Shown: one piece after another, positions 1 to 64,000 of the stretch | Numbering within the stretch: position 1 is the first letter of the stretch | How the letters are laid out: the number at the start of each line of letters is the position of its first letter | Origin: Candidatus Omnitrophota bacterium | GTDB taxonomy: Bacteria; Omnitrophota; Gorgyraeia; Gygaellales; Profunditerraquicolaceae | Assembly (NCBI GenBank): GCA_017992455.1 | Contig: JAGOOP010000001.1 | Location: 59,723 to 123,722 of the forward strand | DNA: 64,000 bases | Direction: 5' to 3' | Program-made: the position numbers and the translations under genes | The notes under the pieces: generated by a model | The model's input: the letters and a program-made list of their open reading frames with translations, nothing else | Database searches by the model: none | What the model was told of the DNA's origin: nothing

Positions 1-460
1 AGACTTTGGCTCGCATCTTTTTCCGGTATTGCACTAATTTCCGTTTCAGGCACGCGTCGGATACGGCGAGGACCTCAACGGCAAAAAGCCCCGCGTTCCG
101 GGCGCCGGCGCTGCCGATCGCCATGCAGGCGACCGGTATGCCCGCAGGCATCTGCACGGTCGACAATAAAGAATCGATGCCTTTGAGGGGCCTGGTCTCG
201 ATCGGGATCCCGATCACCGGCAGAGCCGTATGGCTTGCAATGACCCCTGCGAGCGCAGCGGAACCGCCTGCGGCGGCGATAAAAACCTTGACGCCCTGTT
301 TCTCCGCCGCGGCCACATATGCGGCCAGTTCGCGGGGAGTCCGATGCGCGGATAAAACCCGTATGTCAATGCCGACCTTGAATTCCTGAAGCACATCGAG
401 ACCCGCCCGCACCGTTTCCAGGTCAGACTGGCTGCCCATAAGAAAAGCGACTCTGGCCAT
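1..460 (-). CDS. purE: N5-carboxyaminoimidazole ribonucleotide mutase PurE (C-terminal end runs off the window)
   Basis: Missing from the ORF track because there is no stop inside the window. Minus-strand ATG at 460-458 reads MARVAFLMGSQSDLETVRAGLDVLQEFKVGIDIRVLSAHRTP...AAGGSAALAGVIASHTALPVIGIP, a PurE-type sequence. It lies 10 nt downstream of purD. Confidence 0.9.
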   Translation of the reverse strand, partial: MARVAFLMGSQSDLETVRAGLDVLQEFKVGIDIRVLSAHRTPRELAAYVAAAEKQGVKVFIAAAGGSAALAGVIASHTALPVIGIPIETRPLKGIDSLLSTVQMPAGIPVACMAIGSAGARNAGLFAVEVLAVSDACLKRKLVQYRKKMRAKV

Positions 461-470
461 ATTCCCTCCG

Positions 471-1748
471 TTACAACGCCTTCGCGGCGATGTCCGTCCG
501 ATACTGCATCCCCTCAAAATGGATCTTTCCGACTGCCTGATACGCTTTGTCCCGCGCATCCCTGATCGCGGCGCCGAGGGCGGAAACGCACAAAACGCGG
601 CCGCCGCCGGTAACGACGCCCGCATCCTTTTTTTTCGTGCCGGCATGAAAGATCATGACATCCTGCATCGCGCCTGCCGCATCAAGACCGCTCACCGGCA
701 GGCCTTTTTTATATTCGCCCGGGTATCCTTCTGCGGCGCATACCACGCACACGCACGGCCTCGTCTGCCACGCCAATCCTCCCGCTTGGGCGAACTTTCC
801 CAGATTCCCGCTCGCCGCCGCGAGCATCGCTTCCACGATATCGGACGTCATCCGCGGCAGAATCGCCTCTGTTTCAGGATCGCCGAACCGGGCGTTGAAC
901 TCAAGCGTTTTCGGCCCGTCTTTCGTCAGCATGACCCCCGCATACAATATCCCCCGGTACGTGATCCCTTCTTTTACCAGGCCGTCGATCGTGCGGTATA
1001 CGATCTTTTTCATGATCTCGTCGAAAAGAGCGGGGGTAACGACCGGCGCGGGCGAATACGCGCCCATGCCGCCGGTATTGGGCCCCTCGTCGTTGTCGAA
1101 GATGCGCTTATGGTCCTGGCTGGTCGCAAGCGGGATCACATCCTTCGAATCGGTCAGGACCAGGATCGACGCTTCCTGGCCCGTCAGGCATTCTTCGACG
1201 ATGACCCGATCGCCGGCAGGACCGAACACGCGGCCTTCCATGATCTGCCGCACCGCGGCCTTTGCCTCGTCAACGGTCTTTGCGACAATGACGCCCTTGC
1301 CCGCAGCCAGACCGTCCGCCTTGACGACGCACGGCGCTCCCGCCTTCTCTATATATGCGCACGCGGCCCCTGCCTCGCCGAATACCTTAAAATCAGCGGT
1401 CGGAACGCCGTATGTGCGCATGAGCTCTTTGGAAAAAACCTTGCTGCCTTCCATGGCGGCAGCGGCCTTATTCGGCCCGAAAACCGGCAGCCAGCATTTC
1501 TCAAACTCATCCGCGATCCCGAGCGTCAGCGGGACTTCAGGCCCGACCACGGTCAGATCGATCTTTTCCCGGCGGCCGAACCGTACCAGCCCTGCGATAT
1601 CATCGGCCCGTATATCTATGTTCTCGGCCTGCAGGGCCGTGCCGCCGTTGCCCGGCGCGCAGAATATCTTGTCGACAAGTTTCGACTGCGCGATCTTCCA
1701 CACCAGTGCATGTTCCCTGCCGCCTGAACCAACGACCAATATTCTCAT
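471..1748 (-). CDS. purD: phosphoribosylamine--glycine ligase
   Basis: 425 aa. MRILVVGSGGREHALVWK N-terminus and ATP-grasp layout typical of PurD. ATG at 1748-1746 with no Shine-Dalgarno sequence; AT-rich promoter-like sequence lies directly upstream. Confidence 0.95.
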   Translation of the reverse strand: MRILVVGSGGREHALVWKIAQSKLVDKIFCAPGNGGTALQAENIDIRADDIAGLVRFGRREKIDLTVVGPEVPLTLGIADEFEKCWLPVFGPNKAAAAMEGSKVFSKELMRTYGVPTADFKVFGEAGAACAYIEKAGAPCVVKADGLAAGKGVIVAKTVDEAKAAVRQIMEGRVFGPAGDRVIVEECLTGQEASILVLTDSKDVIPLATSQDHKRIFDNDEGPNTGGMGAYSPAPVVTPALFDEIMKKIVYRTIDGLVKEGITYRGILYAGVMLTKDGPKTLEFNARFGDPETEAILPRMTSDIVEAMLAAASGNLGKFAQAGGLAWQTRPCVCVVCAAEGYPGEYKKGLPVSGLDAAGAMQDVMIFHAGTKKKDAGVVTGGGRVLCVSALGAAIRDARDKAYQAVGKIHFEGMQYRTDIAAKAL

Positions 1749-1780
1749 ATCTATATTATTCTATACTGCTGGTTTCAACA

Positions 1781-1932
1781 GCTGTCGTGGCATAGTGTCT
1801 CGGGGACGTTCGCCGGCCCCGGCGTGGCCGGCTCACTCGGTTCCGCCCCTCACTCTGCCCGACCGATCAGCCTGCGTGGCATCCGTGCCCGTTCGGGGCT
1901 TCACAAGCCCCTCGACACTATGCCACGACAGC
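1781..1932. ncRNA. structured intergenic element E1: 19-bp perfect closing stem plus a ~114-nt GC-rich core (family with 62714-62885 and 21702-21935)
   Basis: 1781-1799 gctgtcgtggcatagtgtc is the exact reverse complement of 1914-1932. Internal hairpins at 1812-1832, 1878-1889 and 1895-1911. The core aligns with E4. Functional strand is unresolved. Confidence 0.6.
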
Positions 1933-1972
1933 GATGAATCTCGGCCATTTCAAATAACAATACGCGATAAAA

Positions 1973-2839
1973 TTATTTGCCGGTATGCTTGGGGACCGGC
2001 ACGATGCCCGCCATTTCGCCGATGACGTTGACGATGTCCTTGTCCGACGGCAGGACGATCTTGGCGTTCTGCGCCAGCGCTTTCTCCATCATCTCGAGCC
2101 TGCGCAAAAGCTGCGCGTTGCCGATAAAATATTTCTCAGCCGCTTCGTTGACAAGACGGATGGCTTCCGACTCGCCTTCGGCCTCAAGGATACGCGCCTG
2201 TTTAACGCCTTCGGCCTTTTTGATCTCAGCGCGCTTCTGGCCGTCCGCCGCAGTTTCCGTAGCGGTGGCAAAATCCACCGCCGCGATCTTTTCGTTCTCG
2301 GCCTTAACGACCTTATTCATGGTCTCCTGAACGTCCTTGGGCGGATCGATCTCTTTCAGCTCGGTCCTGACGATCTCGATACCCCAACTGGCGGTCTCGT
2401 CCATCAGGGTTTTGTGCAGTTCGGCATTGATCTTGCCGCGTTCGGAATTCGCCGATTTCAGCGTGAGCGTGCCGATGATATTCCTCAAGGTCGTGCGCGC
2501 GAGGTTCACGATCTGATACTGATAGCTGTATACATTATACTGGCAATTTTTCACGCTCTCTTCATCCGGCTTGACCTTAAAATATACCTGGGCATCGACC
2601 TTTGCGTTCAGGTTATCGTTGGTGATGATCTCCTGCGGTTCGGCATCCACCATCTGCTCGGTGATGTTCACCTGGTACATCTTGTCGATGACCGGAAAGA
2701 GCCAGTTGAAACCGCTGTTGGCGAACCGGTTATACTTGCCGAGCCGCTCGATAAGCCCGCGATGCGTCGGCCTGACGATCCTGATACCGCTGAAGAAAAA
2801 TATGATGATCCCGACCACGATCAATAAACCGAAAGACAT
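1973..2839 (-). CDS. SPFH/band-7 (stomatin/HflC-like) membrane protein
   Basis: 288 aa. N-terminal TM segment (LLIVVGIIIFFF) followed by GIRIVRPTHRGLIERLGKY and an SPFH core with a coiled-coil tail. GGAGG RBS upstream. Confidence 0.85.
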   Translation of the reverse strand: MSFGLLIVVGIIIFFFSGIRIVRPTHRGLIERLGKYNRFANSGFNWLFPVIDKMYQVNITEQMVDAEPQEIITNDNLNAKVDAQVYFKVKPDEESVKNCQYNVYSYQYQIVNLARTTLRNIIGTLTLKSANSERGKINAELHKTLMDETASWGIEIVRTELKEIDPPKDVQETMNKVVKAENEKIAAVDFATATETAADGQKRAEIKKAEGVKQARILEAEGESEAIRLVNEAAEKYFIGNAQLLRRLEMMEKALAQNAKIVLPSDKDIVNVIGEMAGIVPVPKHTGK

Positions 2840-2853
2840 AACCCCCTCCTCGT

Positions 2854-3870
2854 TTAGAGAATCTCGACCTTTTTATTCCCTTTAACCGCGTCGCCGATGA
2901 CCCAGGATCTTATTTTAAGACCGCTCAGCGCCTCGATCACGTGCCCCGCAATGGACTGATCGACGACAAGCGCCATGCCGATGCCCATGTTGAGCGTATG
3001 GTACATCTCTTCATCGGAGATCCTCCCTTTAAACTGGATCAGCTTGAAAATGGGAGGGACCTCCCATGCAGACCTGTTGATGCGCACATCAATATCCGCC
3101 GGCAGGATGCGGCTGATCTTGTCGTAAAATGCGCCTCCGGTTATATGCGAGATGCCGCGGATCAATCGTTTCTTGTTGTTAAATTCATCAAGGACCGCCA
3201 GGACCGGCTTCACGTAGATCTTTGTGGGCTTGAGCAATTCGCCTGCCATCCGCTTTATCTCAGCCTGCGAAAATACGGCCCTCACGAGCGAATACCCGTT
3301 GGAATGGATACCGTTGGACGCCAGACCTATGACAGCATCCCCCGGCCGTATCGCGCTGCCGTCGACGATCTTATCCCTGTCGACCGCGCCGACGCAAAAA
3401 CCCGCCAGGTCATACTCGCCCGCCTTATACATGCCGGGCATCTGCGCAGTTTCTCCCCCGATAAGCGCGCACCCCGCCTGCATGCACCCTTCGTTCAGTC
3501 CTTTGACGATATCGACGAGGGTCTGACGGGGCAGCGAGCTGAACGCGATATAATCCAGGAAGAACAGCGTGGACGCGCCCGTGCAAAGAATATCGTTCAC
3601 GTTCATGGCCACGGCGTCGATGCCGACGGTCGCATGCCGGTTGACCGCGGCGGCGATCTTGAGCTTTGTGCCGACGCCGTCGGCTGAGGACACCAGCACC
3701 GGATCGCGCATGCCTTTGCCGGAAAACCGGTACAGGCCGCCGAAACCGCCGACGCTTTTGAGGACCTGCGGACCGAGCGATCCTCTGACAATGTTTTTAA
3801 GCGATTTTTTGAACGAATGCGCGGCGTTTATATCGACGCCCGCGGATTTGTAATCGATCCTTTTCCTCAT
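2854..3870 (-). CDS. purM: phosphoribosylformylglycinamidine cyclo-ligase (AIR synthetase)
   Basis: 338 aa. YKSAGVDI...GGFGGLY...DGVGTK motifs. ATGA overlap with the purF stop. Confidence 0.95.
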   Translation of the reverse strand: MRKRIDYKSAGVDINAAHSFKKSLKNIVRGSLGPQVLKSVGGFGGLYRFSGKGMRDPVLVSSADGVGTKLKIAAAVNRHATVGIDAVAMNVNDILCTGASTLFFLDYIAFSSLPRQTLVDIVKGLNEGCMQAGCALIGGETAQMPGMYKAGEYDLAGFCVGAVDRDKIVDGSAIRPGDAVIGLASNGIHSNGYSLVRAVFSQAEIKRMAGELLKPTKIYVKPVLAVLDEFNNKKRLIRGISHITGGAFYDKISRILPADIDVRINRSAWEVPPIFKLIQFKGRISDEEMYHTLNMGIGMALVVDQSIAGHVIEALSGLKIRSWVIGDAVKGNKKVEIL

Positions 3871-5315
3871 ATCTTCTTGTCTCCCTGGCCGCAGCAGGAA
3901 GTTTCAAGGGAAAACTTGCCGTGCCGCTTTTCGGCATGCACGGGATATCTGCCCGTCCAGCACGCGGTGCAATAGTGATGTGTCGGATATGCCATGCTTG
4001 AAAGCATCCCTTCGAGGCTCAGGTACCCGAGGCTGTCGACTTCCAGATATTGCCTGATCTTCTCCAAAGACGCATATTTGTTCGCGATGAGCTCGCTTGC
4101 CCGGTGGAAATCGATGCCGTAGAAACACGGGAACCGGTGCGGCGGGCAGGAGATCATCAAATGGACCTCTTTGACGCCGGCGGAGCGCAGGTTCCGCACC
4201 CGGATCTTCGACGTGGTGCCGCGCACGATCGAATCGTCCACGACAACGATACGCTTGCCTTTCAAAACGTCCTTCATGAAATTGAACTTCACCCTGACGG
4301 CAATATCGCGGGAATCCTGCGCCGGCTGGATAAAAGTCCTGCCGACATAATGATTGCGGATGATACCCATTTCAAGCGGTATGCCCGATTCCCGGGCATA
4401 CCCGAGCGCGGCGGAATATCCCGAGTCCGGCACCGGCACCACATAATCGGCGTCGACGGGATGCTCCCGGGCAAGCTGCCGGCCGAGCTTTGTCCTGACC
4501 GTATGCACCGTTTCCCCGAATAAAAGAGAATCGGGCCGCGCAAAATATACGTGTTCGAACGTGCAATGCGCCGACCGGACAGGATGCGCCAGCTGTTTCG
4601 GCTTGATGGATCGCACGCCGCTGCCGGACAGGATCACGATCTCTCCGGGCGCAACCTCCCGCACGAACTGCGCGCCGATGAGGTCGAACGCGCACGTTTC
4701 GGACGCCAGGCACCATGCCGTGCCCATTTTTGCCAGGGACAGCGGCCTGATGCCCAGGGGATCGCGCACGCCGATGACGTTTTTATTGTCCATCAATACG
4801 AGCGAATACGCGCCCTTCACCTTGCGGAGCGCATAGACAAGGCTTTCGATCAGGTTCGCCGACCGCGCCTTGGCCATCAGATGGATGATGATCTCCGAAT
4901 CGGTCGTCGTCTGGAATATCGAGCCCTGCTTTTCAAGATACCTGCGCAGCTCCAGGGAATTGACGAGATTTCCGTTGTGCGCGATGCACACCGTGCCTTT
5001 GGCAAAATCGACCAGCAGCGGCTGGGCGTTCTTGATGACGCTCGAGCCCGTGGTCGAATAACGGACGTGCCCGACCGCCATGTCGCCTTTGAGCAGGCTC
5101 AGGTGCTCGGGCGTGAACACGTCGGAAACAAGCCCCATTCCTTTGTGCACCGTCAACTGCCCTCGATGGCCGCAGACAATGCCGCATGCCTCCTGCCCCC
5201 GGTGCTGCTGGGCATACAACCCCATGTACGCAAGCCAGCCGGCGTGTTTGTTGTTTATGACGCCGAACAGCCCGCAGTATTCTTTTGGACGGTCTTCGAT
5301 GATCTTCGTTTGCAT
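3867..5315 (-). CDS. purF: amidophosphoribosyltransferase
   Basis: The track ORF (3867-5588) is over-extended. The real start is the ATG at 5315 (MQTKIIEDRPKEY-CGLFGV), a propeptide before the catalytic Cys, with a GGGGGA RBS. HNGNLVN, VVVDDSIVRGTTS and Fe-S Cys ligands (CTAC) are present. Confidence 0.9.
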   Translation of the reverse strand: MQTKIIEDRPKEYCGLFGVINNKHAGWLAYMGLYAQQHRGQEACGIVCGHRGQLTVHKGMGLVSDVFTPEHLSLLKGDMAVGHVRYSTTGSSVIKNAQPLLVDFAKGTVCIAHNGNLVNSLELRRYLEKQGSIFQTTTDSEIIIHLMAKARSANLIESLVYALRKVKGAYSLVLMDNKNVIGVRDPLGIRPLSLAKMGTAWCLASETCAFDLIGAQFVREVAPGEIVILSGSGVRSIKPKQLAHPVRSAHCTFEHVYFARPDSLLFGETVHTVRTKLGRQLAREHPVDADYVVPVPDSGYSAALGYARESGIPLEMGIIRNHYVGRTFIQPAQDSRDIAVRVKFNFMKDVLKGKRIVVVDDSIVRGTTSKIRVRNLRSAGVKEVHLMISCPPHRFPCFYGIDFHRASELIANKYASLEKIRQYLEVDSLGYLSLEGMLSSMAYPTHHYCTACWTGRYPVHAEKRHGKFSLETSCCGQGDKKI

Positions 5316-6724
5316 GTATCCCCCTGCGAACAGCTTTTTCCGGTCCAGCAGTACAAACACAGCTTTTCCCTCGGCAGGCCGATGGCGCCGATCATATCCT
5401 CGATCTTCTGATAACGCAGCGTCGTCGCCCCGGTTTCTTTGCGGATCCACTCCACCATCGCGCGGTGCTTCGCGGAATTCTCGTCTATATATTCGCCGAC
5501 ATCGCCGATGTCCCTGCCTTCCAGGCTCCTGATGGCGCGGCGCGCCGCAAGCTCCTGCGTGCTCCGCGTCGAAAAGTTGAACCTGCACGGGAACAAGAGC
5601 GGCGGGCAGGCGATACGCAGATGGATCTCCTTGACCCCGCAGTCCTTGAGTTTCTGGATCGTGTAATTTTTCAGCTGCGTGCCCCGGACGATCGAATCGT
5701 CGCAGATCACGATCCGCTTGCCCCTGATGATCTCCGGCACGGGGACCAGTTTCATTTTCGCGACGAGGTCGCGTATTTCCTGCGACGGCGGGGTATAACT
5801 GCGGCCGTAACCCGGCGTATATTTGATCAATACCCTGCGGTACGGCACGCCCGAACCCATCGCATAGCCGATGGCATGAGCGGTGCCTGAATCGGGAATA
5901 CCCGCGACGAGGTCTGCCTTGACCGCATCGCCCTTTGCCAGGGCCTTGCCGGAATTCTCCCTGACGATCTCGGTGTTGATCTCTTCATAGCTTGAGGACG
6001 GGAATCCCGTATATATCCACAGGAACGAACACGTTTGCGAAACCCCGGACCCTTTGCGCTGGGACCGCATCCCGGATTCGTCCATCAGAACGATCTCGCC
6101 GGGCGCCAGATATTTCTCGATCGTATACCCGAGATTATGGAACGCCGCGGTCTCGGTCGTTACCGCAACGGAACCGTTCTTTCTGCCGGCCATGAGCGGG
6201 AAATACCCATAGCGGTCGCGTGCCGCGTATATGCCGTCCTTGTTCAGGACCAGAAGCGAGCATGAGCCGGATATCTCGGCGAACATCTGCTCGATGCCGG
6301 AGACGATGTCCTTGCCGCGGATGATCAGCTTGGCCACGAGCTCCGTCAGGTTGACCTTGCCGTTGACCACCTCGCTGAAAGACTCGCCCTTGCTGTACAA
6401 ACGTTCGACGAGGTCTTCGGCGTTGTCGATATAGCCGTTGGTCACGATCGCGAAAGGCCCGAAGCGCGAATTCACGTACAGCGGCTGTTCTTCATTGGCG
6501 CTGATGACGCCGATGCCCTTATTCCCGTCGAAGGTTTTGTAATCCTCGAAGAATTTCGATTTGAACTGGCTGGCAGCGATACCGTGGATCTTGCGGTTGA
6601 GCTCCCGGCCGAACACGGCAAGGCCTGCGAACTGCGTTCCCAGATGCGAATGATAATCCGTGCCGTAAAAAAGCTCCTCCCGGCAATCATCCCCTTTTGT
6701 CACCACGCCGAATATTCCGCTCAC
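5255..6724 (-). CDS. amidophosphoribosyltransferase-like paralog with Ser in place of the N-terminal Cys nucleophile
   Basis: 489 aa. GTG start with a strong AAGGAGA RBS. Begins M-SGIFGVV. Keeps TNG, the PRPP loop VICDDSIVRGTQ and Fe-S Cys positions (CLYC). Its 3' end overlaps the purF start by 61 nt. Confidence 0.8.
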   Translation of the reverse strand: MSGIFGVVTKGDDCREELFYGTDYHSHLGTQFAGLAVFGRELNRKIHGIAASQFKSKFFEDYKTFDGNKGIGVISANEEQPLYVNSRFGPFAIVTNGYIDNAEDLVERLYSKGESFSEVVNGKVNLTELVAKLIIRGKDIVSGIEQMFAEISGSCSLLVLNKDGIYAARDRYGYFPLMAGRKNGSVAVTTETAAFHNLGYTIEKYLAPGEIVLMDESGMRSQRKGSGVSQTCSFLWIYTGFPSSSYEEINTEIVRENSGKALAKGDAVKADLVAGIPDSGTAHAIGYAMGSGVPYRRVLIKYTPGYGRSYTPPSQEIRDLVAKMKLVPVPEIIRGKRIVICDDSIVRGTQLKNYTIQKLKDCGVKEIHLRIACPPLLFPCRFNFSTRSTQELAARRAIRSLEGRDIGDVGEYIDENSAKHRAMVEWIRKETGATTLRYQKIEDMIGAIGLPREKLCLYCWTGKSCSQGDTCKRRSSKTVQKNTAGCSAS

Positions 6725-6736
6725 TCAATATCTCCT

Positions 6737-7528
6737 TTATGTATGTTTGGCCGCATAGAGCACGCCGTTCCTGAATATCTGCCTGCCGTCAACGCTCCGG
6801 CACCCGGCCATGTGCCAGCGGGGATGCTGGGATACGAAGATATGACGTTCGGGATGGGGCATCAATCCGAGGATACGGCCGGTCTCGTCGCAGATCCCGG
6901 CGATATTATCCTGCGAACCGTTCGGATTGTGCGGGGATCCGGCAAGCCGCCCCCCGCTGTCGCAATACTGGAAAACGATCTGGCGGTTCTTTTTGAGCCT
7001 TTTCAAGACCGCATCGTCGGCTGTAATGAACTTGCCCTCGCCGTGCGCTATGGGCAGCGACAGGACAGGGGGCAGATCGGCCGTCCACGCGCATTGTGCC
7101 GCCGGCTTTGTTTCCGCCGGTTTCAAATATACCCACTCGTCCCGGAAAAGGCCGCTGTCATTGATGATCAGGCTTGCCTCCTGCCTGAGTTCGGCGTTGC
7201 CCGGGAGAAGCCCCGCCTTGACGAGGACTTGAAAACCGTTGCAAATGCCGATGATCAGTTTCCCGTCGCCGATGAACTTCCTGACCTGGCCGGCAAGCTT
7301 GAATTTCAGCTCATTGGCAAGCACCTTGCCCGCGGATATATCGTCCCCGTAGCTGAAACCGCCCGGCAGCGCAAGGATATGGTATTCATCGAGCATTCTG
7401 ACGCGCTGCAGGAACCGGTTGATATGGACAAGCTCCGCAGCCGCTCCCGCCTGTTCGAACGCGAACGCGGTTTCAACGTCGCAATTGGTCCCGGCGGTCC
7501 TCAATACGCATACTCTGGGGTTCTTCAT
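6737..7528 (-). CDS. purQ: phosphoribosylformylglycinamidine synthase, glutamine amidotransferase subunit
   Basis: Start trimmed to MKNPRVCVLRTAGTNCD (ATG at 7528, ATGA overlap with the upstream stop). GICNGFQ catalytic Cys and HGEG...MPHPER His/Glu motifs. Confidence 0.9.
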   Translation of the reverse strand: MKNPRVCVLRTAGTNCDVETAFAFEQAGAAAELVHINRFLQRVRMLDEYHILALPGGFSYGDDISAGKVLANELKFKLAGQVRKFIGDGKLIIGICNGFQVLVKAGLLPGNAELRQEASLIINDSGLFRDEWVYLKPAETKPAAQCAWTADLPPVLSLPIAHGEGKFITADDAVLKRLKKNRQIVFQYCDSGGRLAGSPHNPNGSQDNIAGICDETGRILGLMPHPERHIFVSQHPRWHMAGCRSVDGRQIFRNGVLYAAKHT

Positions 7529-8199
7529 TTTCTGCGTTTCTTGTAGAAATTCCTTATTATGGAAACGACTTCCCGGGGGCTGTCGGTGACGCTGAAGATG
7601 TCCAGGTCGGTGCGGCTCACGCATCCCGACGGCACAACGGTCTTTTTCAACCAGTCGATGAGCCCTTTCCAGTATTCCGTGCCGACCGCGATGATCGGAA
7701 AGTCAGGGATACGCATCGTCTGGATAAGGTTCAACGCCTCGCTGAATTCGTCGAGCGTGCCGTAGCCGCCGGGCATGATGACGAATGCTTTCGCATATTT
7801 GACGAACATGACCTTGCGCACGAAAAAATACCGGAAATCGATAAGCGTATCGACATACGGATTGGCCTTCTGCTCCATGGGAATATGGATGTTCAGCCCG
7901 ATGGAATGGCCTTTGGCGCGCCGGGCGCCGCGGTTGCCCGCTTCCATAAGGCCGGGCCCGCCGCCGGTCACGATCGCGTATCCGTCCTTTGCGAGCAGAT
8001 ACGCGACCTCCTCGGTCAGCTTGTAATATTTATGGTTTGCCGGCAGGCGCGCCGACCCGAAGATCGACACTGCCCTGCCCATCGCGGACAGCGTCTCGAA
8101 CCCGTCGACGAACTCGGCCATGATGCGGAATATGCGCCACGGGTCCTCATCGGTAAAATCACGGCGTGCGCCGTCGGTTTCATACGGGATTTTCGCCAT
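7525..8199 (-). CDS. LOG family protein (TIGR00730-type nucleotide 5'-monophosphate nucleosidase / lysine-decarboxylase-like)
   Basis: 224 aa. GGGPGLMEA and PGGYGTLDE (PGGxGTxxE) motifs. AAGGAGA RBS. Coupled to purQ by an ATGA overlap. Confidence 0.85.
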   Translation of the reverse strand: MAKIPYETDGARRDFTDEDPWRIFRIMAEFVDGFETLSAMGRAVSIFGSARLPANHKYYKLTEEVAYLLAKDGYAIVTGGGPGLMEAGNRGARRAKGHSIGLNIHIPMEQKANPYVDTLIDFRYFFVRKVMFVKYAKAFVIMPGGYGTLDEFSEALNLIQTMRIPDFPIIAVGTEYWKGLIDWLKKTVVPSGCVSRTDLDIFSVTDSPREVVSIIRNFYKKRRK

Positions 8200-8214
8200 C
8201 GATCACGGTCTCCT

Positions 8215-11142
8215 TTACCATTGCAGCGGTTTCTGCCATGCGGCTTTCAGGCCGTCGACCGGCGCCTGCACGCACGGCGTGCCTGCACAGTCGAAAACGC
8301 GGAACTGCCCTGATTCGTTGATGCAGCCGGCCAGCCCCGCCGGCATCCCTTTACATACGCGCTCGAACGCCTTTTGATCCTTCGGGGCGACTTCGACGAT
8401 AAAACGGGAATGCGATTCGGAAAAGAGTATCGTATCGCTGCGCTCGGTCTCGGCCGGGACCTCTTTCAGGAAAAGGTCCATACCCAGGCCGCCCGCAAAT
8501 GCCATTTCGGCAGCGGCAACACCGATACCTCCTTCGGAACAATCATGCATGGCCCTCACGAGCCCCAGCGAAGACGCACGCGCAAGCGCATCGAAGACCG
8601 CCTTTGCCGTGCGGATATTCACGGCCGGGACATTATTACCGACAGCTTTACGCAGATCATAGAACGCCGAACCGCCGAGCTCATCACGGGTCATTCCGAC
8701 GACATACACCAGATCCCCCGCCTGTTTCGCGTACATGGATACCGTTTTTTTGACGTCTTCCATGACCGCAAGCGCGGAGATCAACAGGGTCCCCGGAATG
8801 GCAAGCGATCTGCCTCTCACCGCATATTCGTTGTAAAGGCTGTCTTTACCCGATATGAACGGAACGCCGAATCCTTTGGCTGCGTCATAACAACCGAGCG
8901 CGGCGCGCACGAGGGACCCGAGCCGGTCGGGCTTATCGGGATTGCCCCAGCAGAAATTATCGAGGATGGCGACCTGTTTAAGCGACCCCCCGACCGCAAT
9001 GATCTGCCGCAGCGCCTCATCGATACAGCCGGCTGCCATCCAGTACGGATCGATGAAACCGTACCTGAAATTGATGCCGTTGGCGACGATGATCCCGCGG
9101 TCCGAGCCAAGCAGCGGTTTGACGATCGCGGCATCCGACGGCCCGTCGTTGGCGAGCCCGGCAAGAGGTTTAAGGACCGATCCGCCCTGGACCTCATGAT
9201 CGTACTGGCGGACGATCCATTCCTTCGAACAGGTGTCGTAGCGCGAGAGCAATTTTAAGAGTACTTTGGTCAGGTCTGCCGCCGGTGCGGCCGCCGGCTC
9301 TTTGTGGCGCGGCTGGATGAAAACCGCTTTTTTCTCCGTTTTCGGCAGGCCGTCGTGCAAAAAATCCATGTCAAGGGAACACACCTTGTTCCCCTTATAG
9401 AATAATTCGAGTTTTCCCGTATCGGTGAACTCGCCGATAACCGTCGCTTCGACGCTTTCCCCGCGGCAGGTATCAAGAAGCGCCGGGACATTTTCCCGGG
9501 GAACGGACACGACCATGCGCTCCTGCGATTCGGATATCCATATCTCGGTATATGAAAGGCCCTTGTATTTCAAAGGCACCTTTTCCAGGTATACGCGGCA
9601 GCCCATGGCGGCGGCCATCTCGCCGACCGCGCTCGACAATCCTCCTGCGCCGCAATCCGTGATCGCGGTGTATAACCCGCGGTCGCGGGCCTGCAGTATG
9701 GCGTCGACCATTTTTTTCTCCTGGATCGGATTGCCGATCTGGACCGCGCCGCTTGAGACGACCTCCGATTCATGCGTCAGTTCGCCCGACGAGAACGTCG
9801 CTCCGTGTATGCCGTCCCTGCCGGTCCTTCCTCCGATGACGACGATCGCCTCGCCGGTGTGCGCCTGCTTCGCGCATTTGTCTTTCGGAAGGATCCCTGC
9901 GGTGCCGCAAAACACCAGCGGGTTGCCGACAAATGAATCGTGGAACAGCACTGCGCCGTTGACCGTCGGAATACCCATCTTATTGCCGTAATCCCGGACG
10001 CCGGATACAACGCCTTTCATCACGCGCTTGGGATGCAATGTCCCGGGGGGAAGACTGCCGAACGGGAAATCGGGCGGGGCAAAACAGAACACGTCCGTAT
10101 TGAGAATGGGCTTTGCGCCGAGCCCTGTTCCGAGCGGGTCGCGGATCACTCCGCCCACGCCGGTATTGGCTCCGCCGAACGGCTCGAGCGCGGACGGATG
10201 ATTATGCGTCTCGACCTTGAAGCACACATTATATTTGTCGTCGAACTTTATGATGCCGGAATTATCATGGAACACCGAAACGCACCACGGCTTGTTCAGC
10301 TCCCTGGTCGCCTTCATGATGGTGGACTTGAGCAGATTATCTATCTTGACGGAGCGAGACCTCGTTTTCGCGCGGCCGCGGCTGCCGCGGCCTTCCCTGA
10401 CGGTCTCTTTATACGCGATCCTGCCGCGGAACGTTTTATGGCCGCAATGCTCGGACCACGTCTGCGCAATGGTCTCCAGCTCGCAATCGGTCGGATTGCG
10501 CTTCAGCTTTTTGAAATACGCCTTGATGGCGTGCATTTCGGAGCTATTGAGGAACAGCTGGCCCTGGCGGCTGATCTCGATCAGCCTTGTATCGCCGGCC
10601 CTGAGCAGATCGATCGTCAGCAGCTGGAAATTATACAAAGCGTCTGCGACGGATATCCGCCCCGCGGCATCGGTCACGCCCGACGTCACCGGATGCTGGA
10701 TCAGCTTGTTATACAGCAGCTTCTCGCTGATGGTCTTTAACTGCGCTTCGGTGATCGCGCCCCTGATCAGGAACTTCCGGGCGGTCTTGACCGAATGCAC
10801 CGTGTTGATGCCCATATCCCTGATCGCCTTGAGCGTCGATTCCTCCACCGGGTCCATGACGCCCGGATTATAGGCGACCTCGACCATGAATTCGCCGGAA
10901 TCGGTCCGTCTGCGGCCCGACGAAAAAACGATCGCGTAATCCTGGGCCACCCGGTCGATCAAAAGCTCTTCGCATATCCGGCGGATCCCGTCCTCGAACA
11001 CGCTTCCTTCGATCATATAGACCTGGATGAACCGGACCTCTTTGACGGCGTTGATGCCGAGGTCTGAGATATCTTTGCGGATACCTTCGCCGACCGCGTC
11101 GAATATTCCCGGCTTATCCCTGACTTCTATCTTCCAGAACAT
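8215..11142 (-). CDS. purL: phosphoribosylformylglycinamidine synthase subunit PurL with two N-terminal PurS-like repeats (PurS-PurS-PurL fusion)
   Basis: 975 aa. Residues ~3-72 and ~84-152 each follow the PurS pattern (KPGIFDAVGEGI..LGI..V..VR / NPGVMDPVEEST..MGI..V). The PurL core starts near AQTWSEHCGHKTF (aa ~226). Confidence 0.9.
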   Translation of the reverse strand: MFWKIEVRDKPGIFDAVGEGIRKDISDLGINAVKEVRFIQVYMIEGSVFEDGIRRICEELLIDRVAQDYAIVFSSGRRRTDSGEFMVEVAYNPGVMDPVEESTLKAIRDMGINTVHSVKTARKFLIRGAITEAQLKTISEKLLYNKLIQHPVTSGVTDAAGRISVADALYNFQLLTIDLLRAGDTRLIEISRQGQLFLNSSEMHAIKAYFKKLKRNPTDCELETIAQTWSEHCGHKTFRGRIAYKETVREGRGSRGRAKTRSRSVKIDNLLKSTIMKATRELNKPWCVSVFHDNSGIIKFDDKYNVCFKVETHNHPSALEPFGGANTGVGGVIRDPLGTGLGAKPILNTDVFCFAPPDFPFGSLPPGTLHPKRVMKGVVSGVRDYGNKMGIPTVNGAVLFHDSFVGNPLVFCGTAGILPKDKCAKQAHTGEAIVVIGGRTGRDGIHGATFSSGELTHESEVVSSGAVQIGNPIQEKKMVDAILQARDRGLYTAITDCGAGGLSSAVGEMAAAMGCRVYLEKVPLKYKGLSYTEIWISESQERMVVSVPRENVPALLDTCRGESVEATVIGEFTDTGKLELFYKGNKVCSLDMDFLHDGLPKTEKKAVFIQPRHKEPAAAPAADLTKVLLKLLSRYDTCSKEWIVRQYDHEVQGGSVLKPLAGLANDGPSDAAIVKPLLGSDRGIIVANGINFRYGFIDPYWMAAGCIDEALRQIIAVGGSLKQVAILDNFCWGNPDKPDRLGSLVRAALGCYDAAKGFGVPFISGKDSLYNEYAVRGRSLAIPGTLLISALAVMEDVKKTVSMYAKQAGDLVYVVGMTRDELGGSAFYDLRKAVGNNVPAVNIRTAKAVFDALARASSLGLVRAMHDCSEGGIGVAAAEMAFAGGLGMDLFLKEVPAETERSDTILFSESHSRFIVEVAPKDQKAFERVCKGMPAGLAGCINESGQFRVFDCAGTPCVQAPVDGLKAAWQKPLQW

Positions 11143-11156
11143 GCACGCTCCCCTGC

Positions 11157-12449
11157 CTACATACCCAGCCGCTTATAGATCCTGTTCACGTTGCGCAGAT
11201 AATAGTCCAGGTCGAAGATCTTATCCATCTGCTTGTTTGACAGATACTTTTTCACCTGCGCTTCAGCGAGCAGGTTGGTCTTGAAATCAAGCCCTCCGCT
11301 CCAGGTCTTCATCGCGGCGCGCTGGACAATGTCATATGCCGCCATGCGTTCGAGCCCCTTGTCCATGAGCGCCAGCAATACGCGCTGGGAAAAGATAAGG
11401 CCTTTGGTCCTGACCAGGTTTTCGAGCATGTGGTCCGTGTGCACCTGGAAGCCGTTGATCACCTCGATGAACTTATTGATCATATAATCGAGGATGATCG
11501 TGGAATCGGGGATGATGATGCGCTCGACCGATGAATGGCTGATGTCGCGCTCGTGCCACAGGGCGACGTTCTCCAGGGACGCAGCCGCATTGGCGCGCAG
11601 CAGCCGCGCGAGCCCGCAGATACGCTCGCATATCACCGGGTTGCGTTTGTGGGGCATGGCAGAGGAACCCTTCTGGCCTTTGACGAACGGCTCTTCCGCT
11701 TCCAGGACCTCGGTGCGCTGCAAATGCCTCATCTCAAGGGCGAATTTGTCCAGGGAAGAAGCGATCACCGCCAGCGTGCACAGGTATTGCGCATAGATGT
11801 CGCGCTGGATGACCTGAGTGGCGATATTGACCGGGGTCAACCCAAGTTTCCTGCACACGTATTCCTCGACTGCCGGGTCGATGTTCGAATAAGTCCCCAC
11901 GGCGCCCGAGAGCTTGCCGCAGGAGATCTCTTTCTGCGCCGCCTTGATGCGCTTGATGTTCCGATTGACCTCATCGTACCATAAAGCGAGCTTCAGGCCG
12001 AACGTGGTCGGCTCTGCGTGCACCCCGTGCGTCCTGCCGATACAGACCGTGTTCCTGTATTTCTTCGCCCGGGCCTCAAGGAGCATGGAAAGCCGCTTCA
12101 GGTCATATATCAGCAGGTCCGACGCCTGCACGAGCTGCACGTCAAGCGTCGTATCAAGCAGGTCCGAGGACGTCAGCCCCATGTGCAGATACTGCGCGTC
12201 TTTGCCGATATATTCGGACACATTGGCCACGAACGCCACGATATCGTGCTGGGTGCGTTCTTCTATCTCTTTGATGCGCTCAACGCGGAAATCCGCTTTT
12301 GCCTTGATGCGCTTGACGGCGGCGGCAGGAATAAGCTTCAATCGCGCCTGCGCCTCGCATACCAAAAGCTCGATATCAAGCATGATCCTGAATTTATTCT
12401 GGTCCTGCCATATGGCCGACATTTGGGGAAGGCTGTATCGTTCTATCAT
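11157..12449 (-). CDS. purB: adenylosuccinate lyase
   Basis: 430 aa. Fumarate-lyase signature GSSAMPHKRNP. AAGGAGA RBS. Confidence 0.95.
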   Translation of the reverse strand: MIERYSLPQMSAIWQDQNKFRIMLDIELLVCEAQARLKLIPAAAVKRIKAKADFRVERIKEIEERTQHDIVAFVANVSEYIGKDAQYLHMGLTSSDLLDTTLDVQLVQASDLLIYDLKRLSMLLEARAKKYRNTVCIGRTHGVHAEPTTFGLKLALWYDEVNRNIKRIKAAQKEISCGKLSGAVGTYSNIDPAVEEYVCRKLGLTPVNIATQVIQRDIYAQYLCTLAVIASSLDKFALEMRHLQRTEVLEAEEPFVKGQKGSSAMPHKRNPVICERICGLARLLRANAAASLENVALWHERDISHSSVERIIIPDSTIILDYMINKFIEVINGFQVHTDHMLENLVRTKGLIFSQRVLLALMDKGLERMAAYDIVQRAAMKTWSGGLDFKTNLLAEAQVKKYLSNKQMDKIFDLDYYLRNVNRIYKRLGM

Positions 12450-12472
12450 GGCGCTCTCCTTTTGAAGCCCTT

Positions 12473-12501
12473 ATTATAACAAAATTCGGCAGCGGGCGCA
12501 A
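12473..12501 (-). promoter_or_regulatory. putative sigma70-type promoter of the pur operon
   Basis: Minus strand: TTGCGC (12501-12496), 17 nt, TATAAT (12478-12473), about 23 nt before the purB ATG. Confidence 0.5.
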
Positions 12502-12531
12502 ATGAAAAGCGACAGGGGAAAATAATAATAG

Positions 12532-12559
12532 TTGACAAAGCCGGGATTCGTGGTAAAAT
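12532..12559 (+). promoter_or_regulatory. putative sigma70-type promoter of cspA
   Basis: TTGACA (12532-12537), 16 nt, TGgTAAAAT (-10 at 12554-12559). Divergent from the purB promoter. Confidence 0.6.
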
Positions 12560-12606
12560 GCGACAAAGAAACGTAAGGAGCAAGAAACAGCGTGTATGTG
12601 TCAGAA

Positions 12607-12653
12607 CCGTAAAGCCGAGATCGATCGAACACAAAGCTTTACGGCTTTTTTTT
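12607..12653 (+). terminator. intrinsic terminator inside the cspA 5' leader (candidate attenuator, or the end of a ~85-nt sRNA)
   Basis: CCGTAAAGC (12607-12615) pairs with GCTTTACGG (12636-12644). A run of 8 T follows at 12646-12653. It lies 28 nt upstream of the cspA ATG. Confidence 0.6.
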
Positions 12654-12681
12654 ATCATCGAAGGGAGGTGAACAGTTACAC

Positions 12682-12885
12682 ATGGCTAAAGGCAAAGTGA
12701 AGTGGTTCAGCAATCAGAAGGGATACGGCTTCATCACCGGCGAGGACGGCAAGGACGTGTTCGTTCATTACAGCGCCGTGACCGGAGAAGGCTACAAGAC
12801 GCTCGAAGAAGGGCAGGAAGTCGAGTTTGAAGTCACACAAGGACCTAAAGGAGACCAGGCGACCAACGTACACAAGGCTGCGTAA
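12682..12885 (+). CDS. cspA: cold-shock protein (CSD family)
   Basis: 67 aa. [18 protein letters not shown] (RNP1) and VFVHYS (RNP2). GGGAGG RBS. Confidence 0.95.
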
Positions 12886-12907
12886 TCTCTTTATATAAAG
12901 CGCAAAA

Positions 12908-12943
12908 GCCGCTGTAATATATGATATTACAGCGGCTTTTTTT
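12908..12943. terminator. bidirectional intrinsic terminator
   Basis: 13-bp perfect stem GCCGCTGTAATAT/ATATTACAGCGGC with a 3-nt loop. Flanked by AAAA upstream and T7 downstream. It sits between two convergent genes. Confidence 0.8.
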
Positions 12944-12950
12944 ATTAACG

Positions 12951-13274
12951 TTATCTGATGGCCGAGATAGTGCCGGCGATGAATTTACGCTTGCGGTTGG
13001 GCCGGCGCACGGACGTATACTTCACAACCACTGCGGCCCCGGGGACGATCGTGCCTTCTATAACGGTATCCTTCTCGATAAAAAAACGGTACACGGACAC
13101 CCGCGAGCGTTTTTTCTGTTTGACAACGATATAGGACGGATGTACGCCTGTAACGCGGCCCGTAACGATGCGCTCATCCCGGGCATACGCATACCTGGCA
13201 GCGCCGGGATAGCTGACCGGAAGCAGCGATACGGCAATGGCAAGGATAACCGCATATCTCACACGTGCGTTCAT
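12951..13274 (-). CDS. small secreted hypothetical protein
   Basis: 107 aa. N-terminal signal-like segment (AVILAIAVSLLPVSYPGAA). No recognisable domain. Confidence 0.5.
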   Translation of the reverse strand: MNARVRYAVILAIAVSLLPVSYPGAARYAYARDERIVTGRVTGVHPSYIVVKQKKRSRVSVYRFFIEKDTVIEGTIVPGAAVVVKYTSVRRPNRKRKFIAGTISAIR

Positions 13275-13299
13275 ACGGGCCGCCGGAATGTATTATGAA

Positions 13300-13357
13300 C
13301 AAAAGGGACAGTTCCGCCATATTTTAGCGGAAACGCTAAAAACGGAGGACCTGTCCC
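13300..13357 (-). terminator. compound hairpin terminator downstream of tRNA-Phe
   Basis: Outer stem GGGACAG/CTGTCCC (13305-13311 / 13351-13357) encloses an inner 8-bp hairpin (13322-13341). A U-run follows on the minus strand (13304-13301). Confidence 0.55.
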
Positions 13358-13364
13358 CAATATG

Positions 13365-13436
13365 TGCCGAAGGAGGGAATCGAACCCCCTACGCCGGCCT
13401 TTTCAGGGCCGCGCTCTACCAATGAGCTACTTCGGC
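13365..13436 (-). tRNA. tRNA-Phe (GAA)
   Basis: Reverse complement is GCCGAAGTAGCTCATTGGTAGAGCGCGGCCCTGAAAAGGCCGGCGTAGGGGGTTCGATTCCCTCCTTCGGCA. Cloverleaf with anticodon loop CTGAAAA and a TTCGATT T-loop. CCA is not encoded. Confidence 0.9.
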
Positions 13437-13519
13437 ATGAATAAAAAACTGAAATCGAGACTCTATTATACTATAGCGCCCGTATAAAACAACAAAAAAT
13501 CTCACCTTTGTCAGACCCG

Positions 13520-15157
13520 CTATTGCGGGAACAGGCGTTTCATGATATGCCCGGCTATATTCTCCGCCAGCAGCATGTTCCCTTTATCGGTACAATGGCC
13601 GAAATCACCGCCAAACGAATCGATGAAATAATCAGCATATCGTTCCCGCAAAACCGCATCTTTGAATATTTTTTCATTGTCTACGAATATAATGCCGCCG
13701 CTGTCGTGACGGAATATCTGCTTCAAAAGAGCGATACTGCGCATCGGATATTGCACACAAACATACGGAATGCCTCTTTTGTCGAGGATGGCCTTCAGGG
13801 CGCGATAATTAGCCGCGGTCTGAGGGCAAAAATTGCCCGTTCTTAATTCGTCCAGAACCCTTTCATACTGTCCGGCGCGCTCAAAGTCGCCCCGATCAAA
13901 ATAAATGTTGCTTAAAGCAGCATACCCGCGGTCATCTCGCGGGAACAAAACGACGACTTTCTGAAAAACATCCAACGCGTCATCGATCCTGCCCAGGCGT
14001 TTATACATCAATCCCAGATCGAGATATGGCCGGATATTGAGCGGATTGCATTCTATAGCTTTTTTGAAACAAACTTCGGCCGCAGAAAAATCCCCCTGGT
14101 CGTGATAACTCAGCCCGAGGCCGGAATATGCCTCGTCAAGGCCGGGATCCAGGCCGAGCGCCAGCTTGAAGCAGCCCTCCGCTTCTCGAAACCTTTGCAT
14201 ATTCTGATAGCTCCATCCTAATCCGGTGAACGCCATGTGATTGACGGGATTGACAGAGAGGGCGTCCATAAAAAAATCTTCTGCTGCGGAAAAATCGCCG
14301 TTATGGAGCTGGATGATCCCCGATCCGACAAAAGCGTTGTCGTAATCGGGGACACGCGCGCGGGCATCCTGAAAACAACCCTCGGCTTCCGAAAACCGCC
14401 CCGTTGCGAAAAAACAATACCCTAATCCGACAAGGGCATCCGCACTGCGCGGGTTCGACTCAAACGCCTGTTTGAAAGATCCTTCTGCTTCGTTAAATTT
14501 CCGTTCATGAAGATACGCATTCCCTTCTTTAATATAATCATGCGGGTCGGCCGTGCCGTGCGCAGCGGGATGATCGAAAGCATACGCCGGCCCTGATCGG
14601 GTGTGCCGGAACGACATTCTCCGCGCCCTGTCCTGACCTCCCGGGACCTCTTTCAGTTTCGCCGTCATGTGCAGCCCAAGAAGCCGAAAGAGCTTATAGG
14701 TCCGCAGAGACGACATGAATCTCGGAACGGCGGGATCGAAAAGCGTCTTATGCGGCCCGGGCTCGCAGCCGTCATTGATGCCCATCATGGTAACGACCAG
14801 GTCGGGTTGATATGCATCGAGGTTTCGCTCGAGATTCTCAACGATGAATGTCGTCGTAATGCTCGAAACGCCTTTATCAATGACGCTGACCCGGATGCCT
14901 TGATCGTTCGTATTAAGGACAGCCTCGAGAAAGGCGGGATATTGCAGGGCCGTCGTGGACTCTCCCAGGCACAGGATGCGGTAACTGCCTTTTTTCGATA
15001 TCGAAGCCCGGTTCCGGCGTTCCTGCAGGGCCAGGAACACCGCCCCTCCTGCGCGCAAACCGGCCTCGAGGACGAGAATAAACAGCACCGCGCTCAAAAG
15101 GAAAAGACCTGCTTTTTGACCCGGCGAAATCGTTCCATGCGCGCCGCACTTCCTCAT
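13520..15157 (-). CDS. membrane-anchored SGNH/GDSL-like hydrolase interrupted by a TPR repeat array
   Basis: 545 aa. N-terminal TM segment. Block I LCLGESTT, block III MMGINDG, and block V DFGH near the C-terminus. About 300 aa of TPR-like repeats lie between blocks III and V. Confidence 0.7.
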   Translation of the reverse strand: MRKCGAHGTISPGQKAGLFLLSAVLFILVLEAGLRAGGAVFLALQERRNRASISKKGSYRILCLGESTTALQYPAFLEAVLNTNDQGIRVSVIDKGVSSITTTFIVENLERNLDAYQPDLVVTMMGINDGCEPGPHKTLFDPAVPRFMSSLRTYKLFRLLGLHMTAKLKEVPGGQDRARRMSFRHTRSGPAYAFDHPAAHGTADPHDYIKEGNAYLHERKFNEAEGSFKQAFESNPRSADALVGLGYCFFATGRFSEAEGCFQDARARVPDYDNAFVGSGIIQLHNGDFSAAEDFFMDALSVNPVNHMAFTGLGWSYQNMQRFREAEGCFKLALGLDPGLDEAYSGLGLSYHDQGDFSAAEVCFKKAIECNPLNIRPYLDLGLMYKRLGRIDDALDVFQKVVVLFPRDDRGYAALSNIYFDRGDFERAGQYERVLDELRTGNFCPQTAANYRALKAILDKRGIPYVCVQYPMRSIALLKQIFRHDSGGIIFVDNEKIFKDAVLRERYADYFIDSFGGDFGHCTDKGNMLLAENIAGHIMKRLFPQ

Positions 15158-15543
15158 CGCTTTGCTTCATCCATGATCTTCAGGAACAGATCCTGCGCGA
15201 GCGTCAGGTTCGGCAGTTTGAACTTCCTGGCCGCGACCCGCAACCGCGTTGTTTCGCTCGTCAGCTTGACCACGCGGATCCATACTTTGCTGGAATCCGC
15301 ATCGAGCTCGATCACTCCGGCTTTGTAATCTTCTTTGCTGATCGTGCCCCTGATCCGGGCGACCTCGCGCGCCGCATGCCAGATTGCTTCATACGACATG
15401 ACGCTCTCTCCCTGGATCGCATCGCTGCTGGCCGCATACATGCCGACCCCGCCCGCAGCCACGCCGATGAGCAATGCGGCACAACCGGAACTGACCAGAG
15501 CAACGGCCCCGCAAGCGAGAAAAAGAAAAGTTTTGCGCATCAT
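15154..15543 (-). CDS. lipoprotein, DUF3568-like
   Basis: Start trimmed to MMRKTFLFLACGAVALVSSGC (lipobox) with an AAGGAG RBS. The track ORF (to 15693) is over-extended. 4-nt overlap with the downstream gene start. Confidence 0.65.
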   Translation of the reverse strand: MMRKTFLFLACGAVALVSSGCAALLIGVAAGGVGMYAASSDAIQGESVMSYEAIWHAAREVARIRGTISKEDYKAGVIELDADSSKVWIRVVKLTSETTRLRVAARKFKLPNLTLAQDLFLKIMDEAKR

Positions 15544-15640
15544 GTAAACTCCTTTTTTGCAATGATCCTTTTGAAACAAAACAGGGTGATCGACAGGATG
15601 ATGCCCCACGCCAGCGCCATAAGCATCCAACCGTCGATCC

Positions 15641-17203
15641 TCATATACCCTGCACTCCCTTCCGCCTCTTACGTTGCCACGAGACCTTGACAAGAACGGC
15701 CAGGAACAGGAAAAGGAACAAAAGCCCCAATCGAGTGGCCAGAATATACGGCCTGTTCGCAGCGGAGACGGCGGCCATTGAAAGTATAGGCCGCCACTCC
15801 TGCCAGAACCACGCGCCGAGGATCACGAGCAAAAAAAACGGGGTTATATACTTGATGATGAACTTATACGCCGACGGAATGCGCATATCGGCGCCTTTAT
15901 GTATCTCATCCCATGCGTTCTCCATGCCGAAGACCCAGACGAACAACAGCACCTCGATGGTCGCGAATACGACGATGAGGAACGTCCCGCCCCAGAAATC
16001 AAGCTCATCCACGACGCCGTTGCGCAGAAAGAACACCGCGGGCTGGCACAGGACGAACGTGACGGCCGCGAATATCGTAACGGCTTTTTTGCGGCCGATA
16101 TCGAATTCGTCCTGCAGGAACGCGAGTGCCGGCTGTGCAAGGGAAACCGACGAGGTAACGCCTGCCAGAAACAGCAAAAAGAACCAGATGAACGAAAACA
16201 GTCCAGCCCACGGCACGTGATTGAGCACCAGCGGCATGGTGACAAAGCCGAGGTTGAACGTACCGGAATCGACAATGCTCTTCATCTGGACCGGTCCGAA
16301 AAATACGAACGCGGCAGGTATGATAATGCTGCCGCCGAGGATGACCTCGGCGACCTCGTTCATGCTCGCGGCGGTCAGCCCTGACAGGACAACATCATCG
16401 CCTTTTGACAGATAGCTGGCATAGGTCAGGATCATTCCGATGCCGACGCTCAAGGTGAAGAATATCTGTCCGGCTGCCTCCAGCCAGACCTTTGCCTCTT
16501 TTAACCGCGAGAAATCCGGGTTCCATAAAAAACCGAACCCGTTGGAGATATTCCATGCGGGCTGCGCCGGATCGGGAGTTCCGAGGGTAATGACGCGGAT
16601 GAACAGGATGATGCCGCACACGAACAGCGCCGGCATGGCCCATCGGCACATCTTCTCGATCCCGCCTTTGATGCCGCGGTAAATGACCGCGATGTTCAGG
16701 ACGAACGTGATGAGAAAGAACGTGTACGCATATCCCAGTCCCTGGAAATACTCATTGCTCTTGAGCCCCTGGTATCCGCTCAAAAACCCCTGCATGCCGG
16801 ACTGGTCGAAGATGCGTGTAAATTTCCCCGCGAGCGAAAAAAAACTGTAGCCGAGCGTCCAGGAAGCGATATAGGTATAATAGATGAAGATGACCAGCGG
16901 CCCGAAAATGCCGATCACGCCGAAATACTTGATGAACCGGTTCTTGCGCCAGACCCGGTGGAATATGCCGGGTGCCGTGCCATGGCCGAATCCGCCGCCG
17001 TACCTGCCGAGGGTCCACTCGATCCACATGAGCGGCAGCCCCATGAGCACAAGCGCGGCAAGATACGGGATCATGAACGCCCCGCCGCCGTTCGCCGCCG
17101 CTTTTGCCGGAAACCGCAAAAAATTCCCCAGCCCCACGGCAGAACCGGCCACTGCCATGATAATGCCGAGCCGGGAACCCCATGTCTCTCTTTTGAGCGC
17201 CAT
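15641..17203 (-). CDS. sodium-dependent transporter, NSS/SNF family
   Basis: 520 aa, multi-TM. N-terminal WGSRLGIIMAVAGSAVGLGNFLRFP signature. Confidence 0.9.
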   Translation of the reverse strand: MALKRETWGSRLGIIMAVAGSAVGLGNFLRFPAKAAANGGGAFMIPYLAALVLMGLPLMWIEWTLGRYGGGFGHGTAPGIFHRVWRKNRFIKYFGVIGIFGPLVIFIYYTYIASWTLGYSFFSLAGKFTRIFDQSGMQGFLSGYQGLKSNEYFQGLGYAYTFFLITFVLNIAVIYRGIKGGIEKMCRWAMPALFVCGIILFIRVITLGTPDPAQPAWNISNGFGFLWNPDFSRLKEAKVWLEAAGQIFFTLSVGIGMILTYASYLSKGDDVVLSGLTAASMNEVAEVILGGSIIIPAAFVFFGPVQMKSIVDSGTFNLGFVTMPLVLNHVPWAGLFSFIWFFLLFLAGVTSSVSLAQPALAFLQDEFDIGRKKAVTIFAAVTFVLCQPAVFFLRNGVVDELDFWGGTFLIVVFATIEVLLFVWVFGMENAWDEIHKGADMRIPSAYKFIIKYITPFFLLVILGAWFWQEWRPILSMAAVSAANRPYILATRLGLLFLFLFLAVLVKVSWQRKRRKGVQGI

Positions 17204-17229
17204 AAACCACCGCGTATGAGATTATCTTT

Positions 17230-17258
17230 ATTATATCGGCGGGCACGCCGGTTTTCAA
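17230..17258 (-). promoter_or_regulatory. sigma70-type promoter of the NSS transporter gene
   Basis: Minus strand: TTGAAA (17258-17253), 17 nt, TATAAT (17235-17230). About 25-nt leader containing GGTGG. Confidence 0.65.
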
Positions 17259-17277
17259 GTATTTAATGAAGCGCCGG

Positions 17278-17928
17278 TCAAACCGGGATCCCGATATCGG
17301 CAACCACGATCCTGCCGCACACGCGCGGGCCGGCGCCGGCCGTCATGCCGCGTTTTTTTGCCGCGAACGTCACCGTCGTATCGGCTTTCACGCAGCATCC
17401 AAGGACCTTCCCCGTTGTCGCATCGAGGCCCGAGGGAATGTCGACCGAAAGGACGCGGCAGCGCGAGCCGTTGATCACGGCGATGAGGTCTTGGTATATG
17501 CCGCGCACCTCGCCGGTCAAACCGATGCCCAGCAACGCGTCGATGATCAGGCCGCAGGAACGGACCTTGATGCACGACGCAGCTTCGGGTGATATCTCGA
17601 CGATCCGCTGTTTAAGCTTCAGTAATATATCGAGATTGGACCTTGCTTCACCGCGGACATCCGGGATCCTGCCGGCCAGCAACACCTGCGGCCGTATGCC
17701 CTGCAGGAGCAGGTGGCGCGCCGCGACAAATCCGTCACCGCCGTTGTTGCCTTTGCCGCAGAATATCGCGATCCTTGCGCGGCCGCGGTACATCCGGAGC
17801 GCCGCTTCCGCGACCTGTCTGCCGGCGTTCTCCATTAAAACAAGGGTCGATATTCCGTACGCTCGCGCAGCGCGCTCATCGAGCTTTTTGGATCGGGCCG
17901 CGGTCAAAAGGCGCGCTGATCCCCGCAT
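17278..17928 (-). CDS. NAD(P)H-hydrate epimerase (YjeF N-terminal domain only)
   Basis: 216 aa. LMENAGRQVA...FCGKGNNGGDGFVAARHL motif. Confidence 0.85.
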   Translation of the reverse strand: MRGSARLLTAARSKKLDERAARAYGISTLVLMENAGRQVAEAALRMYRGRARIAIFCGKGNNGGDGFVAARHLLLQGIRPQVLLAGRIPDVRGEARSNLDILLKLKQRIVEISPEAASCIKVRSCGLIIDALLGIGLTGEVRGIYQDLIAVINGSRCRVLSVDIPSGLDATTGKVLGCCVKADTTVTFAAKKRGMTAGAGPRVCGRIVVADIGIPV

Positions 17929-17929
17929 C

Positions 17930-18397
17930 TTATTTCGCGCCCGTGCCGCCGGCGGCCGCGGGCGTTGCGGCGGACTGCTGCCGGGCCGTATCCGGTCCCC
18001 GCTTAAAACCCGCGGCGATCTTATCCGCGATCAACTCCCTGGCATACCTGCTCGGAGAAGAGACGAGCACCTGCGTCGACGACTCGCCCTGCGGCACAAA
18101 GAACACGCCGACGGGCGTCGTATCCGATTCGCTCATATAGAACGCCAGCATCTGCTTCTGCGCATTGCGCGCGTACATATAAACCTTGCTGTCAACAAGC
18201 ACGGCTTCGACCGTTTCCCTGCATCGGGCAAGGCCGACGGGATACGACCGTTGAACGGCGCTGTCCCTGTTATCCTCGAGCACCTTCGTCGATACACCGG
18301 CAATGCCCCTGCCTGCCTCGGTCACGGCCGCGCACCCCGCGCCGGCGGCAATGGCCCACAAAACCGATAAAACCCCCCATACGATACGCTGACGCAT
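17930..18397 (-). CDS. lipoprotein, function unknown
   Basis: 155 aa. Signal peptide with lipobox AAGAGC. No recognisable domain. Confidence 0.55.
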   Translation of the reverse strand: MRQRIVWGVLSVLWAIAAGAGCAAVTEAGRGIAGVSTKVLEDNRDSAVQRSYPVGLARCRETVEAVLVDSKVYMYARNAQKQMLAFYMSESDTTPVGVFFVPQGESSTQVLVSSPSRYARELIADKIAAGFKRGPDTARQQSAATPAAAGGTGAK

Positions 18398-18406
18398 GTA
18401 TCCTCC

Positions 18407-20419
18407 TTACGCTATCAATTGTTTGATCTTATCGATATGCCTGCGCGCCTCTTCCTCGCCGCGCCCGGCAAATGCCTCTGACTTATGCAGCGCCAGCCAG
18501 TGCAGGCCTGACAGATCCGGGTGCAACACGACATCCGCCAGCTGGGCCTCTTTCTGGGCGACCTCGGACTGCATGATCTCGAAGCTCGAGAAAATAAAAT
18601 CAAGGATGTTCGTCTTGAACTGTTCCTGGATATACCGCTTGAGATTGAACCACTCCCTGCCGTGCGCGCTTGCCGTATCGCCGTTCAGATCGTCCTTGAC
18701 CGATTCGTACTGGCGCTTGATATCCTCGCGCGACGGGGTCACGTTCACGGCGATGACCCGTTTAACGCCCATTTCGACGAGCGGTTCGGTCGGCAAAGGG
18801 CTCAGGACCCCGCCGTCGAACAGCATCTGGCCTTTCATCTTGAACGGCATGAATATGCCCGGCATCGAACAGCTTGCCATGATGGCGTCGACGAGCGTGC
18901 CCCGGTCAAGCACCATGGTCTCGCGGCGTTTGACGTCGGAGGCCACGATCTTGAGCGGGATCTTGACGTCATAGAACGTCATGTTCCCGAGATACTTCTT
19001 CAGAAAACCGTAGAGCTTGTTGCCTTTGATGAACCCCTGAAGCGGAAGCGTAAAATCAAGAAGGTTCAGGATATATTGCGGCTGCCTGAATTCCCGGGTG
19101 ATGCTCAATATCTCGGCGCTCGAGCGGCCCGTTGCCCAGAGGCTTGCGATGACCGAACCGATGCTGGCCCCGGAGATCATATCGATCGGGATCTTTTCCT
19201 CTTCGAGGACTTTCAGCACGCCGATGTGGCACAGGCCGTAGGCCGCCCCGACGCCCAGGGCCAGCCCCACCAGGCAATCGCCTTCCTGGCGCGCGATCCT
19301 GCGCATCACCTTGGCGTACGGAGATAAAGGCGTATCGATGACCGCCCTGCCTGCCGCGCGCGCCTCGATATGCGGCAGGCTGGCGAACACGTCCCGGCCG
19401 AGCAGTTTCAACGTATCCTCGGAGCTGATGCGCGACTGCCGCGCCGCGTTCAGGATGATCTTGAGCTTCTGGACGGGAAAATGATATTCCTCATCGAGCG
19501 TTTTTGCGAGGATCCGGGTCGACCGCAGGTCGAGCGGCCGCGGGCTTGTCAGGATGTGGATGATATCGGCCTGGTTCAGTATATTCAACACGGCCTGCTC
19601 GCGCGTGGACGGCAGATCGATGATCACGAAATGATATTCGTTGACCAGGCGGCTGAGCATCTCGACAACGGTCCTCTGCCAGGACGGGTCATCGTGCGTA
19701 TACGTGACATATATCAGGTCTATGCCGAACTTGTCCTTGAGAATGTAGTCTTTGTACTGCGCCGTGCTGGCGATCCTGCTTGAAAGATTGAAGACCCGGT
19801 ATGATTCCCGCATGCCCAGGACACGCGGCAGACGGTGTATTTTTTCCGGAGGGCATATGTCGAGGATGATGACCCGCTTATGCGCTTCCCTGCTGATGCC
19901 GAACGCCAGATTCGACGCGTACACGGTCTTGCCCGCCTGCGGATATGAACTCAACACCGAAATGATGGTGCTCTCGAAAACAGTCTTCTGTCTGATATCC
20001 TTGTGTTTAAGGCGGCGGGAGAGCGCCCGTCCGAGCTCGATCGCAAGGCCCGGGACCTTGCGCAGAATAGCCTCAAAATCGTCGACGCTGACGGCAAGGA
20101 GGAGCGCGTCGTTGATGGCGCGCGCGGTGACCGAATGTGGTTCGCCGGTCAGGCTGGAGATGACCCCGAAATATTTCCCGCGGTGCAGATGTTCGAGCGT
20201 GGTCTGCTTACCGTAGCGGTCCTGCGTGGACACGGCGACCCTGCCGCGGATAATGCAATAAAAATAGGACGGCGCCGACCCTTCCTTATAAACGATCTGC
20301 CCTTTTCTGAATTCGAGAAACCGGGCCTTTTGCCGTACATAACGCTGCTGCTGCGCCGTAAGCCCGGAGAACAACGGGAACTCTTTCAGGATATAATCGT
20401 AATCGGTCGCGCGTTTCAT
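18407..20419 (-). CDS. cyclic-nucleotide-binding / MinD-ParA-like (degenerate P-loop) / patatin-like phospholipase three-domain protein
   Basis: 670 aa. An N-terminal CAP-type cNMP domain; a middle SIMIBI-like segment (SSYPQAGKT, FVIIDLPS); a C-terminal patatin domain (GVGAAYG, GASIGS, DGG). Confidence 0.8.
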   Translation of the reverse strand: MKRATDYDYILKEFPLFSGLTAQQQRYVRQKARFLEFRKGQIVYKEGSAPSYFYCIIRGRVAVSTQDRYGKQTTLEHLHRGKYFGVISSLTGEPHSVTARAINDALLLAVSVDDFEAILRKVPGLAIELGRALSRRLKHKDIRQKTVFESTIISVLSSYPQAGKTVYASNLAFGISREAHKRVIILDICPPEKIHRLPRVLGMRESYRVFNLSSRIASTAQYKDYILKDKFGIDLIYVTYTHDDPSWQRTVVEMLSRLVNEYHFVIIDLPSTREQAVLNILNQADIIHILTSPRPLDLRSTRILAKTLDEEYHFPVQKLKIILNAARQSRISSEDTLKLLGRDVFASLPHIEARAAGRAVIDTPLSPYAKVMRRIARQEGDCLVGLALGVGAAYGLCHIGVLKVLEEEKIPIDMISGASIGSVIASLWATGRSSAEILSITREFRQPQYILNLLDFTLPLQGFIKGNKLYGFLKKYLGNMTFYDVKIPLKIVASDVKRRETMVLDRGTLVDAIMASCSMPGIFMPFKMKGQMLFDGGVLSPLPTEPLVEMGVKRVIAVNVTPSREDIKRQYESVKDDLNGDTASAHGREWFNLKRYIQEQFKTNILDFIFSSFEIMQSEVAQKEAQLADVVLHPDLSGLHWLALHKSEAFAGRGEEEARRHIDKIKQLIA

Positions 20420-21636
20420 TCAAGCTGGTTGGTCGAACAAACCTTTGAATATTTCCGGGCGCTGTCCCGCACGGTTCGCGCTCCGGTCCGGTAATCGATG
20501 CCGATCAGGCCGAAACGGGGATCGAACCCTTTATCCCATTCAAAATTGTCCATGAACGACCAGTAGGCGTACCCGATCACCGCAATGCCGTTTTGGATCG
20601 CCGCGTGGACCCGCGACAGATGCTCGCGTATGAAATCCCATCGCACGCTGTCGTCCGGCGTGCAGATGCCGTTCTCGAGGATGAACACCGGCAGGCGGTA
20701 TCTGTTCAACATCATAAGAATATCGTATATGCCCTGCGGATATATTTCCCAGCCGAGAGAGTTCTTGGCGAGCGTATCGTCATGATGGCTGCATGCGTTG
20801 CACACCAGGTCCCGCATGGACCAGCTGTCCGCATGGACCAGGGTACGGCTGTAATAGTTGACGCCGATATAATCGAGCGTCCTGCGGCGGGCAAGGATCC
20901 CCAGGATATTATGATTGACGATCGCGTTGCGCAGCCGGACGCCGAGGCGGTCGCGGATGCTGCCGGTGCATGCCGTATAAGCGGGCATATGATGGGCAAT
21001 GCTCACTTTCGGACGCGGCAAACCCCGCTTCTCGTATATGGCATGGATCAGGCGGTAGGCGCGGACATGGCTGCGGAGAAAATTATTCCTGGCAGCAAGC
21101 GCTTTTGGCAATGAACGGACATTCGGAGGCCAGTCTCCCACAATATAGCCGTAGAACACATAGATCAGCGGCTCATTGATCGTGACCCAGTAGGTGACAC
21201 TGCCGGCCAGTTCGCTGACGATGCGGTTTACATACGCCAGGAAATGATCCGCGGCGCGGGGGCATGCCCAGCCGCCCTGTTCGGCAAACCATTGGGGGCT
21301 GGTAAAATGATGGAGGGTCACGACCGGCTCTATGGAACGCTCGCGCAGCGCAGCGATAACGTCCTTATAATGCGCGATAGCCTCCGCAGAGAACTCTCCC
21401 TGGCGCGGCTCGATGCGGCTCCATTCCACCGATAAGCGATGACAGGTATGGCCGAGGGATCCGGCAAGATCGAAATCCTCCCGGTACCGTTCGTAATGCC
21501 TGCAGGCGCCGGCGGAAGGAGCTTTGCCTCCTCCTCGCTGTTCCCAATGCCACCAATCGCTGTTTGTGTTATTGCCTTCGACCTGATGAGCGGACGTGGC
21601 AGCGCCCCACAGGAATTTATCTGGGAATCGCATCAT
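20416..21636 (-). CDS. beta-glucosidase, glycoside hydrolase family 1
   Basis: 406 aa. FLWGAATSAHQVEG, TINEP (acid/base) and ILENG (nucleophile). ATGA overlap with the downstream gene. No SD upstream. Confidence 0.9.
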   Translation of the reverse strand: MMRFPDKFLWGAATSAHQVEGNNTNSDWWHWEQRGGGKAPSAGACRHYERYREDFDLAGSLGHTCHRLSVEWSRIEPRQGEFSAEAIAHYKDVIAALRERSIEPVVTLHHFTSPQWFAEQGGWACPRAADHFLAYVNRIVSELAGSVTYWVTINEPLIYVFYGYIVGDWPPNVRSLPKALAARNNFLRSHVRAYRLIHAIYEKRGLPRPKVSIAHHMPAYTACTGSIRDRLGVRLRNAIVNHNILGILARRRTLDYIGVNYYSRTLVHADSWSMRDLVCNACSHHDDTLAKNSLGWEIYPQGIYDILMMLNRYRLPVFILENGICTPDDSVRWDFIREHLSRVHAAIQNGIAVIGYAYWSFMDNFEWDKGFDPRFGLIGIDYRTGARTVRDSARKYSKVCSTNQLE

Positions 21637-21643
21637 ATGGTGT

Positions 21644-21671
21644 ATTATACCACGACAAAAAAAAATCCCAA
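21644..21671 (-). promoter_or_regulatory. putative promoter giving a leaderless GH1 mRNA
   Basis: Minus strand: TTGGGA (21671-21666, inside the E2 terminator stem), 16 nt, TGgTATAAT (-10 at 21649-21644), 7 nt, ATG at 21636. Confidence 0.45.
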
Positions 21672-21686
21672 CATTTCTGTTGGGAT
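21656..21686 (-). terminator. intrinsic terminator of the E2 RNA
   Basis: AUCCCAAC-AGAAAU-GUUGGGAU hairpin (21686-21665) followed by about 9 U on the minus strand. Confidence 0.8.
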
Positions 21687-21936
21687 CTCTGATAGAAAAA
21701 AGCCGATAAAGGCGTACTCCACCTTCATCATACTCGGCAACCCAGCCACCATATCAACCGCGCGCGCCCCGCGGCGCCCGCACCTGCAATGCGCCGTGCG
21801 GCAGGCGGCTGACGTAGGTCTGAGGCTTTGCCCCGCACTTCAAGCATGCCAAGTCACGGGGTCCCGGAATAGTCAGTTTTCGAGTCTGCTCGGTCCGGGA
21901 CGTCCCCCGATTTCTCGAGGTTTGCCTTTATCGGCC
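21657..21936 (-). ncRNA. unclassified ~280-nt structured RNA E2 with its own promoter and terminators; the 5' half is related to the E1/E4 core
   Basis: There is no ORF. GCCGAUAAAGGC (21935-21924) pairs perfectly with 21713-21702 and is followed by U6. The interior is GC-rich with many hairpins. A promoter lies directly upstream and a terminator downstream. Confidence 0.65.
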
Positions 21937-21942
21937 ATGATA

Positions 21943-21970
21943 AGTATAGCACAGAACCGGCTTTTTTCAA
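21943..21970 (-). promoter_or_regulatory. sigma70-type promoter of the E2 RNA
   Basis: Minus strand: TTGAAA (21970-21965), 16 nt, TATACT (21948-21943). The predicted start at ~21936 coincides with the first base of the closing stem. Confidence 0.6.
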
Positions 21971-21985
21971 GGAAGCGGGAACGCG

Positions 21986-22444
21986 CTAATCCGTCAATGT
22001 TCCTGCAGGCAGCGCCTGGTTCAAATACTTGCTCAAAAGCTGCCAGGTTTTTGGCCCGACTTTGCCGTCAACGACAAGGCCGTTGGCCTTCTGGAACGCC
22101 TCGATCGCCGCTTTGGTCATCGGCCCGATCTTGCCGTCGATCGCTCCCAGATATAACCCTGCGTTTTTCAAAGCGGTCTGTATCTCGGTCGCGAGGGGCT
22201 GATACGGGCCCCCCGGCGGCAGCGCTTCCAGATCATCTTCAGCTGATTCCAGGACGCTTGCGACCGGGGTCATCGCCGCCGGCGCGGCCGCAGACTGAGC
22301 GGGCGCAGATTGGGTCGAAAGCCGGTTCAGGTCCTCCGGAGACATCGGCTGCTGCATATCCTCGAGCGGATCGGCCTTCTTCGCGCAGCCCGCAACGCAG
22401 ACAACTGCGGCCAGAACCAGTACCACCAATGCAAATCTTTTCAT
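21986..22444 (-). CDS. lipoprotein with C-terminal peptidoglycan-binding (PG_binding_1-like) domain
   Basis: Start trimmed to MKRFALVVLVLAAVVCVAGC (lipobox) with an AAGGAGA RBS. C-terminus: GAIDGKIGPMTKAAIEAFQKANGLVVDGKVGPKTW. Confidence 0.75.
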   Translation of the reverse strand: MKRFALVVLVLAAVVCVAGCAKKADPLEDMQQPMSPEDLNRLSTQSAPAQSAAAPAAMTPVASVLESAEDDLEALPPGGPYQPLATEIQTALKNAGLYLGAIDGKIGPMTKAAIEAFQKANGLVVDGKVGPKTWQLLSKYLNQALPAGTLTD

Positions 22445-22483
22445 AGCCTTTTTACTTTCTCCTTTCGTGGTGAATATGATTTT

Positions 22484-22511
22484 ATTGTAATACGCGCGTG
22501 TGAAATTGCAA
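22484..22511 (-). promoter_or_regulatory. putative sigma70-type promoter
   Basis: Minus strand: TTGCAA (22511-22506), 16 nt, TACAAT (22489-22484), about 40 nt before the ATG at 22444. Confidence 0.45.
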
Positions 22512-22527
22512 GCCAAAATTTCCCTTC

Positions 22528-22980
22528 TTACGGCCGCGACAAACGCTGGCGCACCAGATCGCTGACGAGTTTGCCGTCAGCGCGCCCGCCGGTCCTGGCG
22601 CGGACCTCTTTCATGACATTTCCCATATCCTTCATGCCCGAAGCGCCGGATGCGGCCACGACCTCTTCGATGACCCTGGATATTTCCTCGGCAGGCATCT
22701 GGGCGGGCACATAGCCTTTGAGGACCTCCATCTCTTTTGTCTCCCGCTCGGCCAGATCAAGCCTGCTGCCTGCGGTGAACTGCTCTATGGAATCCTGATG
22801 CTGTTTGATGAGCTTCTTGACGACCGCGATGCAATCGGCGTCGTCGAGTTTTTCTTTTTTCTTCTCGAGCGCCGCATACCCGAGCTGGCCGCGCAAAAAA
22901 CTGAGCGTGGAGATCTTCACGGCATCCTTCTGTTTCATCGCATCCTTGAAATCATCGAGGATCTTTTCTTCTAACGTCAT
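22528..22980 (-). CDS. GatB/YqeY domain protein
   Basis: 150 aa. Typical YqeY sequence (KDAMKQKD...LSFLRGQL...MKDMGNVMKEV). Confidence 0.85.
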   Translation of the reverse strand: MTLEEKILDDFKDAMKQKDAVKISTLSFLRGQLGYAALEKKKEKLDDADCIAVVKKLIKQHQDSIEQFTAGSRLDLAERETKEMEVLKGYVPAQMPAEEISRVIEEVVAASGASGMKDMGNVMKEVRARTGGRADGKLVSDLVRQRLSRP

Positions 22981-22989
22981 ATCCCCTCC

Positions 22990-23889
22990 CTAAAATAACA
23001 CGATCTGCCGGTACTGCGCCAAACGCATACCGAGATCTTTCATGGTCAAAAGAGACGTTTTATCAAGCCCGAACGCTTCGACATTGAACGACGCGACGAT
23101 CGTGCCGCAGGCAAGCGCCTGTTTGACGGTCCGCTGATTGATCGTGCCCGCGCGCGCGAGATACCCCATGAATCCGCCGGCAAAAGTATCTCCTGCCCCT
23201 GTCGGATCGATGACGCGGTGCGTCGGGAACGCAGGCAGGCTGAACAGATATTTATCCGAACAGAAAATGACGCCGTGCTCGCCTTTTTTGATCAATACCA
23301 TTGCGGGACCCATTGCCAGAAGCCCGCGCGCGGCCTTGAGCAGATTATTCTCTCCGGTCAGACTGCGCGCCTCCTGATCATTGGCGACATAGATCGTGAC
23401 GCGCTTGAGCATGCGCACCAGGGACCGCCGCTTGTTCTGGATCCAATAGTTCATGCTGTCAAGGGCGACCAGACGGGGATCGTCCATGCGGTCAAGAAGG
23501 GACCGCTGGATATCGGGATCGACATTGGCCAGGAATACGTTCCTGATCCGTTTCTGCGCGGCGGTGATGACCGGGCAAAATGACGACAACACGCCCAGTT
23601 CCGTTTTTCTGGTGATCGCGGTATTCAGGTCGCCCTGGTATTCGCCCGCCCAGTGGAACGTCGGGCCCTCCGCCCGCAGGAGCGAATCGAGAATAATGCC
23701 GCGGCGCTCGAGGAACCGGACGTATGCGGGAGGAAAATCGCGGCCGACGATCGCAACCAGATGCACCCGGGTGAACAACCGGCTCGACATCGAAAAATGA
23801 ACGGCGGAGCCGCCGAGCATCTTTTTACGCAGACCCGAAGGAGTCTTCACGGTGTCCAGAGCGGCAGTGCCGAGAACAAGAATCGCCAT
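22990..23889 (-). CDS. PfkB-family carbohydrate/nucleoside kinase
   Basis: 299 aa. DPTGAGDTFAGGF signature near the C-terminus. Confidence 0.8.
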   Translation of the reverse strand: MAILVLGTAALDTVKTPSGLRKKMLGGSAVHFSMSSRLFTRVHLVAIVGRDFPPAYVRFLERRGIILDSLLRAEGPTFHWAGEYQGDLNTAITRKTELGVLSSFCPVITAAQKRIRNVFLANVDPDIQRSLLDRMDDPRLVALDSMNYWIQNKRRSLVRMLKRVTIYVANDQEARSLTGENNLLKAARGLLAMGPAMVLIKKGEHGVIFCSDKYLFSLPAFPTHRVIDPTGAGDTFAGGFMGYLARAGTINQRTVKQALACGTIVASFNVEAFGLDKTSLLTMKDLGMRLAQYRQIVLF

Positions 23890-23910
23890 ACACCCCCCTT
23901 TGATGACGGA

Positions 23911-24654
23911 TTATCTCACCCAGACGAGCGTGATGACCGCCAGTGCGTAACAGTAATACGCAAAGTAGTGAAACTTCGCCTGCACCAGAACGCGTTTCAA
24001 CAGCCATAACGCGAACAGGCCGGCGCCGAAACTGCACAGGAAGCCGGCAGCCAGAGGGACCGGATCCCCGGAAAGAACAAAACCGATGTCCTTCGCCTCA
24101 AGGAAAGCTGCGCCCGCGATCGCCGGGATCGATGCGAGAAAAGAGATCGAGAACGCCTTTATTTTCTCGACGCCCAGATACAGCATCGTCGCTATGGTAA
24201 TGCCGGAACGCGATATTCCCGGGATAATGGCGATCCCCTGCGTTATGCCCAGTATCGACGCATCGCGGTTGTTCACCGCCGCGCGGGTATTGTGCATGCG
24301 CCGTTTTGTCAATAAAAGGATGGTCCCGGTAACGATCCACCCCGCAGCGACCGCTTTGACGGACGCGAATATGGACTCGAAAAGATCCTTGCCGAGCACG
24401 CCGATCACCCCCGTGATGCACGTAACGATGAAGATGAACAGGATCATCCGCCTGTTCCTCATTGCCGCGAGCATATCCCTGCGAAAAAAAACGAAGACCG
24501 CTCCCAGCGTGCCCACATGCATGACGATGGATATGGCGACGCCCTGCTCTGACAGGCCGAACAACCGCTCGAGCACCGCCAGATGGCCGCTCGACGACAC
24601 GGGAAGGAACTCGGTCAATCCCTGGACAATGCCCAGTATGATATATTCGATCAT
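23911..24654 (-). CDS. uppP: undecaprenyl-diphosphate phosphatase
   Basis: Start trimmed to MIEYIILGIVQGLTEFLPVSSSGH (ATGA overlap with the upstream stop). PGISRSG motif. Confidence 0.9.
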   Translation of the reverse strand: MIEYIILGIVQGLTEFLPVSSSGHLAVLERLFGLSEQGVAISIVMHVGTLGAVFVFFRRDMLAAMRNRRMILFIFIVTCITGVIGVLGKDLFESIFASVKAVAAGWIVTGTILLLTKRRMHNTRAAVNNRDASILGITQGIAIIPGISRSGITIATMLYLGVEKIKAFSISFLASIPAIAGAAFLEAKDIGFVLSGDPVPLAAGFLCSFGAGLFALWLLKRVLVQAKFHYFAYYCYALAVITLVWVR

Positions 24655-25283
24655 GCGTGCTCCAGAAGGAACTTTTCCATGTCGCGCGGCAGGCCGCACT
24701 GCACCTGCACCTGCCTGCCTGATGCGGGATGCGGGAACGCCAAAGACCCTGCGTGAAGACACAGCCGTTTGGCCCGCAAAGAGAAATCTTTTCGGAAGAT
24801 GAACTTCGATTCTCCGACAAGCGGATGGCCGATCGACCTGAAATGCAGCCTGATCTGGTTCTTCCGGCCTGTCTCGGGCCGGACATCGACGACCGTATAT
24901 TCGGCGCAGCGCTTGACGACCGCGAAATGCGTCACCGCGCGCTTGCCGTCGATCGCCGCGCGGATGACCCCCTGGTCCTGCGCTATCCTGCCGTGCGCAA
25001 ATGCATGGTAGACCTTACGGACCAGATGCTTCTTGAACATCCCCATCAGACGCTCCTGGACGACCCTGGACTTGGCATACATCACCAGCCCCGAGGTCTC
25101 CCGGTCAAGCCGGTGGCAGGGATACAATCGATATGTTTTGCCGTCTTTCTTCGCGTCTTCGTTAAGAATACGCGTGAGATGCCGCGCGTCCGGCTCCGGC
25201 CCTCCGGTCGTCAAAAGCCCCGGGGGCTTGTTCACCACTATCAGTTCGTCATCCTCGTACACCGTGGGGATATTCTCAAGCAT
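24651..25283 (-). CDS. RluA-family pseudouridine synthase (no S4 domain)
   Basis: 210 aa. VVNKPPGLL and HRLDRETSGLV catalytic motif. Confidence 0.85.
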   Translation of the reverse strand: MLENIPTVYEDDELIVVNKPPGLLTTGGPEPDARHLTRILNEDAKKDGKTYRLYPCHRLDRETSGLVMYAKSRVVQERLMGMFKKHLVRKVYHAFAHGRIAQDQGVIRAAIDGKRAVTHFAVVKRCAEYTVVDVRPETGRKNQIRLHFRSIGHPLVGESKFIFRKDFSLRAKRLCLHAGSLAFPHPASGRQVQVQCGLPRDMEKFLLEHA

Positions 25284-25287
25284 CGGA

Positions 25288-26193
25288 TCAGACGATCTCC
25301 AGCATGCGGTCTATCGCCCGGGCCGCGCGGACGCGGATATCCTCGCTGATGCGGACCTCGGGCCGCAATGTCTCCAGAGCAGCCAGCACTTTCTTGACGG
25401 ACCCTTTTTTCATATTCTGGCATACGGCCCGGGCCGCTGCCGGAAAGAATCTTTTCTGCGGAAAATCCTGCGCGAGGCGGTACACCATGCCGATCTCGGT
25501 GCCGATGATCATTTCAACCGCATGCGTCTTCTTGGCATACGCGGCCATCCCGCTCGTCGACAGTACCGCATCCGCCATCGCAACGACTTCAGGAAGACAT
25601 TCGGGATGCACGAGCACCTTTGCCTTCGGGTGCAGTTTTTTCTGCACAACGATATCATCCGGAAGGATCTTCATATGTGTCGGGCAGAATCCGTCCCATG
25701 TGATAAGGGCGCGGCCGGTCGTGCGGGAAACGTAATCCGCGAGATATTTATCCGGACCGAAAATGATCTCCGGCGACGTCTGATACGCCTTAACCACGGC
25801 GACCGCGTTCGACGAAGTACAGCACGCGTCGAGCTCTGCCTTGACCTCTGCGGAGGAATTCACATAGCCGATGACCGCGGCGCGGGGATGCTTCGCTTTC
25901 AGCTCACGCAGCTGCGCGGCGCTGAGCATGTTCGCCATGGGGCAGGTCGCGGTGCGGTCGGCCATCACGACGGTCGCTTCCGGGCACAGGATGGACGCGG
26001 TCTCGGCCATGAAATCGACCCCGCAGTACACGATAACCTTTGCGCGGGACCCGGCCGCGATGCGCGCCAGTTCGAGCGAATCGCCGCAAAAATCGGCGAT
26101 CTCCTGGACCTCGGGCATCTGATAATTATGGGCCAGGATGATCGCGCTGCGCCGAGCTTTCAACTCCTTTATTTTTTGAACGATCGTATCCAT
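25288..26193 (-). CDS. nadA: quinolinate synthase
   Basis: 301 aa. ILAHNYQ...EVQEIADFCGDSLELA...VDFMAETA motifs. No SD upstream. Confidence 0.9.
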   Translation of the reverse strand: MDTIVQKIKELKARRSAIILAHNYQMPEVQEIADFCGDSLELARIAAGSRAKVIVYCGVDFMAETASILCPEATVVMADRTATCPMANMLSAAQLRELKAKHPRAAVIGYVNSSAEVKAELDACCTSSNAVAVVKAYQTSPEIIFGPDKYLADYVSRTTGRALITWDGFCPTHMKILPDDIVVQKKLHPKAKVLVHPECLPEVVAMADAVLSTSGMAAYAKKTHAVEMIIGTEIGMVYRLAQDFPQKRFFPAAARAVCQNMKKGSVKKVLAALETLRPEVRISEDIRVRAARAIDRMLEIV

Positions 26194-26203
26194 AGAATAG
26201 CTG

Positions 26204-26232
26204 ATTATACCGTATTATGCCGCGCGCGGCAA
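26204..26232 (-). promoter_or_regulatory. putative promoter giving a near-leaderless nadA mRNA
   Basis: Minus strand: TTGCCG (26232-26227), 17 nt, TATAAT (26209-26204), 10 nt, ATG at 26193. Confidence 0.5.
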
Positions 26233-26237
26233 CGACT

Positions 26238-27002
26238 TCATTTGCTGTAGGAACGCATCTGCATCGTATAATTAACGCCGCCCGAACCTTTGATCTTCAC
26301 CGGGATGCGGCGCTCGTCCGCGCTGACCCATATCTGGAAGCGTTTCGGCTCGCTTTCAAAATAATACGCTTTGAACGCGCCGGCCGGGACCTCGACGTCC
26401 TCGATGGATGTAAGCGTGATCGTGAACTCCTGCGTCGGCAGGTTCACTTTCATGGACCAGCCGGGCGCGAGCGCGGGAACACGCCTGACCTGATACGGAA
26501 GCAGTATGGCATTGTGGATCGGGCCATTCTTGACAATACGCTGTGCCTGCTGCCTGCCGGAGGCGGTCTTGACGATATCGAGTGAATACCGGACCTGGTC
26601 GTAGCTTTCGACGATGGTTTCGTATTTGGGCCACATCCGGATGTCCCGTTCCACGCGCACAGGCAGGAAATTCCGTGCGTCCGCCCATATCTTTTCCGTA
26701 TCGTTGAGCTTGACCACGCGCGTGGTGAACTCAACGCGTTCGGTATCGACATTGCCATACCGCTCCTGCCGCTCGTGGCGGAACGTGCTCGTCCCGATCC
26801 TGACGGCGCCCATTTTGACGTCGTAAACGATCGTCTCTCCGGAATAATCGGGGACGGCCGGCCTCGGCTGCGCGGCGCGCCTGACCGCAACGGATGTGCG
26901 GCCGGGCGCAAAGAACATATGGCCGCCGGGCGAGTACATCATGATCACCAGCTCAACGAGGAGGAAATAGACGACCGCGAGCAGAAACGTCAGTCTTGAC
27001 AT
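26238..27002 (-). CDS. membrane-anchored hypothetical protein (DUF3108-like)
   Basis: 254 aa. N-terminal TM segment and a beta-rich body ending ...RRIPVKIKGS. The family assignment is tentative. Confidence 0.55.
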   Translation of the reverse strand: MSRLTFLLAVVYFLLVELVIMMYSPGGHMFFAPGRTSVAVRRAAQPRPAVPDYSGETIVYDVKMGAVRIGTSTFRHERQERYGNVDTERVEFTTRVVKLNDTEKIWADARNFLPVRVERDIRMWPKYETIVESYDQVRYSLDIVKTASGRQQAQRIVKNGPIHNAILLPYQVRRVPALAPGWSMKVNLPTQEFTITLTSIEDVEVPAGAFKAYYFESEPKRFQIWVSADERRIPVKIKGSGGVNYTMQMRSYSK

Positions 27003-27005
27003 ATA

Positions 27006-27452
27006 TTATTTTGACGCGACGATCCGGAGCATGTTCACCCCGGTTTTAGGGTCGAGCAGCTTGGTAGCTCCGATGCCTTTCAACTCGAAGACGACCGCTT
27101 CCACGACCAGGAATACGCTCGAGGCCTTGCGCACGCAGCCGATAAGCGTCCTGGCCTTCTTGCCCATGGCAGTGTGGACATGTATCTGGGGGCCGGTTTT
27201 ATTCGCGAATATGGTGCCGACGCCCATTGCCTCCCACCCGTCTTTGAAGGTCCGCCAGTTCGGCTGAGGCGGGATAACGGGCTTTTTCGGCCCGGCAGCC
27301 AGACGGCCTTTTTTCATCGCTCCGAGAAACACGACAACGGCGGCCTTGAGTTTTTCTTTCACGCTGAAGCGCTCCAATTCCCGAAGAAGCACATCGTCAT
27401 CGCCGAATTTAAGAACGAATATCCTTCCGATCTTTCCCGTCGTATATTCCAT
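27006..27452 (-). CDS. PPC (DUF296) domain protein
   Basis: 148 aa. Pattern GRIFVLKF..GDDVL..L...........G.G....HVH typical of PPC/DUF296. Confidence 0.65.
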   Translation of the reverse strand: MEYTTGKIGRIFVLKFGDDDVLLRELERFSVKEKLKAAVVVFLGAMKKGRLAAGPKKPVIPPQPNWRTFKDGWEAMGVGTIFANKTGPQIHVHTAMGKKARTLIGCVRKASSVFLVVEAVVFELKGIGATKLLDPKTGVNMLRIVASK

Positions 27453-27476
27453 GCGATCCTCCGTGCATACGCACCG

Positions 27477-28427
27477 CTACCGGCAATGAACGACGTCGCC
27501 GGCCAGGACCTTCTCGATAATCCCCGAATCCCTGCGGACAAGCAGGCCGCCGTCCGCATCGATATCGACCGCGGTCCCGTCGATGCGCGATGACCGCATA
27601 TCGATCCTGACGCGCCGGCCGAGCGTCGCGGAACACTGCCGCCACGCCTCCAGAATGGACATGAGGTCCTGTTTGCGGAACCGCATATAATACTGTTCGA
27701 TCTGCCGCAGGAGCTCCTGCATGAGCGCCGCGCGGGACTCATGACGGCAGGACTGTTTTGCCAGGGATGTCGCGCCTTCGGCGGGAGCGTCGTTCACGTT
27801 AATGCCGATACCGATGATCACGTAGTTGACGCGGTCGAGAGAACCGTTCATCTCGGTCAGGATACCGCCCAGTTTCTTGTTATCGAGGAGGATATCGTTG
27901 GGCCATTTTATCTGCGCATCGAGCCCTGCCGAGCGCCGTACTGCCGCGCATACGCTGACCGCTGCCATCAGCGTGATCGGCGCGACGCCGGCCGCCGCCG
28001 TATCGGGCCTGACGATGACCGAGCAATATATGCCTTTGTATTTTGGCGACGCCCACAGCCTGCCGAGCCTGCCCCTGCCGCGCGTCTGCGTTTCGGCGAT
28101 GACCACCGTTCCTTCAACAGCGCCGTCCTGCGCGAACCGCATCGCCGTGTCCATGGTCGATGCGACATGGTCGAAATAATGCACGACCCTGCCGATAAGC
28201 CGGGTACGAAGGCCTGAGCGCACTTCGGCCGGATATAACCGGTCAGGGCACGCAGCGAGCTGATACCCCAGATGCGGCACCGATGCGATATCATACCCGA
28301 GCCCGCGCAACTGCAGGATATGCTTCCATGCGGCCGCACGCGAGATATGCAGATGGCGCGATAATTCGTCCCCTGAAACAAACGATTGTTTTTTCCTGAG
28401 ATATTCCAGCAGATCATCCTGTATCAT
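27477..28427 (-). CDS. birA: bifunctional biotin--[acetyl-CoA-carboxylase] ligase / biotin operon repressor
   Basis: Start placed at MIQDDLLEYL (ATG at 28427, just after the upstream stop). N-terminal HTH and the GRGRLGRLW motif. The alternative start at 28484 overlaps the upstream gene. Confidence 0.85.
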   Translation of the reverse strand: MIQDDLLEYLRKKQSFVSGDELSRHLHISRAAAWKHILQLRGLGYDIASVPHLGYQLAACPDRLYPAEVRSGLRTRLIGRVVHYFDHVASTMDTAMRFAQDGAVEGTVVIAETQTRGRGRLGRLWASPKYKGIYCSVIVRPDTAAAGVAPITLMAAVSVCAAVRRSAGLDAQIKWPNDILLDNKKLGGILTEMNGSLDRVNYVIIGIGINVNDAPAEGATSLAKQSCRHESRAALMQELLRQIEQYYMRFRKQDLMSILEAWRQCSATLGRRVRIDMRSSRIDGTAVDIDADGGLLVRRDSGIIEKVLAGDVVHCR

Positions 28428-28446
28428 GGGGTGGACCGGGGCAAGA

Positions 28447-28995
28447 TCACTTCTTCCGGGCATTGAACGTGCGGCCGAGATCATCCAAACGGCGGGCGAT
28501 CTCTTTCAGAAGGGTAAGCGCTTCTTTCTGGAAATCTTCCTGCCGGGCCGCCGCGCTTTCTTTCCTGCGCGCAGCCAGATGCACCGTCTCTTTCTCTTTT
28601 CTGCGCCTGAGCCCTTCCCTGATCCCCCGCTCTTCTTCCCTGATAAGATGATCGACAAACGCGGAGATCTTGTCTTTATCCCGGGGGGCGGCGAAATCGG
28701 TAAAAAAAACGCCCACGCCGTATAACGGCGCGCCGTCGATTTCGCCGAGCGGGCTGCTGCGGAACACCGTCCCGGAGCAGGACGCGTTCCCGGCCAGGGA
28801 TATGTCCTGCGTGTAGGCGGGGATCGCAAGGGTTATCCCGACCGCTGCGCCTGCCGGAACCTGCCTGTTCAATTCTACGAACGCGCCGAGGCGGCTGATA
28901 TTCTCCGTCCTGCCTTGCAGGCCTTTCTCTTTCCCCCACGACAGTATAACAGGGATATTCGCCCGGAGGCGGTGCTCTTTTCTTTTTTCGCTCAT
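28447..28995 (-). CDS. PilZ domain protein
   Basis: 182 aa. KEHRLR...ENISRLGAF fits the RxxxR / (D/N)xSxxG PilZ motifs. The start abuts the stop of the NIL-ferredoxin gene with a 0-nt gap. Confidence 0.7.
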   Translation of the reverse strand: MSEKRKEHRLRANIPVILSWGKEKGLQGRTENISRLGAFVELNRQVPAGAAVGITLAIPAYTQDISLAGNASCSGTVFRSSPLGEIDGAPLYGVGVFFTDFAAPRDKDKISAFVDHLIREEERGIREGLRRRKEKETVHLAARRKESAAARQEDFQKEALTLLKEIARRLDDLGRTFNARKK

Positions 28996-29403
28996 TTAAA
29001 AATGGACCTCCATGGCGTGGCTGGGGCAGATCTTGACGCATAATTCACACGCGATGCACTTTTCTTCGTCAAATATCACCTTGCGGGTCTTCGGATCCAC
29101 CACAAGCGCGCCTGCCGGGCACACGGTCACGCACACGCCGCAATCGGTGCATTTTGCGCTGTTGCGCACGACGTCCTGGCCGAGCGGCTGGATCTTGACG
29201 CCCGATGAACGCAGGTATTCAAGCCCCTTTTCGTATTCTTTGTCCTGGCCGCGCAATTCCAGGACCATGAGCCCTTCTTCCTGCGGGGTCACGTAGGCTT
29301 TGAGTATGTTGAACTCCAGATTGTAGTCCTTGATCAACCGGTATACGATCGGTTTATCGACCAATCGCTGCGGAAAATGAAGGACGATCCGTTTGGAGAT
29401 CAT
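28996..29403 (-). CDS. NIL domain / 2x[4Fe-4S] ferredoxin protein (homocysteine-biosynthesis partner type)
   Basis: 135 aa. N-terminal NIL-like domain, then CTDCGVCVTVCP and CIACELCVKICP clusters. Confidence 0.8.
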   Translation of the reverse strand: MISKRIVLHFPQRLVDKPIVYRLIKDYNLEFNILKAYVTPQEEGLMVLELRGQDKEYEKGLEYLRSSGVKIQPLGQDVVRNSAKCTDCGVCVTVCPAGALVVDPKTRKVIFDEEKCIACELCVKICPSHAMEVHF

Positions 29404-29621
29404 ACAGCGACCACCTCTTTGACCTGCGGGACTTCCTCTTTCAGGACCCGTTCAACGCCCATCTTCAGCGTCATCTGCGACATAGGGCAGCATCCGCATG
29501 CGCCGGTAAGACGGACCTTGACCACTCCGTCCTTGCCGACGTCAACAAGCTCGATATTCCCGCCTTCTGCAGCAAGCATCTCTCTGACTTTTTCCAATGC
29601 CTTTTCGACCTGTTCTCTCAT
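29400..29621 (-). CDS. NifU-like (Nfu C-terminal) domain protein
   Basis: Start trimmed to MREQVEKALEKV (AAGGAG RBS). GACGCCPMSQMTL motif. ATGA overlap with the next gene. Confidence 0.8.
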   Translation of the reverse strand: MREQVEKALEKVREMLAAEGGNIELVDVGKDGVVKVRLTGACGCCPMSQMTLKMGVERVLKEEVPQVKEVVAV

Positions 29622-29653
29622 TATCGACTCCTTTGAAAATACAGAGCGCCCTG

Positions 29654-30853
29654 TTACAGCGGCCGCTCTTTTAAGGGTTTGCATGCGTATCCGGATTCAG
29701 CGCCCGGCAGCGCCGCTACCGGAACAGTCAATGTAAACCGGCCTTGTGATATCCAGGACTTTAATTCCTCCGCGATCTCCTTTGCGCGGGAATAACTCGA
29801 TAAAGCTCCGGTCGGGACTTCCTTGCCCTGGACCGTGATCGTGCCGGATTTAAGCTGGGCATACGTGACCTGGCAGATGGAACGGGAAACAGCCCGGGGA
29901 TAATCCCCGCTGTAATCGATGACCTGAGCGGCAATATCCTCGTCGCGCGCCGCAGCGCATTCCGCGACCTTTTCGTCGAGCACCGGGATCGGGACACCGA
30001 TGCCCACGGTCAGGGTCGCTCCGTACCCGAGCATACTGGTGCCGCGCAGCCATTCCGCTTTCATCTGCTTGAGATCACCGATAACCGCTACTGTCCCTGC
30101 GCCCGAGACCGGAAGGCCCGATGCAGTGCGGGGAACAGCCGGGTTATGCTGGGTCCCGTGCCACGCGATATAGCCGATGCCGCCGCCCAGGAATATCTTC
30201 GTCCCGATGCCGATCGTCCGGTAATACGGATCCTTGAGAAGCGGGGAAAGCTGGCCGGCAGAACAATAATTCGCATTACCCAGGCCGGGTTTGAGCATGC
30301 CCATGTAGGTATATATGGGCCGGTCAGACATGTTGACCGCGACATTATAATTCTGATACGCATTGCGCACATTGAACAGCACTGCTTCGTTCAGGTCCCG
30401 CAGATTGATCAGGGTATCAAGTTTTTTTCGAGGGTAACAATCTGTGCCGTAGGCAGTTGCTTCAAGCCTGATATCCTTGCCTTCAAGCAGTTCCTGGATC
30501 ACATGGCCGCCGCCGTATTTGAATTCACCCGGATAGACCTTATTGTGAGGGTCGTCTTCGGGCACGGCTGTTGCGCCCAGGAACAGGTCGACCGCAGCCA
30601 GCCCGGTATATACCGGGACATCGTTGAGCTTGCAAACCCCTCCGCCGATCTTAATGCGGGGAGATGAATGACCGATGTTGAAATATGCGCCGGACGAACA
30701 CATAGGGCCGAACGTGCCGGTCGTTACCACATCGACTTCCTCTGCGGCTTTCCTGGCCCCTTTTCGGGCAACAAGGTCGATGATCTCTTCAGCCGTGACG
30801 ACAACAACATCGCCCTTTTTTATCTTTTCGTTTATCTGCTCAATGGTCTTCAT
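29654..30853 (-). CDS. COG1900/DUF39 homocysteine biosynthesis protein
   Basis: 399 aa. KTIEQINEKIKKGDVVVVTAEE...VDVVTTGTFGPMCSSGA, typical of the DUF39 family. Confidence 0.8.
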   Translation of the reverse strand: MKTIEQINEKIKKGDVVVVTAEEIIDLVARKGARKAAEEVDVVTTGTFGPMCSSGAYFNIGHSSPRIKIGGGVCKLNDVPVYTGLAAVDLFLGATAVPEDDPHNKVYPGEFKYGGGHVIQELLEGKDIRLEATAYGTDCYPRKKLDTLINLRDLNEAVLFNVRNAYQNYNVAVNMSDRPIYTYMGMLKPGLGNANYCSAGQLSPLLKDPYYRTIGIGTKIFLGGGIGYIAWHGTQHNPAVPRTASGLPVSGAGTVAVIGDLKQMKAEWLRGTSMLGYGATLTVGIGVPIPVLDEKVAECAAARDEDIAAQVIDYSGDYPRAVSRSICQVTYAQLKSGTITVQGKEVPTGALSSYSRAKEIAEELKSWISQGRFTLTVPVAALPGAESGYACKPLKERPL

Positions 30854-30862
30854 AATTATGTC

Positions 30863-30891
30863 ATTATAACAAATTTTAGGGGTTTAGACAA
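30863..30891 (-). promoter_or_regulatory. putative promoter giving a near-leaderless COG1900 operon mRNA
   Basis: Minus strand: TTGTCT (30891-30886), 17 nt, TATAAT (30868-30863), 9 nt, ATG at 30853. No SD. Confidence 0.5.
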
Positions 30892-30915
30892 TGAAATTGA
30901 AGCATTCCGGGCGGA

Positions 30916-31296
30916 TCAGGCAGGATAGAGGCGGCTGGAAGAAAAACGGCTTTTTGCCTTTGCCTGAAGCATCTTCAGAATATACGGGATAGGATTGAAA
31001 TGGCCTTGCTGAAACCGTATGCCGGCGCGGTAATATCCCAGGCTGTTCGCGTCCTGTACCCAGATGACACTGCCTTGCAGACGAACACGGTCTTCCTGTT
31101 CCGGCATCATAAGGACAATATCAAGCGCTGTGCCGATGGGAAGCGCGCAATCCATCATAGCTCCTATGCCATAAGCGCTCATGTCGCGGAGTGTCGCAGG
31201 GACCGGCGCGCCGGCAGGGCCGGTATAGTTCAGAATGGGGATCGATATCTCGAATCTCGGGGCTCTGCGTTTCTCGGTGTGCGTCCACTGATGCAT
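30916..31296 (-). CDS. PilZ domain protein
   Basis: Start placed at MHQWTHTEKRRAPRF (GGGGAGA RBS); the alternative is the ATG at 31377. RRAPR...DMSAYGIG PilZ motifs. Confidence 0.7.
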   Translation of the reverse strand: MHQWTHTEKRRAPRFEISIPILNYTGPAGAPVPATLRDMSAYGIGAMMDCALPIGTALDIVLMMPEQEDRVRLQGSVIWVQDANSLGYYRAGIRFQQGHFNPIPYILKMLQAKAKSRFSSSRLYPA

Positions 31297-31397
31297 AGGA
31301 TGCGTCTCCCCTGGCGTAAAATAAGAAATGCCACTTATCAAAATTGCGTGCATTACCGCAAACTTTGACCGTGGCATTGGCCTTAGTCTACACTTAC

Positions 31398-31426
31398 AAT
31401 ATACTCTACCCTTTCACGACTGTCAA
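31398..31426 (-). promoter_or_regulatory. sigma70-type promoter
   Basis: Minus strand: TTGACA (31426-31421), 17 nt, TATATT (31403-31398). Confidence 0.55.
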
Positions 31427-31483
31427 GGCCTGCGGGACCTATTTCTGAAAGCGCTTTCAAAACACAGGGACGGTTCTCCCCAA

Positions 31484-31565
31484 GGCTAAAAAACGGGGTC
31501 AGAATTATTTATTTGCCGCGATGCGCTTAGCTAACAAATAAATAATTCTGACCCCGTTTTTAGCC
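31484..31565. terminator. very long AT-rich hairpin; probable bidirectional terminator after hppA
   Basis: The 32-nt arm at 31484-31515 pairs with 31535-31565 (one bulged A) across a 19-nt loop. The inner stem GGGGTCAG.../...CTGACCCC is flanked by an A6 and a T5 run. Confidence 0.7.
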
Positions 31566-31570
31566 CTTGC

Positions 31571-33670
31571 TTATTTAAAGAACGTGTTCTTGATGATGAA
31601 CGACGCGAATACGATCGAGACCATTGACATGAGTTTGATCAAAATGTTCAGCGAAGGGCCTGACGTGTCCTTGAAAGGATCGCCGACGGTATCGCCGGTT
31701 ACCGCTGCCTTATGCGCAGCCGAACCTTTGCCGCCGTGGTTGCCTTCTTCGATATATTTCTTTGCATTGTCCCACGCTCCGCCGGAATTTGCCATCATGA
31801 CCGCAAGCACAAAACCCGTAACGGTTGCACCGCATAAAAGCCCGACCGCTGCTTCGACGCCGACTAAAATACCCACAGCAAGCGGGGAAATGATCGCCAC
31901 AAGCGCAGGCGCGACCATTTCTTTCTGCGCCGCGCCCGTTGCGATCGACACGACACGCGCATAATCCGGCTTTGCCTTGCCCTCCATGAGGCCGGCGATC
32001 TCCTTGAACTGCCTGCGTACTTCAACAACGATCTTGCCTGCGGCGCGGCCGACCGCGCGCATGGTCATTGAGCAGAAAAAGAACGGAAGCATACCGCCGA
32101 TGAACAGCCCCACAAGGACATTCGGATTCATCAGGGACATCACGATATCCTTGCCCGATATGATCAGAACCTGGTCGCGATAGGCGGCGATAAGCGCCAG
32201 CGCGGTCAATGCGGCAGAACCGATCGCAAAACCTTTCCCTGTCGCCGCCGTGGTATTGCCGAGAGAATCCAGAGCATCGGTCCTTTTGCGCACTTCAGGA
32301 GGCAAATGCGACATCTCGGCGTTGCCGCCGGCATTGTCTGCGACCGGGCCGTATGCATCGGTTGCCAACGTGATACCGAGGGTAGAAAGCATGCCGACCG
32401 CGGAAATGGCAATGCCGTATAACCCCGTATTGAAATTCTGCGCGCCGCCTGCCAGATAGTAACTGGCAAGGATCGCGACACACACGATGATGACCGGCAA
32501 GGCAGTCGACATCATGCCGACCGCTATGCCTTCGATAATGACCGTTGCGGGGCCGGTAACCGTCGCATTGGCGATGCTCTGAGTAGGTTTGAAACCGCTC
32601 GATGTATAGTATTCAGTGACCAATCCAATCAGAACGCCGGCTACCAATCCGGCAAGCACTGCCCAATAAACACCGAGATGCTCGGCGCCGAGGGTCTTGA
32701 CGATCAGGAAATACGAAATAATAGCGACGAGGATCGAGCTGGCGAACACGCCTTTTCTCAAAGCTGCAAGAAGCACTTTCTGCGACGCTTCTTCTTTGCT
32801 TTTGACAAAGAACGTGCCGATGACCGACGCGATGACGCCGACCGCTGCCATGACCATAGGCACGGTTACGCCTGCAACGCCGAGGCCTGCGGCAACGCCG
32901 AGCGCGCTTGTGGCGACGATCGAACCGACATATGATTCATACAGATCAGCGCCCATACCTGCGACATCGCCGACATTGTCGCCGACGTTGTCGGCAATGA
33001 CCGCCGGGTTCCTCGGGTCGTCTTCGGGAATGCCCGCTTCCACTTTACCCACCAGGTCAGCGCCGACATCGGCCGCTTTGGTGAAAATGCCGCCTCCGAC
33101 CCTTGCAAAAAGCGCCATTGAGCTCGCGCCCATGCCGAAACAAAGCATGGTCGAGGTGATCGCCGCGATCTTATCCCCGTTGCCCGGCACCGGATTGACC
33201 CGGTAATACCAGTCGAGGAAATAATACCAGATGCTCAGGTCCAGCAGGCCGAGGCCGACAACGGTCAGGCCCATGACAGCACCGCTTGAGAATGCCACGC
33301 GCAAACCTGAGTTCAGGCTTTTCATCGCTGCCGCAGCAGTGCGGTTCGATGCCTGTGTTGCGATGGTCATGCCGATAAAACCGGACAACCCGGAAAAAAA
33401 GCCGCCGGTCAGAAAGGCGAACGGCACGAACATGACCAGATACCCCCTGAACGCAAGGAACAGCAAAAGGCAGAACATGACGACAAAGAATAACGCAACG
33501 CCCATATACTGGCGTTTCAAATAGGCCCGCGCGCCGATACGGACCGCCTCAGCTATCTCTTTCATCTTGTCGGTCCCCTCATCCTTTTTCATAATGCTTA
33601 CGGCAAGGAACCACGCAAAACCAAGTGCAACGATCGAACCCACAGGCGCCAGCAATAACAAATCAAACAT
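31571..33670 (-). CDS. hppA: membrane-bound proton/sodium-translocating pyrophosphatase
   Basis: 699 aa, polytopic. [19 protein letters not shown] and DNVGDNVGD motifs. AGGAGG RBS. Confidence 0.95.
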
Positions 33671-33696
33671 CCGTTTCCTCCTTATTGTTGTTTACA

Positions 33697-34800
33697 TTAA
33701 AAACTGGATCCTAAATTCTTTTCTTCTATGCTTTCGATCTCGCGCTTGAGCATCTCCGGCAAACCGAGGATATTGACATCCATGAATCCTCTTACGATGA
33801 TGGACTGCGCCTGGTCCCGGCTGAAACCCCGGGAACAGAGATATTCGATCTCTTCCTTCTTGATCCTGCCGATCGCTGCTTCGTGCGACAGGTCCACATC
33901 GCGCAGATCCGATTCCATTTCCGGAATAGCGTGGATATGGCCTTTTTCCGACAATACAAGCCCCCGGCATTCGATATGGCCCTTGGTGCGGGCGCAGCCT
34001 GCCTTGATATGCGCGCGGTTAATGACACTGCCGCCGAGCGAAACGGACCGGGCGATCATCTCTGCCTGCGTATCCTCGGCAGAGAGGATCGCGCGCGAGC
34101 CCACATCCTGCACTGAATCGGGGTGTGACAGGATCAGCGAATTGTACACTGCGCGGCTGCCTTTACCGGAAAGCACCGACGTCGGATACATAACGATCTC
34201 CTTGACCGGCTTCAGGCATACATAATTGGAAATGAACGTCGCGCCTTCATCAAGCAGGGAAATGGACATGGGCTTGACCGTCATATCCTCGCGCCATGAA
34301 TGGATCATGGTAAAATTCAGGAACGCGTTCTTCCGGATAAAAAATTCGGAAACCCCCAGATGAAATCCTTCTTTTGCAGCAGCAGATGCGGAGCAGCCGG
34401 TGATCAAATAAGCCCGGGCGCCTTCCTCTATTATTATTATATTATGGACTTTTTGCTTGAATCCCCGGGATTTCAAAAACAGGCATGCCTGAATGGGCAG
34501 TTCAACGGTGACGCCCTTTTTGACGCGTATAAAATAGCCGCCCTCGGTATCCTGAGGGAATTCGCGTTTCAATGACGCAAACGCCTTACCGTAACACTCT
34601 TTTGCTTCCGGTATTTTCTCAAGCGCCTCGCGGATATCGAGTATATCCACCCCGGGTATCAGGCTGCGCGAAAATGACACATGGCTGTCCTTCTGGAGAA
34701 AGCTGGCGGACCGCGTTTGTTCGGACGCATCCATGCCGGATGACTCGAGCACGCCCCGCTCCTGGGCCTCAATGTGCTTTGTGATCTCGCCCCTGGACAT
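33697..34800 (-). CDS. SufB/SufD-family Fe-S cluster assembly protein
   Basis: Start placed at MSRGEITK (ATG at 34800, AAGGAG 8 nt upstream). SufBD beta-helix region. Overlaps the sufC end by 32 nt. Confidence 0.8.
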   Translation of the reverse strand: MSRGEITKHIEAQERGVLESSGMDASEQTRSASFLQKDSHVSFSRSLIPGVDILDIREALEKIPEAKECYGKAFASLKREFPQDTEGGYFIRVKKGVTVELPIQACLFLKSRGFKQKVHNIIIIEEGARAYLITGCSASAAAKEGFHLGVSEFFIRKNAFLNFTMIHSWREDMTVKPMSISLLDEGATFISNYVCLKPVKEIVMYPTSVLSGKGSRAVYNSLILSHPDSVQDVGSRAILSAEDTQAEMIARSVSLGGSVINRAHIKAGCARTKGHIECRGLVLSEKGHIHAIPEMESDLRDVDLSHEAAIGRIKKEEIEYLCSRGFSRDQAQSIIVRGFMDVNILGLPEMLKREIESIEEKNLGSSF

Positions 34801-35503
34801 ACGAACACTCCTTGCATTTATCATAACCGAATTTACGGATGGATTCGAACATTTCTTTGGGATTCCCCACGCACCACAGCGAGCCGTCGATCATAACACA
34901 GCCGTTCTCCGACCTGACATAATCGAGGATATAACCGGTGTGTGTGATCATCAGCGCCGACTTGCCGGGTTTTTTAAGGAATTCGTTCAGGACCGTGCCC
35001 ATGATCGATATGTTCTCGAGGTCGACTCCTGATTCCGGCTCGTCGAGGAGCACGAGGTCCGGATCCTGCAAAAGTATCTGGAACAGTTCGGAACGCTTCA
35101 TCTCTCCGCCGGAGAAACCCATGTTGATATCGCGCCCGAGATGGCTATCGAGCGAGAGCTTTACGGACAGGCCCGCGATACGTTCCCGGTCCCGGCACAG
35201 GAACTCGGCGATCTGCGACAGCTTGACCCCCCGGATCTGGGGAGGATGCTGATACATGATGCCCAGCCCCATTTTCACCCGCGCTTCGGTAGGAAGATCA
35301 TTGATCCGGGCGCCTTTGAAAATAATATCGCCCTCGGTGACCGCATATCCTTCAAACCCCATGATCGCCTTCAGGAGCGTGCTTTTGCCGCTGCCGTTCG
35401 GACCGAAGAGCACTGCGGGAATATCCTGCGCGATGCTGAAATTGATGCCCTTCAGGATCATTTTATCTCCGACCCTGACGGATACGTTATGCACGCTGAG
35501 CAT
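34769..35503 (-). CDS. sufC: Fe-S cluster assembly ATPase SufC
   Basis: 244 aa. Walker A GPNGSGKST, ABC signature FSGGEMKR and Walker B LVLLDEPESG. Confidence 0.9.
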   Translation of the reverse strand: MLSVHNVSVRVGDKMILKGINFSIAQDIPAVLFGPNGSGKSTLLKAIMGFEGYAVTEGDIIFKGARINDLPTEARVKMGLGIMYQHPPQIRGVKLSQIAEFLCRDRERIAGLSVKLSLDSHLGRDINMGFSGGEMKRSELFQILLQDPDLVLLDEPESGVDLENISIMGTVLNEFLKKPGKSALMITHTGYILDYVRSENGCVMIDGSLWCVGNPKEMFESIRKFGYDKCKECSYVQGRDHKAH

Positions 35504-36293
35504 TTTTGCTCCTTATGATCAAAACCGCGGCTGCGATACCGAACAGGGCGGCGCTGATCGCCTGAGAAATGGTCAGGGGCCCGATCATGAACGCTTCCTC
35601 GTAATACCTGAACCCTTCGATAAAGAATCTGCCTGCGCCGTACATCAGCGCGAGCAGCCAGAAAAGAAATCCGTCGAATTTCTTATACCGTTCCAGCGCC
35701 AGCAGCGCGGCAAAGATCAGAAGCGCGTGGAACGCGGAATACAGCTGCGTCGGAAGAACGGGAAGCGACTGTCGTGCCGATAACGAGATCAGGCCGTCGG
35801 CGGCCTGCTGGACGCAGACCGGAGAACCGTCCCGGCAGGGGAACGCGACGCCCCATCGGCCGGACACGGTCCCGTAACAGCAGCCGTTGAGGAAACAGCC
35901 GATCCTGCCCAGCGCAATACCGAGCGCAACGGAAGGAGCCATTATATCGGCGATCGTGCCGAAAGAAAGCTTCCGCGCGCGCATGAACCAGACGGCGACA
36001 CACAGCGCCAGGATGAAACCGCCGTAAAAAACAAGCCCGCCTTCCCAGACCTTCACGATATCGAACGGATGCGCTTGATAGAATCGCCAGTTCACGGCGA
36101 CATACAAAGCGCGCGCGCCGAGGATGCTCGATACCAGGATCGCGAACACCAGATCCATGATCGCATCGGGACTGATATTCTGCCTGCGCGCCCGGGCCTG
36201 CGCAAGGATCGCACCGATAATAAATGCAAGGGCGAGCATAAAACCGTATGAATACACGGTAACCGGGCCGACATGTAATAATATCCTGTGCAT
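35487..36293 (-). CDS. lgt: prolipoprotein diacylglyceryl transferase
   Basis: 268 aa. YGFMLALAF...GARALYV...WEGGLVFYGG motifs. Confidence 0.9.
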   Translation of the reverse strand: MHRILLHVGPVTVYSYGFMLALAFIIGAILAQARARRQNISPDAIMDLVFAILVSSILGARALYVAVNWRFYQAHPFDIVKVWEGGLVFYGGFILALCVAVWFMRARKLSFGTIADIMAPSVALGIALGRIGCFLNGCCYGTVSGRWGVAFPCRDGSPVCVQQAADGLISLSARQSLPVLPTQLYSAFHALLIFAALLALERYKKFDGFLFWLLALMYGAGRFFIEGFRYYEEAFMIGPLTISQAISAALFGIAAAVLIIRSKNAQRA

Positions 36294-36302
36294 AAGGTCT
36301 TC

Positions 36303-36839
36303 CTAATATATCACCAAACCGACAATACCGGCAAGAAAAATCGTCAGGATCGGATGCGCTTTAAAAGCATACAGAAGAACAAAACTTCCCGTAAAGACGA
36401 GAACCGCCCGGTAATCCTCCCATATCCGGATATCCTGCGCCATAACAAGCACGCTTGCGGCGATGAGACCGATGAATAACGGCCGCAGACCCCTGAATAT
36501 CGTTTCAAGGGCCGAATTCTTTCCTGCCGAATAATACAGCCGGGCGAACACTACCATAAGGGCGAACGTAAGGACAATGTTCGAGAACGTCGCAACGCAC
36601 GCGCCCGGAACCCCTGCTACCCGGTAGCCGGTATACGTCGCGGTATTGATGCCGATCGGCCCCGGCGTGATCTGCGATACGGCGAGGATATCGATGAATT
36701 CGGTGCCGGATATGCCGAATTTCAGGACCTCGCGCTGGATAAGGGCTATCATGGCATAACCGCCGCCGAATCCCAGAAGGCCGATCTTCATGAAACTGAG
36801 CGCCAGAGAAAGATACGGCATCATGCCTTTCTCCGGCAC
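36303..36839 (-). CDS. chrA: chromate transporter family protein (short CHR, second half)
   Basis: 178 aa. GLLGFGGGYAMIALIQREV motif. Paired with the upstream half. Confidence 0.8.
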   Translation of the reverse strand: MPEKGMMPYLSLALSFMKIGLLGFGGGYAMIALIQREVLKFGISGTEFIDILAVSQITPGPIGINTATYTGYRVAGVPGACVATFSNIVLTFALMVVFARLYYSAGKNSALETIFRGLRPLFIGLIAASVLVMAQDIRIWEDYRAVLVFTGSFVLLYAFKAHPILTIFLAGIVGLVIY

Positions 36840-37360
36840 AAGATCCGGACCGCCATAACGCCGGCGCCCGCGAAAATCACATATGCCGGATGTATGCGCA
36901 GAACGCCGATGATAAACACAACTGCGGCGGGGACCAGCACGACAGCGCCCTGTATCCGCGCGGCGCGGGAAAGCGTAATGACCGGGATCGTGACAAGCGC
37001 CATGACCGCGGGCCTGATGCCGGCGAATATCTTCATGACAACGGGTTCACCCTTCATGTCGAGGAGGAACCATGCCGCCAGGAGGATGACAAAGAACGGC
37101 GCGCAAACCGTGCCGGCCGCAGCGGCCAGCGCCCCCCGGACCCCGCACATCTTATATCCGACGGTCGTCGCGACATTCAGGATCATGACGCCGGGCATTG
37201 ACTGCGATATGCCGAAAATATCGATGAATTCTTCTTTATCGAGCCATTGGCGCGTATCAGTCACTTCGCGCTCGACGAGCGGCAGCATGGCCAGGCCGCC
37301 GCCGACGGTAAAAAGAGATATTTTGCAAAAGACCCAAAAAAGATCGAAATATACTTTCAT
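36821..37360 (-). CDS. chrA: chromate transporter family protein (short CHR, first half)
   Basis: Start trimmed to MKVYFDLFWVFCKISLFTVGGGLAMLPLVEREV (ATGA overlap with the thiE stop). Confidence 0.8.
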   Translation of the reverse strand: MKVYFDLFWVFCKISLFTVGGGLAMLPLVEREVTDTRQWLDKEEFIDIFGISQSMPGVMILNVATTVGYKMCGVRGALAAAAGTVCAPFFVILLAAWFLLDMKGEPVVMKIFAGIRPAVMALVTIPVITLSRAARIQGAVVLVPAAVVFIIGVLRIHPAYVIFAGAGVMAVRILCRRKA

Positions 37361-37983
37361 CGTATCGGACCGAACAGCTTCTGGAATGCTTTGATCCGGA
37401 CCGCGATATCGCGGCGGGCCACGATTGCGGAAATAGCGCACAACGCGTCAGCGCCTGCCGCGATCACCGATGATGCGTTATCAAGCGATATGCCTCCGAT
37501 GGCAACGAGGGGGATATCGAATTCCGCCCTGATCCGTTTGATAAGGCCCAATCCGCGGGGACGGCCGGCGTCGGCTTTGGTCGCGGTCGTGAAGACCGGA
37601 CCGACCCCGAGATAATCGGCGCCGCCGGCAACGGCCTGCCGCGCCTGCCGCACTGTCCGCACGCTGATCCCGATAATTTTTCGTTTCCCAAGGATTTGGC
37701 GCGCAGCGGCAAGCGGCATATCATCCTGGCCGAGATGCACTCCGTCCGCCCCGGCCGCCATCGCGATATCGATGCGGTCGTTCACGATGAACAACGCACC
37801 TCCGCACAAACGTTTCAGGACCCGCGCTTTTCGATACATCACGGCGGAAGACGCATCCTTATCGCGGTATTGTACGACTCGAACGCCGGCGCGCAGGGCA
37901 ACGCGCACATCGGCAACGTCCCCGCGCCTGCTCAAGGCCCCGCCCGTAATAAAATAAAACCCCCTCACCGAACGCATACGCAC
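37357..37983 (-). CDS. thiE: thiamine-phosphate synthase
   Basis: 208 aa. YFITG...VQYRDK...NDRIDIA...GVHLGQDD...GVGPVFTT motifs. Confidence 0.9.
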   Translation of the reverse strand: MRMRSVRGFYFITGGALSRRGDVADVRVALRAGVRVVQYRDKDASSAVMYRKARVLKRLCGGALFIVNDRIDIAMAAGADGVHLGQDDMPLAAARQILGKRKIIGISVRTVRQARQAVAGGADYLGVGPVFTTATKADAGRPRGLGLIKRIRAEFDIPLVAIGGISLDNASSVIAAGADALCAISAIVARRDIAVRIKAFQKLFGPIR

Positions 37984-38010
37984 AAAACCGTCCTTCGATC
38001 CCGCGTTTAT

Positions 38011-38925
38011 TTATTTTTTTTCGGCAAGATAGCGAAAGGCGCTTAAGCAGGCTTTTGCACCCTCCCCGGCTGCGATGATGATCTGTTTCTCCGGCACATC
38101 GGTGACGTCGCCCGCGGCAAAAACGCCCGGGATATCAGTCCGGTTCCTGCAATCGATTTTTATTTCGCCGAGATCGTTCGTCGCGACCTCTTGTGCAAAG
38201 CCGGAATTGGGCACAAGGCCGATCTCGATAAAGATACCCTGCACCGCAAGGCGTTTCTCCGTGCCTTCATGCGAGATCGCAATGCCGCTGACGAACCGAT
38301 CCCCGGTAATGGCAGTAACCTGCGCATTATTCATGATTGTCACGCCCGAAGACGATGCCGCTTTTTCGGCCATAACCTTATCGCCGGTGGTCTGCGGAGC
38401 ACTGTTGATCACATAGGTGTGTTGAGCAATGCGCGTCATCTGCAAAGCCGCATCAAGGGCTGAATTGCCTCCGCCCACGATTGCCACGTCCTTGCCGCCG
38501 AACAGCGGGCCGTCGCACGTGGCGCAATACGTCACGCCCTTGTTCTTGAATTCATTTTCACCCGGGACACCGAGCTCCCGGGACCGTTTCCCGGACGCGA
38601 TGATCACTGCCCGGGCCTCATACTCCGCTTTATCGGTAATGACGCGCTGCCCGGAGCCGGCGCCGCGCTTCAGAGCAACGATCTCTTCCGATTCCTTCAG
38701 ATCGATCCGGTACTGGCGCAGATGCTCCTCGAATTTCGCCGCAAGCTCGGGGCCGGTCACGAACTGATACCCGGTGTAATTCTCAACGTCCCCGCTCCAC
38801 GCCGCCTGGCCGCCGATGTCTTTGGAAATAACGCAGAAGTCCATGCGCTTGCGGGCGGCATATACCGCGGCAGTTATGCCCGCCGGCCCTGCGCCGATAA
38901 TGATCAGGTCATAGATTTTTGTCAT
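38011..38925 (-). CDS. thioredoxin-reductase / AhpF-like FAD-dependent disulfide oxidoreductase
   Basis: 304 aa. IIGAGPAG, redox-active CATCDG and GGGNSA motifs. Confidence 0.85.
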   Translation of the reverse strand: MTKIYDLIIIGAGPAGITAAVYAARKRMDFCVISKDIGGQAAWSGDVENYTGYQFVTGPELAAKFEEHLRQYRIDLKESEEIVALKRGAGSGQRVITDKAEYEARAVIIASGKRSRELGVPGENEFKNKGVTYCATCDGPLFGGKDVAIVGGGNSALDAALQMTRIAQHTYVINSAPQTTGDKVMAEKAASSSGVTIMNNAQVTAITGDRFVSGIAISHEGTEKRLAVQGIFIEIGLVPNSGFAQEVATNDLGEIKIDCRNRTDIPGVFAAGDVTDVPEKQIIIAAGEGAKACLSAFRYLAEKK

Positions 38926-38938
38926 AGATCGTTGCTGC

Positions 38939-39020
38939 GGGCATGGGTATGTGTCCGATGCGAGTTCCGCAGCCCTGAAAGGGCGAGGACTGTTCGAGCA
39001 GCGGGCACATACCCATGCCC
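38939..39020. ncRNA. intercistronic hairpin E3: 18-bp stem plus a 46-nt interior, possibly a reduced member of the E1/E4 family
   Basis: GGGCATGGGTATGTGTCC (38939-38956) pairs with GGGCACATACCCATGCCC (39003-39020), with one G-U when read on the + strand. The interior holds GCCCTGAAAGGGC and GAGTTCCGCAGCCCT. Confidence 0.45.
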
Positions 39021-39034
39021 TCGCGCGCCGTATA

Positions 39035-39274
39035 TTACGATAATCCCAGTGCCTGCTCTATCTTCGGCCTGTCGAAGCCGACGATGATCCGGCCGTCTAT
39101 CTCGATGACCGGCACGCCGAGCTGTCCGGATTTGCGAACCATTTCGTCCGCTTTTCCCTGATCAATACCGACGTCGTAATTTTCATAGGCAATACTGTTC
39201 TCCGCAAGGAACTGTTTCAACCGGATGCAATGCGGACACGACGCGGTGCTGTACACGAGTATCGTATGGGCCAT
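39035..39274 (-). CDS. glutaredoxin-like protein (CPHC active site)
   Basis: 79 aa. VYSTASCPHCIRLKQFL...GVPVIEIDG. Confidence 0.85.
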   Translation of the reverse strand: MAHTILVYSTASCPHCIRLKQFLAENSIAYENYDVGIDQGKADEMVRKSGQLGVPVIEIDGRIIVGFDRPKIEQALGLS

Positions 39275-39288
39275 GTCATGCTCCTGTC

Positions 39289-39771
39289 TTACCTGAGAAT
39301 ATGGCCTTTGATATGCGCCGGGGTCAGGTCGATGACCTCCGACACGTCCATGACGATCATATATTCGGGCCGGGGCAGCAGCGATTCAGGCTGCGCCGGA
39401 TGGCCTTTTTCCTCCCTGAGGTTCCTGATGATGCGCGTGACAATACGGGATGCTATCTTTTTCTGCCATATCTTATGCACCTGCGCCCTGAGACGGTCGA
39501 CCTTGATGACACGGCCTTTGCCTTTCAGGCAATACCCCAGGAACCGATGTTCATCGACCTGCGCGACGCACATGTTCGGGTTCTTGAGGAGATTTTGATA
39601 CGTCCTTCGCATATACAGATCGAGCAGATATATCCTTCCGTCGCGGCTCAGCCGCACGATATCCTTGCAGGAATCATGCGGCGTTCCGTCGGGATCAAGG
39701 GTCGTGACGATCACAAAAGTCTGTTTCCTGAAAAAATCCACCACATCGTCGTGCAGCCGCTTCATCGTCAT
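39289..39771 (-). CDS. pyridoxamine 5'-phosphate oxidase-family FMN-binding protein
   Basis: 160 aa. Split-barrel pattern (FVIVTTLDPDGTPH...IYLLD). The assignment is tentative. Confidence 0.6.
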   Translation of the reverse strand: MTMKRLHDDVVDFFRKQTFVIVTTLDPDGTPHDSCKDIVRLSRDGRIYLLDLYMRRTYQNLLKNPNMCVAQVDEHRFLGYCLKGKGRVIKVDRLRAQVHKIWQKKIASRIVTRIIRNLREEKGHPAQPESLLPRPEYMIVMDVSEVIDLTPAHIKGHILR

Positions 39772-39780
39772 ATCCTTTTT

Positions 39781-40182
39781 CTACGCGACCGAAAGAAGCC
39801 TTGATGACTGCCACAGGCCGTGGATATTGCAGTACGCGGCTGCAATGACAGACCCGGGCTTGTCTGTCTTGAACGAACAGACCACCTCGGGATTCGTGAA
39901 AACGGTGCTGGTATTCGGGCCCTGCGCCGACGCGCCGTGCGCCGCGAACTCAAACCTGCCGATCTGATACGGGAATTTCTCGCCTTCGGCCAGAAAATAA
40001 GCATCGATCCAGACGATATGATGCTCGGTCGTATTGGGATGGGCGATCTCTTTACCGACGGACAGTTTGACCTGGACCGCTGCGCCTTTTCCGGCCCGGT
40101 CCGGGCATTCGATGACCGGCGCGTGCTTTTCCTTTTTCCAGTCAGCGCTCTGGAACATATCTTTCATCTCCGGCATGTTCAC
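39781..40182 (-). CDS. superoxide reductase (1Fe-SOR / neelaredoxin type)
   Basis: 133 aa. EKHAPVI, HPNTTEHHI and CNIHGLW iron ligand motifs. Confidence 0.85.
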   Translation of the reverse strand: MNMPEMKDMFQSADWKKEKHAPVIECPDRAGKGAAVQVKLSVGKEIAHPNTTEHHIVWIDAYFLAEGEKFPYQIGRFEFAAHGASAQGPNTSTVFTNPEVVCSFKTDKPGSVIAAAYCNIHGLWQSSRLLSVA

Positions 40183-40185
40183 CTC

Positions 40186-41373
40186 CTATTTGAGCAATTC
40201 CCCGAAACTCCTGCCGAACGCGACGCATTTCTGCAACTCCATCTGATCAGGCACGAACCTGAACGAGATCGGCGGCAGAGATACTTCCATTCCCGCCCCT
40301 TTGATCGATTCCTCGATCTCCTTGACCGCTCCGCCTGCCCATCCGTATGAGCCGAACGCGGACGCGAGCCTGTTCTTCGGCTTGAACCCTTTCACAAGCT
40401 CGAGAAAACCGGCAAGGGCCGGAAGCATGTCGTTGTCATGCGTGGAGGAGCCGAAAAGAAAACCCTTTGCCTGAAGCATGTCCGCGATCACCTCGGTCCG
40501 GTCTGATTCCGCGATGTTATAAACCTTGACCGGCACGCCCGCGTCAGCGATGCCTTCGGCGATCCTGCGCGCCATCTTCTCCGTGGCCTTCCACATGGTC
40601 TCGTAAACGATCACCGCGGCGGGAACGGTCTCCTGCTTTGCCCAGGCGGCGTATTGCTGGACGATCTGCAGGGGGTTCGTGCGCCAGATCAGGCCGTGGC
40701 TCGGCGCGATCACGGAGACCTCAAGGTTCATTTTCACGACCTCCTCGATCTTGCGGCTGATCACGGTGCCGAGCGGCCAGAGGATATTTGCGTAATACTT
40801 CTTTGCCTCTTCCCACAACGCGCACTGGTCGACCTGGTCGGCAAAGCGTTCGGACGACGCCAGATGCTGGCCGAACGCGTCATTGGGCATCAAAAGCTGC
40901 TCCTCGGGGCAATACGTGAACATGCTGTCCGGCCAGTGGATCATGGGCGCCTCGATGAATTTCAGCGTTCGCCTGCCCAGCTTTATCGAATCGCCGGTCT
41001 TGACGATCTGGAAATCCCAGTTTTCGTAATAATGCTTGAACAGGCCGTCGCGGCATTTCTGCGTGCCGACGACCTTTGCTTTCGGGCAGAGCTTCATGAG
41101 CATGGGAAGCGCGCCGGTATGGTCGCTCTCGACGTGATTGGCGATCACATAATCGATCTTACCCGGATCCACGACCGTACTGATATGCTCGATCATCTCC
41201 CGTGCGAACGGCCGGTATACCGTATCCACAAGCGCGATCTTCTCGTCTTTGATAAGATAGGCGTTGTAGGTCGTGCCGCGCTGCGTGGTGTACGTGTGTC
41301 CGTGGAACGCGCGCACTGCCCAGTCAACAGCGCCGACCCAGAATATATCCGGCTTGATCTCAATACGGCTCAT
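40186..41373 (-). CDS. flavodiiron protein (rubredoxin:O2/NO oxidoreductase)
   Basis: 395 aa. Metallo-beta-lactamase-like domain with NHVESDHTG, plus a C-terminal flavodoxin domain. AGGAGG RBS. Confidence 0.9.
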   Translation of the reverse strand: MSRIEIKPDIFWVGAVDWAVRAFHGHTYTTQRGTTYNAYLIKDEKIALVDTVYRPFAREMIEHISTVVDPGKIDYVIANHVESDHTGALPMLMKLCPKAKVVGTQKCRDGLFKHYYENWDFQIVKTGDSIKLGRRTLKFIEAPMIHWPDSMFTYCPEEQLLMPNDAFGQHLASSERFADQVDQCALWEEAKKYYANILWPLGTVISRKIEEVVKMNLEVSVIAPSHGLIWRTNPLQIVQQYAAWAKQETVPAAVIVYETMWKATEKMARRIAEGIADAGVPVKVYNIAESDRTEVIADMLQAKGFLFGSSTHDNDMLPALAGFLELVKGFKPKNRLASAFGSYGWAGGAVKEIEESIKGAGMEVSLPPISFRFVPDQMELQKCVAFGRSFGELLK

Positions 41374-41384
41374 CCGCGCCTCCT

Positions 41385-41543
41385 TTACACTTTTTCAAAA
41401 TCCGCTTTTGCCGCTCCGCATACGGGGCATACCCAGGAATCCGGTATTTTCTCGAACGGAGTGCCTGCGGCAATACCTCCGTCAGGATCTCCGATTGCCG
41501 GATCATAAATATAGTTGCATATGGTGCATCGGTATTTCTGCAT
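41385..41543 (-). CDS. rubredoxin (not in the ORF track, 52 aa)
   Basis: Minus-strand ATG at 41543 with an AAGGAGG RBS. Reads [52 protein letters not shown], with CxxC...CPxCG. Confidence 0.9.
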
Positions 41544-41558
41544 GGACGCCTCCTTGTT

Positions 41559-42527
41559 TCACACCGGTTCCTGCAATCCGGCTTCCTGTATCACTTTTTT
41601 AAGCGCGCCGGCCGAATTCCTGAACGCAGCCTGTTCTGTTTCATCGAGATCCAGGTTCAACACCTGCCTGACACCCGATTTATTCACGATAGCAGGCAGG
41701 CTTAAATATACGTCGCTCACCCCGAGATACCCATTGACGAGATTCGAAACAGGCAGAATGGCATTCTCGTCGTTGAGGATCGCCCGGGTGATGCGCACAA
41801 GGGCAAGGCCGATGCCGTATGACGTCTCGCCTTTGCGCTCGATGATCTGATACGCGGAAGTGCGCACCTCGTTATAGATCTGGCCGAACGCGAACTGCCT
41901 GTCGCAGGATGCGCGATGAGCGCACACCGTGCAGTATTCCTTTAACAACACGCCTCCGATCATTGCCTTGCTCCATACGGCGAATTCCGTGTCGCCGTGC
42001 TCGCCGAGGATATACGCGTGGATATTGCGCGGATCGACCTTGCAATGTTTGCTCAAAAGGAATCTGAACCGCGCGCTGTCGAGCACCGTGCCCGAAGACA
42101 TGACCTGCCCGGCAGGCTTGCCGGATATCTTATACGCGGCATACGCCAGGACATCAACGGGGTTGGTGACGACCAGAAGAATAGCGCCGGGCGCGTGTTT
42201 GACGATCTCGGGGATCATTGCCCGGTAGATCGCGACATTATCCCTGACCAGATCGATCCTTGTCTGACCGGGCAGTTGTTTTTTGCCTGCCGTGATGACC
42301 ACAAGGTCGGAATCCTTTATATCGGCGTATTCGCCCGCCCGGACGTCAACCGGCGATATATAGGGAGCGCCGTGCGAAAGGTCCATGACCTCTCCCTCAA
42401 GGCGTTTACGGTCGAGGTCCACGATCACGATCTGGCGCGCCAGTCCCTGGATCATGGCAGCATATGCATATCGCATGCCCACATTGCCGCAGCCGATGAT
42501 CGAGATCTTGGGTTTAAGGGTTTCCAT
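41559..42527 (-). CDS. ldh: L-lactate dehydrogenase
   Basis: 322 aa. IIGCGNVG, GKKQLPGQTRIDL and LGEHGDTE motifs. Confidence 0.85.
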   Translation of the reverse strand: METLKPKISIIGCGNVGMRYAYAAMIQGLARQIVIVDLDRKRLEGEVMDLSHGAPYISPVDVRAGEYADIKDSDLVVITAGKKQLPGQTRIDLVRDNVAIYRAMIPEIVKHAPGAILLVVTNPVDVLAYAAYKISGKPAGQVMSSGTVLDSARFRFLLSKHCKVDPRNIHAYILGEHGDTEFAVWSKAMIGGVLLKEYCTVCAHRASCDRQFAFGQIYNEVRTSAYQIIERKGETSYGIGLALVRITRAILNDENAILPVSNLVNGYLGVSDVYLSLPAIVNKSGVRQVLNLDLDETEQAAFRNSAGALKKVIQEAGLQEPV

Positions 42528-42533
42528 AGTATA

Positions 42534-43805
42534 TTATCTCCAGACCGCCCAGACGAACAAATACGCTGCAGCGACAGCGACGACCGTGAACGGGAGGCCG
42601 ATCTTCACGAAATGGCCGAACCTCACCGGGTGGCCCTCTTTCTTCAGCAATCCGCACGCGACGATGTTCGCTGAAGCGCCGATCGGCGTGATATTCCCGC
42701 CGAGGCTGGCGCCGATAAGCAGGCCGAACAGTAAAAGCGACGGCGCGATCTGAAGCTTGTCCGATATAGTCAACGCGACCGGCAGCATCGCTGCCAGGAA
42801 CGGCACATTGTCCACGAACGCCGACAAAGCGACAGCGATAAACACCAGGAGCGTATACCCGAAGAATATATTCGTGCCCATGATGCCGCTTAACGACTCC
42901 GCGATCCTGGCGATCCAGCCCGTTGCAGTAATGCTGCCGACGATCACGAATATGCCCATGAGGAAGAACGTCGTATCCCAGTCAAGGCCGCGCACTCCCT
43001 TGCGGATCGATTTCTGGTTCGTCCCTTTTTCCCACATGATCGTGATGACCGCGCACACCATACAGATCTGGCCTGCCAGCGCCGTAAACCCCGTATCGAA
43101 GCACGACGCGCACGCAAGCGCGGCGATCAACAAGACGAGTATCAAGGTCGGCACCCAGGATCTCACTGTTTCGGCAGGGACGACCTGCGCTTTTTCCCGG
43201 TGCTTCCTGAAGACCAGGTACAAAATAACGAATGACGCCAGCGCGCCCAGCTGCACCGCGAAAAAGATGCTCGGTTTGCCCTGGTAGAAGAAAAAGTCCA
43301 TAAAGTTCATCTTCGCGAAACCCCCGAGAAGCATGCTCGGCGGATCGCCGATCAAGGTCGCAGTTCCCTGCAGGTTGGACGAGATGGCGATGCCGATAAG
43401 CATATTGGTGGGGTTGATGGAAAGCTTGCGGGCGAGCGCCAGCGCGATCGGCGCGATGATAAGTACCGTCGCGACGTTCTCGACGAACGCGGAAATGAAA
43501 CTGGCCAGCATGCAGATACACAGGATCGCCCAGCAGGTGTTCTTTGAATGATTGACAATGCGCTCGGCGATATACGCGGGCACCCTGCTTTCCATAAAAC
43601 TGTCGGCGATCACAAGCGTCCCGACAAAAATGCCCATAACGTTCCAGTTGATCGCGCGGAACGCTTCCTGCGGGGAAAGAACGCCGGACACAACCAGAAG
43701 CGCAGCGGCCCCGGAGGCGATCCACGTGCGCCGCGCCGGTAAAACGATAAAGAGCGCATATGCGCACACAAAGACGCCGATGGCTATATTCGAATGTTCG
43801 AACAT
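42534..43805 (-). CDS. ArsB/NhaD-superfamily anion/ion permease
   Basis: 423 aa, polytopic. Sequence resembles CitMHS/ArsB-type permeases. Substrate unknown. Confidence 0.7.
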   Translation of the reverse strand: MFEHSNIAIGVFVCAYALFIVLPARRTWIASGAAALLVVSGVLSPQEAFRAINWNVMGIFVGTLVIADSFMESRVPAYIAERIVNHSKNTCWAILCICMLASFISAFVENVATVLIIAPIALALARKLSINPTNMLIGIAISSNLQGTATLIGDPPSMLLGGFAKMNFMDFFFYQGKPSIFFAVQLGALASFVILYLVFRKHREKAQVVPAETVRSWVPTLILVLLIAALACASCFDTGFTALAGQICMVCAVITIMWEKGTNQKSIRKGVRGLDWDTTFFLMGIFVIVGSITATGWIARIAESLSGIMGTNIFFGYTLLVFIAVALSAFVDNVPFLAAMLPVALTISDKLQIAPSLLLFGLLIGASLGGNITPIGASANIVACGLLKKEGHPVRFGHFVKIGLPFTVVAVAAAYLFVWAVWR

Positions 43806-43808
43806 GCG

Positions 43809-44837
43809 CTACTCCTGCGGCTGTTGCGCGAAAACGCCGGGGATCCGCGTCTTGCAGAACGCGCAGGCGCCGTTCTCGACGCTGTTTTCCCTGATAAAAA
43901 AACCCTCGCGCTTGATCAGAAGCTCCGTGCATTGCGGGCAATAGGTGGAACTGCCCCAGCCGAACACGTTATCCACATATACGTACCGCAGGCCGCATTT
44001 CTTCCCGGCCTCGGCGGCGGATTGCAATACCCCCTCCGATGTGGGCTGTTCCCTGTCGTATTGGTAATTGGGGAAGAACTTCGATATATGCCAGGGGATA
44101 TCCGGGTCGATGCCGGCGATGAACGAAGCGATCTGTTTCAGCTCGGCGATGGAGTCGTTCTTTTTCGGCACGACGAGCGTCGTCACCTCGACCCAGATGT
44201 TGTTCCTGCGCAGGGACGCGATCGTATCGAGGACCGGCCTGAGGCTTCCGCCGCATATTTTTTTATAGGAACGCTCGCTGAAGAACTTCAGGTCGACGTT
44301 GGCCGCGTCCATGTACGGCCGGATCATGGCAAGCGCCTCGGGCGTCATGAAACCGTTCGTCACCCACACGTTCTTGAGCCCCTTTTCGCGGGCGAGCCTC
44401 GAAACATCGAGGCAGTATTCGAAGAATACCGTCGGTTCGGAATAGGTGTAGGAGATGCTTGCGCATTTCTGGGACATTGCCGCATTGACGGTATCGGTCG
44501 CCGGGCAGAAATGGTCTTCGAATGAAATACCGGTCCCGGCTTTTAACTGGGAAAGCTGCCAGTTCTGGCAGAACCCGCAATGGAAATTGCAGCCCGGGGC
44601 GGCGATCGAGAAACTTTGCGTTCCGGGGAGGAAATGATACAAGGGTTTTTTTTCGACGGGATCGACCTGGGAAGCGATGACCTCTCCGTAGACGAGCGTA
44701 TACAACACGCCGCCGAGATTCTGCCTGACGCCGCAGATCCCGAGCTTCCTGTCGGCGATCCTGCACCGGTGGCTGCAAAGATCGCACTGCACATCGGCGC
44801 CCTGAAGCTTGTGATATAACAAGGCTTCTTTTTTCAT
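43809..44837 (-). CDS. AmmeMemoRadiSam-system-type radical SAM enzyme
   Basis: 342 aa. CDLCSHRCRI...GICGVR N-terminal Cys motif and a CNFHCGFCQN radical SAM cluster. Confidence 0.8.
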   Translation of the reverse strand: MKKEALLYHKLQGADVQCDLCSHRCRIADRKLGICGVRQNLGGVLYTLVYGEVIASQVDPVEKKPLYHFLPGTQSFSIAAPGCNFHCGFCQNWQLSQLKAGTGISFEDHFCPATDTVNAAMSQKCASISYTYSEPTVFFEYCLDVSRLAREKGLKNVWVTNGFMTPEALAMIRPYMDAANVDLKFFSERSYKKICGGSLRPVLDTIASLRRNNIWVEVTTLVVPKKNDSIAELKQIASFIAGIDPDIPWHISKFFPNYQYDREQPTSEGVLQSAAEAGKKCGLRYVYVDNVFGWGSSTYCPQCTELLIKREGFFIRENSVENGACAFCKTRIPGVFAQQPQE

Positions 44838-44868
44838 GGTCCCCCCTTTTGAATTCCGCTGACCCGGG

Positions 44869-45873
44869 TTAGATGCGCATCGTCGCCAGTTCGTCGTCCG
44901 TTAAAGGTTTTGCAACGCGGCTCGAACGTTCTGAAGAACCGGCCTGGTGCCAGCTGATCGCAAGGGACGCGGCTGTTCCCCGGTCGCAATACCGGGCCAT
45001 GACCCTGCAGCACAGCATGATATCATCGTCGGAAAAAATCTTTCTGCCCAGCGCGGTCGGGCCGGGGATATCCGAGGGCGGCTCGAATATGATATCTCCG
45101 GAACGCGCCAGGCGTTCGATCCCCTCATTATCACTCTCATCCCTGCCGACGATCAAACGCCCCGCGCCGCCGATGCGATAATGCCTTCCCAGCTTTAATA
45201 AAGCGACATTATCCGCTTCGAGCGGCTCCCTTTTCATAAGATCACGGAGCCGGTCCGTAAAGCGGGGATCGGTCAACAGGCATCCGCCTGCCGGCTGCTG
45301 GAACTCAATGATCCCCAGCATCACCGCAAGGTCTGTCTGCGGCTTACGGCTCCTGCCGCTGAACGCGTAGAGGCGGTCCCGCCTGACCCAGCCCTGTTTC
45401 TCCGCTATCGTCTCATCGAGAAGCTGCGCGGACAGCGGCCGCAGGACAAGCCCCTCTACCCGGGCTTCCGCATCGATTTGCTGCAGCGTCCTGCGCTGCT
45501 GCGATAAAGGCCGCTGGCCCACCACTTCTCCGCTTATCAAAAACGATGCCCCGCATTCATGCATGGCCTCGCGCGCCGTGCGAAGCATGAGGATCCGGCA
45601 ATCGATGCAGGGGTTCAGGTGAGCGCCATAACCGAATTTCGGATTGCCGAGCATACCCAGGAATGCTCCGGTGATATCGATCCGGCGCAGCGCGATCCCC
45701 GTACGAGCCGCAAAACGGTCCATTAGATTCTGTCCGTCGCGGCCCGCAGACCTGTCGCGCAGCGAGAACGGCATTGCGCAATACAGGCCGGCGACGTCAA
45801 TACCCATATCCTTGATTATCCTGGCAGCCAGTATGCTGTCCAATCCGCCTGATATCAAGGCGAGTGCTTTCAT
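44869..45873 (-). CDS. PP-loop ATP pyrophosphatase, ThiI-like AANH domain without THUMP
   Basis: 334 aa. ALISGGLDS PP-loop, NPCIDC and GEVVGQRPLSQ motifs. About 130-aa C-terminal extension of unknown function. Confidence 0.7.
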   Translation of the reverse strand: MKALALISGGLDSILAARIIKDMGIDVAGLYCAMPFSLRDRSAGRDGQNLMDRFAARTGIALRRIDITGAFLGMLGNPKFGYGAHLNPCIDCRILMLRTAREAMHECGASFLISGEVVGQRPLSQQRRTLQQIDAEARVEGLVLRPLSAQLLDETIAEKQGWVRRDRLYAFSGRSRKPQTDLAVMLGIIEFQQPAGGCLLTDPRFTDRLRDLMKREPLEADNVALLKLGRHYRIGGAGRLIVGRDESDNEGIERLARSGDIIFEPPSDIPGPTALGRKIFSDDDIMLCCRVMARYCDRGTAASLAISWHQAGSSERSSRVAKPLTDDELATMRI

Positions 45874-45982
45874 AAGGACACCGGGTTGTCACTGCACGTT
45901 ATGATGATACGGCTTCAGGACGACGCGCGTCGAACAGGCGGGCTGCTGCCGCCGTTGCAGGCGGCGCAGGACATCGATATTC

Positions 45983-46063
45983 TTATCCTAATGCCGGTTT
46001 TCTGCCGTGGTTCGCTTTCTTGGAACGCCAATTCAGTTTCCCTCTGCGCTTACGCTTTCCCAT
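45983..46063 (-). CDS. 26-aa highly basic peptide resembling ribosomal protein Thx (bTHX)
   Basis: Not in the ORF track. ATG at 46063, TAA at 45985-45983. Reads MGKRKRRGKLNWRSKKANHGRKPALG. Weak GGGA RBS. Lies 17 nt after the upstream stop. Confidence 0.4.
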   Translation of the reverse strand: MGKRKRRGKLNWRSKKANHGRKPALG

Positions 46064-46080
46064 GACACAGGTCCCTTTCT

Positions 46081-46851
46081 TTAATATTTATAATAGTCAG
46101 CCGGTATCGTCTGCGATACATACCGGACCGCTTCGATGATACAGATCCGGATGGCTTTTTCCATCGGCGTATTGGCATACATCGTCAGGCCGCCGCCGAG
46201 CGCCCATCCTCCGAAAAAACCCGCCATCAGGCCGCCCGAGACATCCGATGCCTGCCCCTGCACGCGCGTCGCGGCAAGGACCTCGGATGTGGATGTATCG
46301 ATGATCCTGAGATCCAGCGCCATATGCGCTTTATTGAGCGACCCGCCGAGCAATGCGCCGAGCACGCCGCTTCCCACCCCGCCGCCGCCGCCGATGCCTC
46401 CTGCGCCGCCGGATGCCTGCGGTTCAAATTCGGTCACCGCTGCGGTCACGATGATATCCGCGGTCCTGATCTGGCCCCGCTGGGCTCCCCCCGGCTGCGC
46501 CGCGCCTGACGCGGCCAGTTCCTGCTCCTGCATGACATGGTCAAGGACCTGCCGCTCGACGACACGGAAGCGGTTCGAATTAACGAGCGCCGTCACGAGC
46601 ATCTCACGGAGACCCGAACCGACCTCGCCGTACGCCTTGGCGGCTTTCACGTCGAAATCCGCAACCGCGATCCGCGCCCGAGGCCCCGAATACGGCGGCA
46701 TGGGCTGGGCGCCGGCGTTATTATCCACCTGCGCGGTCGGCTGCGTCATCTGCTCAAGCGTCGCGCATCCGCCGAGCAATGCGGCCGCAACACACGCACA
46801 CCCGAACAAAAAATACCGTTTCATACACACCGCCTTTTTAAAAACCGTCAT
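46081..46851 (-). CDS. CsgG-family lipoprotein
   Basis: 256 aa (alternative start at 46824: MKRYFLFGCACVAAALLGGC lipobox). PRARIAVADFDVKA...LVNSNRFRVVER and a Gly-rich loop. Confidence 0.75.
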   Translation of the reverse strand: MTVFKKAVCMKRYFLFGCACVAAALLGGCATLEQMTQPTAQVDNNAGAQPMPPYSGPRARIAVADFDVKAAKAYGEVGSGLREMLVTALVNSNRFRVVERQVLDHVMQEQELAASGAAQPGGAQRGQIRTADIIVTAAVTEFEPQASGGAGGIGGGGGVGSGVLGALLGGSLNKAHMALDLRIIDTSTSEVLAATRVQGQASDVSGGLMAGFFGGWALGGGLTMYANTPMEKAIRICIIEAVRYVSQTIPADYYKY

Positions 46852-47447
46852 TGGGCACCCGCCCGGATCGCGGCATTGAGCTTTTCAATGATCGTGCCGG
46901 AGATCCGGCTTCCGGCGCTGACCAATGCCTCCCTGCCGCCGCTGATCACGTCCATATGGGCTGCGTTTCCCGACGCATCCAGATATGCGATCACTTTGCC
47001 GGTCTTGACCCTGATGACCTTCGCGGTAAGATTCGCAAAACAAGACCGCATGTTCGAATGAGGAACCCTGCCTCCTGCGGACGCGACGGCTTTGCCCAGT
47101 ATCACGTAATCAGCATGCGCCAGCGACGCCATTTTAACCGAGCTCTTATCCGAAAGATTGACCATCCGGAAGGCCTTTTCCCTGTCGATGACCTCATCCA
47201 GAGCGCCCGGCTCGATGATCTCAAAGCCCGCGTTCAACAGATTCCGGGCGATCTCGGCCTCGGTTGCCGAAAGGTCGACTTCGCTTGCCCACCATGCCGA
47301 CCGAGGCGTATCGATGTTCTGCTCTGATATGAACAATATTATCTTAGCCGGAGCCGCCGATACCGGCGTTCCAACAGGAACGGATTGCGCATATGCACAC
47401 GTCAAAGACAATGATATTAAAGAAGTTATCAATAAAAGATTTCTCAT
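46848..47447 (-). CDS. secreted protein, function unknown (possibly CsgG/LpoB-like fold)
   Basis: Start trimmed to MRNLLLITSLISLSLTCAYA (GGAGG RBS). ATGA overlap with the CsgG-like gene. Confidence 0.6.
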   Translation of the reverse strand: MRNLLLITSLISLSLTCAYAQSVPVGTPVSAAPAKIILFISEQNIDTPRSAWWASEVDLSATEAEIARNLLNAGFEIIEPGALDEVIDREKAFRMVNLSDKSSVKMASLAHADYVILGKAVASAGGRVPHSNMRSCFANLTAKVIRVKTGKVIAYLDASGNAAHMDVISGGREALVSAGSRISGTIIEKLNAAIRAGAQ

Positions 47448-47490
47448 ACACACCTCCGTTTTAATTATTATAAATCCGATTTCCCGACTG

Positions 47491-48132
47491 TCAAGCGAAT
47501 AAGAACGCCAGTTCCCTGACCCCGGGGATGATGGCAAACGGGCGCTCTTTCTTAAGTTCGGCAATACTGTTCGAACCGGTTGGGACCATGATCGTCCTGA
47601 CCTTGGCCCGCCTGCCTGTCTGCGCATCGACCGTCATGTCCCCGACAAACAACGTATGCTCCGGGGTTACGCCCAGCCGGGCCATGATCGTTCGCAGGAT
47701 CTGCGGATGCGGCTTCATATGCAAAATTTTATCACCGCACAGCACCATGTCGAAATATTCCCGTATTCCCAGATGCTTCAGCAGAATCAGCGAGAAGCGC
47801 GTGGGCCGGTTGGTGGCAACGGCAAGCAAAAGCCCTTTTTTCTTGAACCCTGCGAGCAGGGCTCGCGCTCCGGGGAACAGACGGCTGCATGAAACAAGGG
47901 CTTTCGCATGGTGCCGGCGGTAAACCGACAGGGCGCGGTCAAGTTTTTGCCGCGGAACGAACGGCTTGAGAAGATTCCTGTCCCCCCATCCGACCGCCCG
48001 CCGTATGGTGTTTTCGTCCCGGGCAGGGCAGCCGGCGCGGGCCATCGTGTAATTAAAACTGCTTATGATCGCCGGATACGCGTCTATGAGCGTCCCGTCC
48101 AGGTCGAAGATTATGAGTTCTATGCCGCGCAC
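47491..48132 (-). CDS. HAD-superfamily phosphatase (phosphoglycolate phosphatase-like)
   Basis: The track ORF runs through an upstream terminator. A GTG start at 48132 (GAGGGAAG RBS) gives VRGIELIIFDLDGTLID. A VGDMTVD motif is also present. Confidence 0.8.
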   Translation of the reverse strand: MRGIELIIFDLDGTLIDAYPAIISSFNYTMARAGCPARDENTIRRAVGWGDRNLLKPFVPRQKLDRALSVYRRHHAKALVSCSRLFPGARALLAGFKKKGLLLAVATNRPTRFSLILLKHLGIREYFDMVLCGDKILHMKPHPQILRTIMARLGVTPEHTLFVGDMTVDAQTGRRAKVRTIMVPTGSNSIAELKKERPFAIIPGVRELAFLFA

Positions 48133-48151
48133 GCTCTTCCCTCGGTAAATG

Positions 48152-48180
48152 AAAGGGCAGGAACATGATTCCTGCCCTTT
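48152..48180 (-). terminator. intrinsic terminator
   Basis: 12-bp stem AAAGGGCAGGAA/TTCCTGCCCTTT with a 5-nt loop. A U-rich tail follows on the minus strand. Confidence 0.75.
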
Positions 48181-48202
48181 GACGTCTTTCCTTCGAAAAC
48201 GG

Positions 48203-48697
48203 TTACTGTTTTTCTTCCTGCGGAACAACAGCCGGCGCAGCCGGGACGGGACCGGATGCCTCATAACGGGGATCGGCCCCTACCCGTTCACGCGCGGGTT
48301 CTTCGGCATCCTCGAGTTCCGCATCCATATCCTCAAGCTTCTCCAGGCTGATCGCCACTGCCAGATTGACACCGTCCGGAGATACCAGATAATCCACGCT
48401 TATCGTATCCTGCGTCTTGATATCTTCAAGGCCTTTTGCGTTCTCATACCTGGTTTTCTCGTCAACGCTCAGAACCAGTTCTTTCTCTATATCCGTATCG
48501 TAATCGAGATATTTCACCTGGATCGTTTTCGACTGCGCGTTCACGGAAACGACCTCTCCCCACAGCCATTGGGGCTCAAGATCCATCGCTGCGGTTTCCG
48601 CAGACGCCGGCGTTCCCTGTGACCACAGTCCCGCCGCGCCTGATACCGCGACGGCGAGCATTATCATACATAGAGCAAGCCGCTTCCTTACCGCCAT
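48203..48697 (-). CDS. secreted hypothetical protein with an acidic C-terminal tail
   Basis: 164 aa. Signal peptide (LALCMIMLAVAVSGAAG). No recognisable domain. Confidence 0.55.
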   Translation of the reverse strand: MAVRKRLALCMIMLAVAVSGAAGLWSQGTPASAETAAMDLEPQWLWGEVVSVNAQSKTIQVKYLDYDTDIEKELVLSVDEKTRYENAKGLEDIKTQDTISVDYLVSPDGVNLAVAISLEKLEDMDAELEDAEEPARERVGADPRYEASGPVPAAPAVVPQEEKQ

Positions 48698-48706
48698 ACG
48701 CCCCTC

Positions 48707-49267
48707 CTAAAAGTAATTGCCGGACCGGATGACTCTATACGCCGCAGCAGCGCCAGCTGCTTTGAGCAGATCTCCGGGGATGAACGGCATAACACCTATC
48801 TGTATCGACCTTCCTATGCTGCAACCGGTCAATATTTTCAGCCACAGCGCGCCCGAGAACAGTATAACGGCATCGGCGGCCAAAAAAAGGGCCAGCAGCG
48901 CAATGCCGGACGAGACGGCATGCCGCCGCGCATGCCCGGTCAAAAACGCCGCAAACACAAACCCCGCCATATACCCGCCAGTGGGTCCGGCCAGGTACAA
49001 AAAACCGCTTCCCATGCTGCTGAATACCGGAACGCCAAGAACCCCCAGCGCCAGATATCCGATCTGGGACGCTCCGCCCGTAACGCCTCCCAAACACGCC
49101 CCGGACAAAAGCACGAAAAAAGTCTGCAGTGTCACGGGGACAGGGCTCATAGGCACCGGGAACCGGATAAAGCCGGATAAGACCGTCAATGCCAAAAACA
49201 CGGCCGCGCCGGCGAACCTGACTGCCGCGGCATCTGCGCTGATCCCCCTTTTCAATACTGCCTGCAT
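48707..49267 (-). CDS. bioY: biotin transporter BioY
   Basis: Start trimmed to MQAVLKRG (GGAGG RBS). PVPVTLQTFFVLLSG and GPTGGYMAGF motifs. Confidence 0.85.
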   Translation of the reverse strand: MQAVLKRGISADAAAVRFAGAAVFLALTVLSGFIRFPVPMSPVPVTLQTFFVLLSGACLGGVTGGASQIGYLALGVLGVPVFSSMGSGFLYLAGPTGGYMAGFVFAAFLTGHARRHAVSSGIALLALFLAADAVILFSGALWLKILTGCSIGRSIQIGVMPFIPGDLLKAAGAAAAYRVIRSGNYF

Positions 49268-49295
49268 GAAACCCTCCTCACGAAAATGATAAAGA

Positions 49296-49329
49296 CAGGG
49301 GTCAATAGGCATATGCCTACTGACCCCTG
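49296..49329 (-). terminator. intrinsic terminator
   Basis: CAGGGGTCA...TGACCCCTG stem with an inner TAGGCA/TGCCTA palindrome. A U-rich tail follows on the minus strand. Confidence 0.65.
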
Positions 49330-49350
49330 GCGTTATGCGTACCGCGCAAC

Positions 49351-49560
49351 CTATTCCTTTGCTATCGCCAACGTGATGACGCCGGCAAGAATAAAGAACA
49401 ATCCAACCGTGCCTTTGATCACATACCAAAGATAGACCCAGCCCCGGTAAACAAAATACGCGCCCAGGCCCAGGAATACCAGCCCTAAGATGACCTTGAA
49501 GATCGTCGAGAAAACCTTTTTCATGTCAGTCTTCTGTTCCTGTTTCGCCTCGTCAGCCAT
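49351..49560 (-). CDS. small two-TM membrane protein
   Basis: 69 aa with two hydrophobic segments. GGAGG RBS. Confidence 0.55.
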   Translation of the reverse strand: MADEAKQEQKTDMKKVFSTIFKVILGLVFLGLGAYFVYRGWVYLWYVIKGTVGLFFILAGVITLAIAKE

Positions 49561-49594
49561 GTGTCCACCTCCTTTTTATTCGTTATGAAAACTT

Positions 49595-50518
49595 TTACCG
49601 CTTTGCCCGCGGCCGCGCCTTCCACCGGCGATGTATCCAGCTCCACTCTGCCGGATACTGACGCACATACGATTCGATGACCGACGTCAGGCGCTGCACA
49701 TTGATCCGGATGCTTTCTTCCTCGGTACCGCCCTGCGTCAACGGCATTTCGGGCTCGAAGACGATCGTATGGCGGTCGTCTTCCTGCCTGATGATAAAAC
49801 AGGGCACGATCGCCGCGCCGGTACGCTGCGCCAGGACCACCGGCCCGGTCGCCGTCGCGGCTTTCCTTCCGAAGAAATCGACAAATACCCCGCCGCTTCC
49901 GAAATTCTGGTCCAGCGGCAGGAATATAACCTCGTTATTCCTGAGGCTGCGGATCGTCGTTACGACGCATTCCTTACGCGGCAGGCTTTTGATCGTGTGG
50001 ATATTGAACCTGTCGCGCTCCGCTGCCAGGAACCGCTCGAACCTCTCATCCTTTAACGGCCGCATGATCGCCCCTGCCGTATAGCCCTCGCAGGCAAGCC
50101 GCACGACCATCATCGGAAAATTGCCGAAATGAGCGCTGACCAGAATGACGCCTTTGCCTTTTGCGCATGCCCGGTCAAGATGCCTTTTATCGACCAGGAC
50201 ATACCTGCTTTTGATAAACGCAGGGGTTTTGCCCGCGATCGACACCACCTCGACCGCAGACTTCACGATCGATATAAAACATTTCAGGACGATCTTTTGC
50301 ATATGCGCGCGGGTCATCGTGCTGCCATACGCGGACCTGAGATTCTGCAGAGCGACCTTCCTGAACGGCCTGCCGAGCGCGTATGCGGCGACGGCAAGCG
50401 CCTTGGCGAACTCATACAAGACCGGAACGGGCAAATGCCGCAATATCAATGAGCAGACGACAAAAAAACCGAATCCTGCCGTATACGTGATCTTGCGCTG
50501 TATCAGTTTCAGATTCAT
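49595..50518 (-). CDS. lysophospholipid / lipid A (LpxL-HtrB family) acyltransferase
   Basis: 307 aa. N-terminal TM segment, SAHFGNFP motif and the family-typical YPAEWSWIHRRWK tail. Confidence 0.75.
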   Translation of the reverse strand: MNLKLIQRKITYTAGFGFFVVCSLILRHLPVPVLYEFAKALAVAAYALGRPFRKVALQNLRSAYGSTMTRAHMQKIVLKCFISIVKSAVEVVSIAGKTPAFIKSRYVLVDKRHLDRACAKGKGVILVSAHFGNFPMMVVRLACEGYTAGAIMRPLKDERFERFLAAERDRFNIHTIKSLPRKECVVTTIRSLRNNEVIFLPLDQNFGSGGVFVDFFGRKAATATGPVVLAQRTGAAIVPCFIIRQEDDRHTIVFEPEMPLTQGGTEEESIRINVQRLTSVIESYVRQYPAEWSWIHRRWKARPRAKR

Positions 50519-50534
50519 GATACTTTTATGCTTT

Positions 50535-50562
50535 ATTATAGCAAATCCTGGTAAAATTTCAA
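50535..50562 (-). promoter_or_regulatory. sigma70-type promoter
   Basis: Minus strand: TTGAAA (50562-50557), 16 nt, TATAAT (50540-50535), 16 nt before the ATG at 50518. Confidence 0.55.
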
Positions 50563-50580
50563 GCTATTTCCTGCGCAGGG

Positions 50581-51072
50581 TCACCCGCTCAGTTTATATC
50601 CGATCGTGCGCAAAAAACCCTTGCGCCAGGCAATATCCTTATCCTGCTCTATGCCTTGAGGTTTCGCGCCGTCGATAACGCCCATGATCCCGCGGCCCGT
50701 GGCGCTCTCGGCTACGATGACCTCTATCGGATTTGCGGAAGCGCAATATACACAACAGACCTCGGGAACCCCCTTGACCGCATTCAGGACATTGATGGGA
50801 TACGCGTCTTTGAGCATGATGATAAAACAATGGCCTGCGCCGATATTCAAAGCGTTTTCGGCGGCAAGCTTCTTAAGTTCCTCGTCCGTTCCCTCAAACC
50901 TCACCTTGCAGGCGCCGGAAGATTCGACGAATGCCAGGCCGAATTTGATACCCGGAACGGAAGAAACAAGGGTCTCATGCAGGTCCTCCGCCGTTTTGAT
51001 AAAATGGCTCTGGCCGATGATCACATTGACGTCATCGGGTTTTCTGACCTTGACGGACACGAATTCGACCAT
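50581..51072 (-). CDS. adenosine-specific kinase family (PF04008-like) protein
   Basis: 163 aa. IIGQSHFIKTAEDLHE...VPGIKFGLAF...GAGHCFII pattern. AAGGAGG RBS. Confidence 0.65.
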   Translation of the reverse strand: MVEFVSVKVRKPDDVNVIIGQSHFIKTAEDLHETLVSSVPGIKFGLAFVESSGACKVRFEGTDEELKKLAAENALNIGAGHCFIIMLKDAYPINVLNAVKGVPEVCCVYCASANPIEVIVAESATGRGIMGVIDGAKPQGIEQDKDIAWRKGFLRTIGYKLSG

Positions 51073-51145
51073 AACCGCACCTCCTTGGCTGACAGGGATT
51101 GTATTGTAGCATAGAAAACCGCGATGAACAATGGGCAGATACCCG

Positions 51146-51174
51146 TTGTCAAATCACCCTGCTCCGCGTATAAT
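51146..51174 (+). promoter_or_regulatory. sigma70-type promoter giving a leaderless CDF transporter mRNA
   Basis: TTGTCA (51146-51151), 17 nt, TATAAT (51169-51174), 6 nt, ATG at 51181. No SD. Confidence 0.6.
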
Positions 51175-51180
51175 AAGGGC

Positions 51181-52107
51181 ATGACCGCAGATACGGAAAA
51201 GATACAGGCGCATTACGCCGGGATCCGCCGGATACTTCTGGCGATCCTCCTGCTGAACTGGCTCGTCGCCGCCGCCAAGATCATATACGGCATGATGACG
51301 GGTTTCACGAGCATGACCGCGGACGGCTTCCACTCCCTGTCCGACGGCGCAAGCAACGTGCTCAGCCTCATCGGCATCCATTTCGCCAGCCAGCCCGTTG
51401 ACAAAGACCATCCGTACGGACACCGTAAATACGAAACACTGTTCGCCATGGGGATCGCCGGCATGCTTTTCATCCTCGCCTTCAATCTCCTCAAAGAAGG
51501 CATCGTGCATATCTCGAATCCCGGGACCCCCCGGATCGATACGATCAGTTTTCTCGTCATGATCGCGACCCTGGTCGTCAACATATTCGTCATGCGCTAC
51601 GAATACGCCAAAGGGAAGGCCTTAAAAAGCGACATACTCGTTTCGGATTCACTCCACACCAGAGCGGATATCCTGACGTCGTTATCGGTCATCGGAGCGC
51701 TCGCGGGGGCAAAACTCGGGTTTCCTGTGATCGACCCGGTCATTACTATCTTCATCTCTCTGTTCGTCGCCCATTCGGGCTGGGACATCATCAGGGAGAG
51801 TTCCCTTGTCCTGTGCGACAGCGCGGCAAATATCGACGAACGGAGGCTGGCGCACATTACGATGGGTATCCCCGGCGTAAAAAGCTGCCGGCGGATACGA
51901 ACGCGGGGCAGGCAGGACGATATTCACGTGGATATGTGCGTCACCGTTGCCGGCCACATGCATATGGACCGCGCCCACGCGATCAGCGAAGAGATCGAAA
52001 ACGCGATCAAGAAAGATATCCCCGGGATCACCGATGTCGTCGTACATCTCGAGGCAGACGGGCACCGAGAGCACAAAGGACCGCTCCCAGGAACACAGCG
52101 GCAATGA
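51181..52107 (+). CDS. cation diffusion facilitator (CDF) family transporter
   Basis: Start placed at MTADTEK (ATG at 51181). ADGFHSLSD and HxxxD-type TM motifs. C-terminal cytoplasmic domain ending VVVHLE. Confidence 0.85.
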   Translation: MTADTEKIQAHYAGIRRILLAILLLNWLVAAAKIIYGMMTGFTSMTADGFHSLSDGASNVLSLIGIHFASQPVDKDHPYGHRKYETLFAMGIAGMLFILAFNLLKEGIVHISNPGTPRIDTISFLVMIATLVVNIFVMRYEYAKGKALKSDILVSDSLHTRADILTSLSVIGALAGAKLGFPVIDPVITIFISLFVAHSGWDIIRESSLVLCDSAANIDERRLAHITMGIPGVKSCRRIRTRGRQDDIHVDMCVTVAGHMHMDRAHAISEEIENAIKKDIPGITDVVVHLEADGHREHKGPLPGTQRQ

Positions 52108-53560
52108 ACCAATCCCCGAAGCGCGTATATATCGTCGCCGGGCGCGGCGAGATCTTCATCGAGCGCGCCAGATATCCGGGAACGAATATCACCGCGCCCG
52201 CCGCATCCTCCACAAGCCCTTCGATCATGCCGTCGGGCCTGACAAAACCCGACACGCCGGTATTGGCGCTGCGCACCATCCACACTCTGTTCTCGACAGC
52301 CCTGAACACCGCCGCCTGAAAATGCTGATACGGCGCAGCCGTGCGCTGATACCAGGCGTCATTCGTCACGGTGACGAGGAATTCCGCGCCGCGGCGCACC
52401 ATTGCGCGGGACAATCCGGGGAACATATCCTCATAACAGATCAGGCTGGAAAAAGCGACGGCCGTTGTCCCGCCGACGGGAAATCGACCGAACACGCGAT
52501 ACTCTGTTCCCCTCTGTACTTCGCCGATCGGGACGATCGTCTGCAGAAAACCGAATATCTTGCTCAACGGCACGTATTCGCCGAACGGCACCAGATGCAT
52601 CTTGTCATACCGGTCAGGCGCTGCGCCCGGCCGGAACAGCATTGCGCTGTTATAATATCCTCCTTCGCGATATGTCACCGCGCCGGTCAACAGGCTCGTC
52701 TGCAGTGATTCTGCGAGCCGCTGAAGGCCCTGCTCGTACGCAGACCCTTCGGACACTGCCGCCGGCACCGCCGCTTCGGGCCAAACGATCAAATCCGGCG
52801 ATTCATCAGATGCCTGTCCGGACAGATCTTCGTATGTCCGCATGATATATTCCCTGGCATGCGCCTGCCATTTGAGCTCCTGAGGGATATTGCCCTGGAT
52901 AACCGCAACCTTTATGCTCTTCTCCTCCGCACAACTGCGGGAAAACCCGTGTAACCGGGCCGCGCCGTATGTATAAACGCCGATAAAAATGCAGCAGGCG
53001 GCAACGACCGGAAGCTTTTTCGATCCAGCAACGCGCGGCCGGCAGGACCATACCGTATAAAGAACCGCATTGACCATCAAGATCAAAAACGAAACCCCCC
53101 ATGCGCCGGTAACGTCGGATATCTGGATAAGCGCATGCGCTTTTGATTGGGTGTACGCCGCAAGCGCCCAGGGGAAACCGGTCAATGCATGGCTGCGCGC
53201 GTATTCACCAAGGACCCAGAGCGCCGGGACATAAAAAATGCCCGCGGCATTGCGCCTTGGCTTATTCCATGAGACGAGCAGACCGAAAATGCCCCAGTAA
53301 AGCGCAAGATACAGGATGAGGACGATCATGCCGGCAGCCGTAACATGCACAAGCCAATACACGGTGCCCAGCCAGAACACGATCCCGCTGATATATGAAA
53401 GAAAGAAGGCCTGCATCCTGCTTTTATTCTCGATCGCGGCGAATAAAGGCACGAATGCCGCCCAGGCCAGGAACCTCATATTGTACGGGGAGAATGACAG
53501 GATGAACAAAAGCGCCGACGCGCACGAAAGGATAAGGTCTTTCTTTACTGTCCGCAGCAT
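52028..53560 (-). CDS. lnt: apolipoprotein N-acyltransferase
   Basis: 510 aa. N-terminal TM bundle and a nitrilase-like domain with the ICYE catalytic Cys. Confidence 0.9.
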
Positions 53561-56475
53561 TTCTTATACTTTTTGCCCGACCCGCAGGGACAGGGATCAT
53601 TACGGCCGACCCGGGGCTGGGATACTGCCGGAACAGGGGGCGCCTGGCGGGGATGCGGCTGACCGGCGGTCGGTTCAGACGGCCCGGGGGCAGGTTCGAA
53701 CTTCTGCGCCTGCGGATGCACCATGTGCTGGCTGGATGTATCGAAAACGGTCTTGACGCGCTGGGGCCTGCGTTCGGGCTGAAGCTTCAGGATGACCTCT
53801 GCGGCCTCGTCTTCGATGCCGGCGATCATCTGGCTGAAATCATTGAACGCCTCGTTCTTGTATTCAATAAGCGGATCGCGGTGGCCGTACGCCCGCAGGC
53901 CGATGCCTTCGCGCAATTTGTCCATCGCATACAGGTGGTCCTTCCACTTCGTATCGATGATCTGCAGGAACACCATGCGCTCCATGTACCTGATCGCGTC
54001 CGGGCCCGCCGCCGCCTCTTTCGCTTCATAGCATCCATTGACCGCTGCGGACAGCATATCCCGGACGGCAGAAACGTCTTTTCCCTGCATCCCGCCTGCC
54101 GTGATGTCCATGCCGAACTTCGCCGACAAAAGATCGCACAGTTCCTGCGCCTTCACCGCTTCCAGCGATCTCTCGCCCTCCTGCATCGCCGCCTGGAGAT
54201 AGCCGTCGATCGCGCGCCCGACGATCCCGAGAACCTCTTCTTTCAGAGATGTCCCTTCGAGCACGGCGCGGCGCTGCGTATAGATGACCTCGCGCTGTTT
54301 ATTCATGACATTGTCGTACTCGAGCAGCTGCTTGCGTATCTCGAAATTATGCGTCTCGACCCGCCGCTGCGCGACCTCGATGGACTTGCTCACCCAGGGA
54401 TGATTGATCACCTCTCCCTCTTCAAGGCCGAGCGTCGTCATCATGCCCGCAAGCCTGTCCGATCCGAACAAACGCATCAGGTCGTCCTCAAGCGATACGT
54501 AGAACCGCGACGATCCCGGGTCGCCCTGGCGGCCGCAGCGGCCGCGCAGCTGATTGTCGATGCGCCGCGCCTCATGGCGCTCTGTGCCCAGGACATGAAG
54601 CCCGCCGAGACCCACGACCTTCTCGTGCTCCTCCTGCGTTTCCTGCCTGAACCGCTCAAGGATCTTCCGGTATTCGTCCTCATATCCCGGTTCGTCCGGC
54701 TTCAGTTTCTGGACAGCCAGGTTTTTCGCCTTGAAGACCGCATTGCCGCCGAGCAGGATATCGGTGCCGCGGCCTGCCATGTTCGTGGCAATGGTCACGC
54801 CTTTGAACCGGCCCGCCTGCGCCACGATCTGCGCTTCCATTTCGTGGAACTTCGCATTCAGGACCTGATGCGGTATGCCGCGGCGCTTCAGGAGCTCTCC
54901 GAGCAGTTCCGATTTATCGATCGAGATCGTCCCCACGAGCACCGGCCTGCCCTGATCATTGAGCGCCACGATTTCGTCGACGACCGCTTTAAACTTCTCT
55001 TTTTCGGTCTTATAGACCATATCGGGGTGGTTGATGCGGATGAGCGGACGGTTCGTCGGCATCACGACCACGTCGAGCTTATAGATCGATTTGAATTCGT
55101 TCGCCTCGGTGAACGCCGTGCCGGTCATGCCCGCAAGCTTCTCATACATGCGGAAATAGTTCTGGAAGGTGATGGTGGCGAGCGTCTGGTTCTCCTGCTC
55201 GATCTTCATCCCTTCTTTCGACTCGATCGCCTGATGAAGGCCGTCGGACCACCGCCTGCCGGGCATGAGCCTGCCGGTGAACTCATCGACGATGACCACC
55301 TGCCCGTCCTTGACGATATATTCGCGGTCGCGCTTGTAGAATTCTTTCGCGCGCAGCGCCTGCTGGGTGTGATGCTTGAGCTCCATGGTCTCGAGCGAAT
55401 GCATGTCGGCGACGTTCCACAGACGCGCCGCCTTCGACTCCCCCTCTTCGGTCAGGGAAATGGTGTGCGCTTTCTCGTCCGCGATATAATCGTAACCCTT
55501 GCCGACATCCTCTCCCCGGTGCTTCGCCTCGATCTGGTCGTTCTCGGTGATGCGCCTGCCGCCCAGCTGGTCTGCGATACGCCGCGCAGCGGCGTATTTG
55601 TCCGTGGATTCCTCGGACGCGCCCGATATGATAAGCGGGGTGCGCGCTTCGTCGATGAGGATCGAATCGACTTCGTCGACGATGGCATAATAGAACTCGC
55701 GTTGAACGAGGTCCGCAACCGCGTATTTCATATTGTCGCGCAGATAATCGAACCCGAACTCGTTGTTCGTTCCGTAGGTGATATCGCAGCCGTAGGCATG
55801 CTGGCGCTGGCTGTCGGACATATCGTGCTGGATGACGCCCACGGACAATCCGAGGAATTGATATACCGGCCCCATCCATTCGCTGTCGCGTTTTGCCAGA
55901 TAATCGTTGACCGTGACGACATGGACGCCTTTACCCAGGAGCGCGTTCAGATATGCGGGCAGCGTGGCGACCAGCGTCTTGCCCTCCCCGGTCGCCATCT
56001 CGGCGATCTTGCCTTCGTGGAGGATGATGCCGCCGGCGATCTGGACGTCGAAATGGCGCAGGCCGATGGTCCGGCGCGACGCCTCGCGGACAACGGCGAA
56101 CGCCTCGGGAAGGATCCCGTCGTAGATCGTGTTGCGCGCCAGCTTGATCTTATCTTTCAAGCGGTCTTTCTCCTCCTGGATCGTGACCGCCAGAAGCTGT
56201 TCCTGCAGATCGCGAAGTTTCGGCTCGATGCGCGCGGACTCCTCGGCGATGCGCTGTCTGAATTCAGCGGTTTTGGCCGCAAGCTGCGCGTCGGAAAGCT
56301 TTTCCACCGCCGGCTCGAGCGCGTTCACTTTTGCCACGACGCGCGCAAGCGCCGGGATCGCGCCGATCGACGACACGGGCATTTCCTTGTTCAGGACGAT
56401 GTTCACGCCGGGATACGAGCGGATGATCTTTTTCTGCGCCCTGCGCAGGGAAACATTCCTGATAAATCCGAGCAT
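53545..56475 (-). CDS. secA: preprotein translocase ATPase SecA
   Basis: Start trimmed to MLGFIRNV (ATG at 56475, 14 nt after the prfB stop). [10 protein letters not shown] Walker [19 protein letters not shown], and C-terminal zinc motif [13 protein letters not shown]. Confidence 0.95.
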
Positions 56476-56489
56476 ATGATAAACCTTGG

Positions 56490-57603
56490 TTAACGGCCCG
56501 CGGCCGAGTTCTGCGCGCTGAACCGCAGGAACGCTTCTATAAAATCGTCTATCCTGCCGTCGAGCACCGCGTTGACGTTGCCGGTCTCGTGATCGGTGCG
56601 GTGGTCCTTGATCAGGGTGTACGGCTGGAGGACGTATGACCGGATCTGCGAACCCCATTCGATGCGTTTCTTTTCGGTCGAATGCTTTGCGAGCTCTTCC
56701 TCGCGCTTCTTTTCCTGCAGTTCATACAACTTGGCTTTTAAAACCTTGAGCGCGGTCTGCTTGTTCTGGTGCTGCGACCGTTCGTTCTGGCACTGGGCGG
56801 ATAATCCGGTCGGCACGTGCGTGATGCGGACCGCCGTGTCGGATTTCTGCATGTGCTGGCCGCCGGCGCCCTGCGCCCTGAACGTTTCGATGCTCAGGTC
56901 CTTTTCGTCGATGGCAACGCCCTCTCCTTCGCCGATATCCGGGATCACGTCAACGGAAGCGAACGACGTGTGCCTGCGCTTGTTCGAATCGAACGGGGAT
57001 ATCCGCACGAGCCGGTGCACTCCCCGTTCGGTCCTCAGATACCCGAACGCAAACTCCCCGTCGATCATGATCGTGACGTTCTTGACGCCCGCTTCCTCGC
57101 CCGGAAGCAGATCGAGCGTCCGCACCGAATAACCCTTGTCCTCGGCCCAGCGCGTGTACATGCGCAGCAGCATCCCGGCCCAGTCGCACGCCTCGGTGCC
57201 GCCGGCGCCCGCGTTGATGCTCAGGATGGCGCCGTTGGCGTCCACCGGGCCGCTCAATAACGTCTTGAACTCGACACGCGCCAGTTCATCCTGCAACGAG
57301 GCGATATCTTTTTCGATGTCCGCGATCAATTCATGATCGCCGGGGCCCGCAAGGGAAACGAGCTCCGCCAGTTCATTGTGTTTCTTGAACGAATGTTCCC
57401 AGGGTTCGACGATTGACTTGAGGGTTTTAAGTTTTCGCACGACGACGGTCGCATTCTGCTCGTCGTTCCAGAAATCCGGCAGGGACATTGCGCGGGACAA
57501 ACGGTCTATTTCCTGCTGCTTGGCATCAATGTCAAAGATACCCTCTGAGGTTCCGGATACTGATACCGGCAGCGGCGAGTTTTTCCCGAATATCTGCAAT
57601 CAT
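56490..57603 (-). CDS. prfB: peptide chain release factor 2 (requires a programmed +1 frameshift at 57537-57531)
   Basis: Frame 0 from the ATG at 57603: [23 protein letters not shown] then TGA. The +1 frame continues [12 protein letters not shown]... with SPF and GGQ motifs. The track ORF start (TTG at 57599) is an artefact. Confidence 0.9.
57531..57546 (-). promoter_or_regulatory. prfB +1 frameshift site
   Basis: Minus strand: AGAGGG TAT CTT TGA C. This is an SD-like element plus the CTT-TGA-C slippery stop, as in the classical RF2 autoregulatory site. Confidence 0.85.
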
Positions 57604-57617
57604 GCTGATCGTCTCCT

Positions 57618-58694
57618 CTATTTTTTGATGCCTTTGAGCGCAAGGATCAGTTCGTCCTTGCTGTCGGCATATTCCATTGCTTCCCCTTCGCTGATCATGC
57701 CGTCCTTGACCAGCCGGGACAGCGATTGATTGAACGACATCATCCCGAACAATTCGCTCTCTTCCAGGAACCGCGTGATCTCACCGATCTTGCCTTCACG
57801 GATCAACCTGCCCATCGTCGGGGTCAGGGTCATCACTTCGGCCGCGGGCACGCGCGCCGTCCCGTCCTTGATCGGGATAAGACGGAGGGATACGATGCCC
57901 TTGAGCAAAAACGACAGCTGGGTGCGTATCTGCTGGTGCTGGTGCGGCGGGAAGAAATTTATCATCCGTTCCACGGTTTGCGACGCATTGACCGTATGCA
58001 GCGTGCTCAGGACAAGGACCCCGGTCTCGGCGACGGTCAACGCCGCCTGCATGGTCTCGTAGTCGCGGATATTGCCGATGTAAATGACATCGGGGCTCTG
58101 GAGCGTGAACGCCCGCAGCGCCAGCGGATACGACGTGACATCCTTGCCGATCTCCCGCTGATTGATCAGCGATTTCTTGTCCGTAAAGGTGAATTCGATC
58201 GGCTCTTCAAGCGTAAAGATATGCTTGTACGCATTATTATTGATATACTCGACCATGCTGGCGATCGTCGTCGATTTACCCGACCCCATGGTCCCGGTCA
58301 GAAGGACGATGCCCCGGCGCTCCATGGCCAGTTTCTTCAATATCTCCGCGGGGACCTTGAGGTCCTCGAGCGTTTTGGAGACCGGCGGGATGTTCCTGCA
58401 TACGATCGACGGCCAGTTGCGTTGCATGAATATGCTGATGCGGAACCGGCGCCGCAATCCCGGCTCATAATACGCAAAATCGATATCCTTTGCCCTGCGG
58501 AACATTTCGCGCGCTTCCTCGGACAGGAGCTTCTGCAAAGCCATTTCGATGTCGTCGATCGAAACCTGCGTCTCGGTGACGGCAAGGACCTGCCCGTTCA
58601 GGCGCATCCTGACCGTAGAACCCGCACGGAAAAAAAGATCCGACCCGTCCTTCTCGACGAGCATTGCCAGAAAATCGGATATGTCCATACCCAT
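57618..58694 (-). CDS. pilT: type IV pilus retraction ATPase PilT family
   Basis: 358 aa. GTMGSGKST Walker A and PilT-type Asp/His boxes. Confidence 0.85.
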   Translation of the reverse strand: MGMDISDFLAMLVEKDGSDLFFRAGSTVRMRLNGQVLAVTETQVSIDDIEMALQKLLSEEAREMFRRAKDIDFAYYEPGLRRRFRISIFMQRNWPSIVCRNIPPVSKTLEDLKVPAEILKKLAMERRGIVLLTGTMGSGKSTTIASMVEYINNNAYKHIFTLEEPIEFTFTDKKSLINQREIGKDVTSYPLALRAFTLQSPDVIYIGNIRDYETMQAALTVAETGVLVLSTLHTVNASQTVERMINFFPPHQHQQIRTQLSFLLKGIVSLRLIPIKDGTARVPAAEVMTLTPTMGRLIREGKIGEITRFLEESELFGMMSFNQSLSRLVKDGMISEGEAMEYADSKDELILALKGIKK

Positions 58695-58724
58695 TTCATT
58701 GCCCTCCGGTTATGCCTTGAATGA

Positions 58725-60215
58725 TTATACCACTTTCCTCGTTTTTTCCGTAGCAGAAAATTCCATATACCGGCCGAACATGAGCCTCGTCTGCGCGTCA
58801 AGGGCGGGCGTGGAGCCCAAAAGCACGATGACGGCGGGAACGATCAGCCATTCGGCCGCCATCACAAGGTTCCTGGACCACGGCACGTCTTTGGGCCGCG
58901 GTGGCAGTATGGTCCACGACAGGACGATCCACACAAGGCTGGCATAGAGCGTAAAATCGAACAAAAGCCCGGTGATGCGCGGCAGATTATAGCCGATCGC
59001 CGACTGGGCGAAAAACCTGCCGCCCAGAAGCATCGGCAGGGACCCTATGACCCCGATAATGATCGCCCAGGTCGCCCAGGTAACATGGCTTTCGAGCAGC
59101 TGGAACGACCGGCGCATCTTGACCGCTGCGGGGATATGCCGGTTTTTCAGGAGCCTGCTGACGAGGAACGCGAAATTCTCGACCCCCCAGGCCCACCGGC
59201 GCTTTTGCTTATACTGCACCCAGAGCGTCTTAAAAAAACTGCTGCTGTACGCGGCGTCCATGGAAACCGTGGTATATAACGGGACAACGCGGTAGGCGCC
59301 GTTGAAATGCAGGAACGCCTTCCAGTATACGACTGAATCGTCGGAGATCATGTCCACGGGCCAGTAATCGATATCGACGAGCGTCCGGAACGACATGCTG
59401 TGGCTCGAGAACGTGACGAATTTCTCGATGCGCATGCTTTCGATCATCTGGCAGAAAGAAGCGCTCGTCTCGATGATGCGGGCAAAGGCCGGCGCATACC
59501 AGATATTATTGTTATACACAGGCACGGGCTGGTAGCTTGCCTGGTGGGGCTGCGGCACGGTCAGGAAATGGTACGCGAGACAGCCGAAATATTCCCGGTC
59601 AACGCAGGTGTCCGCGTCGAAACAGGAAACGATGACGCGCTCAAGAGGCACCCCCCGGGACTGGAAATATTCTTTCGACCGTTTCGCCGCCCAGGTCGCA
59701 TTCGCGCCCTTGAGCCGCTTCTCTCCCGGCAGGCGGTCGGGATGGAACATGACGAGCAGATCGCCGAACGTCTTTTCGTATTCCCGCGCAAGGATCTGCC
59801 CATATTCCCGCGAGGGCCCGTGGCGCTCTTCGAACGCAAGGACAACGATCATCCGGTCACGCGCATAATGGGTATGCCGGAGGGCCTCGAGGGAAGGCCG
59901 CAGAATATCGGGCCCTTCCTTATAGACGGGAAAAATGACGAGCTGGTAGATCTGCTCCCACGCGGGGATCTTCTGGCACGCGCGGAACCACGGCCGCCTG
60001 CGCTGTTTTGCAAGCTGGCGGTTTGCCAGAAGCAGCAATGTCGTCAGGTAAATCGTGCGGATGATCCAGTAGAAATCAAAAACGATGATGAGGACGGCGC
60101 AATAAACGGGCTTCCAGATCGCCAGAACGACGAAAAAAGCGATGATGCTCCATGAAAGAGCTCCCGGCGCTATTTCAAGGATGCGCATCAGGCGCCGGTT
60201 ATGGTTTTTTCCCAT
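58725..60215 (-). CDS. membrane-embedded family-2 glycosyltransferase (processive, QxxRW type)
   Basis: 496 aa. N- and C-terminal TM segments. CFDADT and QYKQKRRWAWG motifs. Confidence 0.75.
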   Translation of the reverse strand: MGKNHNRRLMRILEIAPGALSWSIIAFFVVLAIWKPVYCAVLIIVFDFYWIIRTIYLTTLLLLANRQLAKQRRRPWFRACQKIPAWEQIYQLVIFPVYKEGPDILRPSLEALRHTHYARDRMIVVLAFEERHGPSREYGQILAREYEKTFGDLLVMFHPDRLPGEKRLKGANATWAAKRSKEYFQSRGVPLERVIVSCFDADTCVDREYFGCLAYHFLTVPQPHQASYQPVPVYNNNIWYAPAFARIIETSASFCQMIESMRIEKFVTFSSHSMSFRTLVDIDYWPVDMISDDSVVYWKAFLHFNGAYRVVPLYTTVSMDAAYSSSFFKTLWVQYKQKRRWAWGVENFAFLVSRLLKNRHIPAAVKMRRSFQLLESHVTWATWAIIIGVIGSLPMLLGGRFFAQSAIGYNLPRITGLLFDFTLYASLVWIVLSWTILPPRPKDVPWSRNLVMAAEWLIVPAVIVLLGSTPALDAQTRLMFGRYMEFSATEKTRKVV

Positions 60216-61200
60216 CTTTCTTCTCTTCCAGCCGCCAGTCGAGCAGATTCATGCGCTGCTCAAGGCCTTTGAGCGTTATAAAATCGGGCAGGGTGAACGG
60301 ATACACGCGGTTTCGCATCTCGAGCCGGTACAGATTGTCGTACGTATTGCCGTCCGGAGCCTCCTGGGAATCCATGAAATACAGGCTGTCGGACCGGGGA
60401 TCATAGAAGCCTGCGGAGTTGCGCTTTGCCAGGTTTACCAGCGTCACGGGGCCGGCGCCTTCGCGCGCCTCACAGATAACAATGCGTTTTCTGCAGATCA
60501 GAATGATATGATAGCTGTCCGCATACCAGAACATATCGTTGATCGTGTCAGACGGGAAATTCAGGATGACGGTATTAGGAAAGACTGGTTTTCTCTTCCC
60601 CTGAGGCAATTCGACGATACCGACCTGGCGCTGATTAAAATACGCAAGCCGTGTCCGGTCCGGAGAGATCTCCCACTTCCTGGGCAGAGGCGCGATCGGC
60701 GTGAACGAACAGAGCTGTTCGAAACGGTTGCCTTCGAGGTCCGAACGATACACCAGGTTCTCATCCTGGTTGACGTAATATACCGAGGCACGGGCATCGT
60801 CGGTCCAGAACAGCGATATCCGCTCCTTGTTCACCTGCTGGATATCGGGCCGTAAGGGGAACAGGATGACTTTTTCCAGCCGCGAAACCCGGGCCCCTTC
60901 CACCTCGACATCGCGGGCATAAGGATAATAGCCTTCCAGTTCAAGCGTAACGCTGTGCGTGCCGGGGAGCAGCTCGGTGACGGAAAGCGGCGTTTTATCT
61001 GCAAGGCGTTCGCCGTCAATGGTGACCCCGGCGCCCGGCGGCTGGCTTCTGACCGAGATGATGCCGGTCTTGGTGAATTTAAAACTGCGGCGGTCGAATT
61101 TATAACTGAGGGAGAATGCCAGGATGAACGGCAGCCCCACAAGAAAAACGGACACGCTGACGTAATAAAGGACGGTCCTTATTTTCTGGTCAGCAGACAT
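60199..61200 (-). CDS. PEGA domain membrane protein with a beta-rich C-terminal domain
   Basis: 333 aa. N-terminal TM segment, then SQPPGAGVTIDGERLADKTPLSVTELLPGTHSVTLELEGY (PEGA). Confidence 0.7.
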   Translation of the reverse strand: MSADQKIRTVLYYVSVSVFLVGLPFILAFSLSYKFDRRSFKFTKTGIISVRSQPPGAGVTIDGERLADKTPLSVTELLPGTHSVTLELEGYYPYARDVEVEGARVSRLEKVILFPLRPDIQQVNKERISLFWTDDARASVYYVNQDENLVYRSDLEGNRFEQLCSFTPIAPLPRKWEISPDRTRLAYFNQRQVGIVELPQGKRKPVFPNTVILNFPSDTINDMFWYADSYHIILICRKRIVICEAREGAGPVTLVNLAKRNSAGFYDPRSDSLYFMDSQEAPDGNTYDNLYRLEMRNRVYPFTLPDFITLKGLEQRMNLLDWRLEEKKDGKKP

Positions 61201-61457
61201 TGCCGTATGGCCCTTTCATAATCTAAAAGCGTTTTTTTTCTGCGAAGCCCGAACACGTACCCGCCGAGCGAATGATCGCTGGCGATCACCCGGTGGCAGG
61301 GGATGATCCCGGGCCACGGATTGTGCTTCAGTATTTGCCCGACCGCGCGGCACGCGCCGGGCCTGCCCGCTTGAGCGGCGACCCATCGATACGACCGCGT
61401 CTGCCCGACGGGAATGGCGCTGACGATACGGTAGACTTTCCGCGCAAAAGGAGTCAT
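61179..61457 (-). CDS. ogt: methylated-DNA--protein-cysteine methyltransferase (active-site domain only)
   Basis: 92 aa. PCHRVI active site and the HTH part. ATGA overlap with uvrC. Confidence 0.85.
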   Translation of the reverse strand: MTPFARKVYRIVSAIPVGQTRSYRWVAAQAGRPGACRAVGQILKHNPWPGIIPCHRVIASDHSLGGYVFGLRRKKTLLDYERAIRQCLLTRK

Positions 61458-62704
61458 GATCCGAAGGTCTTTTTGCTGTGAAGAAGATGATGGTATGCCC
61501 GCGCAAACCGGTGCGCCTCGTCCCTGACCCTGCGGATCAGGTTCAACGCAGGAGTATCGTGCTTAAGCCGGACGGGCTTGTCCCTGCCTTTAATATACAG
61601 GTTCTCGTCCTCTTTGGCAATACTTAACAGCGCGCATGATACCCCGAGGCCCGCGAGGACCTCCTGAGCGGCTGCCAGGTGCTGTTTCCCGCCGTCAATG
61701 ATCACCAGGTCTGGCAAGCCGGCGCGCTCCGTTGTCAGGCGCGCGTACCTGCGCCGCACCACTTCCCTGATCATGGCGTAATCGTCGATGCCCGAGACCG
61801 TCTTGATCCTGAAGCGGCGGTAATTCTTTTTATCGGGCGCGCCTTTATAAAAGCTCACCATCGAACCCGTGGCCTCCTGGCCGGAGATATTCGAGATATC
61901 GAACCCCTCGATGCGCAGCGGCATATGCTTCAGGCCCGCCAGATGCTTGAGATCCTCAAGCTGGTCGGCGCTGGTAAAATGCACGGTATCCCTGCCGATA
62001 GCGCAGAGCGCGAAGATCCGGTCGCGCAATACAGCCGCATCTTCGAACCGGCGCTCCTCAGACGCCCGGCGCATCTCGAACGACAGCGTATCGATGAGCT
62101 GCTCGTATTTCGAATCGAGGAACAAGCGGATATCGCGGATGATCCCGGCATATTTCTGCGCATCGATGAGGCCGGCGCACGGCGCAGGGCACAGCCTGAG
62201 CCGGTGATACAGGCACGGCCGGGCAGGCATGGACGCGCACGTGCGGAAACCGAATATCTTGCGCACGGCCTTGAGCGCCTGGCGCAGGACCTTTGAATTC
62301 GCGTACGGGCCGTAATATACCGCTTTGTCTTTCCTGCGCTTTTCCGGGTCCTTGTTGCGGCATATCGTTATCGCGGGAAACGCATCGTCCGATATCCTGA
62401 TCAGCGGGAACGATTTGTCGTCTTTCAGGCTGATATTATACTGCGGCTGTTTTTCCTTGATAAGCGACGCTTCGAGAAGCTGGGCCTGGAATTCAGTGGG
62501 GGTGAGGATATATTCAAGGTCAAAGATACGGCCGACGAGCGCCTGGGTCTTTGCCGAAAGGAACCGGTTGAAATACGACTGCACGCGCTTTTTGAGGACC
62601 TTCGCCTTCCCTATATATATGATATTGCCGGAAGCGTCCTTGTAGATATAGACGCCCGGGGCTTCGGGAAGCGCATCGACTTTTCGCTTAAGTTCTGTAT
62701 CCAT
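61454..62704 (-). CDS. uvrC: excinuclease ABC subunit C, short form lacking the C-terminal (HhH)2 domain
   Basis: 416 aa. GIY-YIG (PGVYIYKD..IIYIGKA), UVR domain, and EGFDISN...IIDGGKQHL...VRDEAHRFA. It ends just after this block. Confidence 0.85.
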   Translation of the reverse strand: MDTELKRKVDALPEAPGVYIYKDASGNIIYIGKAKVLKKRVQSYFNRFLSAKTQALVGRIFDLEYILTPTEFQAQLLEASLIKEKQPQYNISLKDDKSFPLIRISDDAFPAITICRNKDPEKRRKDKAVYYGPYANSKVLRQALKAVRKIFGFRTCASMPARPCLYHRLRLCPAPCAGLIDAQKYAGIIRDIRLFLDSKYEQLIDTLSFEMRRASEERRFEDAAVLRDRIFALCAIGRDTVHFTSADQLEDLKHLAGLKHMPLRIEGFDISNISGQEATGSMVSFYKGAPDKKNYRRFRIKTVSGIDDYAMIREVVRRRYARLTTERAGLPDLVIIDGGKQHLAAAQEVLAGLGVSCALLSIAKEDENLYIKGRDKPVRLKHDTPALNLIRRVRDEAHRFARAYHHLLHSKKTFGS

Positions 62705-62713
62705 CGTATTCCC

Positions 62714-62885
62714 GTTGCGGCATCCGTTCTGCCTGCGTCCTCAGGGACGCTCCTGCGGCCCCGGCGTGGCCGCAGTCGCTCGATTCCGGCCCCTCGCTCT
62801 TGCAGACCATCATTGGCAGCGGCAATCCATGCCCGCTCGGGGCCTCCAACGCCCTTCGGATCGCAGGCAGAACGGATGCCGCAAC
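62714..62885. ncRNA. structured intergenic element E4: 24-bp perfect closing stem plus a conserved core (second copy of the E1 family)
   Basis: 62714-62737 gttgcggcatccgttctgcctgcg is the exact reverse complement of 62862-62885. The core is collinear with E1, including the 17-nt identity cggccccggcgtggccg. Confidence 0.6.
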
Positions 62886-62890
62886 CTGAA

Positions 62891-64000
62891 CTATGAACGG
62901 ATCCCGAACATCTTCGAAAAACTCTTGATCTGCTCGATCCGGAGGGCATGGCACATGATGACGTACGCGGCGATGCCGCAGCCGATCGGAAGCGCGAGAT
63001 CGAATGCGCGGACCAGCAGGTGATTACGCAGGGCGACGTGGTATGTCGAGGCGATAAAGCAGACCTCGCCCATGATAATGCTGGCGCACAGCACCCGGAA
63101 CGAAAATTCAAGCAGGCCCCGGACGCGGAATCCACCCAGTTTCCTGCGCAATATCATAAAAAGCATCAGAAAACTGCTGATGCCCGATATCGACGTCGCA
63201 AGCGCCAGGCCGGACAGTTTGAGCGGGAACATAAAGATCGCGTTCAGGCAGACGTTGAGGACAAGCGCGATCGCGGCGACCTTTGCCGGCGTCACCGTGT
63301 CCTTGATCGCGAAATATCCGCACTGCACGATGCGCGTCGCTCCGTACGCGAACAGCCCGATGCTGTAGAAAAATAACGCGCCCGACGTGATCCCGGTCGA
63401 ATACGCATTGAACCTGCCCCCCTGGAACAGGGAAGATATGACCGTCTTTGAGAGGACCATGAACCCGACGGACGCGGGTATCATGACAAAAAGAACGGAA
63501 CGAAGGCCGAAAAGAAGCGTTTCTTTCAACTGCGCGTGATCCCCTTCGGCCGCCCGGGAAGAAAGCGCGGGCAGGATCGCCTGCGACAGCGAATTCCCGA
63601 ATATGCCCAGCGGGAACTGGATCAGCCGGTACGCGAAATAAAGCGCGGCAACGCCGCCGTCGCCCACGATCCAGGCAAGCGACCCGAAAATGGAATCGGC
63701 AAAGTTATTCAACTGATATATTGCCGAGCTGAAAAGCCGCGGCGTCAGCAGAACGCCGATCCGCCTGACCGCAGGATGGCCAAACCGCGCTGACGGTTGA
63801 AAACGGAACCCTTTCCGGTATAACATCGGCAGCTGGATGGCAAGCTGCAGCGCGCCGCCGATAAGCACGCCTGATGCAAGGCCCGTGGTCCCTTCCCCCC
63901 ACGCAAGCGCGCACAGAATGATCGAAATGTTCAACAGGCAGGGCCCGAACGCGGGAAGCGTAAAATGGCGCAGAGAGTTCAGGACCGCAGTGCAATACGC
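62891..64000 (-). CDS. murJ: lipid II flippase MurJ (N-terminal part outside the window)
   Basis: The frame stays open to position 64000; the track start is an internal TTG. Polytopic, with typical MurJ C-terminal half sequence (FGHPAVRRIGVLLTPRLF...). Confidence 0.85.
   Translation of the reverse strand, partial: AYCTAVLNSLRHFTLPAFGPCLLNISIILCALAWGEGTTGLASGVLIGGALQLAIQLPMLYRKGFRFQPSARFGHPAVRRIGVLLTPRLFSSAIYQLNNFADSIFGSLAWIVGDGGVAALYFAYRLIQFPLGIFGNSLSQAILPALSSRAAEGDHAQLKETLLFGLRSVLFVMIPASVGFMVLSKTVISSLFQGGRFNAYSTGITSGALFFYSIGLFAYGATRIVQCGYFAIKDTVTPAKVAAIALVLNVCLNAIFMFPLKLSGLALATSISGISSFLMLFMILRRKLGGFRVRGLLEFSFRVLCASIIMGEVCFIASTYHVALRNHLLVRAFDLALPIGCGIAAYVIMCHALRIEQIKSFSKMFGIRS

Follow-up and report, generated by a model that had tools for sequence, protein, structure and literature searches.

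The ERIC/IRU and Correia (NEMIS) repeats are imperfect palindromes of 100-160 bp that lie in transcribed intergenic regions in either orientation, where they give rise to long RNA hairpins that are possible RNase substrates. In the Bacillus cereus group, the bcr1 repeat measures approximately 155 bp and is transcribed; its genomic distribution differs between relatives, and compensatory changes preserve its fold (PMC3184786). The element described here is similar to bcr1 in its size, in its dispersal and in a fold that is kept by compensatory changes. It is present in two copies, designated E1 and E3, in a 64,000-nt stretch of DNA from a Candidatus Omnitrophota bacterium (the whole of this stretch is referred to as the window), and belongs to a newly described family that has so far been found only in Candidatus Omnitrophota. 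A full-text search of the published literature found no account of an RNA or repeat of this kind in Omnitrophota. On balance, and with moderate confidence, E1 and E3 are best read as copies of a non-autonomous, low-copy mobile palindromic element of a MITE/bcr1/ERIC-like kind.

E1 is a full copy of the repeat, 152 nt in length, at positions 1781-1932 of the window; its assignment to the plus strand denotes the orientation of the family model only. It lies in a 224-nt spacer (1749-1972, minus strand), flanked by 31 and 40 nt of AT-rich sequence, between an upstream SPFH/Band_7 gene (1973-2839, minus strand) and the downstream purD gene, which encodes phosphoribosylamine-glycine ligase (471-1748, minus strand; Pfam GARS_N/A/C). 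The window purD is 100% identical to P0001, a protein of an Omnitrophota MAG. The Band_7 gene is in the same operon, with a gene order that is kept in relatives, and purM (2854-3870), located just upstream of it, shares the operon with purD. An earlier description made from the sequence alone (the sequence-only reading) had proposed a discrete element splitting the purine operon just upstream of purD, and this placement was upheld. The 456-aa open reading frame that covers E1 (655-2025, plus strand) runs opposite purD and is antisense to it, as had also been recognised.

The outer arms of E1 form the closing stem, P1. The 5' arm, 1781-1799 (GCTGTCGTGGCATAGTGTC), is the exact 19-nt reverse complement of the 3' arm at 1914-1932 (both plus strand), which agrees with the original description, and the inverted repeat reaches 25 nt at 92%. 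When up to three mismatches were allowed, the E1 arm was found at two sites only, with 0.01 matches expected from shuffled sequence. The element starts with GCTGTCG and ends with CGACAGC. Folding of E1 as RNA gave -86.2 kcal/mol for the plus strand (z = -7.6 relative to shuffled sequence) and -87.9 kcal/mol for the minus strand (z = -6.3), and folding as DNA gave -49.1 kcal/mol (z = -7.3). No terminator-like or promoter-like sites were seen adjoining E1, or within E1 or E3. The bases following either arm of E1 are UGUUGAAACC or GAUGAAUC and include no U-tract. Neither E1 nor E3 has the GC-rich hairpin followed by a U-tract of an intrinsic (Rho-independent) terminator, in keeping with the earlier view of E1 as something other than a simple terminator.

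The second copy in the window, E3, is located at 62714-62885 (plus strand). Its closing stem is a perfect 24 bp (62714-62737 with 62862-62885) and differs from that of E1; its termini are GTTGCGG at the start and CCGCAAC at the end. The cores of E1 and E3 are 75% identical over approximately 120 nt. E3 takes up nearly the entire spacer between the 3' part of murJ, upstream (62891-63934, minus strand), and a uvrC-like gene, downstream (61454-62704, minus strand), lying 5 nt past the murJ stop codon and 9 nt ahead of the uvrC ATG. The orthologues of murJ are 524-534 aa in length, and the gene probably runs on past the end of the window. The single promoter-like match beside E3 is inside the uvrC coding sequence, downstream of the element, and no terminator-like site was found there. 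E3 leaves no space for a promoter or terminator of its own and must be co-transcribed with the operon.

The sequence-only reading had reported that the core of E1 recurs at 62714-62885 and, in extended form, at 21702-21935. The first of these recurrences is E3. The second, E2, proved to be unrelated: it did not align to the core and gave no match to the family covariance model (R1) with the filters off at E ≤ 10. E2 is instead a GC-rich block in its own right, 234 nt long and closed by a perfect 12-bp repeat.

A two-block core pattern was scanned against one genome per species for 185,579 species, and identified five true copies in three Omnitrophota MAGs together with one chance match in coding sequence. 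A three-block pattern, scanned over 241 million records of the JGI metagenomes, gave six matches, comprising four new copies, one duplicate (of L002) and one chance match. The covariance model R1 (159 positions, 38 pairs) was derived from 12 sequences and aligns 14 copies. It matched E1 at 131.3 bits (E of approximately 1e-30) and E3 at 146.7 bits, and recovered more divergent copies at L005:3148-3307, L004:6353-6540 and L020/L021:3832-3960, the last being a variant without the P2 arm described below. The family comprises a total of 14 distinct copies, approximately 150-190 nt in length, from at least six organisms, and all of the copies are in Candidatus Omnitrophota MAGs or metagenome contigs. 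The strict pattern gave one or two matches per MAG, and the number of copies per genome appears to be low, a few rather than hundreds.

The analysis of the window with Rfam 15 at the gathering threshold returned one tRNA only, and ten related loci returned tRNAs only. When E1 and E3 were searched at E ≤ 10, only sub-threshold chance hairpin matches were obtained, mainly to miRNA-precursor models; the scores included 16 bits for DnaX (threshold of 35) and 27 bits for MIR839 (threshold of 200). A search of E2 (21702-21935) likewise returned nothing beyond chance hairpin matches. The statement of the sequence-only reading that the element matches no known RNA family therefore holds for Rfam 15. 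Neither element was tRNA-like or a tmRNA by ARAGORN, and the only tRNA that this program identified in the window was a tRNA-Phe at 13364-13436. With regard to a plasmid or phage origin, blastn against plasmids and phages gave no match, and two viral-contig scans gave none. No autonomous element or transposase with the same termini was found in the approximately 450 kb of sequence examined.

The fold of the family consists of the long closing stem P1, followed by a short stem P1b, around a three-way junction with two arms (P2 and P3). P1 (helix 1) showed compensatory changes in seven of nine modelled pairs. P1b pairs AGGG with CCCU across the family and, in E1, GGGG at 1802-1805 (plus strand) with CCCC at 1908-1911; 100% of its cells were paired and two of its four pairs were compensatory. 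The P2 hairpin (helix 5; 1812-1832, plus strand) is comprised of stems at 1812-1818 and 1826-1832 and a 7-nt loop, CCGGCGT, at 1819-1825. This hairpin had been described in E1 as GCCGGCC and GGCCGGC around the same loop, and was found to covary across the copies, with compensatory changes in five of nine pairs. P2 is present in 13 of the 14 copies, and its loop reads CCGGCGT in 11 copies and CCTGCGA in two. The conserved single-stranded junction J2/3 (1833-1844, plus strand) reads TCACTCGGTTCC in E1 and CGCTCGGTTCC in the family consensus. The P3 domain (1845-1899, plus strand) pairs GCCCC at 1845-1849 with GGGGC at 1895-1899 (98.6% paired, compensatory in four of five pairs), and encloses P4 and an internal loop. 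P4 pairs TGCC at 1856-1859 with GGCA at 1878-1881, has a variable tip, and was compensatory in three of four pairs. The internal loop, which is large (ATCCGTGCCCGTTC at 1881-1894), is near-invariant, and CCRTGCCCGCTC is invariant in the alignment; the conserved unpaired motifs of this loop are CTCGCTCT on the 5' side and ATCCRTGCCCGCTCG on the 3' side. The loops are the most conserved part of the family and the outer stem is the least conserved. A pseudoknot linking the P2 loop to the 3' region was considered and rejected, as by eye it was not consistent across the subfamilies.

Two further local hairpins that had been proposed from E1, GGCA/UGCC at 1878-1889 and GGGGC/GCCCC at 1895-1911, do exist in that copy, but neither had a single compensatory pair across the family, and the former was 61% paired. 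The nested alternative offered alongside them, in which 1802-1805 pairs with 1908-1911 and 1845-1849 with 1895-1899, was 99% paired with six of nine pairs compensatory, and none of 500 shuffles was as good. The 14-copy alignment used for these pair counts is fitted to the covariance model. Across it, standard pairs made up 96.2% of 520 cells, and both-sided, compensatory changes were observed in 26 of 38 pairs, so that the covariation test put forward by the sequence-only reading had a positive outcome. The covariation score was 0.444, compared with 0.140 ± 0.016 for 500 shuffles, none of which scored as high, and did not exceed 0.097 in a slid control in which the partners were moved by 1-3 columns. 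MAFFT/RNAalifold, run independently, arrived at this fold as well, with compensatory changes in 21 of 38 pairs.

Structured RNAs usually tolerate many more G-U pairs than were seen here, and do so on one strand only. Of the 520 cells, 5 were G-U pairs and 5 were A-C pairs (approximately 1% each). A one-sided pair change was seen in a single cell, nearly all of the changes being two-sided. An assignment of the strand from the G-U and A-C counts was discounted, as the counts were symmetric (5 vs. 5). The orientation of the copies was also mixed, with eight opposite to the adjoining genes and five in the same direction. The pair types, the mixed orientation and the missing transcription signals of the element itself suggest that both strands are under constraint, rather than that the element is a strand-specific RNA gene. 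The source of such a constraint could be a hairpin or cruciform at the DNA level, or transcription of the element in the direction of the host operon.

The junctions that hold E1 and E3 were compared with those of relatives. In relatives with a purD gene 80-83% identical to that of the window, Band_7 and purD were separated by 3 nt (L013; ...GAATAGAATATG...) or overlapped (L015 and the P0010 contig). In one relative, the P0008 contig, they were 79 nt apart. The 224-nt spacer with E1 was confined to strains of the window's species, approximately 98.6% identical in DNA (98.6% over 11.7 kb for L014), and E1 was identical in sequence and in the same orientation in six further assemblies of this species. 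At the second junction, murJ and uvrC were 2 nt apart in L016 and L017 (uvrC 84% identical), 4 nt apart in L018 and L019 (uvrC 76% identical), and overlapping in L020 and L021 (uvrC 71% identical). In JAPLLR01 (L005), which is syntenic with the window, the same junction holds a copy in the opposite orientation to E3 and from a different subfamily, with the P2 loop CCTGCGA and P3 GGACC/GGTTCC. As the JAPLLR01 copy is both inverted and of a different subfamily, two independent arrivals at murJ|uvrC would be more likely than shared descent. The comEC|BamD junction, which measures 43-98 nt in relatives, holds a copy in JAPLLR01. L010 has a copy beside a tRNA gene, and no copy is present in the syntenic part of the window.

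The genes flanking the copies are unrelated housekeeping genes, including uvrC, rpsI/argC-like, BamD, folD, xerC-like and tRNA genes. A purD-specific regulator, such as a ZTP-like riboswitch, was considered and rejected, as the other copies flank unrelated genes and the open reading frame beside L006 is not purD. The operon-specific RNA for purD that the sequence-only reading had implied was not borne out, given the unrelated neighbours, the presence of both orientations, the empty junctions and the lack of strand asymmetry. No target-site duplication or conserved flanking target was seen, with no direct repeat at E1, E3, L007, L009 or L012, and the left flanks varied by copy (…CAACA, …TTCCC, …AACCT and …ACTGC). 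Copying of the arms from flanking target DNA was also considered; an 8-nt match at E3 (ATCCGTTC) was not general among the copies, and this possibility was set aside.

Copies within one genome have genome-specific modules in common. The three JAPLLR01 copies have a common composite of approximately 300 nt, in which a full element is followed by a tail-to-tail, core-less inverted partner hairpin, and this partner hairpin is almost invariant. Core-less inverted partners are present in L003 and L005, and L004 holds a tail-to-tail pair of full copies separated by 67 nt. The histories of the core and of the outer stem were discordant: L007 and L012 were 98% identical in the core and 54% identical in the outer stem, whereas L005a and L005b were 70% identical in the core and 94% identical in the outer stem. 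The differences between the L007 and L012 stems were mostly transitions, with each stem still paired. From this discordance it would appear that the copies undergo recombination or gene conversion with one another, and that the outer stem turns over fast while its pairing is kept. Template-switch correction of quasi-palindromes is a known route to perfect arms without selection.

For the favoured reading, that of a mobile palindromic repeat, we infer a mobilisation step at the level of DNA, in which the element would spread probably as a folded single strand or a cruciform. An enzyme supplied in trans may recognise the invariant loops (CCRTGCCCGCTC, CTCGCTCT and CGCTCGGTTCC), and selection for the fold, combined with template switching or arm-to-arm correction in the palindrome, may keep the arms complementary. 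Following insertion, the element would be transcribed passively as part of the host operon, forming a very stable hairpin that has no terminator tail, and the lack of such a tail would allow it to be tolerated between genes that were formerly translationally coupled (Band_7|purD and murJ|uvrC). If the element affected mRNA processing or the translation of purD, this would be a secondary effect. Several observations sit less comfortably with a mobile element, among them the lack of a visible target-site duplication or conserved flanking target, and of an autonomous partner in the approximately 450 kb examined. The low copy number is unusual for MITEs. The loops and junctions are strongly conserved although the housekeeping proteins of the lineages are only approximately 70-80% identical; such conservation is equally expected for a functional RNA and for a transposase recognition site. 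Finally, two insertions at murJ|uvrC need either a target preference or a coincidence.

The main alternative is that the copies are paralogues retained for a useful RNA activity, either as a cis-acting operon module (an RNase III/RNase E site, an mRNA stabiliser or a translation uncoupler) or as an excised sRNA. The very strong covariation, the invariant loops and the extremely stable folds on either strand are all consistent with a functional structured RNA, which explains the conserved loops and fold as well as a mobile element does. E1 and E3 lie inside operons and so are necessarily co-transcribed, and the absence of a terminator tail means that read-through is preserved. E1 was also unchanged in the seven assemblies while the surrounding DNA differed by approximately 1.4%, although this comparison has weak power, with approximately two changes expected. 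However, the copies lie in mixed orientation (8 vs. 5) and are inverted at the one shared locus, there is no consistent partner gene, the sites are empty in close relatives, neither strand shows an excess of G-U pairs (1% vs. 1%), and no Rfam match was found. A functional RNA is therefore disfavoured because of the mixed orientation, the empty sites and the missing G-U asymmetry, and we regard it as possible but rather unlikely.

More speculatively, and in our view improbable, the element could be a self-contained structured nucleic-acid parasite or symbiont of Omnitrophota. The invariant junction and loops of a core of approximately 110 nt would make up the active module and would direct precise insertion at the stop/start junctions of translationally coupled genes without target duplication, and the outer stem, perfectly paired and fast to evolve, would be regenerated by hairpin-templated repair. 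The core would then serve as a folded single-stranded DNA site for a host or phage enzyme, either an HUH enzyme or a recombinase, or alternatively could act as a small catalytic or protein-recruiting RNA.

Catalysis could in principle also account for the compact three-way junction and the near-invariant nucleotides of the internal loop, if the element were a self-cleaving ribozyme or another catalytic or retro-mobile RNA with the closing stem joining its ends. Many small ribozymes are dispersed and independent of orientation, as this family is. However, no match to the hammerhead, twister, pistol, hatchet or HDV models was obtained at E ≤ 10, and the hammerhead core (CUGANGA...GAAA) was absent from both strands on direct reading. 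There was no reverse transcriptase among the nearby genes, the P2 arm is dispensable in L020, and the Watson-Crick-only, strand-symmetric pairing speaks for DNA. We consider a catalytic RNA very unlikely.

The perfect inverted repeats of 19-24 bp around a segment of 102-124 nt, together with the opposite orientation of the core at murJ|uvrC in two lineages, would also be compatible with an inverton, in which a recombinase flips a segment of approximately 100 nt and switches the expression of purD or uvrC. This was judged highly improbable. A single E1 orientation, with identical sequence, was seen in the seven assemblies, which as consensus assemblies hide minor subpopulations. No promoter-like site is present inside the element, and its nested internal helices show covariation that an inverton would not require. 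The inverted-repeat sequences vary between the copies, so one recombinase could not recognise all of them, and the JAPLLR01 copy, which is of a different subfamily, is no flipped E3.

Type I toxin-antitoxin loci are low-copy, sporadic and intergenic. Such a locus, or another micro-ORF locus transcribed from both strands, would share this distribution with the family, and the invariant motif CC(A/G)TGCCCGCTC holds an ATG or GTG in every copy, but the reading is scarcely credible, as the peptide begins MPARG from the start codon and then shifts frame between copies (the indels are not multiples of three), and direct reading of the alignment showed no Shine-Dalgarno sequence ahead of the start and peptides that are basic rather than hydrophobic.

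For annotation, spacers of this kind in Omnitrophota, an uncultivated phylum, may be read as holding a mobile structured repeat, rather than as candidates for a purine-operon regulator or riboswitch, and R1 can be used to flag insertions in Omnitrophota MAGs. The genes that the element separates are translationally coupled in relatives, and the family offers a natural experiment in which compact genomes tolerate hairpins of approximately -86 to -114 kcal/mol inside operons. Strand-symmetric, purely Watson-Crick covariation is a useful diagnostic by which palindromes at the DNA level can be distinguished from genuine RNA genes. Should a partner enzyme be identified, the conserved loops would define a new system of folded-DNA recognition.

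With respect to described systems, the Rfam RNAs (HEARO, ROOL, raiA, 6S, Y RNA and the riboswitches) are similar in having a covarying fold and in forming a GC-rich block in an AT-rich spacer; no Rfam family was matched at threshold or at a meaningful E-value on any copy. Integron attC sites have a core of the form R'' RYYYAAC ... R' GTTRRRY and an imperfect stem that holds extrahelical bases. The ends of E3 have the reverse arrangement, and the stems of E1 and E3 are perfect, which separates both copies from attC. The REP/REPIN-RAYT (HUH Y1) system and the PATEs of IS200/IS605 share with the Omnitrophota element the lack of a target duplication and a hairpin that outweighs the terminal sequence; its strand-symmetric Watson-Crick pairing would fit the recognition of a folded single DNA strand, and the inverted doublets of REPINs resemble the tail-to-tail pairs in L004, L003 and L005. 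REPs, however, are 20-40 nt in length with a conserved 5' GTAG-type tetranucleotide and hundreds of copies, whereas this element is 150-190 nt with a complex core; its length, its core and the one to two strict matches per MAG set it apart from REP/REPIN-RAYT. PATEs carry a pair of similar subterminal hairpins, and a fixed target of 4-5 nt adjoins their left end, in contrast to the single closing stem and variable left flanks seen here.

The closest likenesses are with the non-autonomous palindromic repeats. Like MITEs, the element is short, non-coding and dispersed (14 copies), with no conserved open reading frame, and relatives differ in whether they carry it. All copies terminate in an inverted repeat, with a weak common motif, TGYCTTGGC, and an outer-stem identity of 31-77% outside single genomes; the target-site duplication that is canonical for MITEs was absent from E1, E3, L007, L009 and L012. 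The ERIC/IRU and Correia repeats are alike in size, in their palindromic form and in their intergenic placement in either orientation. They differ in having conserved terminal inverted repeats (with a TA duplication for Correia) and tens to hundreds of copies, and their interiors are without the conserved multi-helix junction of the Omnitrophota element. The bcr1 repeats have 5-bp direct repeats at their ends, of a kind not seen here, and fold into two independent stem-loops rather than one closing stem around a three-way junction; the Omnitrophota copy number looks much lower, and there is no sequence similarity. The Omnitrophota element combines two unusual features, namely Watson-Crick-only covariation and precise residence in coupled junctions without target duplication, and still falls within a known general kind of bacterial repeat.

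The 234-nt GC-rich block at window positions 21702-21935 had been put forward in the sequence-only reading as a third copy of the core shared by the two window members of the E1 family, E1 and E3. The block does not belong to that family and is a separate GC-rich element with a closing repeat of its own. A GH1 glycosidase gene on the minus strand (20416-21636) is preceded by a 349-nt spacer, in which the block is located. The closing repeat is a perfect 12-bp match (GCCGATAAAGGC / GCCTTTATCGGC), outside which a second, 11-bp repeat is present. The predicted RNA fold of the block had a z-score of -4.1. The c-di-GMP-I-GGC model scored 31 bits at 21888-21935 on the minus strand, which did not reach the threshold of 59.

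A further GC-rich intergenic hairpin was identified at 38914-39045, immediately upstream of where the gene at 38011-38925 (minus strand) starts. Its 48-nt arms are 71% complementary and carry GGGCATGG / CCATGCCC, reminiscent of the CCATGCCC that is invariant in the E1 family; the family covariance model (R1) scored this hairpin at only 12 bits. Two palindromes were also observed in the window. The first (31481-31569) is AT-rich, has 35-nt arms with 91% complementarity, and lies in the 193-nt spacer before the gene at 31571-33670. The second (49289-49336) consists of two directly abutting 24-nt arms (88%). Several hairpin elements that are unrelated to one another seem to be present in the compact spacers of Omnitrophota.

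The region 12683-12940 contains a gene for a cold-shock protein and, after it, a perfect hairpin of 17 bp (12904-12940). This hairpin is preceded by an A-run and followed by a T-run, and is therefore a classical two-way intrinsic terminator. U-tract terminators are in use in this organism, and E1 and E3 differ from them.

The copy L006:245-403 is directly adjoined by an 82-nt inverted repeat (L006:481-562 and L006:2640-2721, 88% identical) enclosing two neighbouring genes, one of which is of the AAA_21 type (AbiEii-like ATPase); this repeat-flanked unit could represent a small mobile cassette involved in defence. The variant copy lacking the P2 hairpin arm (L020:3832-3960) is separated from leuS by a noncoding stretch of ~390 nt (L020:3440-3830), for which Rfam returned nothing at the gathering threshold. 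At the corresponding place in L021, a 116-aa ORF without annotation was called. Two copies of one subfamily each lie ~300 nt or less from a tRNA gene (L002:7298-7455, tRNA 7773-7844; L008:542-700, tRNA 227-300), and their contig flanks are otherwise non-homologous. This proximity may be due to chance, or it may reflect a weak bias towards a certain neighbourhood.

The copies L007:1757-1912 and L012:2548-2703 were 98% identical in the core and only 54% identical in the outer closing stem. The stem differences were mostly transitions that were compensated on the opposite arm; therefore, compared with the core, the stem is evolving, or being exchanged, at a far higher rate.

In the metagenome-assembled genome JAPLLR01, an inverted partner hairpin lacking the core comes after every full copy, in a tail-to-tail arrangement (L003:2659-2717, L005:7626-7685 and L005:3020-3100). 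Across these three loci the partner is near-invariant, and its conservation exceeds that of the full copies. It could be a copy that has undergone internal deletion, or else a hairpin in its own right, either functional or serving as a target. The same arrangement was observed in L004, where full copies of different subfamilies (L004:6353-6540, plus strand; L004:6608-6766, minus strand) share one spacer, tail to tail, with 67 nt between them. This pair hints either that insertion takes place beside copies already present or that the unit is a dimer resembling a REPIN.

Follow-up and report, generated by a model that had tools for sequence, protein, structure and literature searches.

The window (the whole stretch of DNA that was analysed, 64,000 nucleotides) contains, between a PG_binding_1 gene and a GH1 beta-glucosidase gene, a real, conserved, non-coding unit, E2, at positions 21656-21936 of the minus strand, predicted to be transcribed on its own. 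In every ortholog E2 is found directly before GH1 and points the same way. Promoters were located with a consensus scan and the T1 and T2 hairpins with a terminator scan, and the features of the locus are the following, in the order of transcription.

21986-22444, minus strand: upstream PG_binding_1 gene (PF01471).
21943-21970, minus strand: E2 promoter, with the -35 TTGAAA, a 16-nt spacer and the extended -10 TGcTATACT; predicted +1 at 21936.
21656-21936, minus strand: whole E2 RNA, which runs from the +1 through the U tract of T2.
21697-21936, minus strand: putative T1-ended form of E2, about 240 nt.
21924-21936, minus strand: 5' strand of the closing helix P0, GGCCGAUAAAGGC, invariant in 15 of 15 orthologs; within it are the 5' strand of a short P1, the J1/2 linker, the equivalent of G20 and the GC from which the 2-bp base of the first GEMM hairpin is built.
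21902-21926, minus strand: first GEMM hairpin (P2 here, P1 in the 2007 paper), made of GC, an AAA internal loop, the 6-bp stem CCUCGA-UCGGGG, a GAAA tetraloop and GAC.
21861-21901, minus strand: first inserted hairpin, Ha, GUCCCGG...CCGGGAC.
21832-21860, minus strand: second inserted hairpin, Hb, CCCG...CGGG, abutting both Ha and the closing GC.
21824-21831, minus strand: closing GC of the hairpin base, AAA linker (its first base the A47-equivalent) and GCC at the start of P3, together the RF01051 consensus GCAAAgCc; invariant.
21740-21826, minus strand: P3 arm, with the 5' strand GCCUCAGA and the receptor half CCUACG, and the 3' strand UAUGG-UGGCUGGG(U).
21733-21739, minus strand: J3/1 and the P1 3' strand, UGC-CGAG, in which the C92-equivalent is the first C of CCG; UU(G/A)CCG is invariant.
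21704-21730, minus strand: T1 hairpin, UGAUGAAGGUG-GAGUA-CGCCUUUAUCG, followed by GC and U6 (21697-21702).
21701-21713, minus strand: P0 3' strand, GCCUUUAUCGGCU, common to P0 and T1; invariant in 15 of 15 orthologs.
21656-21690, minus strand: T2 hairpin, AGAGAUCCCAACA-GAAA-UGUUGGGAUUUUU, followed by a U run.
21644-21671, minus strand: GH1 promoter, consisting of the -35 TTGGGA (within the 3' arm of T2), a spacer of 16 nt and TGgTATAAT.
20416-21636, minus strand: GH1 beta-glucosidase gene (PF00232).
18407-20419: cNMP-binding/patatin gene (PF00027 and PF01734), whose start is overlapped by the GH1 stop.

The initial annotation had described E2 as an autonomous non-coding unit bounded by terminators, and this description held, since 15 distinct orthologs have kept the promoter, a +1 at the beginning of the closing helix, and both terminators. 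The promoter TTGAAA-16-TATACT was found at 21970-21943 of the minus strand as it had been read, with a TG extension in addition, and was present in 14 of the 15 orthologs as TTG(A/C/T)AA, a spacer of 16-17 nt and TGnTATA(C/A/T)T, followed by 6-8 nt to GCCG. The pairing of the two ends was also recovered: the first 12-13 nt (21924-21936) pair perfectly with 21701-21713, and this is followed by U6 and then by a second terminator hairpin (21690-21661) with U9. The tails of T1 are U-rich in 11 of 13 distinct orthologs, and T2, which occurs as a single copy in the window, is the same 22-mer in all orthologs but two, with one compensatory pair in L107. Downstream of T2, TGnTATAAT-N6/7-ATG precedes GH1 in 13 of the 13 orthologs for which downstream sequence is available. 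In the window the GH1 ATG is at 21636, 7 nt past the -10, so the GH1 mRNA is expected to be leaderless.

The absence of an ORF, claimed earlier, was also borne out. Only frames of 32-39 codons overlap E2, no conserved ORF was seen, and the orthologs vary in length (250-285 nt) by steps other than multiples of three. A 35-codon ORF (21645-21752) that would begin at the AUGAUG of the T1 5' strand was rejected, its AUG being missing in L099, L107, L152 and their relatives and no Shine-Dalgarno sequence being present. The computed fold of the full RNA (-116.9 kcal/mol) gave a z of -4.9 against shuffled sequence, and no second copy of E2 was detected in the window by BLASTN or nhmmer.

Comparison with Rfam places E2, by its conserved core, in the c-di-GMP-I (GEMM-I, RF01051) class. 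The window copy itself matched no family at gathering level, tRNA alone being found across the window, and its 5' 48 nt matched RF03167 with 31.3 bits (local E 2.6e-5) when the gathering score is 59. Ortholog L152 aligned end to end with RF01051 at 37.5 bits (gathering score 35), and orthologs L099 and L107 scored under this threshold. The syntenic site in another lineage, L128, contains an uninterrupted GEMM-I aptamer of 83.8 bits, which shares with E2 the 5' GCCGAUAAAGGC, the 3' GGCUGGGUUGCCGA and CCUUUAUCGGC, and in which the P0 3' strand is also present. The window copy stays under the gathering score because the Ha/Hb insertion and the long P3 arm break up the core. A clean Rfam assignment, which the initial annotation had set against its own reading, was thus obtained for the family, through L152 and L128, but not for the window copy.

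In its published description (PMC1950547) the GEMM core has stems of 2 bp and 6 bp on either side of an internal loop of 3 nt, together with a GAAA loop, a linker AAA and a receptor of 11 nt; all of these features were found in E2 by means of the ortholog alignment and the RF01051 alignment of L152. The elements of the first hairpin follow the order GC / AAA / CCUCGA-GAAA-UCGGGG / GAC / (insert) / GC, its pairs hold in 15 of 15 orthologs, and its stem covaries (4 of 6 pairs) in a wider alignment, A7, of 31 sequences, about 27 of which are of the insertion type and four tandem or canonical. The AAA linker (GC-AAA-GCC, 21824-21831) was fixed by the search pattern in the metagenome set, and its invariance is an independent observation in the orthologs, which were collected through proteins. 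The GNRA-tetraloop receptor is the canonical CCUAAG...UAUGG in L013, L152 and L203 and CCUACG...UAUGG in the window, one substitution off the 11-nt motif. In the P3 arm that carries it, the proximal pairs are invariant, the distal pairs covary and the distal part (21757-21809) is variable. The pseudoknot once proposed for the 3' part of E2 falls in this distal P3 and was abandoned, the region being variable, and missing or different in several orthologs; of the two GGUGG boxes noted there, the first is invariant and corresponds to the P3 3' strand, and the second is not invariant.

The ligand contacts of Vc2 are G20, A47 and C92, plus an inter-helix C-G pair (PMC4744006). With positions transferred by way of the alignment of L152 to RF01051, in which the J3/1 region aligned to ...gGcUgCCgaa, the equivalents of G20, A47 and C92 were invariant in the 15 orthologs, and the C of GAC, which is the nucleotide of the inter-helix pair, was invariant in 31 of 31 sequences, the search pattern having left this C free. 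Such conservation suggests that E2 may make the same ligand contacts and the same inter-helix pair. In the GEMM class as described, 297 of 309 representatives are located in the 5' UTR of the regulated gene (PMC1950547); E2 is placed otherwise, with its own promoter and two terminators, and then an extended -10 located 6-7 nt ahead of the GH1 ATG. Location in a 5' UTR is typical of the GEMM-I class and is no structural criterion.

Three additions to the canonical core are found in E2: the Ha and Hb insert (about 70 nt), a long and variable distal P3, and a 3' tail that pairs in two ways. The insert is located on the 3' side of the internal loop of the first hairpin, between GAC and the closing GC, and GAC, GC and AAA are intact at its borders in all of the approximately 27 examples. 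When folded alone (MFE), the inserts gave exactly two end-to-end hairpins in 27 of 30 cases. In the 15 orthologs, 96% of cells were paired, as opposed to 34-49% in slid controls, and 10 pairs showed compensatory changes; in A7, 96.8% were paired and 17 of 21 pairs covaried, including every pair of Ha (7 of 7) and of Hb (6 of 6).

The same Ha/Hb insertion is present in at least about 25 to 30 metagenomic GEMM-I RNAs among the matches listed in a pattern scan, after tandem canonical GEMM-I RNAs, which made up about three quarters of the listed stretches, had been filtered out. Three of the retained matches (L125, L137 and L196) look like chance matches. Eight of the 17 insertion-type aptamers that were checked, the window copy included, are under the Rfam threshold. 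A GH1-based scan of genome contigs returned mostly distant GH1 genes of other phyla and detected E2 in L048 only; in the same scan no aptamer was found at the other Omnitrophota GH1 loci L015, L016, L018, L019 and L022. No description of the insertion variant, or of riboswitches in Omnitrophota, was found in the literature searched, and absence from that literature is no proof of novelty.

The alignments also revealed two alternative pairings of the 3' tail. Its invariant segment GCCUUUAUCGGC pairs either with E2's own 5' end, in the 13-bp helix P0, or with a nearby imitation of that end, in T1. P0 did not vary among the orthologs (15 of 15), and L121 contains a compensatory change from A-U to G-C. 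The 5' strand of T1, which mimics the 5' end of E2, is variable and imperfect, and the upper pairs of T1 covary; a strand of this kind opposite an invariant partner is to be expected only where the partner has to pair with the 5' end as well. Because P0 hides the G20-equivalent and the first hairpin's base, it may be regarded as an anti-aptamer. The P0 state was computed at -116.9 kcal/mol and the aptamer + T1 state at -109.2 kcal/mol, values that exclude ligand and tertiary energy.

With c-di-GMP as the presumed ligand, its binding would stabilise the aptamer fold and T1 with it, while the thermodynamically stronger P0 would close E2 when no ligand is present. Transcription would stop at the U tract that follows P0/T1, or about 15 nt beyond at T2, which is invariant, and the adjacent GH1-patatin operon would be transcribed from its own promoter with a leaderless start. 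E2 could then serve as a sensor, as a sponge, or as a switch altering what is exposed in its 3' tail. A motif scan of the window revealed no GGDEF, EAL or HD-GYP gene, 64 kb being too short for this to be informative. Our joint explanation of the locus, to which we give a probability of roughly 0.8, is that E2 is an independently transcribed RNA of the c-di-GMP-I class, made of the core and the three additions, with P0 and T1 as alternatives, and likely free-standing. The order of promoter, P0/T1, T2 and separate GH1 promoter speaks more for a free-standing RNA responsive to c-di-GMP than for a classic 5'-UTR switch, and the former is most likely, though only by a narrow margin ahead of ligand-controlled read-through or interference with the GH1 promoter. 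Precedents are merRNA, a stand-alone sRNA with a c-di-GMP riboswitch in it (PMC3627812), and Bc1, a c-di-GMP-I riboswitch whose terminators are two in tandem (PMC11218506).

The strongest competitor, which we hold to be quite conceivable though not the better choice, is that E2 is a classic cis-acting transcriptional riboswitch in which c-di-GMP decides between a stop at T1/T2 and read-through into the GH1-patatin operon or, in a variant of this model, that polymerase disturbs the GH1 promoter as it crosses the -35 within T2. It draws on the position of E2 immediately upstream of GH1, co-oriented with it and with constant synteny in all orthologs, on the sharing of an aptamer strand with a terminator strand, which is typical expression-platform logic, and on insertion-type relatives that stand elsewhere in ordinary 5' UTRs, those of N_methyl pilin-like and DPBB_1 genes. 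Bc1 of Bacillus thuringiensis, a c-di-GMP-I riboswitch with two tandem terminators (PMC11218506), provides a precedent. However, GH1 has its own conserved extended -10, 6-7 nt ahead of its ATG, and lacks a Shine-Dalgarno sequence, so that a read-through transcript would have an internal start devoid of one. Furthermore, P0 and T1 both put a helix right ahead of the U tract, and the ligand may therefore leave termination unchanged. No U tract follows P0 in L128 and L013, and T1 is thus not a terminator universally.

The role of T2 bears on the same question. T2 is invariant, and no alternative pairing of T2 with the switch region was found, which does not favour regulated read-through. The GH1 -35 overlaps T2 in most orthologs, as the interference variant would have it, but it stands about 30 nt past T2 in L203 and L201, and the overlap is not universal. 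T2 may be part of the GH1 promoter module rather than of E2, because L022, which has no aptamer, keeps a T2-like hairpin and a leaderless promoter. The idea of T2 as an effector hairpin specific to E2 was weakened by the same locus, in which T2-like CCCAAC/GUUGGG hairpins precede the leaderless GH1 promoter.

Loss of c-di-GMP binding, which would make E2 a relic or an exapted GEMM-I element acting as a structural RNA, a protein-binding RNA or a mere transcription insulator, seems improbable to us. In favour of such a loss, the fold computed to have the minimum free energy is the P0 state, in which the binding pocket is destroyed, large insertions break the core, and conserved aptamers that are unresponsive to ligand have been documented (PMC11218506, section 14). 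Against such a loss, all of the pocket and tertiary-contact nucleotides are invariant in orthologs whose flanking GH1 is only 55-60% identical, and the GAC, GC and AAA at the insertion borders are kept in every insertion-type example.

The initial annotation had proposed that the 5' half of E2 is homologous to the core of the E1/E4 elements and that E2 is a trans-acting sRNA that pairs with the operon mRNAs containing them; we consider this very improbable. E2 does have its own promoter and terminators and shares short common words with E1/E4, such as UCGGGG(G)ACG. However, the collinearity claimed for 21910-21821 disappeared under controlled comparison: in local alignments of this region with E1 and E4 (Smith-Waterman), 129-342 of 500 dinucleotide shuffles scored as high or higher, when the same test of E1 versus E4, which are strongly similar, gave 0 of 500. 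A profile of the 15 E2 sequences (nhmmer --max) matched neither E1 nor E4 at E <= 1000; in the opposite direction, an E1/E4 profile gave only scores below 0 (E >= 4) on two orthologs and none on the E2 of the window; and a covariance model of the E2 5' half, with filters off, recovered E2 itself alone (124 bits), with no match to E1/E4 at E <= 10. The blocks that had been listed as shared correspond to the GEMM-I core and to the stems of Ha and Hb. E2 is not related to the E1/E4 elements by these tests, and the model of a trans-acting sRNA with intercistronic targets loses its basis because this homology fails. The E1/E4 sites fared no better as targets, since the complementary 9-mer has 37 matches in the window at no more than one mismatch, for about 27 expected, and its segment in E2 is base-paired, as the 3' strand of the first GEMM hairpin. 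In an RNAduplex scan, which is crude in that intramolecular structure is ignored, the E1/E4 windows ranked from 76th to 963rd of 1266, an unexceptional result. A 6S-like RNA that binds RNA polymerase, a possibility raised earlier for which the long closing helix and the size of about 240-280 nt would speak, is effectively refuted, as Rfam gave no 6S match at E <= 10, the interior is a multi-helix GEMM-I fold backed by covariation instead of a rod with a central bubble, and orthologs are assigned to RF01051.

E2 is a structural and architectural variant of a known riboswitch class and no new kind of RNA, which leaves the basic picture unchanged. A more ambitious reading, which we put forward tentatively, would combine two claims: that the two-hairpin insertion defines a subclass of c-di-GMP-I RNAs, in which the first hairpin is a four-way junction by the ligand pocket, and that E2 is a free-standing ligand-gated RNA in this clade of Omnitrophota. 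Under this more ambitious reading, c-di-GMP could toggle E2 between P0 and the aptamer and so set its shape, its stability or its capacity to hold c-di-GMP; alternatively, through tight coupling of terminator and promoter, E2 could tune the leaderless hydrolase/lipase operon and never be within its mRNA. The covarying insertion and the many copies under the Rfam threshold imply that c-di-GMP-responsive RNAs may be under-counted in candidate phyla such as Omnitrophota. The insertion stands right beside the nucleotide of the inter-helix pair and all the pocket residues are intact, and the canonical aptamer at the same genomic site in a relative provides a natural pair in which the role of peripheral helices in folding, affinity and kinetics could be studied. 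The succession of promoter, aptamer, anti-aptamer helix, two terminators, promoter and leaderless gene makes E2 a candidate for an RNA of a riboswitch class outside a 5' UTR, of which few examples are known.

Comparison of E2 with the RF01051 aptamers, such as Vc2 of Vibrio cholerae, showed that they share the first hairpin with its 2-bp base, AAA/GAC internal loop, 6-bp stem and GAAA loop, as well as the AAA linker, a second hairpin with an 11-nt-type receptor, the equivalents of G20, A47 and C92, and the 3' consensus GGGUU(A/G)CCGA. E2 differs from them by the insertion of about 70 nt, in two hairpins, between GAC and the closing GC, by a P3 about 50 nt longer than the canonical one, and by its location, which is not an RBS-bearing 5' UTR, a separate promoter serving the leaderless downstream gene. 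The c-di-GMP-I-GGC variant RF03167 is the best-scoring Rfam model on the window copy, but its match covers the first hairpin only and is an artefact of local alignment that skips the whole second half, whereas E2 keeps the standard AAA linker and its orthologs align to RF01051.

Bc1 resembles E2 in that its c-di-GMP-I aptamer precedes two closely spaced intrinsic terminators, of which the upstream one is coupled to the aptamer and the downstream one is apparently constitutive. Bc1 is nevertheless located in a genuine 5' UTR and affects translation too, and its aptamer has neither the insertion nor a 13-bp helix linking the 5' end to the terminator strand. The merRNA of Bdellovibrio bacteriovorus is a stand-alone non-coding RNA that contains a c-di-GMP riboswitch and controls no ORF, and for which a role as a sponge has been proposed (PMC3627812). 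By its sequence signals E2 would likewise be an aptamer embedded in an ORF-free stand-alone RNA; merRNA is 445 nt long, lineage-restricted and known by its massive expression, whereas E2 is tightly syntenic with its downstream gene.

The initial annotation described E2 as an autonomous non-coding unit on the minus strand, and this unit proved to be real and conserved. The promoter, the two terminators and the pairing of the RNA ends that had been read from the sequence were all recovered, and the ORFs overlapping E2 comprise only 32-39 codons, in agreement with the absence of an ORF. The locus is arranged as follows:

21986-22444, minus strand: PG_binding_1 gene, upstream neighbour of E2
21970-21943, minus strand: E2 promoter, TTGAAA-16-TGcTATACT
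21701-21713, minus strand: segment perfectly complementary to the predicted first 13 nt of the RNA
near 21697, minus strand: end of the first E2 terminator, hairpin and U6
21656, minus strand: end of the second E2 terminator, hairpin and U9
21636-21652, minus strand: start region of GH1, with an extended -10, TGgTATAAT, ending 7 nt before the ATG
20416-21636, minus strand: GH1 beta-glucosidase gene, downstream neighbour of E2

The stop codon of GH1 and the beginning of the following cNMP-binding/patatin gene overlap. The window belongs to a Candidatus Omnitrophota metagenome-assembled genome, and contigs near-identical to that of E2 are present in anaerobic-digester and other metagenomes. The fold of the 241-nt E2 RNA reached -116.9 kcal/mol versus -93.8 +/- 4.7 for shuffled sequence. 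The order PG_binding, ~350-nt gap, GH1 was retained in relatives whose GH1 identity ranged from 77% to 55%, the gap being conserved more strongly than the flanking proteins. The ortholog set, gathered by way of neighbouring proteins and by scanning metagenomes for a pattern, comprised 15 distinct versions of E2. All share the promoter with its 16-17-nt spacer and TG-extended -10, a distance of 6-8 nt from this -10 to GCCGAUAAAGGC, and both hairpins; long invariant blocks alternate with variable segments, and the changes in the latter are compensatory.

E2 is a member of the c-di-GMP-I riboswitches, an established class. Rfam gave no match on E2 at gathering level; in a permissive scan, the c-di-GMP-I-GGC model scored 31.3 bits (local E 2.6e-5) with its first hairpin on the initial 48 nt. 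With the GEMM-I description in PMC1950547 as the yardstick, the entire E2 RNA is a GEMM-I aptamer, twice interrupted, with these parts:

Short P1 helix: 5' GCCG...CGAG
Conserved first hairpin: GC / AAA / CCUCGA-GAAA-UCGGGG / GAC
Insertion: ~70 nt of extra sequence after GAC
GC-AAA-GCC: closes the base of the first hairpin and supplies the invariant AAA linker
Second arm: GCCUCAGA-CCUACG ... UAUGG-UGGCUGGG
3' end of the aptamer: UUGC-CGAG

The second arm bears an 11-nt-type GAAA receptor, with exact CCUAAG/UAUGG in three orthologs. The ligand contacts of the Vc2 aptamer are G20, A47 and C92 (PMC4744006). Their equivalents are invariant in the E2 orthologs, and 31 of 31 sequences retain the C of GAC, which makes the inter-helix pair, at a position that the search pattern left free. 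Binders of c-di-GMP have a G at the G20-equivalent, and E2 matches them.

Covariance models confirmed this reading at two loci upstream of GH1. L152, on a 1.87-Mb Omnitrophota contig, aligned to RF01051 over its full 87 positions and scored 37.5 bits against a gathering score of 35. An 80-nt gap in the alignment coincides exactly with the insertion, and another of 21 nt falls in the distal part of helix P3. L128 (metagenome contig Ga0105164_10034418, 1640-1785, minus strand) is an uninterrupted canonical c-di-GMP-I aptamer of 83.8 bits at the site of E2 in another lineage. It shares with E2 its own TATACT promoter of the same kind, the 5' GCCGAUAAAGGC and the 3' CCUUUAUCGGC, and is followed by a strong terminator unlike that of E2 and by the TATAAT-N7-ATG of GH1. 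E2 is thus an RNA of the L128 type with two insertions.

The JGI metagenomes were scanned for GCAAAGCC lying 58-88 nt downstream of a GEMM first hairpin. Among the matches listed, most of more than 119 stretches were tandem canonical aptamers, which raised the hit count. Double or triple tandem aptamers lie upstream of secreted or membrane-protein genes in L096, L100, L106, L110, L113, L170, L173, L180 and others, an arrangement that is already known. The true insertion was present in at least ~29 distinct sequences among the matches listed, three of which look like chance matches. When folded singly, 27 of 30 inserts formed exactly two hairpins (Ha and Hb) spanning the first to the last base, despite unrelated sequences. 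A covariance model built from the 5' half of E2 aligned 31 sequences, ~27 of insertion type and four tandem or canonical GEMM-I (L128, L143, L160, L172). In this alignment 96.8% of cells were paired versus 28-53% in slid registers, and compensatory changes occurred at 17 of 21 pairs, including 13 of 13 in Ha and Hb, figures biased in favour of the structure by the fitting of the alignment to the model itself. The insertion point is GAC | GC in all insertion-type RNAs, and therefore the first GEMM hairpin becomes a four-way junction with its conserved loop nucleotides in place. Away from the GH1 locus these RNAs lie within ordinary 5' UTRs, upstream of N_methyl (pilin-like), DPBB_1 (RlpA-like lytic transglycosylase) and GAF-domain genes, which fits the bias of GEMM genes to extracellular, pilus and signalling functions. 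L121 (metagenome contig Ga0180432_10003083, 3018-3300, plus strand) is an E2-like insertion-type aptamer with its own TATACT promoter, a terminator that differs from that of E2, and a DPBB_1 gene starting ~377 nt downstream.

The 3' tail of E2 contains a segment, GCCUUUAUCGGC, that 15 of 15 orthologs share unchanged. With the 5' end, likewise invariant and its perfect complement, this segment gives a closing helix P0 of 12-13 bp, and it doubles as the 3' strand of the first terminator hairpin, T1. Opposite it in T1, the 5' strand (UGAUGAAGGUG, GUAAAGGC, GAUAAGGCA, AAAAGGUGG and others) is a variable, imperfect mimic of the RNA 5' end, and the upper T1 pairs covary. An invariant strand with a drifting partner is the pattern expected if that strand must also pair with the frozen 5' strand of the aptamer. 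P0 was also found in the canonical L128 and, with a compensatory A-U to G-C change (GCCGAUAAGG / CCUUAUCGGC), in the more distant L121; since the latter precedes DPBB_1, the design is not restricted to the GH1 locus. P0 takes up the G20-equivalent as well as the GC at the base of the first hairpin, so that this helix and the ligand-binding fold exclude each other. The computed energies (-116.9 kcal/mol for the P0 state, -109.2 kcal/mol for aptamer and T1) differ so little that ligand and tertiary contacts could decide between the two states. The presence of c-di-GMP would favour aptamer and T1, and its absence the closed P0 form.

A second extended -10 (TGnTATAAT) stands 6-7 nt upstream of the GH1 ATG in 13 of 13 orthologs with downstream sequence, so GH1 is most simply read as a leaderless mRNA under its own promoter. 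GH1 has no Shine-Dalgarno sequence in the window or in these 13 orthologs, unlike the PG_binding gene, which has an AAGGAG-type site. The -35 of the GH1 promoter (TTGGGA) is, in most orthologs, the 3' arm of the second hairpin, T2. The 22-nt T2 sequence occurs once in the window, at the E2 locus, and is identical in all orthologs except two; no alternative pairing of T2 with the switch region was found. An Omnitrophota MAG (JALOQJ010000003.1, 2330-2500, plus strand) has the PG_binding gene and a 55% identical GH1 with no aptamer. Its 185-nt gap carries a pair of hairpins of the form CCCAAC...GUUGGG, with U runs; the second overlaps a TTGGGT-17-TATAAT promoter 7 nt ahead of the GH1 ATG. Since this module exists without E2, T2 is best assigned to GH1, as its terminator-and-promoter module, and not to E2 as an effector.

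The proposed homology of the 5' half of E2 to the intergenic elements E1 and E4, and the view of these elements as its targets, do not hold: no test supported a relation, and neither element showed outstanding complementarity to E2. The blocks taken as collinear are the GC-rich Ha and Hb stems and GEMM core words. E1 (about 1780-1932, plus strand) and E4 (about 62722-62880, plus strand), both between minus-strand ORFs, represent one structured element of ~150 nt in two copies (nhmmer E 1e-5). Their conserved core of ~110 nt, with hairpin loop CCGGCGU, is enclosed by a 14-16-bp closing stem that differs in sequence between the copies, with ten compensatory pairs. Neither strand matched Rfam, and a search of the window and of 94 comparison loci gave no further copy.

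Elsewhere in the window, a microRNA-family match at 31490-31560 was spurious; the sequence is a ~27-bp near-perfect AT-rich inverted repeat (AAAACGGGGUCAGAAUUAUUUAUUUG...), probably a bidirectional terminator. The stretches 12894-12946 and 13365-13436 (minus strand) hold, ~420 nt apart, a palindromic terminator-like hairpin (AAAGCCGCUGUAAUAU...AUAUUACAGCGGCUUU), reading identically on both strands, and a tRNA gene that scores 67 bits and is probably tRNA-Phe because its anticodon loop reads CUGAAAA.

What is new in E2 is structural and architectural. The two-hairpin insertion and long P3 recur in some 25-30 relatives from metagenomes. Rfam overlooks part of this group: among insertion-type RNAs checked, about half missed the RF01051 threshold. 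The literature searched contained no description of the variant, which hints weakly at novelty. The architecture combines a self-contained transcription unit, an anti-aptamer closing helix, tandem terminators and the abutting promoter of a leaderless gene. Regarding its output, P0 and T1 alike place a helix immediately before the U tract, so that an effect of the ligand on termination there is not evident; the sequence after that helix is a poor U tract in L013, L179 and L128, and L128 has no U tract after the P0 strand. Control of GH1 by a switch of the classic read-through kind, or by promoter interference, is somewhat less likely, and dual terminators have a precedent in Bc1 (PMC11218506). 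A free-standing c-di-GMP-responsive RNA is somewhat more likely, because GH1 has a leaderless start, its own promoter and no Shine-Dalgarno sequence, and such an RNA has a precedent in merRNA (PMC3627812).

Follow-up and report, generated by a model that had tools for sequence, protein, structure and literature searches.

E4, a long inverted repeat that separates murJ from uvrC in a bacterium of the phylum Omnitrophota, is probably a non-autonomous mobile structured repeat and belongs to an undescribed family found in a clade within the Omnitrophota. Homologues of the encoded proteins assign the window to this phylum. This reading rests on ten copies from seven independent sites. The window, that is, the whole stretch of 64,000 nucleotides analyzed, contains a second copy, E1, upstream of purD.

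Results

The E4 inverted repeat

E4 occupies the whole gap between the murJ stop codon and the uvrC ATG, and both genes are encoded on the minus strand (Table 1). A preliminary description of this DNA had stated that the 24-nt arms of E4 are exactly complementary, that E4 and E1 share a core on the same strand, and that the left arm ends 9 nt from the uvrC start. All of this was borne out by the sequence, the A of the ATG being at 62704. When two mismatches were allowed, the inverted repeat extended to 62709-62890 (29 nt, 93% complementarity). By chance, ~9e-8 inverted repeats with perfect 24-nt arms would be expected in 64 kb, and the fold of E4 had z-scores against shuffled sequences of -8.3 and -8.7 on the plus and minus strands, respectively. 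The E4 sequence was unchanged in two independent public assemblies (L001 and L002) and is therefore not an assembly artefact. The chance expectation, the two identical assemblies and the eight copies found elsewhere refute the explanation that E4 is a chance palindrome or an artefact of assembly.

The 17-mer CGGCCCCGGCGTGGCCG occurs exactly twice in the window, at 1814 and 62756. The E1 core (1799-1914) aligned in the same orientation with the E4 sequence at 62740-62858; the alignment spans 121 nt and is 75% identical (E=1e-15). As for the downstream gene, the domains listed for the UvrC homologue were GIY-YIG, UvrC_M, UVR and RNase H-like, with helix-hairpin-helix not listed; the same short make-up was seen in nearly all of the Omnitrophota relatives listed.

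Table 1. Positions of E4 with its substructures, its flanking genes and E1 in the window
Feature	Position	Strand	Description
uvrC, downstream gene	61454-62704	-	UvrC homologue, 416 aa
murJ, 3' part, upstream gene	62891-64000	-	Runs off the window; stop codon TAG 62893-62891
E4 left arm	62714-62737		24 nt; perfect complement of 62862-62885; imperfect pairing out to 62709
E4 conserved core	62738-62861		124 nt, three-way junction
E4 inner closing helix	62743-62746 / 62852-62855		AGGG / CCCT
E4 hairpin A	62749-62779		Outer GC/GC pairs around the stem CTGCGGCC 62753-62760 / GGCCGCAG 62768-62775
E4 domain B	62788-62844		Helix GGCCCC 62788-62793 / GGGGCC 62839-62844, inner GC/GC pairs
E4 domain B, inner helix	62800-62803 / 62822-62825		TTGC / GCAA; encloses the variable-sequence loop
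E4 right arm	62862-62885		Imperfect pairing to 62890, flush with the murJ stop codon 62891-62893
E1, second family copy	1781-1932		19-nt perfect arms 1781-1799 / 1914-1932

E1 and other repeats of the window

E1 is flanked by the stop codon of a band-7/SPFH gene (1973-1975) and the ATG of purD (1748). It belongs to a different subfamily from that of E4, one common to E1 and L014. The arms of E4 and E1 were 33% identical, and those of E1 resemble the family consensus TGTCTTGGCAG. The E4 arms are thus unlike those of E1, as stated earlier, but family-wide the arms are divergent homologues and not unrelated sequences.

E1 and E4 were the only family members detected in the window by nhmmer and a covariance model with filters off. 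In the rest of the window, the covariance model returned just generic hairpins at 31492, 38937, and 49290 (13-20 bits on both strands). An imperfect inverted repeat at 38914-39045, directly beside a minus-strand gene start, is probably the element that had been named E3 alongside E1 and E4. With the covariance model it scored 18.6 bits on one strand and 14.9 bits on the other, and it was not detected by nhmmer; it is a generic hairpin and not a demonstrable member of the family. Two long GC-cored palindromes, at 31481-31569 and 49289-49336, have GGGGTCA...TGACCCC in common and are unrelated to the E1/E4 family. The former has 35-nt arms with 91% complementarity and resembles a bidirectional terminator in that an A-run and a T-run border it.

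A family with conserved cores and variable arms

Metagenomes were scanned with a core pattern. Seven of the 33 matches were real as judged by nhmmer, and they lay at unrelated loci. Look-ups with XerD homologues added L047, L048, and L049. Ten copies including E1 and E4 were aligned; eight are in other Omnitrophota contigs, and the ten represent seven independent genomic sites. In a collection of species-representative genomes, the strict core pattern yielded two chance matches (Acidimicrobiales and Acidobacteriota). Viral contigs gave no match to three patterns, and there was none in plasmid and phage collections. No Rfam family matched at the gathering score, and with E-values up to 10 only chance-level matches appeared.

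The elements are about 190-220 bp long, and their indels are not multiples of three. Core identity among copies was 70-99% with the variable loop excluded, and the unpaired stretches of the core were nearly invariant. Arm identity between copies was 33-67%, except for the strain pair L040/L047 (93%). The local complementarity score of an arm with its own partner was 20-32, compared with 5-18 for arms of other copies. The description of a conserved core with copy-specific but internally complementary arms therefore applies to the family as well. Most copies carry TGTCTTGGCAG.GTTGT beside the core and an outer GTTGC...GCAAC motif, E4 being the outlier, and within the terminal repeats only the sub-terminal motif CTTGGCAG is semi-conserved. 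The copies L027:1740-1932 and L036:2535-2722, from different loci of the same JGI sample (Ga0265297), had cores that were 97-98% identical and arms that were only 46% identical. This contrast suggests that the arms change very fast or are replaced on copying.

An origin of the arms by copying from flanking DNA was rejected: the longest words shared with a copy's own flanks were 5-8 nt, and the mean for the flanks of other copies was 6.1. The 8-mer ATCCGTTC common to the E4 arm and the murJ end was also within chance.

Covariation in a three-way junction

RNAalifold gave the same architecture on both strands. The consensus fold consists of the arm closing helix with an inner GGG/CCC helix, hairpin A, and domain B, in which GGCCCC/GGGGCC, GC/GC, and TGCC/GGCA pairings surround the variable loop. 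Every copy was shown to have a long closing stem around the conserved three-way-junction core. Across the ten copies, 93.6% of the pair cells were paired, compared with 36-48% in slid-partner controls. Covariation, which the preliminary description had put forward from E1 and E4, was strong in all five helices: 28 of 46 pairs were changed on both sides, only one showed a one-sided change, and none of 500 shuffles reached any of five measures.

The first hairpin described earlier, with two compensatory pairs between E1 (GCCGGCC/GGCCGGC) and E4 (TGCGGCC/GGCCGCA) around the loop CCGGCGT, is present and covaries. This is hairpin A, in which six of nine stem pairs covary across the family and the loop (62761-62767 in E4) is the same in nine of ten copies. 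By contrast, the two 3' hairpins of that description (GGCA/TGCC and GGGGC/GCCCU) showed no covariation and were broken in three to four of the ten copies. They are replaced by domain B, whose competing helices 4 and 5 do covary, for example from G-C to A-U in L048 and to C-G in L014, or from TGCC/GGCA to TTGC/GCAA to CCCTGC/GCAGGG. A type II hammerhead checked by eye (CUGAGGA ... GAA) failed in other copies (CUGAACA), and the Rfam models were silent.

Pairing is strand symmetric

The pair cells were Watson-Crick in 421 of 454 cases, and G-U pairs numbered four when read on the plus strand and seven when read on the minus strand (about 1% on either strand). With respect to the neighboring genes, the element was antisense at four sites (E1, E4, MBL/xerD, and L036) and sense at three (L014, L027, and L033). 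Neither a sigma-70-type promoter nor an intrinsic terminator was found within E4. Given the G-U symmetry, the occurrence in both orientations, and the lack of a promoter or terminator, the proposal of an RNA of the plus strand is unsupported. Its G-U argument had rested on the GGGGC/GCCCU hairpin, which covariation does not support, and the placement noted for E1, E3 and E4, 5' of a gene start in minus-strand operons, is not a rule, since three of the seven independent sites have the opposite orientation to their genes. The near absence of G-U pairs and the single one-sided change are unlike typical RNA families and give no strand. They are what one would expect if the constraint, or the mechanism, operates on the duplex or on the two strands alike. 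The earlier interpretation, selection on a folded nucleic acid, is partly upheld: the conservation of structure is real, but it is neither RNA nor strand specific, and the element is mobile.

E4 and E1 are absent from the same junctions of relatives

We compared the occupied junctions with those of relatives. In L005-L008, whose UvrC is 84% identical, murJ and uvrC are 2 nt apart with neither arm nor core between them, and in L042 (UvrC 76% identical) the spacing is 4 nt, again without arm or core. At the E1 junction in L051 (PurD 83% identical), the band-7 gene and purD overlap in ATGA. In L044-46, the gene for an MBL-fold hydrolase and xerD likewise overlap in ATGA; a copy of the element lies at this junction in L031, L048, L049, L040, and L047. 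The empty tight junctions of the relatives indicate that E4 (~186 nt) and E1 (~224 nt) are lineage-specific insertions. Sequence comparison thus shows that E4 is an insertion, that the family is a dispersed one, and that a site occupied in one genome can be empty in another. The possibility that a palindrome already existed at the target was rejected, as the genes at the empty sites are only 0-4 nt apart and nothing of the arms is present there. L033 and the window were unusable as an empty-site pair, synteny breaking beside a tRNA.

The preliminary description had called the conserved core with copy-specific arms the opposite of a MITE. As a contrast to mobile elements in general this does not stand: relatives lack both E1 and E4, which are insertions, and copies of the family lie at loci that are unrelated to one another. 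Of the marks of mobility that it named, conserved arms were not found, the arms being variable, and no target-site duplication was clear. No direct repeat was visible at the E4, E1, L040, L031, and L027 junctions, although a degenerate AAATGA on both sides is possible at E1.

Some further features of these junctions were observed. In JGI sample 3300075153, murJ and uvrC are 174 nt apart in one relative (UvrC 82% identical), where the junction may likewise be occupied, and another contig of that sample has a 61-nt MBL-xerD gap, which may be the remnant of a lost copy. At 62640-62704, the first five uvrC codons differ from those of the element-free L005/L006 (MDTE.. versus MINHG..). The new 5' end of uvrC shows partial complementarity with the 3' end of murJ, and the start region may have been rebuilt after insertion.

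Tight junctions as targets and a model of translational coupling

All three reconstructed empty sites were tight stop/start junctions containing ATGA, and tight junctions make up roughly 1% of non-coding bases by our own estimate from the L044 gene table. The family demonstrably prefers such junctions. All four copies at tight junctions were antisense and all three in spare intergenic DNA were sense, which by our own Fisher estimate corresponds to p~0.03 in a tiny sample.

In the mRNA sense, the 5' arm of E4 begins directly after the murJ stop, and 4 nt separate the end of the 3' arm from the uvrC AUG. The fold predicted in this sense has a stem that extends further, so that the uvrC AUG is paired with the last murJ codons. 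The stem would loop out the insert and place the upstream stop and the downstream start side by side, as they were before insertion. With this proximity restored, translational coupling could survive the insertion; a ribosome terminating on murJ may open the base of the stem and so allow initiation on uvrC. We infer that such loop-out coupling would explain why the insertion is tolerated and why pairing of the arms is kept without their sequence being kept.

Maintenance of the arms and possible selection on the core

Perfect hairpins can arise and persist through template switching between inverted repeats during replication, which also yields apparent compensatory changes in one step (PMC8794818). 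Template switching (quasi-palindrome correction), selection acting on the mRNA of the operon, or the two together may keep the arms paired. Beyond the strong arms, complementarity faded into the flanks, including the coding ends, rather than stopping (p=0.002), and this gradual loss is in line with a mutational process. In the near-identical strains L040 and L047, four of five differences were in the arms; the corresponding rates (4/62 arm positions versus 5/264 four-fold sites, p=0.07) are suggestive only.

The core may be conserved as the cis-acting part read by a trans-acting mobilizing protein, which would recognize the fold and the internal sequence and not the terminal repeats. At the MBL/xerD junction, the four-fold sites of the two genes were saturated (38-50% identical between L031 and L040, 35-39% between L031 and L048), whereas the cores were 92% (L031/L040) and 85% (L031/L048) identical and the arms 61-65% identical. 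If these copies are orthologous, this result argues for strong host-level purifying selection on the core and a function beyond mobility. However, the core tree is incongruent with the host tree, the L031 core being 92% identical to that of E4 and 85% identical to that of its nearer relative L048. With this incongruence, the junction preference, and only ten copies, the occupied junctions may instead reflect repeated insertion from a conserved active lineage.

Discussion

Comparison with known repeats

In its working, the family is closest to ERIC, bcr1, and Correia elements, which are small, structured, co-transcribed operon repeats, and it is a homologue of none of them. Like ERIC (IRU) of the Enterobacteriaceae (about 127 bp), it is a small non-coding imperfect palindrome in operon intergenic regions, which here are presumably transcribed too, occurs in either orientation, differs in presence or absence between relatives, and is conserved above expectation. 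There is no sequence similarity, however, and ERIC is conserved over its full length and TA-flanked, whereas in the present family only the non-palindromic core is conserved, the arms are copy specific, and no duplication is seen. ERIC has been reported to change mRNA fate (PMC3184786). Transcription is also known for bcr1 (about 155 bp), a repeat of the Bacillus cereus group whose cruciform-like fold of several hairpins is kept by compensatory changes; together with ERIC it sets a precedent for repeats that are structured, co-transcribed, and compensated in this way (PMC3184786). Both bcr1 and the present family are dispersed with no conserved location, but bcr1 has 5-bp direct repeats and conserved ends, occurs in a different phylum, and shows no similarity. 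Imperfect palindromy, an intergenic position in operons, both orientations, and compensatory changes were all found here and place the family in the ERIC/bcr1-type class, which is a functional class and does not imply homology.

In Correia elements (NEMIS) of Neisseria, too, long inverted repeats at the termini pair into a stem within a co-transcribed mRNA. Correia elements undergo processing by RNase III, and they have terminal repeats with a conserved sequence of 26 nt and a TA duplication. They differ from the present family in carrying a promoter and IHF sites, and here the sequence of the arms is free. Correia elements affect mRNA stability (PMC3184786). REPINs are hairpin forming, non-autonomous, and intergenic, and evolve within a genome as a population (PMC3116915). 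The present family shares these properties, but in REPINs, which are RAYT-mobilized REP doublets, the REP arms are conserved palindromes of 20-40 nt and the spacer is free, the reverse of the situation here. An assignment to REP/REPIN was rejected, the arms being the variable part and no RAYT being found in any locus examined.

Integron attC sites follow a logic like that proposed for the present family, recognition of the fold rather than of the arm sequence, and their stems too are Watson-Crick paired. An attC site has 5'-RYYYAAC ... GTTRRRY-3' boxes with conserved ends and a variable center, and lies in a cassette array with intI. The present elements are not attC sites: the box polarity is reversed, the center is conserved, the neighbors are housekeeping genes, and there is no cassette array or nearby intI. 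In retrons, the a1/a2 inverted repeats of msr/msd flank a non-coding RNA and adjoin a reverse transcriptase gene. The genes flanking the present elements (murJ/uvrC, band-7/purD, and MBL-fold hydrolase/xerD) include no reverse transcriptase, which excludes a retron. As in MITEs, the elements are small, non-coding, and dispersed, with insertion polymorphism at E4, E1, and MBL/xerD, but the conserved terminal inverted repeats of MITEs are lacking (arms 33-67% versus core 70-99%). Measured as an RNA family of the Rfam type, the elements have covariation, but neither a strand-specific signal nor a match to a curated family. What is distinctive is the conserved non-palindromic three-way-junction core combined with free paired arms and the preference for tight junctions.

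Alternative explanations

Terminal repeats that are not conserved and the lack of an unambiguous target-site duplication stand against mobility. A classical transposase would need conserved terminal repeats, and no autonomous partner or transposase was identified at the loci examined. E4 could instead serve the host as a structured RNA, either as a module for cis-regulation or processing or as a small RNA; its fold and core would be under purifying selection, and mobility would be no more than the mode of arrival. The covariation of all five helices and the nearly invariant unpaired core are consistent with such an RNA, as are the 85-92% identity of same-junction cores despite saturated synonymous sites and the predicted sequestration of the uvrC AUG; the transition mismatches in the mRNA sense (seven G-U compatible versus three not) tend in the same direction, but this is our own tally and not significant. 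We nevertheless regard a host RNA as unlikely, given that the pairs have no G-U strand asymmetry (4 versus 7 of 454) and one one-sided change among 46, that copies occur in both gene orientations without a promoter, terminator, or Rfam family, that close relatives do without the element at the same junctions, and that the trees of the core and of the hosts disagree.

A single-stranded or cruciform DNA form may be what matters, as the substrate of a structure-specific recombinase or an HUH-type enzyme, in the way known for attC sites of integrons and for the ends of IS200/IS605 and REP elements. A folded-DNA substrate would explain why the stems are Watson-Crick only and why insertion occurs at one kind of site and in one orientation. 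Consistent with it are the absence of strand bias, the free arms around a conserved core, the lack of a visible target-site duplication, the three of three empty sites that are tight ATGA junctions, and the four of four tight-junction copies in the same orientation. Yet the outer motif 5'-GTTGC...GCAAC-3' has a polarity reverse to that of the attC R''/R' boxes, the conserved center and variable ends are the opposite of attC, the ends of IS200/IS605 elements are not long terminal inverted repeats, and none of the copies has a gene for an integrase, RAYT, or TnpA beside it. We therefore think it very unlikely that this form accounts for E4. The insertion of a non-autonomous mobile repeat remains the explanation that we prefer. 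A bolder version, which we hold to be rather improbable, is that the family represents a new kind of mobile module, in which an internal 120-nt three-way junction would be recognized, insertion would be targeted, in one orientation, to ATGA-type junctions where the stop and start codons of translationally coupled genes overlap or nearly do so, and loop-out by the stem would keep coupling, possibly with domestication as an intercistronic RNA.

Significance

The family adds a repeat type from a phylum known almost only by metagenomes. Its design inverts that of MITEs and REPINs in having a conserved core and arms that are free but always paired, and the three of three tight target junctions raise the question of how insertion is targeted and tolerated. 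The family also offers a clean test, set up by nature, between selection on RNA and template switching of DNA as the process that preserves perfect stems. Should the stem indeed preserve coupling across a 186-nt insert, a neat principle open to testing would emerge; otherwise, the family would be one more structured intergenic repeat.
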